Translations under genes and position numbers: made by a program
Shown here: positions 1 through 38,378 of the stretch, piece by piece
How positions within the stretch are numbered: the first letter of the stretch is position 1
Layout: each line of letters starts with the position of its first letter
DNA from: a virus
Lineage: Duplodnaviria; Heunggongvirae; Uroviricota; Caudoviricetes
Direction: 5' to 3' (one strand)
Virus record (IMG/VR): IMGVR_UViG_3300049919_000267
Location: 1 to 38,378 of that record
Length of the DNA: 38,378 bases
The notes under the pieces: model-generated
Seen by the model: only the letters and a program-made list of their open reading frames with translations
Databases searched by the model: none
Told to the model about the DNA's origin: nothing

Positions 1-162
1 GCTAAAGCATTCTTTAATTATTTTAAAGAGTATGGTTTTGATGACTTTACTCAAAATGATCATGTTCATGATGACTTACCAAGTGAAGAAATACCAGATT
101 GTATTAGCTCTGATGAAGAGCCTATGGAAAATATGGGCTTCTATTTTATACAAATTGAATAA
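1..162 (+). CDS. 3' end of an upstream hypothetical protein (5'-truncated)
   Basis: Frame 1 is open from base 1 to TAA at 160-162 (AKAFFNYFKEYGFDDFTQND...MGFYFIQIE*). It is not in the ORF track because it has no start codon in the window. Confidence 0.6.
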   Translation, partial: AKAFFNYFKEYGFDDFTQNDHVHDDLPSEEIPDCISSDEEPMENMGFYFIQIE

Positions 163-188
163 TATGAGAAAAGAAATATCAAAAATTT

Positions 189-470
189 ATGATGAAAGAA
201 GTGAAGAGAAGACAGAAAATTCTTAAAATAATAAACACATATAAAGAAGTCTCATGTGCAGAAATTCATAAAATTCTCGTATTAGCACAAATGGGAATTG
301 ATTCTAATACTCTTTCTTCTTATCTTCATCAGATGATAAAACAAGGGATATTAAAATATTCTGAACAACAGACTTCAAGAGGGGGACATATTTATATGAT
401 AGCCCCCCAAAAAAGAACATTCTTATTAAATTTTAACATGCAAAAAAATGTCTCAACAAATAATAATTAA
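189..470 (+). CDS. Winged helix-turn-helix DNA-binding protein
   Basis: The pattern RRQKILKII..EVSCAEI..TLSSYLHQMIKQGIL..RGGHIYMI fits three helices plus a beta wing. Confidence 0.6.
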   Translation: MMKEVKRRQKILKIINTYKEVSCAEIHKILVLAQMGIDSNTLSSYLHQMIKQGILKYSEQQTSRGGHIYMIAPQKRTFLLNFNMQKNVSTNNN

Positions 471-963
471 TGTAGGTGTCAGTGGTTCAGGTAAATCTAC
501 TTGGAGTAAAGATTATATTAGAACTCACCCAAGAACTATAAGAATAAACAGAGATGATTTAAGAAAATGTTTAAGAGGAACTTTAGATGATTACTATCAA
601 TCAGAATTTCTTAATAGTAGAGAAGATTTAATTAATAAATTAGAAGAACATGCTCTTGCACAGGCATTACTTAAAGGTTTTGACGTAATTATTGATAATA
701 CTAATCTTAAACCATCATATATTATGAGATGGGTAGATTTTATCAAATATTGGAATGATGATGAAATACCTGAAAATCAGGCTACATTTAATTTTAAAAT
801 ATTTCCTGAATCTCATACGGAGACCCTTAAAAAAAGAATTAATATAAGAGATGCACCACTAGGTTGGGATAAACTTAATTACATTGATAAACAAGTAGCT
901 TCCCTTCCTGAAATTATTAAATATATTAATAAAAATTTTTTAAATCAAATTATACATGAGTAA
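448..963 (+). CDS. Polynucleotide-kinase-like P-loop kinase (AAA_33 / T4 PseT kinase-domain type)
   Basis: Walker A GVSGSGKST, followed by INRDDLR and IIDNTN motifs typical of Pnk kinase domains. Confidence 0.85.
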   Translation: MSQQIIINVGVSGSGKSTWSKDYIRTHPRTIRINRDDLRKCLRGTLDDYYQSEFLNSREDLINKLEEHALAQALLKGFDVIIDNTNLKPSYIMRWVDFIKYWNDDEIPENQATFNFKIFPESHTETLKKRINIRDAPLGWDKLNYIDKQVASLPEIIKYINKNFLNQIIHE

Positions 964-1648
964 TATCTATTTTACATCAGACACACACTATGGTCATACA
1001 AATATAGCAAGTAAAAATAGCTCTAAATGGAAAGAAGGGTTTAGACACTACAAATCTTTAGAAGAGATGAACTATGATCTTGTTAAAGGAATAAACAAAA
1101 CTGTTTTACCCGGAGATACATTATATCATCTTGGAGACTGGAGTTTTGGAGGTATCGAAAATATCTGGAAACTTAGAAAGCAAATTGCTTGCAAAGACAT
1201 TCATCTTATTTTAGGAAATCATGATCATCATATAGAAGAAAATAAAGTACTTCCTAATGTTTTCCAAAATCAAGGACAAATTGCTGAAGGTTCTCCCTCA
1301 AATCCTTTTGAGTTTGTAACAGCTAAAAATCTATTTAGTAGTATTCAGTACTATAAAGAGATAAAAATTAATGGAAAAATGTTTGTTTTATCTCATTATG
1401 CTCATAGAGTTTGGTATGGCAGCCATAAAGGATACTATCATTTATATGGACATTCTCATGATTCTTTAGATATTCAAAAAGGGACAAATAAATTAATAGA
1501 ATACGGTAAATCAATGGATTGTGGGGTTGATTCTGCAATAAGAATATTAAAAGAAGCAAGACCATTTTCCCTTGAAGAAATTACCAGAATTCTGGATAAA
1601 AGATCTGTAGAGTTCCCAGATCATCATAAACCGAGAACAAATACATAA
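956..1648 (+). CDS. Calcineurin-like metallophosphoesterase
   Basis: Metal-binding motifs SDTHYGH, HLGD, GNHD, SHYA and YGHSH. Overlaps the kinase gene by 8 nt. Confidence 0.9.
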   Translation: MSNIYFTSDTHYGHTNIASKNSSKWKEGFRHYKSLEEMNYDLVKGINKTVLPGDTLYHLGDWSFGGIENIWKLRKQIACKDIHLILGNHDHHIEENKVLPNVFQNQGQIAEGSPSNPFEFVTAKNLFSSIQYYKEIKINGKMFVLSHYAHRVWYGSHKGYYHLYGHSHDSLDIQKGTNKLIEYGKSMDCGVDSAIRILKEARPFSLEEITRILDKRSVEFPDHHKPRTNT

Positions 1649-1655
1649 AATTATT

Positions 1656-1895
1656 ATGGCACTTAATTTAAAAAAGATTGAAAGAACAGTATTAAGTTAC
1701 TGTGAAATACCAGAAAAAATAGCAGAAACTTGCTCTGCTATACAAGACACTAGCTGTGATGTTTATGTTGAGTATAGAATTACTCCAGTAAAAGAACAAG
1801 CTGGTTTTGATGATGACTTTACTTTAGACAATTGGTTAGTTAAAGAACATCCTGAGTTAGAAGGAAGAACAATTTTAATTCACATTAATTATTAA
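1656..1895 (+). CDS. Hypothetical protein
   Basis: 79-aa ORF tightly packed between neighbours, with an AT-rich start context. Confidence 0.7.
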   Translation: MALNLKKIERTVLSYCEIPEKIAETCSAIQDTSCDVYVEYRITPVKEQAGFDDDFTLDNWLVKEHPELEGRTILIHINY

Positions 1896-1899
1896 AATT

Positions 1900-2421
1900 A
1901 TGGAACTGAATAAATTTGAAAAACTGGAACATATAATGAATGTTTTTGGTAAAAGAATTCTACCTGGTTTTTTGTTTGCAGTAAATCCTGAGTTATTTTT
2001 AAAATGGCAAGGGAATATCTGCAAACAAGCAGCAGTGTTGGGTTCTTTTATCATTAAACATCATTTACCTGATGATTATGTAAAAGTAGAAGCCTGGGAA
2101 GGTTTCTTTGAACATGAAAAACTAGGAAGTTATAATCATTGTTGGAATTATATAATTCATAAAGATGATCCTAAACTTAATATTATTTGTGATTTTACAT
2201 CAACTATCTCTTATTTTGACTATTGTGAACACAATGATCCTACTTTACATATAACTGGATCTGAAAAATCAGTAGTAAAACATAAAATAGATATGATAGG
2301 ATTACAAGAAATAGATATTGAAGAAGAGTTTAAAGGCCCAGAATATTATACTAAAGAAACAGGAGATGTTATAAAAAGAGAAATCATGGGATTATTACAA
2401 ACAGCTAAACTTTGGGGATAA
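1900..2421 (+). CDS. Transglutaminase-like (Cys-His-Asp) fold protein, putative cysteine protease or acyltransferase
   Basis: GNICKQAA ... YNHCWN ... ICDFT match the order and spacing of the transglutaminase-core motifs C, HxW and DxT. Confidence 0.6.
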   Translation: MELNKFEKLEHIMNVFGKRILPGFLFAVNPELFLKWQGNICKQAAVLGSFIIKHHLPDDYVKVEAWEGFFEHEKLGSYNHCWNYIIHKDDPKLNIICDFTSTISYFDYCEHNDPTLHITGSEKSVVKHKIDMIGLQEIDIEEEFKGPEYYTKETGDVIKREIMGLLQTAKLWG

Positions 2422-2771
2422 TGAGTTTATACATATTAGATGAAAATAATAAAGCAATACCAACTGAGGACGTCAAATTATGGGGAGCTTGGTATGCAGA
2501 AAGTCTTGAAATTAAAAGAAGAGTAGCTGTTGATGACATCAATAATACTAGAATTTCTACTGTATTTTTAGGATTAGATCATGGATTTGGGGAAAATCAT
2601 AAACCACTGTTGTGGGAAACAATGTGTTTTTCTGATAATCAAGACTATAATGACTATCAAATCAGATATGAAACTTATGAAGAAGCAGTACAAGGACATA
2701 AAAATTGTGTTGATTTTGTTACAAAAAACATATCATTGAATGAACGTAAAATTTTAAAACTTAGATTATGA
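2421..2771 (+). CDS. Phage hypothetical protein (STVFLGLDH type)
   Basis: RISTVFLGLDH..PLLWETMCF..RY.TYEEAV.GH is a pattern I recall from phage hypothetical proteins. The ATG at 2421 (TAATG overlap with the upstream stop) is preferred over the TTG at 2412. Confidence 0.7.
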   Translation: MSLYILDENNKAIPTEDVKLWGAWYAESLEIKRRVAVDDINNTRISTVFLGLDHGFGENHKPLLWETMCFSDNQDYNDYQIRYETYEEAVQGHKNCVDFVTKNISLNERKILKLRL

Positions 2772-3523
2772 AAAGATTTGTATTAGGAGATATACATGGG
2801 ATGGATGAATACCTGAAAGAAGTACTTAAAAAATGTAACTTTGATTATGAGAATGATCTCTTGATACAAATTGGAGATATAGTAGATCGTGGGCCACATC
2901 CATTCAAATGTATTGACGAACTTCTAAAAATTAAAAACAAAGTATTAATTATTGGAAATCATGATGCAGCTTTTCTTGATTATGTCTATAGTGGAAAAGA
3001 CAGTTTAGGAACTTCTAATGGGACAGAAATAACATTTCAGGAATGGGCTAAAGTTGAAATTGAAGATCAATTTAAATATCTTAATGATTTCTTTAAACTC
3101 CAAAAATTATATCATATTACCGATGATAATATTATGTTTGTACATGGGGGGTTTCCCAGGGATGAAAAGCTAGAAGAAGTTGTTAATCATGTTTTTTATT
3201 GGGATAGAGAGTTAATTACTCAAGCTATGTCCTGTAAAGGAAAACAAAAGCTTAAAACTCTTTATGACTTTAAAGAAATCTATGTAGGACATACTCCTAC
3301 TATATATTGGGGAAAAACAATTCCTATTTATTCAGGAGGAGTATGGAATATAGACACTGGAGCCGGAAAAAGTGGGCCATTAACTATTATGGATATTGAC
3401 ACACATGAGTACTGGCAATCAGATTTATCTGAAAATGATATAAATTCACTTAAAATCTATGGCATCACTACGAAAGGAGAAAGTCAAAAAAGAAAGACTT
3501 TCCAAAAAAAAGAAAAGAGATGA
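2768..3523 (+). CDS. PPP-family Ser/Thr phosphatase-like metallophosphoesterase (lambda NinI / ApaH-like)
   Basis: GDIHG, GDIVDRG, GNHD, HGG, GHTPT and IDTG motifs. ATGA overlap with the upstream gene. Confidence 0.9.
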   Translation: MKRFVLGDIHGMDEYLKEVLKKCNFDYENDLLIQIGDIVDRGPHPFKCIDELLKIKNKVLIIGNHDAAFLDYVYSGKDSLGTSNGTEITFQEWAKVEIEDQFKYLNDFFKLQKLYHITDDNIMFVHGGFPRDEKLEEVVNHVFYWDRELITQAMSCKGKQKLKTLYDFKEIYVGHTPTIYWGKTIPIYSGGVWNIDTGAGKSGPLTIMDIDTHEYWQSDLSENDINSLKIYGITTKGESQKRKTFQKKEKR

Positions 3524-3641
3524 AATTCTCAAAGAACAAAGAAGAAAAATATCAGAAGCTAAGAATAAAATAAAAGCTGTAAAAAAGACAGCTATTCAAT
3601 TTCTTGAGCTTAATAGATTTAAAATTAGTAAAATAAATTAA
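3459..3641 (+). CDS. Small Lys/Arg-rich hypothetical protein
   Basis: 60-aa basic ORF that fills the gap up to the next gene and overlaps the phosphatase 3' end by 65 nt. Confidence 0.55.
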   Translation: MASLRKEKVKKERLSKKKKRDEILKEQRRKISEAKNKIKAVKKTAIQFLELNRFKISKIN

Positions 3642-3642
3642 T

Positions 3643-4377
3643 ATGTACTTTATTGGAGATACACATGGGGTAAGACCTGTCTTTGTTATTATTGATAAAC
3701 ATAATCTTCAAGGTCAAAATCTTATTCATGTAGGAGATTTTGGTTTGGGTTTTCAGGAAATTTCAAGAGATCTTCATGATCTTAGCGTTTTAGATGAAGC
3801 TTTACTAGAAACTGACAATAAATTATTTGTTGTTAGGGGTAATCATGATAATCCAATTTTTTGGAAAAAATCTGCTGGTCTTAATTTACCTAAATACCAC
3901 AATATCAAACTTGTAGATGATTATACTGTACTTAAAATAGAAGGTAAAAATATCTTATGTGTTGGTGGTGGGATTAGTATAGATAGACAGTTAAGAAAAG
4001 ACGATTCACCTTATCCTACATGGTGGGCTGATGAAGAATTTGTTTATAATAATACTGAAATTGCTAGAGTAGAAAAATTCTACAGTAAAATTGACATTGT
4101 AGTGACACATTCAGCTCCTGGATTTTGCCATCCTACCAGTGATGATGTTCCTATTGTTAATGAGTGGGCAAGAATTGAACAGCATCATGGCAGAAATCTA
4201 AAAACAGAATTAAAAATTGAAAGAACAAACATTACTTCTCTACATGACAGATTAGTAGATAGTGGACTTAAACCAGAAAAGTGGATTTATGGCCATTTTC
4301 ATAGTACTAAAAAACAAGTTATTGCCGGTACTGAGTTTAAGCTCTTGAATATTAATGAACTCTATGAAGTTAACTAA
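3643..4377 (+). CDS. Calcineurin-like metallophosphoesterase (third type in the cluster)
   Basis: GDTHG, GDFG, GNHD, THSAP and YGHFH motifs. Confidence 0.9.
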   Translation: MYFIGDTHGVRPVFVIIDKHNLQGQNLIHVGDFGLGFQEISRDLHDLSVLDEALLETDNKLFVVRGNHDNPIFWKKSAGLNLPKYHNIKLVDDYTVLKIEGKNILCVGGGISIDRQLRKDDSPYPTWWADEEFVYNNTEIARVEKFYSKIDIVVTHSAPGFCHPTSDDVPIVNEWARIEQHHGRNLKTELKIERTNITSLHDRLVDSGLKPEKWIYGHFHSTKKQVIAGTEFKLLNINELYEVN

Positions 4378-4428
4378 TTTGATTAACATTAATTTAGTTA
4401 ACTTTTCTTTTAAAAGTCACAGTTAAAA

Positions 4429-4460
4429 TTTGGACAATAGCAAATAACAAGCTAAATTCG
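4429..4460 (+). promoter_or_regulatory. Bacteroidota sigma70-type promoter for nrdJ
   Basis: TTTG (4429-4432), a 20-nt spacer, then TAAATTCG (4453-4460), a one-base variant of TAnnTTTG. The ATG is at 4487. Confidence 0.6.
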
Positions 4461-4486
4461 CAGTCCTTAAAAAAAATTGATAACTG

Positions 4487-6331
4487 ATGACTAAAGAAAA
4501 AGAAATTTTAAGTTCTTTAATTATATTTTCAAAATATGCAAAATATAGAAAAGATCTAAACAGAAGAGAAACATGGGATGAAATTATTGATAGATATTCA
4601 GACATGTTATGTAGGAAATACCCATCATTAACTAATGAAATTCAGGTTAATGTGAAGTTTATCCGACAAAAGAAGATACTTCCTTCAATGAGAGCTTTAC
4701 AGTTTGCAGGGCCAGCAATGGAGATTAATAATGCTAGAGGATACAACTGTTGCTACCTACCTGTGGATAGTCTCTATGCGTTTAGTGAGACTATGTTCCT
4801 GTTGCTAGGTGGTACTGGGGTAGGTTATTCCGTACAAAAGCATCATGTGGCCCAATTAGGGGCTATTACAAGACCTAAAAAAACCAGAAGATATTTGATC
4901 CAAGACAGTATTATAGGCTGGGCTGATGCTGTTAAAGTATTAATGAAGGCTTATTTACAAGGAAAGAGTCTTCCTATTTTTGATTTTAGTGATATTAGAG
5001 CCAAAGGAACTAGATTAGTTACTGCTGGCGGAAAAGCACCAGGGCCAGAGCCATTAAAAAAATGTCTTTTTGAAATTCAGTTGATTTTAGACAGAAAACA
5101 AGATGGAGAACACCTTTCAACTACTGAATGCCATGATATTATGTGTCATATTGCTAATGCAGTATTAGCTGGAGGTATTAGAAGAGCTGCTATGATTGCT
5201 TTATTCTCTCATGATGATATTGATATGTTAGAATGTAAATATGGTAAATGGTGGGAACTTAATGAGCAAAGAGGGAGAGCTAATAATTCTGCTGTACTTA
5301 AAAGAGGAGAAATATCTGAACAAGAATTTTTTAATCTTTGGAAAAAAATAGAGCTTTCTGGATCTGGAGAACCAGGTTTTTATTGGACAGATGATATTGA
5401 ATGGGGAACTAATCCTTGTTGTGAAGTAGCTTTAAGACCTTTTCAATTTTGCAATCTTTGTGAGATTAATGCAGATAACATTGAAAATCAAGAAGATCTG
5501 AATAAAAGAGCTGAAGTAGCTGCATTTTTTGGGACTCTTCAGGCTGGATTTACAGACTTTCATTACTTAAGACCTATTTGGGAAACAACTACCAAAAAAG
5601 ATGCTCTTGTTGGAGTAGGTATGACTGGTATTGCTTCGGGTAAAGTTTTAACTTTAGATCTTACTGAAGCTGCTAAAATTGTAAAACTTACAAATGCTCA
5701 TTATGCACCTCAAATTGGTATTAATGAAGCTGCAAGAACAACTTTAGTAAAACCATCAGGAACAACTTCTCTTGTATTAGGATCAAGTTCTGGCATTCAT
5801 GCCTGGTATTGGAATTATATCCTTAGAACTGTTAGATTTAATATGAATGAAGATGTTGCAAATTACATGTTAGTTAATCATCCGGAGCTATGTGAAGTTG
5901 ATAAACTCAATTCTAATCTTTTATGTGTGAGAGTCCCTATGAAAGCCCCAGAAGGTGCTATTCTAAGAACAGAATCTCCAATAGAACTTCTTGAAAGAGT
6001 TAAAAAGTTTTCTATTGAATGGATTAAGCCAGGTCATAAAGAAGGAATTAACACTCATAATGTTAGTGCAACTATTTCAATTAAAGAAAAAGAATGGGAA
6101 GAAGTTGGTAATTGGATGTGGAAAAATAAAGATCATTATAATGGACTTAGTGTAATGCCTTATGATGGAGGAACTTATGTTCAAACTCCATTTGAGAATA
6201 TCACTGAAGAAGAATATAATATAAGATTATCTCATCTTATTGACGTAGAACTTTCAAAAGTATCTGAAATTGATGATAATACTGCTTTTACACAAACAGA
6301 AGCTTGTGCAGGTGGAAAATGTGAAATTTAA
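4487..6331 (+). CDS. nrdJ: Class II (adenosylcobalamin-dependent) ribonucleotide reductase, monomeric RTPR-like
   Basis: YNC, TNPCCE (thiyl-radical loop), FCNL, KPSGT and a C-terminal CxxxxC redox tail (CAGGKC). 614 aa with no intein. Confidence 0.92.
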   Translation: MTKEKEILSSLIIFSKYAKYRKDLNRRETWDEIIDRYSDMLCRKYPSLTNEIQVNVKFIRQKKILPSMRALQFAGPAMEINNARGYNCCYLPVDSLYAFSETMFLLLGGTGVGYSVQKHHVAQLGAITRPKKTRRYLIQDSIIGWADAVKVLMKAYLQGKSLPIFDFSDIRAKGTRLVTAGGKAPGPEPLKKCLFEIQLILDRKQDGEHLSTTECHDIMCHIANAVLAGGIRRAAMIALFSHDDIDMLECKYGKWWELNEQRGRANNSAVLKRGEISEQEFFNLWKKIELSGSGEPGFYWTDDIEWGTNPCCEVALRPFQFCNLCEINADNIENQEDLNKRAEVAAFFGTLQAGFTDFHYLRPIWETTTKKDALVGVGMTGIASGKVLTLDLTEAAKIVKLTNAHYAPQIGINEAARTTLVKPSGTTSLVLGSSSGIHAWYWNYILRTVRFNMNEDVANYMLVNHPELCEVDKLNSNLLCVRVPMKAPEGAILRTESPIELLERVKKFSIEWIKPGHKEGINTHNVSATISIKEKEWEEVGNWMWKNKDHYNGLSVMPYDGGTYVQTPFENITEEEYNIRLSHLIDVELSKVSEIDDNTAFTQTEACAGGKCEI

Positions 6332-6338
6332 TAGATAA

Positions 6339-6358
6339 AAATAAAATTAATTTTATTT
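6339..6358. repeat. Perfect 20-bp palindrome AAATAAAATTAATTTTATTT
   Basis: It is its own reverse complement and lies between the nrdJ stop and the recA promoter. Confidence 0.8.
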
Positions 6359-6360
6359 AA

Positions 6361-6398
6361 AAAATGCCCAGAATTATTTGTTTAGTTCTGGGCATTTT
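6361..6398. repeat. 13-bp perfect inverted repeat (hairpin, terminator or operator)
   Basis: AAAATGCCCAGAA (6361-6373) and TTCTGGGCATTTT (6386-6398) with a 12-nt loop. Confidence 0.85.
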
Positions 6399-6407
6399 GT
6401 ATCTTTG
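6377..6407 (+). promoter_or_regulatory. Bacteroidota sigma70-type promoter for recA
   Basis: Consensus TTTG (6377-6380), a 19-nt spacer, then TATCTTTG (6400-6407). The ATG is at 6425. Confidence 0.7.
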
Positions 6408-6424
6408 ATCTCTAAATAACAATT

Positions 6425-7447
6425 ATGGATTTAACAAAAGACGAAAAACAAAAAGCCATTAAACTAATGATGGACAAGACTGACAAAGATTATGGTAAAG
6501 GAAGTGTTATGGCTCTAAAAGAGAAACCTGATTTTGATCCTGAAAACGTAGTATCAACAGGCAGTCTAGGGCTTGATATTGCACTTGGAATAGGTGGATT
6601 ACCCAGAGGAAGAGTAGTTGAAATTTATGGGCCAGAATCTTCAGGTAAAACAACCATTGCTACTCATGTAATGGCAGAAGCACAAAAAAAAGGTGGTTTT
6701 GTAGGTTTTATTGATGCAGAACATGCTTTTGATAAAGAGTATGCTGCTGCGCTTGGAGTTGATGTAGATAGTTTAATTATTTCTCAACCTGATTATGGTG
6801 AACAAGCACTTGAAATTGCTGACAGAATGATTTGTTCTGGGGCTTTTGATGTTGTAGTTGTTGATTCTGTTGCTGCTCTAGTACCTAAAGCAGAATTAGA
6901 TGGGGAAATGGGAGAATCTAAAATGGGACTTCATGCGAGATTAATGTCTCAGGCTTTAAGAAAATTAACTGCTTCAGTTGCAAGAACTAACACTATGTTG
7001 ATTTTTATTAATCAATTAAGAGAAAAAATTGGTGTAATGTTTGGTTCTCCAGAAGTAACAACTGGTGGTAATGCTCTTAAATTTTATGCATCTGTAAGAC
7101 TTGATGTGAGAAGAAGTATAGCTAATGCTAATTTAATTAAAGATAGCCATGATGAAACTGTAGGGCATCCTGTAGTAGTAAAAGTTATTAAAAATAAAGT
7201 AGCACCACCATTTAAAAAAGCTGAATTTGAAATTATTTTTGGGAAAGGAATTAATAGAGAAGGAGAAATTGTAGGAATTGCAGTAGATTTAGGAATTATA
7301 AATAAATCAGGTTCTTGGTTTAGTTATGAAGACAATAAACTTGGACAAGGTAAAGAATCTGTAAATCAATTACTTCAAGATAATCCAGAACTTCAAAAAG
7401 AAATTATGCAAAAAGTTTTAAATAAGATTAGTCAACCTCAAAATTAA
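6425..7447 (+). CDS. recA: Recombinase RecA
   Basis: [12 protein letters not shown], Walker [46 protein letters not shown] and KNKVAPPF. Confidence 0.97.
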
Positions 7448-7457
7448 ATAAATAAAC

Positions 7458-7652
7458 ATGAAGAAAGTAACAGAGACAAAAAAAAGAGATTATATTTATG
7501 TAGAAAAAAACATTTATAAAACAGGGACAAGGTATAGAGTTCGTGTAGCTGGTATAAGTGTTTATGAAAAAACTTTAAATAAAGCTAGAAAATTAAGAAA
7601 AGAACTTAAGAATAATCTTAAAGCTTCAATATCTTCAGGTCGGATATGGTAA
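7458..7652 (+). CDS. Small basic protein, possibly an AP2-like DNA-binding domain
   Basis: KNIYKTGTRYRVRV..Y..TL.KAR..R gives a three-strand plus helix pattern resembling AP2 or integrase arm-binding domains. Confidence 0.45.
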   Translation: MKKVTETKKRDYIYVEKNIYKTGTRYRVRVAGISVYEKTLNKARKLRKELKNNLKASISSGRIW

Positions 7653-8143
7653 CAAAAGTTAAAACTTGCGCAGGATTTGATGGTAAAGAACACCAGGCTT
7701 ATATTTATAAAAATATTGATGGTAAAAAGTATTGTAAATTCTGTGCTTTAAAACTTCAACCACCTAAAGCAATAAAGAAAATGAGTGAAAAAGGTGTTTT
7801 TAAAATGGGTATTAAGAAAGAACTCTTAATAGAAGATAAAAGATTCTACACAGAAATTTGGATTAATAGATTTTTTACAATTACTGAAAATAATACATAT
7901 AAAAGAAAATCACTTCCTCAATGTGAAAATCCTAAATGTAACCAATTTCTTGGTGATGAACCTAACTTAATATACTTTCATCATATTTTAGAAAAAAGAA
8001 ACTATCCAAATTTAAGACATGTATCAGCTAATATAGCTGTTTTATGCCCAGAATGTCATAATATGTATGAAACATTCCCGGATAAAGTCCCGTACCTTGT
8101 GAGAAAAAGAGAAGAATTATTATTAAAATTTAAAAATCAATAA
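7646..8143 (+). CDS. HNH-type endonuclease with Zn-binding Cys motifs
   Basis: C-x4-C ... FHHILEK ... NIAVLCPECH, plus an extra N-terminal Cys cluster (YCKFC). Confidence 0.75.
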   Translation: MVTKVKTCAGFDGKEHQAYIYKNIDGKKYCKFCALKLQPPKAIKKMSEKGVFKMGIKKELLIEDKRFYTEIWINRFFTITENNTYKRKSLPQCENPKCNQFLGDEPNLIYFHHILEKRNYPNLRHVSANIAVLCPECHNMYETFPDKVPYLVRKREELLLKFKNQ

Positions 8144-8144
8144 A

Positions 8145-8675
8145 ATGTCAGAAAATCAAGACAGAATGCAATCTATAATGAGTCAGGTTATTAATCAACT
8201 TAAAGCCAGAGGTATTAAAGTAAATGGCGCAGCTATTTTGGATCTTAATGGGCAACCAAATACAGATGAACCACCAATAAATCCATTTGCTGATAAAGCA
8301 TTAAAAGAAATTTTTGAAAAAATAAATGAAAAAGTAAAATCAGCTTCTATGCCTGAAAATACTGAAGAAAGATCAGAAGATAATATTCCTTGTTTTTGTC
8401 CTAATTGTTTAAAGTTTGAAAACTTTGAAGAAGTTCTTGGTAAAAATATGAATTACAGTTATTCAGAGTTTCAAGTAGGTGGAAAAACTTTTAAAGTAAA
8501 ATATGCAGTTGATCCTAAAAATGGTGAAGAAGAGTTAGTGATTCAAGAACAAGAACCATCAACAGAAAATATGAGTAGAGAGAGTTTACAAGAGCAATTG
8601 AATTTAGCAGTGCAAAATAAGCAATTCAATAAAGCTCAATTATTTTTAACAGCTTTAAATAAATTAAAAAACTAA
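8145..8675 (+). CDS. Hypothetical protein with a CPNC motif and a C-terminal UVR-like helical hairpin
   Basis: CFCPNC mid-protein. LQEQLNLAVQNKQFNKAQ resembles the UvrB/UvrC interaction motif. Confidence 0.6.
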   Translation: MSENQDRMQSIMSQVINQLKARGIKVNGAAILDLNGQPNTDEPPINPFADKALKEIFEKINEKVKSASMPENTEERSEDNIPCFCPNCLKFENFEEVLGKNMNYSYSEFQVGGKTFKVKYAVDPKNGEEELVIQEQEPSTENMSRESLQEQLNLAVQNKQFNKAQLFLTALNKLKN

Positions 8676-8676
8676 T

Positions 8677-9072
8677 ATGTCAAAACACTTTATTTACACA
8701 AGAATAGACAAAGTTTATAAGAAAGATGCTGAAGGAAAAGCAATTCCTAAAATGACAACAATAGAATTAGAAGATGGAACAAAAGAGGATAGACAAGTTC
8801 CAAATCAATTTGAAATTGAAGAAGTAGAACTTAAAGATTCTTTTAATATTGATTATATAATCAGAACACATTCAATTAGTGAAAACAAAATTATTGTTCT
8901 ACTTGATGATGGACATGAAATTACAGAAAAAACTCCGGTTTTAAAAAATCCTAAAAAACCTGCTATTTCAAGTAATATTACTGAAACAAAGGAAAGAGTT
9001 TGGGTTCAATCAGAGATTTCTATCACTAAGCCAGAAGAAATTAAAAGATATTTTGAAGTTATAAGTTCATAA
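8677..9072 (+). CDS. Hypothetical protein, crAss-like
   Basis: FIYTR..KDSFNID.IIRT..VLLDD.HE..QSEI resembles, from memory, a protein of environmental crAss-like phages. Confidence 0.65.
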   Translation: MSKHFIYTRIDKVYKKDAEGKAIPKMTTIELEDGTKEDRQVPNQFEIEEVELKDSFNIDYIIRTHSISENKIIVLLDDGHEITEKTPVLKNPKKPAISSNITETKERVWVQSEISITKPEEIKRYFEVISS

Positions 9073-9091
9073 ATAGCTTTTCTTTCGTAAT

Positions 9092-9134
9092 AAAATACCC
9101 AACTTGATTAATTTCAGGTTGGGTATTTTTTTTT
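9092..9134. terminator. Intrinsic terminator between the convergent modules, probably bidirectional
   Basis: AAAATACCCAAC (9092-9103) pairs with GTTGGGTATTTT (9118-9129) and the stem extends inward. T9 tail on +, TTTTATT on -. Confidence 0.85.
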
Positions 9135-9149
9135 AACTGTGAGAGATAG

Positions 9150-9434
9150 TTAGTTAAAACAAGTCCAGAAAGATATAATATTTATAGCATTTACAGACTT
9201 AGAAAAATCTATTTTAAGCCCAAGTTTATAGTGGGACTTTCGAATTGCTTTAATAATAAAAGGTTTAAGTTTTTCATCAGAAGGGATTATTTGGAAGCCT
9301 AAAGAATCTAACTTTTGAATTACTGTTAATTTTGCATCTTCATCAATAGAATTAATTACATATTCTACATGATTTAAATATGCAGCATCATTATCCTTAA
9401 TAAGTTTTGGAATGTTGATTTTTTCAACTATCAT
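9150..9434 (-). CDS. Hypothetical protein, last gene of the virion module
   Basis: 94-aa ORF with an AT-rich start context that ends at the terminator. Confidence 0.7.
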   Translation of the reverse strand: MIVEKINIPKLIKDNDAAYLNHVEYVINSIDEDAKLTVIQKLDSLGFQIIPSDEKLKPFIIKAIRKSHYKLGLKIDFSKSVNAINIISFWTCFN

Positions 9435-9451
9435 TGGTTTAATTTATTGAA

Positions 9452-10030
9452 TTAAATACTTCCCAAAATATTTGTTTCTTTGTTATTGAATGTAAAAGTA
9501 TGTTGTAATGGAGTAACATTGGTATCAGTACCAGCAAAAACATGCCCACCTGTAATAGTTAAATTTTCGGTTAAATTAACGCCATCATAAACTATAACTA
9601 TTATTTCAGAATTACTTTTACTTGGTCTAAAAGAACCAGTAAAAACATCACTTGGAATAACATTTTGGTCTACAACAAGATTACCGTTGTCAAAGATTTT
9701 TAAATACCCTGTTGAACCACTTTGAATACCTGAAATTGACCAATTAATTAAAGCACAACAATTAGGTGCTTGAATTTCTTGATAGTTAATACCTTCTTGC
9801 ATTTTAGGCCATGATTTTCTTTTAATTAAAGAACCATCAACAGGTTTATTAAGACCATCTAATTGTATAAAGTACCTCCAACCACAAGAACATTCTAGAC
9901 TAGGAGGATTACAACAAATAGGTATAATTTCAACCCAATTACGCCCTGGTTTTGATTTTCTTCTAACATTTGAACCTAAAATTGGTTCTTTCTTATTGTT
10001 ATCTATTCTGTAAAAGAATTTAAGTTTCAT
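9452..10030 (-). CDS. Putative virion protein with a duplicated N-terminal module
   Basis: FFYRIDNNKKEPILGSNVRRKSKP and YFIQLDGLNKPVDGSLIKRKSWP are joined by a CC..CSC linker. The C-terminus is beta-rich. Confidence 0.65.
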   Translation of the reverse strand: MKLKFFYRIDNNKKEPILGSNVRRKSKPGRNWVEIIPICCNPPSLECSCGWRYFIQLDGLNKPVDGSLIKRKSWPKMQEGINYQEIQAPNCCALINWSISGIQSGSTGYLKIFDNGNLVVDQNVIPSDVFTGSFRPSKSNSEIIVIVYDGVNLTENLTITGGHVFAGTDTNVTPLQHTFTFNNKETNILGSI

Positions 10031-10048
10031 TTTATTATTTATTATCTG

Positions 10049-11068
10049 TTATACAAGAGTGTTACATTCTTTATAGGTGGTCTTTCTGCAAACATAATTA
10101 CCAGGGCCAGCAGTAGTATCCAATGAGTAATCAGTAGGACAAGTAGAAACATCAAATGATGTACCTCTTAAACTTGCTGAATGAAATGGGATATTAAGAT
10201 CTAAATCTGTAGTCGCAGCAGCTATTTCAGCAGCAGTATTATCATAAATTACCATACCAACAGCATCATTTATAGATCCATCTCCAGTACCTATTACGTT
10301 GATAAAATTAATACCAGCAACTACTGTTACTGGGATAATATGCCAAATTTTAAATTGTCTATCTCCACCCGTACCACTATCAGCTACTTGTGTACCATTT
10401 ACAACAACTTGAAACTGATTATCTCCACCAACGCCAATATAAATTGTTTTAGGAACTAATAAAACATTATTATAAGCATAAGCTATTGTAGTTTGTACTC
10501 CGGGAGATAAAGCATTTGGGGAACCATCACAATTACTATCAATCCAAACACCTTCTCTATTAAGAGGGCCAACTGAAATAGAAGATCCAGTGTTTTGCCA
10601 TTGCCCAGATAAAGTTAAATCTGCATATACTTCTGGATCTGATACATAAGGAAGTAAATTTAATGTTCCTGTATTAAACCCAGAGTTATATATTCTTGAC
10701 TCAAATGTACTATAAACTACATTTTGAGAAGTAGCTAAACAATATCCAGAATTTGTAATTGTTGGAGGTATTGATTCATTTAAAACACATTCTATCCCAC
10801 TTGGAGCTATAATATACCCTGAAGTTGTACAACCACATGGAGTTTGCCAGAAAAAGAAAGTACTTGTTAAAGCTCCACAATCTCTTTGAATATATCCTTC
10901 ATATAAAGTACCAACAGGATCTGCGGTATTTATTTCAATAGGCATACTTACAAAAGGGCCACTTACAGTGTAAGCACCAGGGTTTCCTAAAATTTTATAT
11001 CCCACAATCCAACCATCGGCCGGAACACCAGCAGGTGTAGGGCTATTTAATGTTATTTTTACTGCCAT
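10049..11068 (-). CDS. Putative Cys-rich virion/tail protein (N-terminal beta-sandwich plus beta-rich core)
   Basis: Thr/Gly/Val-rich with 9 Cys, including two C-x2-3-(G/D)Y...C modules. Located in the structural block. Confidence 0.6.
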   Translation of the reverse strand: MAVKITLNSPTPAGVPADGWIVGYKILGNPGAYTVSGPFVSMPIEINTADPVGTLYEGYIQRDCGALTSTFFFWQTPCGCTTSGYIIAPSGIECVLNESIPPTITNSGYCLATSQNVVYSTFESRIYNSGFNTGTLNLLPYVSDPEVYADLTLSGQWQNTGSSISVGPLNREGVWIDSNCDGSPNALSPGVQTTIAYAYNNVLLVPKTIYIGVGGDNQFQVVVNGTQVADSGTGGDRQFKIWHIIPVTVVAGINFINVIGTGDGSINDAVGMVIYDNTAAEIAAATTDLDLNIPFHSASLRGTSFDVSTCPTDYSLDTTAGPGNYVCRKTTYKECNTLV

Positions 11069-11082
11069 TTTTATTTATTATT

Positions 11083-11715
11083 TTATGCTACTTCTATAGC
11101 TGTTGCCGTAATTGCTGTACAAGGTACACAAATATCTTCAGTTGTTAAAAAATCAATACTCATACAAGAAGTATTAAGTTGATCTGCATCTGAACTAATA
11201 ATCTCAACTCCATTTAGAGTTGTATAAAGTTCAGTTTCCCAGTAATATGTTGTACCTGGAGTAAGCCCTGTTGCAGTATATGTAATACTGTTAGCAGCTA
11301 CATTTACAACAGTTGGGCCAGAAACTACTGAATCATCAGACTCTAAATGTAAAGTAAATCTTGCTTTTGTTATATCAAGCCCAAGTACATTTAATGTAAT
11401 AGTAGCTGTTGTTGTAGTTTGAGATAAAGTAGGAGTAATACAAATAAATTTAAATCCTTCTATATCTCCATTATCATTACTTGTTGGCCCACCAACAGTA
11501 CAAATACACTGAACTCTGAATTGCCAGATCTTGTTTTCAGCAAGAACCGGGGATGTAGCAGAAGAAGCAGTTTTTGGTAAATCATTAGCTGGGGTAAAGC
11601 CTGTTGTACTAAAAACTCCACCAACAGATTTTTGTCTATAAGACACTCTCTGTGATACAGAATTAGGGTTGACTAATACAGCAGCATTGAACCAGTTTAA
11701 ATTAAATAGTGCCAA
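11083..11715 (-). CDS. Fibronectin type III-like virion protein (TTG start)
   Basis: FN3 signature TATGLTPGTTYYWE, with a probable second beta-sandwich N-terminally. Confidence 0.65.
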   Translation of the reverse strand: MALFNLNWFNAAVLVNPNSVSQRVSYRQKSVGGVFSTTGFTPANDLPKTASSATSPVLAENKIWQFRVQCICTVGGPTSNDNGDIEGFKFICITPTLSQTTTTATITLNVLGLDITKARFTLHLESDDSVVSGPTVVNVAANSITYTATGLTPGTTYYWETELYTTLNGVEIISSDADQLNTSCMSIDFLTTEDICVPCTAITATAIEVA

Positions 11716-11734
11716 TTTTTAAAGTTTAATATTT

Positions 11735-12421
11735 TTAATATACTATGTTTAAGCTATCTCCTGCTCTATACAACATACCTACAGTTAAACCTGCCCCAAG
11801 TGCAGCAGTATTATTTGCATAAACAGGAACATTACTAACAGTGATTCTTTGTGCAAGATCATCTATTGTTATTTTTGTATTATTTCCAGAACTAGCTGCA
11901 TCTATATCACCTATTTCATATTTTTGATTAGCTATATCTAGTTTAAGATAATTATATTTATTAAAAGCAGTACCTGCTACAGCTCTAATCATACTTTGAT
12001 CTGGACTTACATATAATCTAACATATCCCTTATTTCCTTGAATATCCCCAAGAATTACTTGATTAGATGTAAAATCAGTAGTTCCTACTCCTAATCCAAC
12101 ACCATTTTTAGAATATCTATCTAGTGTATAATTTAACTGAACTTCTGTTGAATTTCCATTAGTAAAATCGTCAAAAACAAATGTATTTCCATTCATATCA
12201 AATATTCTACTAGTAGTAGATGTGTCATCTTCTTCTGTAAAACCAAATCTTTGTCCACTTACACCTTCAGGAGTGAAAGAATCGTCACAACATGGGTCAG
12301 TATATCCAATATTAAGGTATTTTAATACTGACTTAAATAACTCAATTACTTTTACTCCTAACGCATTTTTAGCAGTAGATAATAATCCACTTTGAAATCT
12401 TAAATCTTTTAAATTTTTCAT
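11735..12421 (-). CDS. Short tail fibre/spike-like protein
   Basis: The C-terminal [31 protein letters not shown] resembles phage fibre tip motifs. Repeated (L/I)GDI beta units. Confidence 0.55.
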
Positions 12422-13317
12422 TTAAGTCCTATTAAATTTTTAATTATTAAAGAGTCATATTGATAAGTTGTACATCCATAAACAGAAGTACCAATCCACC
12501 ATTTTCCATCAGGTTCTCCATAAGAATATCCCATAATAGGAGCTATTCCGTTTCCACCTGGATTATATTCAGCTATAAAATTACAATTAGCATCATATAG
12601 AGTTTGATGATATAAACCTGCTGTATGTCCACCTTCATGTGACATTGCTTCCCCAATATGTTTTTGATTATAATTTAATAAAGCAGAGAATACAAAACAA
12701 GGAACTTCAAATCCCCATCCCCATGATTCCCTATAAGATGTTCCACCAGTGTTTCCGTACCAAGCACTGTATTGAGTTATAATAACTCTTTGTCTTTTTG
12801 TACTTGGAGCTGCAAAATAAACAGTTGAATCAGTTGTTACATTTACATTAAATGAATTATAGTCTTTTTTAACTTCAACTAACATATTTGTAATTTCTGT
12901 AGCAGACATACCAGAAGGTGTGCAATAAAAAGGTACACCACTGTTCCAATAATTAGTACTAACACTTTGACCATCAAAATCTAAAAATAATATCCAAGCA
13001 GCAGGAGGTGGAGGAGGTGGAGGTGGGGGTGCAATATAAGAATCACAAGCATCACCAATACCATCTTTATCAACATCTATTTGATCTGGATTGTAAGCTT
13101 TAGGACAATTATCTAAATTATCTGCAATTCCATCTTTATCAGTATCTCTGATTCTCCCTACAAAAGATGTTTCTGATAATTCACCTCTTTTTATAGTATT
13201 ATAATTTCCTTGTAGAAAATCACATACTTCAGGGTTATCATCTTTAATTCTAGGTGCATTAGTTTTATTACAACTAAATAATAAGACAACTAATAAAAAG
13301 AATAGTATTTTTTTCAT
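12418..13317 (-). CDS. Lipoprotein zinc metalloprotease (metzincin) with thrombospondin type-3 repeats and a poly-Pro linker
   Basis: Signal peptide [18 protein letters not shown]; [15 protein letters not shown] and [12 protein letters not shown]; nine prolines; [11 protein letters not shown] (HExxHxxGxxH, nt 12607-12639); Met-turn PIMGY. Confidence 0.85.
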
Positions 13318-13326
13318 AATTAATAT

Positions 13327-14598
13327 TTAACAAGCATAAGCTGTACAAGTACTTGGAATAACCATTGTAAGTTGTTGACCATTAAAATTTAATATAGTTC
13401 CGTTTGTAACAAAACTACCATTAACAGTTCCACTATTAATAAACTTCTTTTTCTTTGATGCACAGGTTAAACCATTATTTAACAATGAACCAGAAGTTGC
13501 TCCAGCATTAATTGTTAACGTATCAGCCATATCATCTGTTTCAGTAGCTTGTGTACATAGCACTCCACCATTAACTTTAAAAGAATTAAATTGTAAGGCT
13601 GTCATAAATGCACCATTTAAAGTTACTATCCATGCCCCTGCTACATAATTAAGAGTAGCTGTTCTTGCAGGTTTTGCAGGAGTAGCAGTTTTTACTGTTT
13701 TCCATTCAAGATTTATACCGTCACTTTTCCAATCTTCATAAGATAGACTATGTTCGTAGGTATGTGTACTATTTTCAAATACTACTGCTGTTTTATTTAT
13801 ATTAAACACTAATGTTTGATAAGGAATAGTTATATCTTCTTTAGAAACAAAGGTTGTTTCATCAGTAGATTTATTCCTTTTTATTACTTGATAAATTCCT
13901 TTTACAGAAGGTAATGAACAAGGAGGTGTGTTCCCACTACCCGAACCACTACCACAGTTAACAGAACTTTGAGTAGATTTAGTAAAAGTTATGTCTGCAC
14001 GTAATTCTCCTGAACCATTAACAGTACCTGTACCTGTAGTTGTAGAATAAGTAGGTTTACTTAATCCTGTTGAAGCATCAACTGCTGAAAGTATTCCATA
14101 ATAAAACCAAATATCATCTAAAGTTGCACAATAAGTTGCACTAGTATCTGTATTATTTGTAGTTAATACAATTCTTATAAAATAATCTCCAATTAAATTA
14201 TCATATGAGGGGTCAGTACCAAATGTAGGTTGAGGTAAATAAGTCCATGATTGACATGTCTTACTTCCTGTTCCTGTAATAGGGTTAAGATTTAGATTAC
14301 CTAATTTAAATGGTACTCCATTAGCATCCCAAAGTTCATAATTAATAGTCCATGTTGAACCTGCTGGAAGATTAAAAGAATATTTAAATGCTGTATTAAT
14401 TACTACAGATGATGAAACTGCAATAGTAAAAACATTACTTTGAAAGTAATATAATTTAGTATTATTAAATCCCAATCCTGTACCACAGGTTGAGTATGCA
14501 CCATCATTTGTAGAACAAAAATTACCTGCTGTTCTAGGTAGATTAGTATTGGCTGTTCCTTGCCCAACTAATGCTCCTGTCCAATGTACTTCTCCCAT
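13327..14598 (-). CDS. Putative Thr/Gly/Ser/Cys-rich virion protein
   Basis: 423 aa, beta-rich composition, 10 Cys, inside the structural block. Confidence 0.6.
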   Translation of the reverse strand: MGEVHWTGALVGQGTANTNLPRTAGNFCSTNDGAYSTCGTGLGFNNTKLYYFQSNVFTIAVSSSVVINTAFKYSFNLPAGSTWTINYELWDANGVPFKLGNLNLNPITGTGSKTCQSWTYLPQPTFGTDPSYDNLIGDYFIRIVLTTNNTDTSATYCATLDDIWFYYGILSAVDASTGLSKPTYSTTTGTGTVNGSGELRADITFTKSTQSSVNCGSGSGSGNTPPCSLPSVKGIYQVIKRNKSTDETTFVSKEDITIPYQTLVFNINKTAVVFENSTHTYEHSLSYEDWKSDGINLEWKTVKTATPAKPARTATLNYVAGAWIVTLNGAFMTALQFNSFKVNGGVLCTQATETDDMADTLTINAGATSGSLLNNGLTCASKKKKFINSGTVNGSFVTNGTILNFNGQQLTMVIPSTCTAYAC

Positions 14599-14616
14599 AT
14601 TTTTAAAATTTTAAGT

Positions 14617-15159
14617 TTAAATCCAAGTTCCATATAAATCAATTGGCTCAATAATAGCATGTTGAAACTCTAATTCACCTGCACCATCAAAATCTATATA
14701 ATCTATATCTATTGAATCTGAGTTAAAAGGTGCGCCTGAATTAATAGTTTCAGTACGAACTCTTGCTGCTGTATTAAATCCAACATTTTCATAAGAAAGT
14801 ATATTATCACTTTTAAAAAAAACAAATGTTTTTGAGTGAGTCATTAATAGTTCAAGGGTATATGTACCAACTGTTTGTAATTGCCAAGCAAATACAACAA
14901 CTCCTCCCATACTTAAAGAAAACTCAATAAAAGCATCTACTGAATTAACAGATAATAATATTGTTATTTTCTTAGCTCTTCTTACCAAATTAGTATCAAT
15001 AGTATTTTTAGGAATTAATAATAAAGGGTCATTAAGAAGACTATAAGTGCTTCCAGAAAAAGCAAAAGCTATTCCTTCACTTGCCTGTTGACCTTCAAAT
15101 TGAATTATATAAGGTCTTGTAAAATAATTGTCTATATCACCGTATATACTATATCCCAT
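14617..15159 (-). CDS. Hypothetical protein, probably structural
   Basis: 180-aa ORF whose start overlaps the stop of the tail-spike gene. Confidence 0.65.
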   Translation of the reverse strand: MGYSIYGDIDNYFTRPYIIQFEGQQASEGIAFAFSGSTYSLLNDPLLLIPKNTIDTNLVRRAKKITILLSVNSVDAFIEFSLSMGGVVVFAWQLQTVGTYTLELLMTHSKTFVFFKSDNILSYENVGFNTAARVRTETINSGAPFNSDSIDIDYIDFDGAGELEFQHAIIEPIDLYGTWI

Positions 15160-17942
15160 TATAAGTAGTTTGTTATGTTAGTGTCAACTGTTAATACTCC
15201 TTGTTGATTAATATTTGTTACATTATGAACAAGATTTGATAATACATCTTTACAATAGATGTTTTGAGTAGGTGCTGATGCATCAATTGAATAAGTTCCT
15301 GCTCCTACTAATATTACATCTTTTAACATAGCTGCACTACCTGAATTATCAAGATAAACAACTGATGAACCATCCAATGCTTTAAATTTTCCTTTAATAC
15401 TAACATTACCATGATATGTATATCCTGTAATACCTATACCTTCTGATATACAATAACCTGTTACAGCTATAGCATTGTCAACTTCTATGTTAAAAGTTGG
15501 TTTATTTGCAGTTGTAATAACACCATTTGTAATTGGTAAACCTATAATACAATTACCCCCAAGTACAGATGTACCAGTTGCAACAGAATAAGGTTTTTTA
15601 ATTATATTACCTAATTTTAGGTTAACAAAGTTATTTGAACTTGAAGCATTAGCAGGAAGTACATTTCTTCCATCAATTATTTGTGCTTCAACATCTCCAT
15701 TATCTATTCTAAAGTTAAATATGCAATTATTAAATACTAATGTATTGCTGTTAGCATTATTTAAATTTATTAAATTATTCCAATGGTTTCCAGTTGTAGT
15801 AGCTGCTCTTGTTTCTTTAAGGTTTTTTATATGAACATTGGTAAGAATATTAGTACCTCCCCCAAAACCTTGTGAACCAACTAGAGTTCCATAAATATAT
15901 AATGCAGATTCTATATACATATTATCTACAGTAAAACTAAATTCTTTTTGTCTTGTATTAGTCATTGCTCCACCATAATGAATAAAACTTCTTGAATTAC
16001 TTATACCTGTATCAATTGTAGCTAATGGATATGGTGAAAATTTATTACCATGAATAGCATGTTTAATATCAACAGATATAGTTGATGGTGTACCATCTCC
16101 TTCTCTTGTTTCTCCACCTGAGTAAATAACAGAAGTAGTTATATCTCCATACCATCTATTAATTTTAAGTGTGATATTTTTCTTATTGAATACATATCCC
16201 CATGCTCTGTTTGCTACTACATTGTTTGCCTCAAAATTAAATGTAAGATTAGCATTATTAACCTCCATAAATCTTTGTGATAATCCTTGAGCAGAACCAT
16301 ATGGTGTTAGGAAATTTCCACTACCGTAAAATCCACTTGTAAATGCTGTATCTGTTCCATCAACATTATAAATTATTCTTATAGCTACAGATTTTGCAAG
16401 ATTTAAAAGAGTTGAATTTGGATTAAAATAATAATCTATATTATTTTTTGCCAAAGATGACATATCAGTATATGATGTAAATTTAATATCTGGTGTTTCA
16501 TTAATTGCTGGATTTCCAGTAGAATCACCATTTAGAGATAATGTATTAGCACCGTATGTCCATGTATTTCCACCATTTATAATAACCAAAGCTTTTTTAA
16601 TAGTACCTGCTGTCATTGCTTCCATTGCTGCATTTCTAGCAGCCCAAGGGTCAGGATATGCTTTATTAGCATCTCCCATTCTTGCAGCTTGTAATTGCTG
16701 CATATAACCTGCATTAGTAGAAGTAATAGAGGCAACCGTATATAAAGAATTTGAAAATCTGGCATCACCAATACCTGAATAGTTTTTACTTACATAAAAT
16801 ACACCTACATTATCAGTAGTGCCTACATAATTATTTATTATTGTAGCTCCTTGTAATTCCATATCATCAATTAAGAAGCCTAATGTTCCTCCAGTACCTG
16901 TAGTAGTAATATGCAAATTATCAATTATATCAGATGGAGTTAAACCAAATTCACTAAGAGGTATTACTATTCTTTGATATGTAGCAGTTTGAGAAGAATT
17001 AAATCCAAATGTGTTATTTGAAAAAGGTACATTTAAACCAATATTTGTAGTACTATTTCTAAATTGAAAATTTAAAATTCTATTATTGTTCCAAGTAGCC
17101 TTACTTTTAATGTAGAAAATTAAAACTGTTTTATCTAAAAGAGGGCTAAATGTAGAAATTCTTGTTAAGGTAAGAGTATCATTTGCTAATACACCTGTAG
17201 CATTAATATCTACAGTACCATTATTAGGGGTTAAAACTCCTGCCACATTTATTCTTCCTGCATTTGAAGATGTTGCTGCCCATTCTGTAGGAGTACCAAC
17301 ATTCTCACGATAAATATACTCTTGCTGTAAACCAACAGGTTGTGTTGTATTTGCAGTAACCAAAGCAAAAGAAGCTTGAATTTGAGTACCTGTATTAATG
17401 TATGGTAATTCAGGATTTGCTGAAGCAGTACCAGTAATAGCAACTGCTGTACCTAAATTTGTTAATGCAAAAGCATCCAATCTATTATTTGTAACATCAG
17501 CAGCAGCTAAAGTAATTTCAGTATATGGAGAAGTGTATCGTACACTATTAATGTAATAAATTGCAGGGGATACAGAGTATGTATATCCTGAAATCCAAGT
17601 AACAATACCACCTTCTATAATACCACGATCAATTGGAGAAAGTAATGAATCTGCAATTAATGGGTCAAGTTCTGTTCCATCTCCAGATAAAGCTATAGTA
17701 GGACTATTTTGTTTAAATAATGAAAATGATCCACCACCTCCACCACTAGAGATATAGGTAGCTCCATCCCATACATAAGTTTCTCCTGTAGAATTATCTA
17801 CATATAAGGTATCTGCTACTCCTATTATCGGAAATAATTCAAAAGTATCAAAAAATAATGTTGATTTGATACAGCAAAATTTTTTATTAATATCTTTATA
17901 TTGTCTCTCCAATTTGGAGACTCTTTCATTAAAAGTGGCCAT
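15159..17942 (-). CDS. Tail fibre/tailspike (anchor domain, carbohydrate-binding-like sandwich, beta-helix-like C-terminal half)
   Basis: N-terminal FP..G..LYVD..TG.TY.WDG.Y..GGGG anchor motif; central YQRIVIPLSEFGL..FLIDDMELQG CBM-like segment; Asn/Ile/Gly-rich beta repeats. Confidence 0.7.
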   Translation of the reverse strand: MATFNERVSKLERQYKDINKKFCCIKSTLFFDTFELFPIIGVADTLYVDNSTGETYVWDGATYISSGGGGGSFSLFKQNSPTIALSGDGTELDPLIADSLLSPIDRGIIEGGIVTWISGYTYSVSPAIYYINSVRYTSPYTEITLAAADVTNNRLDAFALTNLGTAVAITGTASANPELPYINTGTQIQASFALVTANTTQPVGLQQEYIYRENVGTPTEWAATSSNAGRINVAGVLTPNNGTVDINATGVLANDTLTLTRISTFSPLLDKTVLIFYIKSKATWNNNRILNFQFRNSTTNIGLNVPFSNNTFGFNSSQTATYQRIVIPLSEFGLTPSDIIDNLHITTTGTGGTLGFLIDDMELQGATIINNYVGTTDNVGVFYVSKNYSGIGDARFSNSLYTVASITSTNAGYMQQLQAARMGDANKAYPDPWAARNAAMEAMTAGTIKKALVIINGGNTWTYGANTLSLNGDSTGNPAINETPDIKFTSYTDMSSLAKNNIDYYFNPNSTLLNLAKSVAIRIIYNVDGTDTAFTSGFYGSGNFLTPYGSAQGLSQRFMEVNNANLTFNFEANNVVANRAWGYVFNKKNITLKINRWYGDITTSVIYSGGETREGDGTPSTISVDIKHAIHGNKFSPYPLATIDTGISNSRSFIHYGGAMTNTRQKEFSFTVDNMYIESALYIYGTLVGSQGFGGGTNILTNVHIKNLKETRAATTTGNHWNNLINLNNANSNTLVFNNCIFNFRIDNGDVEAQIIDGRNVLPANASSSNNFVNLKLGNIIKKPYSVATGTSVLGGNCIIGLPITNGVITTANKPTFNIEVDNAIAVTGYCISEGIGITGYTYHGNVSIKGKFKALDGSSVVYLDNSGSAAMLKDVILVGAGTYSIDASAPTQNIYCKDVLSNLVHNVTNINQQGVLTVDTNITNYL

Positions 17943-17947
17943 TTTTA

Positions 17948-18445
17948 TTATTTTATAGTTACATAACCTTGTGGGTCAACATAATTTCTTTGTCTTAAAG
18001 CTAACAAATCTCTCCAACCATAACCGAAAGATTTTTCAAGATGAGGATTATCAACAATTGATTTCCATCTTCCTCCCCAAGTCCAACCAGCCTTTTCAAA
18101 TACAGAAACTACTTCAGACCAATCTTTTTGTCCATCTCTATCAAAATCTTTAATTAAATCCCAGGAAAGTGTTTCATAAGTACCATTATTATCTTTATCA
18201 TATAAAATAGCAAAGTCAATTGCTAATCCATAATTATGAATAGATTGTCCACCTTTTGCATTAGTTACTTTTGGTCTCTTATTATAAAGAGCATTTTGTT
18301 CTGCAAAAGTTCTTAATCCTTGGACAATTCTTATAGAAATTGTTTTTGGAAAATTATTTTCAATTTGATCTATAAGTCTTTCAACTTCTTGTCTTACTCT
18401 TGGGTGAAGAACACTTACCCGGTCTTTTGATATAATATCTCTCAT
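17948..18445 (-). CDS. Endolysin, peptidase M15 family (L-Ala-D-Glu endopeptidase-like)
   Basis: GLRTFAEQ.ALY, SIHNYGLAIDF (Zn ligands H and D), WGG.W and DNPHLE. Confidence 0.9.
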   Translation of the reverse strand: MRDIISKDRVSVLHPRVRQEVERLIDQIENNFPKTISIRIVQGLRTFAEQNALYNKRPKVTNAKGGQSIHNYGLAIDFAILYDKDNNGTYETLSWDLIKDFDRDGQKDWSEVVSVFEKAGWTWGGRWKSIVDNPHLEKSFGYGWRDLLALRQRNYVDPQGYVTIK

Positions 18446-18462
18446 TTAAAAATTAAGTTTAG

Positions 18463-18590
18463 AAAATAAGATGTCCTGCCCTCAATAATGGGAGCAGGAA
18501 CAGTTTCTCATAGAAACTTATGAAGTTTAAAAGTTGCATATTCAACTTTATAACTCCTATTGGAAATAGAAGAGGATTTCATCTTATTTT
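18463..18590 (-). ncRNA. Candidate structured cis-regulatory RNA (closing stem plus four hairpins) in the endolysin leader
   Basis: An 11-bp perfect closing stem (18463-18473 / 18580-18590) encloses hairpins at 18474-18499, 18502-18518, 18522-18557 and 18554-18572. G-U pairs favour the - strand. Confidence 0.5.
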
Positions 18591-18996
18591 AAGTTAAAAA
18601 CACATTTAATATAATTAAGACAATGAAGAAGAAAATTGATTTTTTCACAGCTCCATAGTCTCCAAAAATCTTATTAAAAATCTTATCAGCCCAAGCAGTT
18701 GATCCAAGAAATTTATAATCTAATCCGGCCCATTTGTTAAAAGCTAAATCAAAAACAGATAATCTTATAAGTATTGTATAAAGAATAATTAAAGATAACT
18801 CAGGGCGTAGATAAACAATTGGCACTATGATTAAGGCATTCAAAGCAACCCCATCTCTATGCCATCTTTGTATTCTTTTTCTTTCTAAATCAGTTATAGG
18901 ATTATCCTTTTCTTTTAGAAGATACGATGAGGCATCTTTCCCGGCAAGAAAAAGAATACAAACTAAAACATATATTTCTGCAAGAAGCATTATCAT
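18589..18996 (-). CDS. Membrane protein of the lysis cassette
   Basis: Hydrophobic segments at the N-terminus, centre and C-terminus. Adjacent to the endolysin. Confidence 0.65.
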   Translation of the reverse strand: MIMLLAEIYVLVCILFLAGKDASSYLLKEKDNPITDLERKRIQRWHRDGVALNALIIVPIVYLRPELSLIILYTILIRLSVFDLAFNKWAGLDYKFLGSTAWADKIFNKIFGDYGAVKKSIFFFIVLIILNVFLT

Positions 18997-19004
18997 TTTG
19001 AATC

Positions 19005-19340
19005 TTATTTACTAATGGTCACCATCAAAATGATAATTATTGTCGCAACAGCAAGAGCAACAGCAAAATAGAATTGGCCAAACTTGTAAATAGGAACATT
19101 CCCTGTATTATCTGTTACAATTGGCTTTCCTCCATCTTTAGGGTAAATAGTAGTTGTTGAATTACTTTTACTACCTAAATAAGCGACTATAAGAAAAATT
19201 AATGATCCAATAGCTGTTAAAGATGGAACAATCCAAAGATTGTCTGCCCATACAGATGTGCCATCTTCAAATTTAGCGCACCCACTTAAAACAAATAAAG
19301 CTACTAATACAATACTTAAAACATTTAATACTTTTTTCAT
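19005..19340 (-). CDS. Putative lipoprotein with two transmembrane segments
   Basis: Lipobox LSGC at Cys21, then TM segments WIVPSLTAIGSLIFLIVAYLG and FYFAVALAVATIIIILMVTI. Confidence 0.65.
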   Translation of the reverse strand: MKKVLNVLSIVLVALFVLSGCAKFEDGTSVWADNLWIVPSLTAIGSLIFLIVAYLGSKSNSTTTIYPKDGGKPIVTDNTGNVPIYKFGQFYFAVALAVATIIIILMVTISK

Positions 19341-19351
19341 TTTTATTGATT

Positions 19352-19681
19352 TTATTTTTTTGAGTTAATTACAATAATAGCATCATGCCATTTTTTAATT
19401 ACTCCTAATAGATATTTATATATTGAGTCTACGATTACCATTCCTAACATACCAATCACAAAAGAGGTAAAGCCTATAAGAGACAGATCCATGTCAGTTT
19501 TAGCTACAATTACCGGAGTAAAATAACCAGAAACTACACCACCTATTACAACTTGTCTGAAGGCTTCCCAAAATTTAGATTTTTTATACATTGACCAGAT
19601 AAACCCACCAATAAATCCATTTAACGCATATTTCCATACTAGACCTAAATCATCCAGAAAGGCAAGAAAGTTATATTTCAT
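19352..19681 (-). CDS. Putative holin with three TM segments
   Basis: Three Gly-rich hydrophobic segments and a basic C-terminus; 109 aa; upstream of the endolysin. Confidence 0.55.
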   Translation of the reverse strand: MKYNFLAFLDDLGLVWKYALNGFIGGFIWSMYKKSKFWEAFRQVVIGGVVSGYFTPVIVAKTDMDLSLIGFTSFVIGMLGMVIVDSIYKYLLGVIKKWHDAIIVINSKK

Positions 19682-19710
19682 TTCACTCCATTTTTCTTTA
19701 GTTACGGGGA

Positions 19711-20052
19711 TTAATTAATTACTTGTTCTACTGGATCTGGCTTATTTCCTTCAATTTGAGTGACAGTGTCTTTTCTATAATAACCACCACTTCCTGAACC
19801 TACGGAACCAAAATTTTGAATATTTTGATAAGTTGTCAGACCTAATAAACCAACAATTAGTCCAGCTTCAATCCCCATAGTAAGAGAAAGACCTTCTAAA
19901 GAACGTCCACTATCCCATTTATATATGGCGTGAGAAAGATTTCGGATAAAATCTATTGAAAAAGCTATTGCCAAACAAGCTCTTAAAGAGATTTTTCCAT
20001 CATTTCCAGTCCATGCGGGTTCAAAATATTTGAAAATTCTTTTTAAGAACAT
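19711..20052 (-). CDS. Small membrane protein (holin/antiholin-like)
   Basis: Hydrophobic segments ACLAIAFSI and LTMGIEAGLIVGLLGL, followed by a hydrophilic tail. Confidence 0.55.
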   Translation of the reverse strand: MFLKRIFKYFEPAWTGNDGKISLRACLAIAFSIDFIRNLSHAIYKWDSGRSLEGLSLTMGIEAGLIVGLLGLTTYQNIQNFGSVGSGSGGYYRKDTVTQIEGNKPDPVEQVIN

Positions 20053-20083
20053 GGTAATAAAAGTTATGCCAGATGTAGATGGA

Positions 20084-20103
20084 CAAAAATAATCTATATA
20101 GAT
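20084..20103 (-). promoter_or_regulatory. Possible -7 element (TATTTTTG) with an adjacent 12-bp palindrome upstream of the lysis cassette
   Basis: TAnnTTTG at 20091-20084 on -, and ATCTATATAGAT at 20092-20103. No clean -33 TTTG. Confidence 0.35.
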
Positions 20104-20156
20104 GAAAATCAGAATGTTTCTTTAATTATTATAGCTTTTTACAACCTTAATATAGC

Positions 20157-23100
20157 TTATTCCCCTGAAAGAAGTTTGTCAGTTTGATTAAAAGCATGGT
20201 AAATTGGAATAAAATCTTCAAGAGTATTCCAACCTTTATAGTCTCCTTTGTATGGCCCAGATTCTACAATATCATCAGAAAGTATTGATGTAAAGAATGT
20301 ACCTATAGCCTTAACAGCTTTAAAAAGCTGAGTTGGGTAAGAATCAATAGTAGTAGTACCTCTAAGTATATCTAAAAGAGATACAGCAGAAAGATCCTCT
20401 GATAATCTTTTAACTCTTTGAACGTATAACTTATCTTTATCCTCTGGGGGAAAGAAAGCTCCAAGGCCAATAGCAATTGAAATACCATAAAATACAAGTT
20501 GTATAGCAAGTCTTGTAAATTGTTTTTTATCTTCTAGACTCATTTTATCCCAAGAAGTTGTCCCTTTTATATTAAACACTGAGCCTATTAAAGATGAGAG
20601 AACTCTAAATCTAGACTTCATAACCTCTGATTGCCAATCATATAGAGGCTGACCATCCTTAAGTTTAGGTGAGCCATCGGCATTAAATAATTGGACATAT
20701 TCACCAACATATTTTTGATGAGAATTTAAAGTAAAATTCTCTTTAATATTCATAATCTGAAACTTTCTGAACTTCATTACCATTCTTCCAAGTCCATATC
20801 TTTCAAGATGTGTTCTCTGTTCCGGAGAGTAAGCACCATACATCCTTTCAAGATAAGTTTTAATTTTAAGAGTTTCCAGAGTAGATAGTCCATCTACTTT
20901 TTCACCATTTTTATCTAAAAACCTTGTTGGCCCGGTATATACATGTTCGCCTGTTTTAGGATCTAGCTTATAAGCATCCCACATATTTTCAATATTAGGA
21001 TCATTTTTATCTGTTGTAAATTTTCCATCTTTTTTGTAATATTGGGTTACTTCTTTTCCAGAAGAGTCTACAGATTTAACAGAAACTTTCATGGCTAATA
21101 AAGACGCTATTACCAGAGTTTCATTTGAAAGATCTTCACCAAGTCCTTGGAAAACATAAGCATTATCTTGACTAAATATTCTATTATGAACTCCTAACAT
21201 AAGAGAATTATCAGTATAATTATAATTTTTATTACTTAACCTAAATAGTTTAGACATAAAATTTACCTTATCTTTATAATAAGATCCATCCCAATCTTCA
21301 TTCATTTGTCTGTTTATAACACTTTGCTTAGTCAGATTAAGTGCCTGGCGTACGCCAGAGATTTTAGAAGCTTCAGCCATATGACTCAGAGTAACTGCAT
21401 TATCATCTCCAAAAAGTCTTTTAGATAAAGAACCAATTAAACCTTCTTTAGTATTAGTAATAATACCATAAAGACCATTAAAGGAAGCTGTTACAGGAGC
21501 AAGCCAAAAAGCATTTTTAGATATAAATGAACCAATACTATCAAGAATTAGGTCAGCTCTTTTATTTGCAACTTCATTCTTTTTTCCAAAATAATTTAAT
21601 GTCATTCTTCTTTGGCCAAGAATATGTTGGTTCAGATGAGATTGTAAAGCAAAAACAGCATTTTCGAGTTTAAGTTTATTTTTTCTGTCTTTATTATTAG
21701 GATCAGTTACATCCTGCATAACAGCAATAGTAGACATACCAATATCATATACGTCATCTAATTCAAGTTTTTGAATCATGTGGCGAGCAAATACATCAAC
21801 AGATTGAGTAACATTATAACTATGGTCATCATTTCCTAAAAAATCTTGAGACATATATTTTAATGGAATGCCAATATTAAATCTATCTTCATTTTGAATA
21901 GCCATGTCATATCTATCCTTGTAATTAAGGAAATACTCTTTGGCAATGTTTACAGGATTAATTTGTTTTGTTTCAATATTCTTTTCAACAATTTCTTCTA
22001 TTGTTTGGAAAGGAATAGTTGGGAGAAAAGACTCATTAAATTCTTTAAATTTATAACCATCATTTTTAATATACTCCTCACCATAAGTCACTTTTCTGCC
22101 ACGATGATCAATATAAGCAGTTTTAGTTCTTACCCCTTCATAAAGTTCTTTAATAATCTTTTTAGAAATTTTATAGTAATTCCACTGAGCTTCAGTAATT
22201 TTACCATCTTTAAAATCTTGTTCTGTATAAACAGCTCCGACTCTTTGATCTTCTCCGGCAATAGATTTCCATGTATACATAAAATCAAATATACCTTGGT
22301 CTGATTTTTCTACTTTTACATTACCTTTTGAGTAAGAAAAAGTTTTAGCTCCAATTCCTTGAAGATTATTTTTAAAGTATTCTTTGTATAAAGCTCTATC
22401 AGCTTTTCTAAATTCAGATTGTTCTCCCAAGAGTTCATTCATCTTTTTTTGAACCTTATCCACAGAAGTTTCATATAAAGCAGAAAAACTTTGAAGATAA
22501 GAGTTCTTTTGATCTCTTAATCCTAATGTCTTAGCAGAAAAATAAGAAATATCTTCTGTTCCAGAAGCTTGTACATCACCTATATTTGTTGAGTTAAAAG
22601 AATTTAATATAGCAAGCACAGAGTCTTTAATTTTTCTTAGAGTCTCTTTACCTACCCCAGTGTCACCATCTTTTAAAAGAGACATTCTGGCTTTATTGGC
22701 TATTCTATTTTTTAACCATTCTTGTTTTTTAACAGGATCAGTAATTGTTTGAAGATCACTATCTTGTTCAAAAATTTTATTTTCACCTTGGTAATTATAA
22801 AAATCAAATACCTTAGCTTCTTTCATTGCCTGGTATTCTTTTATTTTCTGGTCTAATTGTTCTTGTAACTCAGGCTGTTTTTTAACTTGCTTTTTAAGTT
22901 CTTGAATAGTAATTCTTGTATTATTATTAATAAAATCCAGAAATTGTTGAACATCTATATTTCTTATTTGATTACCATAATATCTTGAGATATAGGCAAT
23001 TTTAAGATCTCTTACTTTAAGATCTGGTTTATTCATTTTAGCAATAACCATTCTCATGACAAGTTCAATTTTGGCCCTATCTAACTTACTATCAAATACA

Positions 23101-24953
23101 GGAGAAGGTAATCCATCAGTGTATTTCATTTTTCTGATAGTATTTTCATCAGCTAAAAATTTAGAACCTGTTTTGTAATCCATAAAAGATACAGCTCCAT
23201 CACTATGTTCAATAATACCATCATTAGAAGTTCCAATACCAAGAGTTTCACTTATCATCATTAACTCAGATGCGATATTATCTCTAAATGCTATATCAGT
23301 GTTATTAAATTCTTCAGAATTAATACCAAGCTGTTCTAACATTCTTTGTACTTCTTTTTCACCAAACCATAAAAGATCATATTCACTTAAATTACTTTCT
23401 TGTCTTAATTTATCTATATCTGCTTGAAAGTGATTTACATCTTGGAATTTAAGATAACCTTCAATCATTTTGTGCATGATTTTTCCTCTAACTCTTGATT
23501 CTTCAAAAGACTTTTTAATTTCCGCTTTTACTTCTTCAAAAGAAAGTGGATTTGGAGATTGGCCGTAAGGAATTTTATCTCCAAGATCTGCATTAGCTTC
23601 TTTAAAAGCCCTAACAGTTAATTTTTCAAGCCATTTTTCAGGGTCAAAAGGAGTCCCATCCCCGGCTTCTGAGAAAGTAGAATGTGTATATTCTGTTAAC
23701 CTGGTAAATTTCTTAAGTGTATTTGTAATAGGATCAATAGTTCCATTTGTATAATATGAAGTATCGGCTGATTCTTGAAGTTTTATATTCTTTTGTTGCT
23801 CTTCAAAAAACTCAATAGTTTTACGACTACCCCATGTTTCTCCTATTACTGAAGCAGTCTGGTCAGCAGTAAATGAACTATCAACTCCTGTAAGATCTAT
23901 TTCATTTTCAAGCTTCATAAGATCTGTAAGATCTTTAATACTCATATTAATATTAAGATCAGCAGGTACAATCTTCTTAGAAGAGTCTTGTATAAGAGTA
24001 TTAATATATTCAGTAATAGTTTTTAAAACAGTAATTAACCATGAATTAAATTTCTTTCTGTCTTCTACACTACCAGGAACTGTACCCTCAAGACCAATTG
24101 CTGTAGTTATTATTTCTGAAATGAATTCAGGAGAGCCTTCTCGAAGGTCTGGACGATTATTGAGTACAAAATCTGATATGCTTTGTCCGTTAAAAGTAAA
24201 TTGTCCAGCTCTGCTTGAGAGATTTGCATATAATTTAGGGTTTTGTTTTCTAATTGCTTCTACAAAAGGATGTGAGAATTCATGAAATACAGTATCTACA
24301 GAGATAACATTAGGATTGATAATAACCTTACCATTTCTAATAGTACCAATTCTATCAAGATTAGGATCAAATTCAAAAGGTATATTAAGCTTTTTACTTA
24401 ATCTTTCAGCAAGCCCATAATTAGAGATTCCTTGAATTTCCGGAGCTACTTCTATTCTTGAAAATTGAAGCTTTTCTTTGTCATTTAGAATAGTAGAAGC
24501 CAAAGGTTCCCCATTCTCATCTACTGCTTTACTTACAATAGGAGCATATTTAGAATTTGTCTTTACATTTGGATAAAGATCTCTTGCAATATTTACTATC
24601 TCTTGTCCAAAAGTTTCAATAGTATGTCTTTTTTCTGCCTGAGAGCTATTAGCTTGCATAGATATTTCAAACAAAGTTCTCTGAGGATTATTAATAAACA
24701 CCTCTTTATAGACACCTTGAATCTTATCAGAAAAACTTAAAGCTTCTGAGATACGTTCCCAGTCCCCAAAAGTTTTTTTAAAAGAGTCAGTATATGCTCT
24801 GGCCCACACTTTTAAAGCTTTATCTTTTCCTTCTTTTGAAGAATCATTTAAAGAATCTGAAATGTCTTTAAATAAGATAGATGGCTTCTTATTTGGAGCA
24901 TAAACTTGTTGAATTTCATTATTCTGATCTCTGGCAATTGTACAAAAACTCAT
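20157..24953 (-). CDS. Giant virion ejection/cargo protein of the crAss-like vRNAP block (zincin motif, PD-(D/E)XK nuclease, C-terminal hydrophobic helices)
   Basis: HEFSH (24270-24284); RGKIMHKMIE...NDGII..MDYKTG (~23166-23500); hydrophobic segment LAIQLVFYGISIAIGLGAFF. Directly downstream of the RNAP gene. Confidence 0.75.
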   Translation of the reverse strand: MSFCTIARDQNNEIQQVYAPNKKPSILFKDISDSLNDSSKEGKDKALKVWARAYTDSFKKTFGDWERISEALSFSDKIQGVYKEVFINNPQRTLFEISMQANSSQAEKRHTIETFGQEIVNIARDLYPNVKTNSKYAPIVSKAVDENGEPLASTILNDKEKLQFSRIEVAPEIQGISNYGLAERLSKKLNIPFEFDPNLDRIGTIRNGKVIINPNVISVDTVFHEFSHPFVEAIRKQNPKLYANLSSRAGQFTFNGQSISDFVLNNRPDLREGSPEFISEIITTAIGLEGTVPGSVEDRKKFNSWLITVLKTITEYINTLIQDSSKKIVPADLNINMSIKDLTDLMKLENEIDLTGVDSSFTADQTASVIGETWGSRKTIEFFEEQQKNIKLQESADTSYYTNGTIDPITNTLKKFTRLTEYTHSTFSEAGDGTPFDPEKWLEKLTVRAFKEANADLGDKIPYGQSPNPLSFEEVKAEIKKSFEESRVRGKIMHKMIEGYLKFQDVNHFQADIDKLRQESNLSEYDLLWFGEKEVQRMLEQLGINSEEFNNTDIAFRDNIASELMMISETLGIGTSNDGIIEHSDGAVSFMDYKTGSKFLADENTIRKMKYTDGLPSPVFDSKLDRAKIELVMRMVIAKMNKPDLKVRDLKIAYISRYYGNQIRNIDVQQFLDFINNNTRITIQELKKQVKKQPELQEQLDQKIKEYQAMKEAKVFDFYNYQGENKIFEQDSDLQTITDPVKKQEWLKNRIANKARMSLLKDGDTGVGKETLRKIKDSVLAILNSFNSTNIGDVQASGTEDISYFSAKTLGLRDQKNSYLQSFSALYETSVDKVQKKMNELLGEQSEFRKADRALYKEYFKNNLQGIGAKTFSYSKGNVKVEKSDQGIFDFMYTWKSIAGEDQRVGAVYTEQDFKDGKITEAQWNYYKISKKIIKELYEGVRTKTAYIDHRGRKVTYGEEYIKNDGYKFKEFNESFLPTIPFQTIEEIVEKNIETKQINPVNIAKEYFLNYKDRYDMAIQNEDRFNIGIPLKYMSQDFLGNDDHSYNVTQSVDVFARHMIQKLELDDVYDIGMSTIAVMQDVTDPNNKDRKNKLKLENAVFALQSHLNQHILGQRRMTLNYFGKKNEVANKRADLILDSIGSFISKNAFWLAPVTASFNGLYGIITNTKEGLIGSLSKRLFGDDNAVTLSHMAEASKISGVRQALNLTKQSVINRQMNEDWDGSYYKDKVNFMSKLFRLSNKNYNYTDNSLMLGVHNRIFSQDNAYVFQGLGEDLSNETLVIASLLAMKVSVKSVDSSGKEVTQYYKKDGKFTTDKNDPNIENMWDAYKLDPKTGEHVYTGPTRFLDKNGEKVDGLSTLETLKIKTYLERMYGAYSPEQRTHLERYGLGRMVMKFRKFQIMNIKENFTLNSHQKYVGEYVQLFNADGSPKLKDGQPLYDWQSEVMKSRFRVLSSLIGSVFNIKGTTSWDKMSLEDKKQFTRLAIQLVFYGISIAIGLGAFFPPEDKDKLYVQRVKRLSEDLSAVSLLDILRGTTTIDSYPTQLFKAVKAIGTFFTSILSDDIVESGPYKGDYKGWNTLEDFIPIYHAFNQTDKLLSGE

Positions 24954-27900
24954 TATTTACAACTTTTTTGTTTTAAAACTTTATTGATTTCTTTCTCTTC
25001 ATTAATTTCAGCAGCTCTGTTATAGGCATCTTCTATTTGAGCAGGTGTCAAATTTTGAGAAGTTGTCACAGGAGCAACCCCCGGAGTAGAATTAATCATT
25101 TTGATTTTTTCATCTATTGAAAGATCTTTCTTTCTAAGTGTTTTTAATACTTCAAAAGGAGCATCAAATTTATTAAATCTTATCTGTTGGTTTTTTGGAA
25201 GAGCTTGTAACTCTAAGGTTACTGTGGTTTTATCTCCTGATATTTGTTTGGACAGAACTTGGAAATTCCTAACTCCAACCCTATCAAGATTACGAGAATC
25301 ATACAAAGATATTTCATTTACTTGATTTATTATGTTTTCTACATTAATTTTTGTCTTTATTTTAGCTCTTACCTGATCATCAGTTAAAAACTTATTTTCT
25401 GGAGCATCTCTAAATGATTGAAACTGTTGTTCTTGAGAAGCTTTTATAGCTTCTTTATTTTCATTTTTTGTCTTATCATTATCAGAACTTGTTATTAAAA
25501 AGCTACTTATTTTTACATCTTTTAATACAACTTTATCAGCAGAGAAATCTACTCCACGTACAGGCACAGCTAATCTTTTTGGATTATAATAGTCCTTGAT
25601 CTTATAGTTGTTAATCAATAAGTTAGGATCAAAAGAATTATTAGTAAGCTTACCATCTACAGTTGCAATTTTTTTATAATAATACAACAAATCCCCAGTT
25701 TCCTTAGACCCTGTAGATCCAACTTTCATGAAAATCTCATATCTATTAAGTTTCTTCCCATCACTAAATGGTTCATTTACAACGAATGATGGGTTTTTCC
25801 TGAATTTTTCAAAGAGATCACTTTCAGCTTGGGCCTCAGATAAATCCTGGTCAACTTCTATATTAGTATTTTCATCAGTTTTTTCTGAAGTTAGTACAGA
25901 AGAACCCTCTTCTTGGTCTTCTTTTTTATCAAGAATACCAGCTTCAAAAAATAAGTCATATATATTACCATTTGGTAAAATACCTGATTGCCATTGTCTT
26001 TTACCAGTGCCTTTTAAAAGACTTCCAAGATTAGGAAGTACAGTTGGGATACTTAAAATAGTATTGATAAATAAGTTTTCTTTAATATCACTTAAAGCAG
26101 ATCTTTCATTACCTTGATTTTCCAAGTTAGAGAAATCTTTATAATACTTATTACCATTATCTGCTACATTCCATAAAATAAGATCTCTTACAAGAGTGTC
26201 AGAAGATCTGAATATCTTTTGAAAATAAATTGGGGGAATAACATTTGTAGCCTTAGTTGAACTAAATTTAAATTTATCTGTGTATAGAGAAGACTTAAGA
26301 ATATTAAATACTATCTCATTCATCTCATTAGTTTCCGGATGAAGAGAAGAAGGTACATCTACCCATCTTCCTTTTTTATCTAATCTTACATAAATACTGT
26401 TTAAATTATTTAATTCATGTACAGCTTGTTCTATTTCAGCTAAATTCTCAGGAGTATTAGTTAATGAACTATTAAAAGTCATAATTCTAACTTTATCTCT
26501 AAAATTAGTATCAACACCAATTCCTTTTAAAAATCTATTATCAGAGTTCTGTTTTTTAATAACAGTTAAAGGTTTAATTCTCCAGTCAGGGTTAATCTGG
26601 GACACTAAAAAATTATTCCCATCATAGTTTTTAGTTGAATCGTAAGCTTCATCCATTTTCATTAGAAATGAATTAAGAAAAGATTTAATTGTCCCAAGTT
26701 GGTATTCTTTATCATCTTTTTTAATAGTAGTAAGCTTCTGTCCCTGGATACCAAGGCTCATAAGATTATTATCTTTATTATAAGAAATGTTTAAACCACT
26801 TGTAAGATAATTAAAAATATTTCTAGAGATAATCTTAAATATATTAAAGGTATTTTTACCTTTTAAATATTTATCAGAAATTGACATATTTTTTACTGTG
26901 TCGAATGTTAAATTCTGATCATTCTCTCCTGTGAACATAGTAGAAGGATCTGAATTATTAGATACAGCCTTAATCATATTATTTACAAGAAACTGAGCTT
27001 GAACTGAATTTTCAGCAAACATTTCAGAAGCAACATCAATTTGAACTTTAATTGATTCCAAAGCCCCTAAAACATTTTCATTATTAGCTAAGTTAACATT
27101 TTTAAAAATTGTCTTAGAAGATTTTAAATCATCTTTAAATCCGTTTTCAGTATACTCAGATTTTTCAGTATAAGTAAGTTTATTAAAAAATTTCTCAATA
27201 TCAATAAACTTATCCATTGCTTTTAATTTATCATAAGCAGACTCTAAATTATAAGGAAGTCCTTGAACAATACTTAAAGCAGCAGAAACATCTGAAACTT
27301 CTTGTCCTATTTTATTAAGAGTTGCTAATTGTTTGATAATCTTAAGTTGAGTCATTAAGTTTTCCTTATAATTAGGATTCTCAGTGTCTTTCATAAGATC
27401 ATTAAAACTTGTTTGGATAAACTTTTCAATATTTTTAGTTTTAATTTCAAATTTATCAAATTCTTCTTGACTAATATTAATATTAAGTTGTTTGAATTTC
27501 TCTAAAATAGCTTCTTCAAGAACACCAAGAGTTTTCATAATAGTAGTAGCATTAGAACTATTAAGTTCTTTAGCTACTGGCTGTAACATTAGCATAGTTG
27601 TCTGATGAAGATTCATCTCAGTAGAAACTGCGGCTAAAAATATTTTAGCTGTATTATTACCAACATTTAATACATTAAGAATTTGTTCTTTAACATGATC
27701 AATAGCTGCGTTAAGAGCTAAAGATCTGATTTCTTGAGTTTTAATATTATCTCTATTAACTAAATTAAGAGTAGTAAACTTTTGGCCATCAATCTCAACT
27801 ATTTCTTTATCTGATAAAGCAAGTTCAATAGAACTACCTTCAGTAAGACCATGAAAAGCATAAGCAAGACCTTTAGAAAAATTAGCTACTAAACCAACTA

Positions 27901-30900
27901 AACCAGCAGCCATGTAAGTCTCTTTATGCACATTTACATGTTGTTCAACTTTATTAATATTTACACTACCAGCTCCTCTTTGTCTTCTTATAAATTCATC
28001 TCTGTCATTAACCCAATCTTCTTTTAAAGATTCATTAACCATTGCTAAAAGATCTTTTTTACCATCTTCTGTCTCAATGTCTACACCCAACTCTTCTGAA
28101 AGTTCTTTTGATATTCTAGTTACTAAATCTTGATCAGCTTCTTCTAAAAATTTATAAAGTATTGGTCTTTCAGGTAGAATATCTTCAACATTATTAGCTT
28201 TATTAATATTAGAAAATACTAAAGCTAATTGAGAATACTCAGAATTTTCTTCGTATCCTTTAACTGGATCAAAGGTAATACCAAAGAAAATATCAGGCGC
28301 ATTCTCTCCTGAATAAGAAATATTATCTAAAACAGCATCTAATATAGTATTACTATAAAGACCTTTTTGAATTGATCTTATAACTTTTAAGTGTTTTGTT
28401 AAATCATCTACTTTAGAAACCAACTCTCTTCTTTCTCTAGACTTAATCATATTCTCAGCCTTGCTAGAAGTAGATTGCTTATCTTTTTCAGTAATATCAT
28501 CTTCTAAAGATAGAATTTTTTCCTCAGTACTCTGTTTTTCACTAATAAGAATAAAATCAAGAGCAAAAATTTCAGTATGTTTATCATCCTGACCAAAACT
28601 TAAAATTCTACCTCCACTATCATATGTTGCTGCTGGAGCAGTATACCCGAATTTTATACCTTTTTGTGCAATAATCTTATTATCTTTTTGAAATCTTGTT
28701 TTATACTCAATTTTATCAGTAATAATTTCTTCTTCAGTCTTATCAACTGTTTTTGGATCTTTATCCTCATCTTTCATTCCAAATACACCATACCTAACAA
28801 CAAATAATTTATCTACGTCAAAGTCAGATCCATGTAATGCTGTAACAGCAGAAGGGATTACTATCACATTATCATGTGATGATGATGGATAATAACCTAT
28901 TACTCTTAAAGGCACAGAAGAATGTAAGTCAGAGGAAGGAATTCTAAATCCAAACATTTTATTATACTCTTCTGAGTTATAATATATTAATTCTCCTTTT
29001 TTAAGTTGATCTGAATACATTTCAGGAAGATAACACTCTGCATACAAAACATTTCCTTTGTCATCAGTTACCATTTCAGGAACTCTCATAGAATTTTCAG
29101 ATAACACTCTATTTGCTTCAAATCCAAATTCTGATTGGAGTACAAAACTTCCACCCGGATGTTTAGGACTTACAGTTTTCTTTGTAAAACTATTAAAGAA
29201 ACTTTGCATTAACTTTTCAGAAAATAAAGGATTATTCATTGAGATATTTGGAATATTAAGAAGCCCTAATATTCTTTCATTGCCTGGAAGATCTAATTTC
29301 TTTTTAAGATCTTCAATAAATTCTTTTTTAGATCTATTATTAGCTTTAAGAGTTTTATCAGTTTTGTCATATGACATCCTGTAATCAAATAAAGTATCAA
29401 ACATACCAGATTTCGCAAACTTACTCAAAGTTCTTGTAATTTGTCTGTTGTTTTTAATAGAAGTTTCTGTTCTATTTAATCCAATTAAATAAGTTAACTG
29501 AGTAAAATGAGAAATAAAACTATCAATATACCTATGTCTAATCGCTTGCTGGATACCATTATATGCTGAATTTAATGTTAAAATAGAAGACTCTTCTAAA
29601 TTAAAATCAAAAGTGCCAGTTTCCTGGTTTTTAACAAACTTAGACATATTTGAAGGCTTAGAACCTTTAATAGCAGATTCAAAACTTGCCTTATGGATCA
29701 TAAATGGATCAACATCCTCCAGAAAATTCTGGTATTCCATATATTCATTAACATCTCTTAATCCATTGTTATCTACAAGTTTATCATAAAGTTCTTTTAT
29801 TCTTGGTTCAATACGAGCCTTATCTTCAGTACTTAAACTCTTTAAATAGCGTTGAAATGTCATAGCAAACCTAAGATCTCTCAAAGTTTTGTTCTTTTTT
29901 ACAACTTCATTTGTGAGTTCAGCAGAAGAAGTCTTTCTATAATCTACACCTCCTTGCTCATTCACTTCAAAATGTACATCTTTAGTAATATTACCAATAT
30001 CTACTGATTTTCCAAAAGATTTTCTTAACATCTGTTTATACTCAGGAAGATCCCAAGATTGAGCATCACCTATCTCCTGCTTTTTATTCTTAAAAAATCT
30101 TTCAAGTAAAGGAATTTTACCTAATTTATGAGTTTGACCATAAAAATTATTAGCAGCAGAAATAACTACATTTCTATAACTACTTTTAATACCATGTTTA
30201 TCATCAATAAGCCCAGTGTCGTTCATCGCATTTACACCAGCTTGTCTTTTAATCTCATCAAGTGGATTTTTATAGTTTTGAGTAGCTCCAGAGCTTAATT
30301 GATTCATAAAGAATCCATTAACATAAGAATTAAAATAATAAACACTTAATGCTTTCTTTAATATAGCTCTTTGAATCTCGAAGTTATCTTCACTCTTCAT
30401 AGATTCTATATCAGTTTTTGCATTAATGCCTATTCCTTTTAATGTACTTATCTCTGAATCACTAAGTTGATAAGATTTTAAATAGGAATTTTTAAGTTTA
30501 TTATACATCTCAGAAAGATCTGTACCAACTAATGTAGCTTTCTCTGTAATAGCAAGATCAGTAAATTGACCTAAAGATGCGTCAAGATTATTGATAATAG
30601 TCTTAGTAAGATTTAATAAAGTTTTGTTGTTTTTATTAATTATAAGTTTACCATTACTAATTTGTCCAAACTCTTTATTAAGAGTGCCGTCAGAGTTAAA
30701 AAAGATATTAATTCCATCTTTTATAAAATGAGTACCCCCTTCCAAACCTGGTAATGTTGATTTTTTAGTATGTTTAACCAGATTTCCTCTTATAGAACCT
30801 CCGGCCAGATAGTTCATATGAGCTTCTTGAATAATCATACTCATAATACTATTTTCAAGTTCTTCTGCTGAGTTAATACCCATTTTAATTACACTTACAT

Positions 30901-33694
30901 TAGGGGCTGACTCTGGTTGAAATTTTTGTTGAAAATAAGATAATCCACTTCTTTCTGTGTTTTTATTACCAACACCTGCTTCAAGTACAGGTAATTGAAA
31001 CATAGCTAAGAAATTTCTATTTATCCAATCTCTCGGAGATTCTTTGCTAAATGGAATAGGTGGTTTTTCATAAAAAGCATCTCTATTATCAAAATAAGTT
31101 TCTTGATGATCTGAATAGAAATCATCTTCTCCTACTTTCAATAAATTTTCATTTACAATTACTTCACCAGTAGAATGATTGTGAGTAAATATAGGATTAT
31201 ATCTAAGATAGTTATTAAAACTATTTTTAAGATATGGCAATAATCTATCTTTATTTATAAGTCCTGTTGCAAAATCTTCTAAGTTTTTAAAGATTTTGTA
31301 GGAAGTATTAGACATAACATTTCCCCATTTCTGCTTATTAGATGTTGAAACAGAAAAAGATGTTGGATTGTTTTTCTCAAAAGTATAATTTGTAAGTAAA
31401 TTAGAAAATTTACTTGTAATTCTTAAATATACATCAGAGTTGGAAAACTCTGTAGAAAGTTTTGTCGTTCTAATATCCGGAACCTGCTCTAAAAGCCTAT
31501 TAAGACTATTTAAAAGAATAGTAACATCTTTATCAGATATTCTTAAAAAATCAGGTTCAGTTATAGCAGACAGTTTATTTACAACAATATTATGAAGAAG
31601 ATTTCTTAATTGTTTTTTATCTCCTTTATCTTTAACAGACTTATAAGTATCCATTAAAGAGACAACATCTTTACGAATTGAAGTAGCTTCAAGTCTATCT
31701 CTCACATCTGAAGCAAGAGAAGTTGAATTTTTATATTCAGTTACTTTATCAATAAAAGCATAAGAAGTAAATTCTCCAGATAAATTTAAATCTGGGTCAT
31801 TTATTCTTTGAGTAGAAACTCTTACAAACTTAGGAGATAATCTTCTTAAACTATTAGCTACCTTAGTTAATTCAGCTACTTGATTTCTTTGTTCATTATA
31901 CTGGAATAATTTAGAAATGATAAAATTTGGAATGCCAGTTATTTTAGAAACTCTTTCAATAAAAGTTTTATTAGACTCTCCTTCTTCTTGTCTAAGTAAA
32001 AAACTTATTTCTCCTTCTTTTACTCTATTAAAAGTAAATACAACTCTATTATCATCAGAATTTGTTCCTTGGTTTTCAATTTTTATATTCTCTGGTATAA
32101 TAATATTTAATACTCCTTTAAAATCTTCGTTAGGAATATTAAATTCAGAAAGGCTTTGTTTTAATGAAGTTAAATCTGCATCAGAAACTCCTTTTATATT
32201 TAAGGAGATTCTATTACTTGCAATTACAGATTCATGTAATTGTTTTACTTTATTAAAAACAGCCTTACTTTGATTTCCTATTGGCTTATAATTATCCTTT
32301 ATTTGTTTTAAATTCTCTTCAAGAGAAGTGCTTCCATAAAGACTATTAAGCATATTAAGTAAAGCAATAAATCCGGCCCCAGGATCTATATTAACAAAGT
32401 TCCCAGGAGTTGTTTCATAGGTAATAGAGCTTAAAAAATCTTTTACAACTTCAGAGATCTTTGTTGTAGGATTAATTAACTCTTTTGAGCCTATTTCTAG
32501 GCTATTGTAGTCTTCGTCAGACTCCAGCAAAATTTCAGTAGGATCTCTCTCTATTTGGTTTTTAAGAACTAATTCACCATCTTTACCAACTTCAGCTAAA
32601 GAGTATGGTTGTAAATAATCATACATAGCTTTAAGGACTCCCTTAGTTGTAAGAGCATCAATAACTTTACTTAACTGAGGATCTAATGTTTGAGAATCTT
32701 TAATAGCTTTAATTCTACTTTGAAGTTTCTTTAAAGCATCAGCTTTTGATAATCCCAACTTAAATACTTCCTTATTGTTTTGAAATAATGGAGATCTGTA
32801 ATTAATATCTAAAAATAAAGATGCGTTTGCTGTTTCAGATAAATTTTTATTATCTGAAGGAAACATAAGTTCATTTAAATTATTCAGTACAAAAGCTTTA
32901 GCTTGTAAAAATAAATCAAGATCTGTACTAAAAATAGTGTATGATAAAATACTTTTATCTCTGGTTACTAATGAGTCTTTTATATAATTTCTAGTAAATT
33001 TCCCATTATTTACATCATCAAATAATTTAATAATATCATTATAGTTATCCCCGATAAATCCTAAGAATTTAAGCACTTTTTGGAAAAAATCTCTTATTAA
33101 AATAGGAAGGACTTTACTTTTTTCAGATTTATAAGTTTCAAATTCATCAGCCATTCTTTCTTCTAATTCTTCCTTATCTTGAATAGAAGAATATTTAGGT
33201 TTCCATCTTTTAAAGGATAACATAATATCTTCTTGCTCACTTTCGGATAGGAAGTTATTAAAAATAACATGGAATACTTCATGTCTTACATCAGTATAAG
33301 CTTTTTCTCCTCTTTCTTCAGAGATAGAGTTAGCAATATATACTGTATCTTTTATAAAACTTGATAATACTTGTTTACCATTTCTAAGCCTCATTAATTC
33401 AAGCTTATCCACGAATTTTACTCTTTCTTCAATATCCTTATCAGACATAGAAGGTAAAAGAGATCTAAACATAGATTTTACTTCTCCATAAAATTCTTGA
33501 TAATCTACCCCAGATTTATTGGTATTGTAAAGATCTGACATTAAGGTTTTTAATGTAATAAAATCAGGCAATGTTGTTGTATTATTATCAGTCATATATT
33601 TACTGATAACAGCTTTGGCAACAAATTTCTGTCTTTTATCTAATCCTTTTACCAGATCTTTATAATCTTGGGAATTAATATTTACACAACTCAT
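24953..33694 (-). CDS. Virion-packaged DNA-dependent RNA polymerase (crAss-like), with an N-terminal zincin motif
   Basis: Catalytic DFDVD (28811-28825), the DFDxD variant of crAss-like RNAPs, preceded by FRIPS; GDAQ and SAIKGSK in the second barrel; HEVFH (33269-33283) with downstream EERMADEF; 2913 aa. Confidence 0.9.
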   Translation of the reverse strand: MSCVNINSQDYKDLVKGLDKRQKFVAKAVISKYMTDNNTTTLPDFITLKTLMSDLYNTNKSGVDYQEFYGEVKSMFRSLLPSMSDKDIEERVKFVDKLELMRLRNGKQVLSSFIKDTVYIANSISEERGEKAYTDVRHEVFHVIFNNFLSESEQEDIMLSFKRWKPKYSSIQDKEELEERMADEFETYKSEKSKVLPILIRDFFQKVLKFLGFIGDNYNDIIKLFDDVNNGKFTRNYIKDSLVTRDKSILSYTIFSTDLDLFLQAKAFVLNNLNELMFPSDNKNLSETANASLFLDINYRSPLFQNNKEVFKLGLSKADALKKLQSRIKAIKDSQTLDPQLSKVIDALTTKGVLKAMYDYLQPYSLAEVGKDGELVLKNQIERDPTEILLESDEDYNSLEIGSKELINPTTKISEVVKDFLSSITYETTPGNFVNIDPGAGFIALLNMLNSLYGSTSLEENLKQIKDNYKPIGNQSKAVFNKVKQLHESVIASNRISLNIKGVSDADLTSLKQSLSEFNIPNEDFKGVLNIIIPENIKIENQGTNSDDNRVVFTFNRVKEGEISFLLRQEEGESNKTFIERVSKITGIPNFIISKLFQYNEQRNQVAELTKVANSLRRLSPKFVRVSTQRINDPDLNLSGEFTSYAFIDKVTEYKNSTSLASDVRDRLEATSIRKDVVSLMDTYKSVKDKGDKKQLRNLLHNIVVNKLSAITEPDFLRISDKDVTILLNSLNRLLEQVPDIRTTKLSTEFSNSDVYLRITSKFSNLLTNYTFEKNNPTSFSVSTSNKQKWGNVMSNTSYKIFKNLEDFATGLINKDRLLPYLKNSFNNYLRYNPIFTHNHSTGEVIVNENLLKVGEDDFYSDHQETYFDNRDAFYEKPPIPFSKESPRDWINRNFLAMFQLPVLEAGVGNKNTERSGLSYFQQKFQPESAPNVSVIKMGINSAEELENSIMSMIIQEAHMNYLAGGSIRGNLVKHTKKSTLPGLEGGTHFIKDGINIFFNSDGTLNKEFGQISNGKLIINKNNKTLLNLTKTIINNLDASLGQFTDLAITEKATLVGTDLSEMYNKLKNSYLKSYQLSDSEISTLKGIGINAKTDIESMKSEDNFEIQRAILKKALSVYYFNSYVNGFFMNQLSSGATQNYKNPLDEIKRQAGVNAMNDTGLIDDKHGIKSSYRNVVISAANNFYGQTHKLGKIPLLERFFKNKKQEIGDAQSWDLPEYKQMLRKSFGKSVDIGNITKDVHFEVNEQGGVDYRKTSSAELTNEVVKKNKTLRDLRFAMTFQRYLKSLSTEDKARIEPRIKELYDKLVDNNGLRDVNEYMEYQNFLEDVDPFMIHKASFESAIKGSKPSNMSKFVKNQETGTFDFNLEESSILTLNSAYNGIQQAIRHRYIDSFISHFTQLTYLIGLNRTETSIKNNRQITRTLSKFAKSGMFDTLFDYRMSYDKTDKTLKANNRSKKEFIEDLKKKLDLPGNERILGLLNIPNISMNNPLFSEKLMQSFFNSFTKKTVSPKHPGGSFVLQSEFGFEANRVLSENSMRVPEMVTDDKGNVLYAECYLPEMYSDQLKKGELIYYNSEEYNKMFGFRIPSSDLHSSVPLRVIGYYPSSSHDNVIVIPSAVTALHGSDFDVDKLFVVRYGVFGMKDEDKDPKTVDKTEEEIITDKIEYKTRFQKDNKIIAQKGIKFGYTAPAATYDSGGRILSFGQDDKHTEIFALDFILISEKQSTEEKILSLEDDITEKDKQSTSSKAENMIKSRERRELVSKVDDLTKHLKVIRSIQKGLYSNTILDAVLDNISYSGENAPDIFFGITFDPVKGYEENSEYSQLALVFSNINKANNVEDILPERPILYKFLEEADQDLVTRISKELSEELGVDIETEDGKKDLLAMVNESLKEDWVNDRDEFIRRQRGAGSVNINKVEQHVNVHKETYMAAGLVGLVANFSKGLAYAFHGLTEGSSIELALSDKEIVEIDGQKFTTLNLVNRDNIKTQEIRSLALNAAIDHVKEQILNVLNVGNNTAKIFLAAVSTEMNLHQTTMLMLQPVAKELNSSNATTIMKTLGVLEEAILEKFKQLNINISQEEFDKFEIKTKNIEKFIQTSFNDLMKDTENPNYKENLMTQLKIIKQLATLNKIGQEVSDVSAALSIVQGLPYNLESAYDKLKAMDKFIDIEKFFNKLTYTEKSEYTENGFKDDLKSSKTIFKNVNLANNENVLGALESIKVQIDVASEMFAENSVQAQFLVNNMIKAVSNNSDPSTMFTGENDQNLTFDTVKNMSISDKYLKGKNTFNIFKIISRNIFNYLTSGLNISYNKDNNLMSLGIQGQKLTTIKKDDKEYQLGTIKSFLNSFLMKMDEAYDSTKNYDGNNFLVSQINPDWRIKPLTVIKKQNSDNRFLKGIGVDTNFRDKVRIMTFNSSLTNTPENLAEIEQAVHELNNLNSIYVRLDKKGRWVDVPSSLHPETNEMNEIVFNILKSSLYTDKFKFSSTKATNVIPPIYFQKIFRSSDTLVRDLILWNVADNGNKYYKDFSNLENQGNERSALSDIKENLFINTILSIPTVLPNLGSLLKGTGKRQWQSGILPNGNIYDLFFEAGILDKKEDQEEGSSVLTSEKTDENTNIEVDQDLSEAQAESDLFEKFRKNPSFVVNEPFSDGKKLNRYEIFMKVGSTGSKETGDLLYYYKKIATVDGKLTNNSFDPNLLINNYKIKDYYNPKRLAVPVRGVDFSADKVVLKDVKISSFLITSSDNDKTKNENKEAIKASQEQQFQSFRDAPENKFLTDDQVRAKIKTKINVENIINQVNEISLYDSRNLDRVGVRNFQVLSKQISGDKTTVTLELQALPKNQQIRFNKFDAPFEVLKTLRKKDLSIDEKIKMINSTPGVAPVTTSQNLTPAQIEDAYNRAAEINEEKEINKVLKQKSCK

Positions 33695-33703
33695 ATTAGG
33701 TTT

Positions 33704-36700
33704 TTATAATAAACATTCAATTAAATAGTCTCTGAATAATTCTTGTTCTTCTGTATGTGAACTTTCTGCTTCAGCAAAGAACCTATCAATAGTTTCAAAA
33801 TCATTTTCCGGGAGTTTAACCCAAATATTTAAAGCTTCAGTTTGTGCTAAAGTTAATCTATCTCTTATTTCTTTAAATGAAAGAGAAAGAATATCTTCTT
33901 TTGATAAAGTTTTTACGTCAACTTTAGGTACTTCCGGAGTTACTTGGACATTTTCCTGGACATTTTGTCCAGATTCTTCACTTTTTTCTTCTTTTTCTTT
34001 AACTGAAGGTTCCCCAAACTTAATAAAAACTCTTGAAGGTAAGAGTGTCTCAAAGTTTGTTTCAAAGAATCTACTATTAGGAGTACTTGTAATTCTTGAA
34101 GTATTTTGAGGAGAGTTAGTATAATCATGTTCCAATTGACCATTCTCATTTCTGGCATTAATAGGAACAGGAACTCTAAACTTCACTTCAATATCTTTCT
34201 GTGTATCATCTTCAACATATTTTAATGTTTTACCAGGAATTTCTCCTTTAGCATCAAAGTTAAATAAACTTTCTAATATATCAATCACATCAGCATAAGT
34301 TTCTTTTACAGTATTATCTTTATTATAAGATTTAGCTACTGGGGATGTTTTAGAGCCAAGTAAAGCCATAAATTTATATCCTTTATCAGCATTTTTATTA
34401 CCAGATCTATTTCTATCTGTCACAAATCCGGTATTACCTTTTATAGAAATAAATTTAGAAGCTATATGACTATTAGAATTAAATATGTTGTCAACTGCTT
34501 CTTGAGCTTCACCAACAGAAGCTTTTCCTGTGTGGGAGATAACTCCCGACTTAGTTGAAGTTTCTCCTGTTTTGCTGTCTTTTACAACAAAAGTTTTAGT
34601 ATTTTGATCATAACTTTCAATTACTCCAAATATTGTATCTCCATCTTCAAAAGTTAAATTTCTAGGTCTTTTAACCTTAGTTAGATTTTCAATCTCTTTA
34701 ACTGTCTTAGCTTCTATTACCTCAGTATTTGGTTGAGAATACATAGAAAATAAATTGTATATTCTTTCAGCTTCGGCCATTGTAAAAGAATATTCTTTTG
34801 ATATGACTTTGTTATTTTCATTTGAAACTAAGTTAACTTTATACGCACCACCTTGAGGGTTTGGATCTTTTAAGTAGCTATAACTTAATTTAGACAGCAT
34901 ATTACTCAAAGACTTAGAATAGCCTAATTTTTTATCAATTCCTTTCTTTTCAAGCATAGATCTTACTACTTTAGCTAGAATTATAAAGTTTCTAATTGGC
35001 TCTATAGCTTCATTATGCTTACTTGTACTTAAAAATTTTCTAGATAAAGCAATAAATTGCATAGAAGATCTTGCATGATATGGCTTAAACACTAAATATG
35101 GTCTACCAGCTCTTACATAAGTTCTTAATTCCGGTGGAATCTTAAGTTTAGGATTTTGATCTGCTACATCTTTATTTGTAGGAATGATAATTCTGGCATT
35201 CTCAGGATTGTTGTAAAAATCCACTAATTTTTTACGTTCAAAACCTCTTTCTTGAGGTGGAAAGCCCTCTAAATGATTTTTATAGAAAGAATCTATAAAT
35301 TTAGTGATAGTTTCATTCATAGAAGATTGATTCATATCCTTAAACTCATCTTTATAAAAATATTTTATAGGATTTGCATGAATAACAGTACCTTCTTCTA
35401 ATTCTGACAAAGGCTTACCAGTATTAGTTGTAAATCCATCCTTATCACTTACATCTCCATATAAAATAGCCACAAATCCCTTATTTCTTGACTCATTTTG
35501 ACTAATAGTATCATAAATCTTCCTGGTATCTGCTTTTTCTTTAAATCTATCTATTTCTTCATCAGAAAGGATACTCACAGTCTTATATGTATCAGGAATA
35601 ACATTACCATCAGAGTCAATACTTGGAGTAACTATGGCATAACCAAAATTTCTTGAAGATTTTGATGTCCTACTTTGTTTAAAAGGAATAAGTATGATCT
35701 TATCACCATCTTTTAAAGCTTTACTTTCATAACCTTCTACTATTTTACTTGAAAAAGTGCCATCAGATACTTTATATTTTAAAGTTTGCCCTGTTGGAAA
35801 CAATAATTCAATAATATCGTCTTTAACTTTATTAAAAGCAGTGAAAGTTGTGTCTTTAATCTTGTTAATAATATCTGAAGCAGCCTCTTTTATAGTCTTT
35901 TCTTCAGCTTTTTCAGAAAAATCATCATCTGAAGTACTATCTTCTAAACCATCAGTAGTTAAAACCTCTCCACCTACCCTTTCATCAGTAAATCCTTCCT
36001 CTTCTTCGCCTTCAGAGACATCACTTACTTCTTCTTTGTCTGTTTTATCCTCATCTTCCTCTTCTTTTTCGATGTCGTCTTCTTCTTCAGATGTATCTTC
36101 ATCTAAAGTTGACTCTGCTTTTGTTTTAGCAGTAGTAGGTGCAGCAGTTTTTACTGTTTTTGCATATTCTTCTCCCATTATAGTTTTAGCACCTGCTATT
36201 TCAGAGTCTCTGTTAGAAATAAACTCTGTATCTTTTGTTTGAAGTTCTTCTAAAGCTTTATTTTCAAGAGAATCTATACTTGTATCTTCGATATTTTCAA
36301 AATTTGGAAAATTAGACACTACTATAAGATTTCTAGCCCTACTGGTAGCTACATACATAGCTTTATTATAAATAAAGTTAAGAGATGCAGTTCCGGAAAA
36401 TAAAGTTTTATCATTATTTTCAAGATCAATAAATACTTCATCAAAACTAAAACCTTGGGAGTTAGTTACAGTAGTGACATAAACACCTTTGGTTACTTCA
36501 TCATTAGGGTCAGTAATAATTTTAATACCATTATCAGTTAAAAGCTTTTTATACTCTTCAATTTTAGACTCATTAACAATTATAGCTTTAGTTCTTGTAG
36601 AATCAGTATTAAGTTTTAAATACCCAATAAGTCTGCTTTTAAAATCTGATTTATTTATAGATACAACACCTTTAGTATTTTTAGTTTCCAGATTTTTATC

Positions 36701-38377
36701 ACTGGAAGTTACTTTTATTGAAGCATTCACCGTATCAGTAGCAGAACCTTTAAACTGATCAATAAATGAAGTAATAGCAAAAATGTTACTTCTGAAATTT
36801 ACAGTCAAAGATGGAATAATATTCATCTTTGCAGGATGATTTTGATTTACCCCTGTTTTACTTTCTCTGAAATAATTCTGATTTGTAATAATAGAAGGTC
36901 TTGGTGATACAGAACCATCATCTGAGAAAGTTAATTGATTTGTATCCCCCATTGTAATAACCTTAAATTCTCCTTTATTTTGAGCTGATTTAAGTTTAGT
37001 GTATTCAGATACAGCGTCAAACAAGGCTTTTTGAGTTTTTATACCAATAGCCGGGAATTCATCTACAATCAATACATCATGATCAAATTGCTTATTTTTT
37101 ATAAGTTCTTGTATAAATGTAATGACTTCTTCTACATTTTTTGGCCCTTCTTCACCAACAATAAGTGCTTTTTTAATGCCTCTGGCAGCCTCCTCTGTAA
37201 ATGCAGTAGCAATAACTTTATCTCTTGGTATACCTGAGATAATATTAAACCAGGTTCCAAGTGTTTGAGTTTTTCCTGCACCACCAGGAGCTTGTATGTA
37301 TATCCAGTTTTTAAATCCTTCTCCCCCGGTAGTTCTTCTTAAGAAAGAAGCAATATTTCTTATAAAAAATAACTGCTGGATAGAAGAGATAATCAGATTT
37401 TCATATTGATTATCTTTTTTATTAATCTTAGCTTGTACAATTTCCTTTTCTTTTTCAATTTGATCAAGTAAATTAAGTGTACTACCAAGGCTTTTATGAA
37501 GATCTTCAAGATCTTGTAAACTCTTCATAATCGGCAGAAACTCCATTAATTCTTCCTTAGAAGTATTACTATTTTCAGTAGTTCTTGACTCATCTTTTTC
37601 TACATTTCTTAATAACTTTCTGAGATTGTAATCTTCTCTAAATTTGTAAATAGGAGAACCAGGTTGATCATCCAATGTAGACTCACCTTCAGCTCCTACT
37701 TTTGTGAATGGAACTTGAGTACCTGTATTATAGAAAATAAGTTGTAATACCCCAAGAATACTATCATCAATGTTTTCAAGAATTTCTTTATAAAAAACTT
37801 CTGATTTAAGCTTTTGCATAAGAGAAGTAGTTTCTAATTTAGAAATTAATTCTCTTTTTTGTTTTTCAACTTCAGCAATAACTTTATCTTTATTACCAGA
37901 TCTTATTAACTGTTGAATAGCAGCTACTTGACCATTTACAGACCAATAAAGATCTACAATTGCTTTTTTATCTTCAGTAGTTTGGTCTTCTTTTGCTAAA
38001 AGTTTGGCAAATTCTTGCAAACTTGTCACAAATTTAGTATATATTTGGGACGAAACTGTATCCTTAATAATATCACTAAGAGATTGATTTTCAACTTCTC
38101 CTGACATACTTAAGCCAAGTTGATTTACCAGACCCCCTACTGCGTCAATCAGAAAGTCTTGGTTTTCTCTAAGTCTTGAAGAAAGCCTTTCTTTTATAAT
38201 TTCTTTAAGTTTTTTAAGAGTCTCTATTCTCTTATCAACATCTTCAATAAAACCATTAAACTCTGGAGTTGCCAGAATCATGTCAGTTTTATTTCTATCT
38301 GTAAAAATAGTCTTAAGTTGTTCTAATTCATCTAATTCTTCTTCAACTGAATCAAGTTCTTGCTTAGTTGAAAATAG
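33704..38377 (-). CDS. Giant virion cargo protein with a superfamily 1 helicase domain (5'-truncated by the window edge)
   Basis: APGGAGKT (37268-37291), LIVDEF, MGDTNQ, NFRS, TVTNSQG.SFDEV and YVATSRA. The frame stays open from the listed ATG at 38281 to the window end (LFSTKQELDSVEEELDELEQLKTIFTDRNKTD), so the true start lies outside. Confidence 0.8.
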   Translation of the reverse strand, partial: LFSTKQELDSVEEELDELEQLKTIFTDRNKTDMILATPEFNGFIEDVDKRIETLKKLKEIIKERLSSRLRENQDFLIDAVGGLVNQLGLSMSGEVENQSLSDIIKDTVSSQIYTKFVTSLQEFAKLLAKEDQTTEDKKAIVDLYWSVNGQVAAIQQLIRSGNKDKVIAEVEKQKRELISKLETTSLMQKLKSEVFYKEILENIDDSILGVLQLIFYNTGTQVPFTKVGAEGESTLDDQPGSPIYKFREDYNLRKLLRNVEKDESRTTENSNTSKEELMEFLPIMKSLQDLEDLHKSLGSTLNLLDQIEKEKEIVQAKINKKDNQYENLIISSIQQLFFIRNIASFLRRTTGGEGFKNWIYIQAPGGAGKTQTLGTWFNIISGIPRDKVIATAFTEEAARGIKKALIVGEEGPKNVEEVITFIQELIKNKQFDHDVLIVDEFPAIGIKTQKALFDAVSEYTKLKSAQNKGEFKVITMGDTNQLTFSDDGSVSPRPSIITNQNYFRESKTGVNQNHPAKMNIIPSLTVNFRSNIFAITSFIDQFKGSATDTVNASIKVTSSDKNLETKNTKGVVSINKSDFKSRLIGYLKLNTDSTRTKAIIVNESKIEEYKKLLTDNGIKIITDPNDEVTKGVYVTTVTNSQGFSFDEVFIDLENNDKTLFSGTASLNFIYNKAMYVATSRARNLIVVSNFPNFENIEDTSIDSLENKALEELQTKDTEFISNRDSEIAGAKTIMGEEYAKTVKTAAPTTAKTKAESTLDEDTSEEEDDIEKEEEDEDKTDKEEVSDVSEGEEEEGFTDERVGGEVLTTDGLEDSTSDDDFSEKAEEKTIKEAASDIINKIKDTTFTAFNKVKDDIIELLFPTGQTLKYKVSDGTFSSKIVEGYESKALKDGDKIILIPFKQSRTSKSSRNFGYAIVTPSIDSDGNVIPDTYKTVSILSDEEIDRFKEKADTRKIYDTISQNESRNKGFVAILYGDVSDKDGFTTNTGKPLSELEEGTVIHANPIKYFYKDEFKDMNQSSMNETITKFIDSFYKNHLEGFPPQERGFERKKLVDFYNNPENARIIIPTNKDVADQNPKLKIPPELRTYVRAGRPYLVFKPYHARSSMQFIALSRKFLSTSKHNEAIEPIRNFIILAKVVRSMLEKKGIDKKLGYSKSLSNMLSKLSYSYLKDPNPQGGAYKVNLVSNENNKVISKEYSFTMAEAERIYNLFSMYSQPNTEVIEAKTVKEIENLTKVKRPRNLTFEDGDTIFGVIESYDQNTKTFVVKDSKTGETSTKSGVISHTGKASVGEAQEAVDNIFNSNSHIASKFISIKGNTGFVTDRNRSGNKNADKGYKFMALLGSKTSPVAKSYNKDNTVKETYADVIDILESLFNFDAKGEIPGKTLKYVEDDTQKDIEVKFRVPVPINARNENGQLEHDYTNSPQNTSRITSTPNSRFFETNFETLLPSRVFIKFGEPSVKEKEEKSEESGQNVQENVQVTPEVPKVDVKTLSKEDILSLSFKEIRDRLTLAQTEALNIWVKLPENDFETIDRFFAEAESSHTEEQELFRDYLIECLL

Positions 38378-38378
38378 A

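Follow-up and report, generated by a model that had tools for sequence, protein, structure and literature searches.

The gap directly upstream of the endolysin gene in an uncultured freshwater phage contains, as judged from predicted folds and covariation, a genuine RNA element, and this element recurs in 16 lineages of related phages. Its fold is conserved, two of its hairpins (P2 and P3) covary, a U tail follows P3, and a short open reading frame (sORF) is kept open through most of it, with its stop placed close to P3 or inside it. We read these features, tentatively and with a probability of roughly 45%, as a cis-acting intercistronic translation-gated attenuator that lies between the holin-side and the spanin/endolysin genes in a clade of uncultured crAss-like (Bacteroidota-infecting) phages. 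The element probably meters the transcription and translation that pass into the downstream lysis genes. An earlier note on this DNA had recognized a multi-stem RNA in the gap; it missed both the terminator-like nature of the last hairpin with its U tail and the conserved short frame.

The stretch analysed, called the window here (38,378 nt), makes up the first 38 kb of an IMG/VR virus record that is 102 kb long, 88% complete and derived from freshwater metagenomes. Three giant ORFs lie upstream of the element on the same strand. One of them, a 2913-aa ORF (24953-33694, minus strand) with no match in a PHROG search, carries at residue 1624 the sequence DFDVD, which is given as the catalytic motif of crAss-like virion RNA polymerases in a preprint (bioRxiv 10.1101/2020.03.07.982082). 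The crAss-like assignment of the phage fits this motif, to judge from the predicted protein. Small membrane-protein genes occupy the space between the giant ORFs and the gene that borders the element. A 109-aa ORF (19352-19681, minus strand) is holin-like (PHROG family phrog_2359, 4e-7), and a 111-aa ORF (19005-19340, minus strand) starts with a lipoprotein-type signal (…LSGC); it may serve as a spanin-like component in the outer membrane. The gene that anchors the element on its upstream side (18589-18996, minus strand) encodes a 135-aa multi-pass membrane protein for which Pfam, PHROG and Atlas searches name no family; the gene has no GenBank phage match, and the 247 relatives of the protein at E<=1e-10 are every one unnamed. 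On the downstream side lies the 165-aa endolysin (17948-18445, minus strand), a Peptidase_M15_4 or VanY-type L-alanyl-D-glutamate peptidase (Pfam PF13539, 5e-17). It has annotated phage homologues and is 63% identical to the endolysin of one relative, L152, and it alone finds a DNA-level match in GenBank phages. The two genes are 143 nt apart. Another gap of the same operon (20053-20156, 104 nt) is unstructured (z +1.46), so the structure signal is specific to the gap at 18463-18590. The counterpart of that unstructured gap in another relative, after the ~1600-aa gene, holds a second good terminator-like hairpin (L166:455-475).

On the minus, coding strand the segment 18463-18590 has a predicted lowest-energy fold of -40.4 kcal/mol, compared with -20.6 +/- 3.1 kcal/mol for 200 dinucleotide shuffles (z -6.34), none of which (0/200) folds as well. 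The shuffled controls that the earlier note had proposed are thus clearly beaten, and all the stems it listed are found on the minus strand where it had placed them. The plus strand of the same segment gives z -4.39. The lowest-energy fold consists of an 11-bp closing stem, P2, a 7-bp hairpin 3 and the GC-based P3. In the closing stem AAAATAAGATG (18590-18580, minus strand), which begins at the second base of the upstream TAA stop (18591-18589), is perfectly paired with CATCTTATTTT (18473-18463), which ends 17 nt upstream of the endolysin ATG at 18445. As RNA, the 5' arm AAAAUAAGAUG (18580-18590) overlaps the upstream stop codon and the sORF AUG, the 3' arm CAUCUUAUUUU (18463-18473) is the degenerate U-rich tail of P3, and the duplex has a predicted energy of -10.7 kcal/mol. 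P2 (18522-18557), the conserved core of the family, is a two-tier hairpin with GGAGUU/AACUUC around AAAGUUG/CAACUUU and an AUG in the loop. Hairpin 3, AGUUUCU AUG AGAAACU (18502-18518), contains the sORF stop codon. P3 (18475-18498) has a GC-rich base, CCUGCUCC...GGGCAGG, at -11.9 kcal/mol, and is the homologue of the terminator-like hairpin of the relatives. The 17-nt A/U-rich spacer that remains (18446-18462) is unpaired in the predicted fold.

One further stem described in the earlier note, its hairpin 1, pairs CTTCTATT (18572-18565) with AATAGGAG (18561-18554), or CUUCUAUU with AAUAGGAG in the RNA (18554-18572), and so competes with the base of P2. It is absent from the lowest-energy fold and survives as a near-isoenergetic alternative: enforcing it gives -39.4 kcal/mol, against -40.4 kcal/mol for the optimum, in agreement with the suggestion that GGAG is common to hairpins 1 and 2.

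Relatives of this locus were found by protein-anchored searches of IMG/VR, JGI and ENA metagenomes and Logan assemblies, as well as in one MAG labelled Chitinophagales. Each time, in all 16 lineages of uncultured phage contigs, the element lies directly 3' of the 135-aa orthologue, within a constant gene order: a ~1600-aa gene, three small genes, the 135-aa gene, the element, a 225-aa gene and an endolysin (M15 or lysozyme). The 225-aa product is a transmembrane/coiled-coil, spanin-like protein that PHROG, Pfam and Atlas searches leave unnamed, and its gene stands between element and endolysin in every sampled relative. Comparison with L151, L152, L153 and L122 found no homologue of it in the 102-kb record (88% complete), and the direct contact of element and endolysin is therefore peculiar to this phage. 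Thus the placement at the endolysin, central to the earlier note, holds here, whereas in 15 of the 16 lineages the 225-aa spanin-like gene comes next. In remoter relatives that lack the element the two genes overlap, which makes the element an insertion between otherwise translationally coupled genes.

A covariance model built from the 16 relatives, with the window left out, recovers exactly 18443-18591 on the minus strand (30.2 bits, E 0.006-0.012), and a P2-only model (R2) that includes the window's own copy scores the window site at 34.9 bits. No second copy appears in the 102-kb genome (BLAST, models R1 and R2) or in the loci of the relatives, and no repeat family covers the element. An exact pattern scan of IMG/VR for the P2 motif returns 30 matches, 28 of which are chance occurrences in unrelated coding DNA. 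Rfam cmscan, another check proposed in the earlier note, matches the element to nothing: the best score is 19 bits, against gathering scores of 45-170 (window at E<=10, six relatives at the gathering score).

Some observations from the same searches stand apart. A remoter relative (L164, L165), whose anchor protein is 61% identical, shows a rearrangement of the cassette that places the M15 endolysin upstream of a 134-aa gene, and the 76-nt gap 3' of that gene (L164:1906-1980) is unrelated to the element. The contig labelled as a Chitinophagales MAG has a second gap, of 162 nt, after the endolysin (L178:1542-1703), where the element model gives a weak score (22.7 bits, E 0.012); with its GGUACAA…UUGUACC hairpin, this gap may be a further structured spacer. 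Among contigs of four freshwater DNA runs aligned to 18300-18750, those that span the element are identical and so add no covariation. None of the sequencing runs listed with the sequence is an RNA run, which has no bearing on whether the element is expressed. The unitigs of four independent freshwater runs all break in the A/T-rich spacer at 18433-18460, before the endolysin start, which may reflect strain variation or low complexity.

In a comparison across related phages, which the earlier note had proposed, the gap is conserved and covaries. In the covariance-model alignment 87% of the cells are paired, against 35-50% when partners are slid, both sides have changed in 20 of the 24 pairs, and the covariation score is 0.514 compared with 0.268 +/- 0.019 in shuffles. 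P2 taken alone in a plain MAFFT alignment behaves the same way (88.5% of cells paired versus 38-58% slid; both sides changed in 8 of 11 pairs), as does the P3 helix, where 7 of 8 pairs have changed on both sides, and RNAalifold predicts P2 and P3 unaided from plain MAFFT alignments. The stem of P2 reads, for example, AAGC/GCUU, GAAU/AUUC or AGAC/GUCU in different lineages. Sequence is also conserved in P2 around these changing pairs: AAUAGAGGGA marks the 5' foot, CCUC the 3' foot, and the loop, usually of 7 nt, has an AUG that does not vary. The loops of the element read AUGAAA(A) and nnAUGAA. Cells with G.U outnumber those with A.C (38 versus 14), and the U tail lies 3' of P3 on the gene strand only, which together point to selection on the sense RNA. 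The earlier note had argued for a coding-strand, RNA-level element from three G.U pairs, and the family bears this out.

The sORF of the window (18508-18582, minus strand) begins with AUGAAA 6 nt past the upstream stop, runs for 24 codons and ends at a UGA 12 nt before P3. An equivalent frame is present in 16 of 16 lineages, with lengths of 12-43 codons. In all of them AUGAAA (AUGCAA in one lineage) lies 2-21 nt past the upstream stop, and in most its AUG is unpaired in local folds. Counted from this AUG to a point 9 nt short of P3, its own frame has 4 stops, and the other two have 40 and 36. In 13 of 15 lineages the AUG frame stays open as far as the end of P2, and in 8 no other frame does. 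Indels and phase define at least 4-8 independent frame configurations, and the significance of the open frame, inflated as it is by shared ancestry, comes to a conservative p of ~0.005-0.01. The lineage whose spacer would set the UAG of AAUAG in frame has CAAGG instead. The stop of the sORF falls 9-12 nt before P3 in seven lineages, inside or beyond P3 in six, and 18-19 nt before it in three.

What is kept is the frame and not the peptide, whose sole common residues are the MK at its start. The conserved nucleotide motifs fall in different phases across lineages, compensatory changes in the stems lead to radical amino-acid changes, and no regulatory codons of the trp/his type are conserved in the sORF. 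Within the closest sub-clade the peptides resemble each other. Two other coding arrangements were considered and rejected: a second frame from the AUG of the P2 loop, which has 3-31 codons and is not conserved, and a read-through extension of the 135-aa protein, since across lineages the phase of the sORF with respect to the upstream gene takes all three values.

The other end of the element looks like an intrinsic terminator, in so far as predicted folds can show it. P3 has energies of -8.6 to -15.4 kcal/mol in the 16 lineages and a conserved CCU/AGG base, and in the relatives 5-7 of the 9 nt that follow it are U. In the loci of L122, L153 and L166 it is the top terminator-like site, with 8-12 pairs. 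The window's copy is looser: its tail, ACAUCUUAU, has 4 U in 9, its P3 has a long loop and a looser apical part, and a terminator pattern scan of the window does not call it, so that the P3 of this phage may terminate poorly. This weaker U tract nevertheless forms the closing stem. The distance from P3 to the next AUG is 25-37 nt, and the Bacteroidota -7 box TAnnTTTG is not conserved before or after the element; given this spacing and the lack of a conserved box, the downstream genes most simply need read-through. A TATAAA-like box 10-13 nt past P3 recurs in many lineages. In phi14:2, the one crAss-like phage studied in this respect, host RNAP transcribes the middle and late genes, according to the same preprint (bioRxiv 10.1101/2020.03.07.982082).

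The remaining parts vary. Measured against shuffled 5' segments, the closing stem reaches z -4.8 in the window and z -3.6 and -5.2 in L130/L145; in other lineages pairing between the A-rich 5' end and the U tail does not exceed that of shuffles. As a family feature it is rejected, being significant only in the window and in the one lineage L130/L145, and what the earlier note had taken as the boundary of a 128-nt unit becomes a lineage-specific trait. Hairpin 3 is found in the window and L152 only. A 5' hairpin, P1, was considered as a conserved helix and rejected; it is 71% paired, and it shifts relative to AUGAAA or is missing.

The first sORF codons contain a pyrimidine block whose sequence complements the GAGG block (mean z -1.5; seven lineages score -2 or lower), and the two partners change together in the window, L152, L161, L124 and L178. 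The base of P2 can thus probably toggle between two partners. A search for an antiterminator pairing the P2 halves with the P3 arms found nothing better than shuffles (mean z -0.68, +0.39 and +0.01). The sole alternative helix with support is in competition with the base of P2 rather than with P3.

How could such an element work? As a translation-gated attenuator, it would confront host RNA polymerase on the long late operon with P3 and its U tail, a signal of the intrinsic-terminator type, and the genes beyond (spanin-like gene and endolysin in the relatives, endolysin directly in the window phage) would depend on read-through. A ribosome would reinitiate at the exposed AUGAAA, or be loaded on it, and would then translate through P2 and melt it. 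On stopping at the foot of P3 or inside it, this ribosome would occlude or invade the base of P3, and termination would be weakened. Read-through would in this way be contingent on translation of the upstream holin-side membrane-protein genes. The competing helices, in which GAGG pairs with the upstream pyrimidine block or with the downstream CCUC, would tune the ease of gating. In the window phage, the 11-bp helix would in addition keep the sORF AUG and the U tail hidden, until it is opened by a ribosome that completes the 135-aa gene. Termination at P3, translation of the sORF and the interplay of the two are steps that we infer. In E. coli, a ribosome that stops a few bases before an intrinsic terminator almost abolishes termination (Li et al. 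2016, PMC4824070).

Several observations weigh against the attenuator. In the three lineages with a stop 18-19 nt before P3, the ribosome would be too far away for contact. No classical antiterminator helix was found, regulatory codons are not conserved, and neither is the peptide. The window itself has a weak U tract (ACAUCUUAU) and a long P3 loop. Also, the conserved base and loop of P2, needless for purely ribosome-driven gating, hint at a trans-acting partner. An extended version, a 'lysis gate', would combine a GAGG switch (with either pyrimidine block), a P2 loop bound by a phage or host factor, and a relay ORF as readout, to decide the passage of RNA polymerase into the spanin and endolysin genes; in this full form we think it rather unlikely.

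Could P3 be a plain end-of-transcript signal? P3 would then be an ordinary terminator or 3'-end protector, P2 and the other hairpins would be stabilisers or a 'hairpin cluster', the frame would be incidental, and the hairpins would set differential stability or stoichiometry of the upstream and downstream halves of the cassette. We find this somewhat unlikely: the AUG frame is strongly depleted of stops, and AUGAAA is kept (AUGCAA in one lineage) and exposed. The conserved unpaired positions of P2 also exceed what a stabiliser needs. In a sub-variant, the terminator would be overlapped by a phage-specific late promoter, as it is in Pm of phage Mu. The recurrent TATAAA-like box speaks for such a promoter, but the 25-37 nt past P3 are too short for a full promoter and leader, and no TAnnTTTG box is conserved. 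A plain terminator does agree with P3 and its U tail being the best-supported functional feature of the element, and with the finding of no antiterminator helix. However, in the relatives without the element the two genes overlap, and efficient termination would separate genes whose expression is normally joint. Hairpin clusters behind stop codons are a proposed kind of terminator in many bacteria (PMC8355165), and the element resembles them in having several adjoining hairpins directly after a stop codon. Unlike in those clusters, the U tail is on the last hairpin only, and P2 has conserved sequence features and is part of a frame that is kept open.

A protein-binding operator or nut-like antitermination site is unlikely, although P2 has the signature of a recognition hairpin, with covarying stems, an internal loop, and a terminal loop and GAGG/CCUC base that are conserved. 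A phage or host protein would bind P2 and the exposed AUGAAA, and passage through P3 or translational repression would time the lysis genes. Two AUGAA motifs ~40 nt apart, present in most lineages, would suit such a protein, and the order of gene stop, conserved hairpin or hairpins, terminator and next genes parallels that of lambda cro-nutR-tR1. However, no candidate binding protein has been identified, one copy per genome makes no regulon, the loops are unlike boxB GNRA pentaloops, and the position of P1 is not conserved. In the lambdoid pR'-tR' region (6S RNA), lysis requires read-through of tR', which stands directly upstream of the lysis genes. The element shares with this region a terminator before lysis genes, but it differs from the lambda and lambdoid systems: it lacks sequences like boxA or boxB, no N- or Q-like factor is known for it, it does not begin with a promoter, and the hosts are Bacteroidota.

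It is highly unlikely that the element is a stand-alone gene, whether for a small regulatory RNA that ends at P3, as the earlier note had entertained, or for a protein of 12-43 residues. A terminator would close such a unit, the frame is kept open, and the peptides of the closest sub-clade are alike. No conserved promoter box of the Bacteroidota type lies upstream. The peptides differ widely in length and sequence, the conserved nucleotide motifs fall in different frames, the compensatory stem changes produce non-conservative amino-acid substitutions, and the hydrophobicity typical of known small lysis proteins is missing.

The two remaining alternatives have a very small probability each. A metabolite-sensing riboswitch or self-cleaving ribozyme, both raised in the earlier note, has in its favour the multi-stem fold with a terminator-type expression platform behind it, and finds no further backing: no Rfam family comes near threshold for the window and six relatives (best 19 bits against 45-170), conserved unpaired stretches are limited to the AAUAGAGGGA block, the loops with AUG and the tail, neither a junction nor a pseudoknot is conserved, the structure of the 5' third varies, and the site lies between lysis genes and not upstream of a metabolic or transport gene. 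A DNA-level element (a MITE, a REP-like repeat, or a protein-binding, recombination or origin site made of inverted repeats), which the 11-bp terminal inverted repeats around a ~128-bp unit in the window and the good folding of the plus strand (z -4.4) would allow, is contradicted by its single copy in the 102-kb genome and in every locus, its orthologous position across diverged phages, the lack of terminal repeats in most relatives, the excess of G.U over A.C (38 versus 14) and the covariation of the stems.

The favoured reading, translation-gated attenuation, has its closest parallels among known attenuators. In E. coli pyrBI, a translation-coupled attenuator, the leader frame reaches or crosses the terminator. 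Like pyrBI and the arrangement of Li et al. 2016 (PMC4824070), the element has a short frame upstream of a U-tailed hairpin, a stop just before the hairpin or inside it, a peptide whose sequence is unimportant, and downstream genes reached via read-through. Whereas pyrBI has its leader at the 5' end of a biosynthetic operon, the element is intercistronic in a phage late/lysis operon; it also lacks a pause that senses nucleotides, it includes the extra conserved hairpin P2, and it is known from sequence alone. With the trp and his leader attenuators and the predicted Bacteroid-trp motif it shares a leader frame, a terminator and mutually exclusive helices; in contrast to them, it has no run of regulatory codons, no antiterminator shown over the 5' arm of P3 and no match to an Rfam leader family.

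The leader of T4 gene e, to which the earlier note had likened the element, also places RNA structure upstream of a phage endolysin gene. There, a hairpin in early transcripts sequesters the ribosome-binding site of e itself, and is proposed to delay expression. The analogy fails, as the start region of the endolysin is free of helices: in the fold predicted for 18446-18592 the last 17 nt and the endolysin AUG are unpaired, as is the start of the next gene in the relatives, the closing stem ends 17 nt upstream, and the next gene of the relatives is not the endolysin. The element belongs neither to the pyrBI-type attenuators nor to the lambdoid systems with a terminator before lysis genes, though these are the two it is most like.

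As a family of sequence and structure the element is undescribed, and as a device it is a variation on the attenuator/terminator theme; it would add a new family to the cis-regulatory RNAs of phages. To our knowledge, almost nothing is known about lysis timing in crAss-like and other Bacteroidota phages, or about gene regulation past transcription initiation in hosts that do without Shine-Dalgarno sequences. A compact object of ~130 nt placed exactly between the holin-side and the spanin/endolysin genes offers a handle on lysis timing. If it is only a decorated terminator, it still helps to annotate operon boundaries in uncultured phage genomes. If the 'lysis gate' is true, it would be an undescribed RNA-based lysis timer in Bacteroidota phages, which lack Shine-Dalgarno-dependent control.
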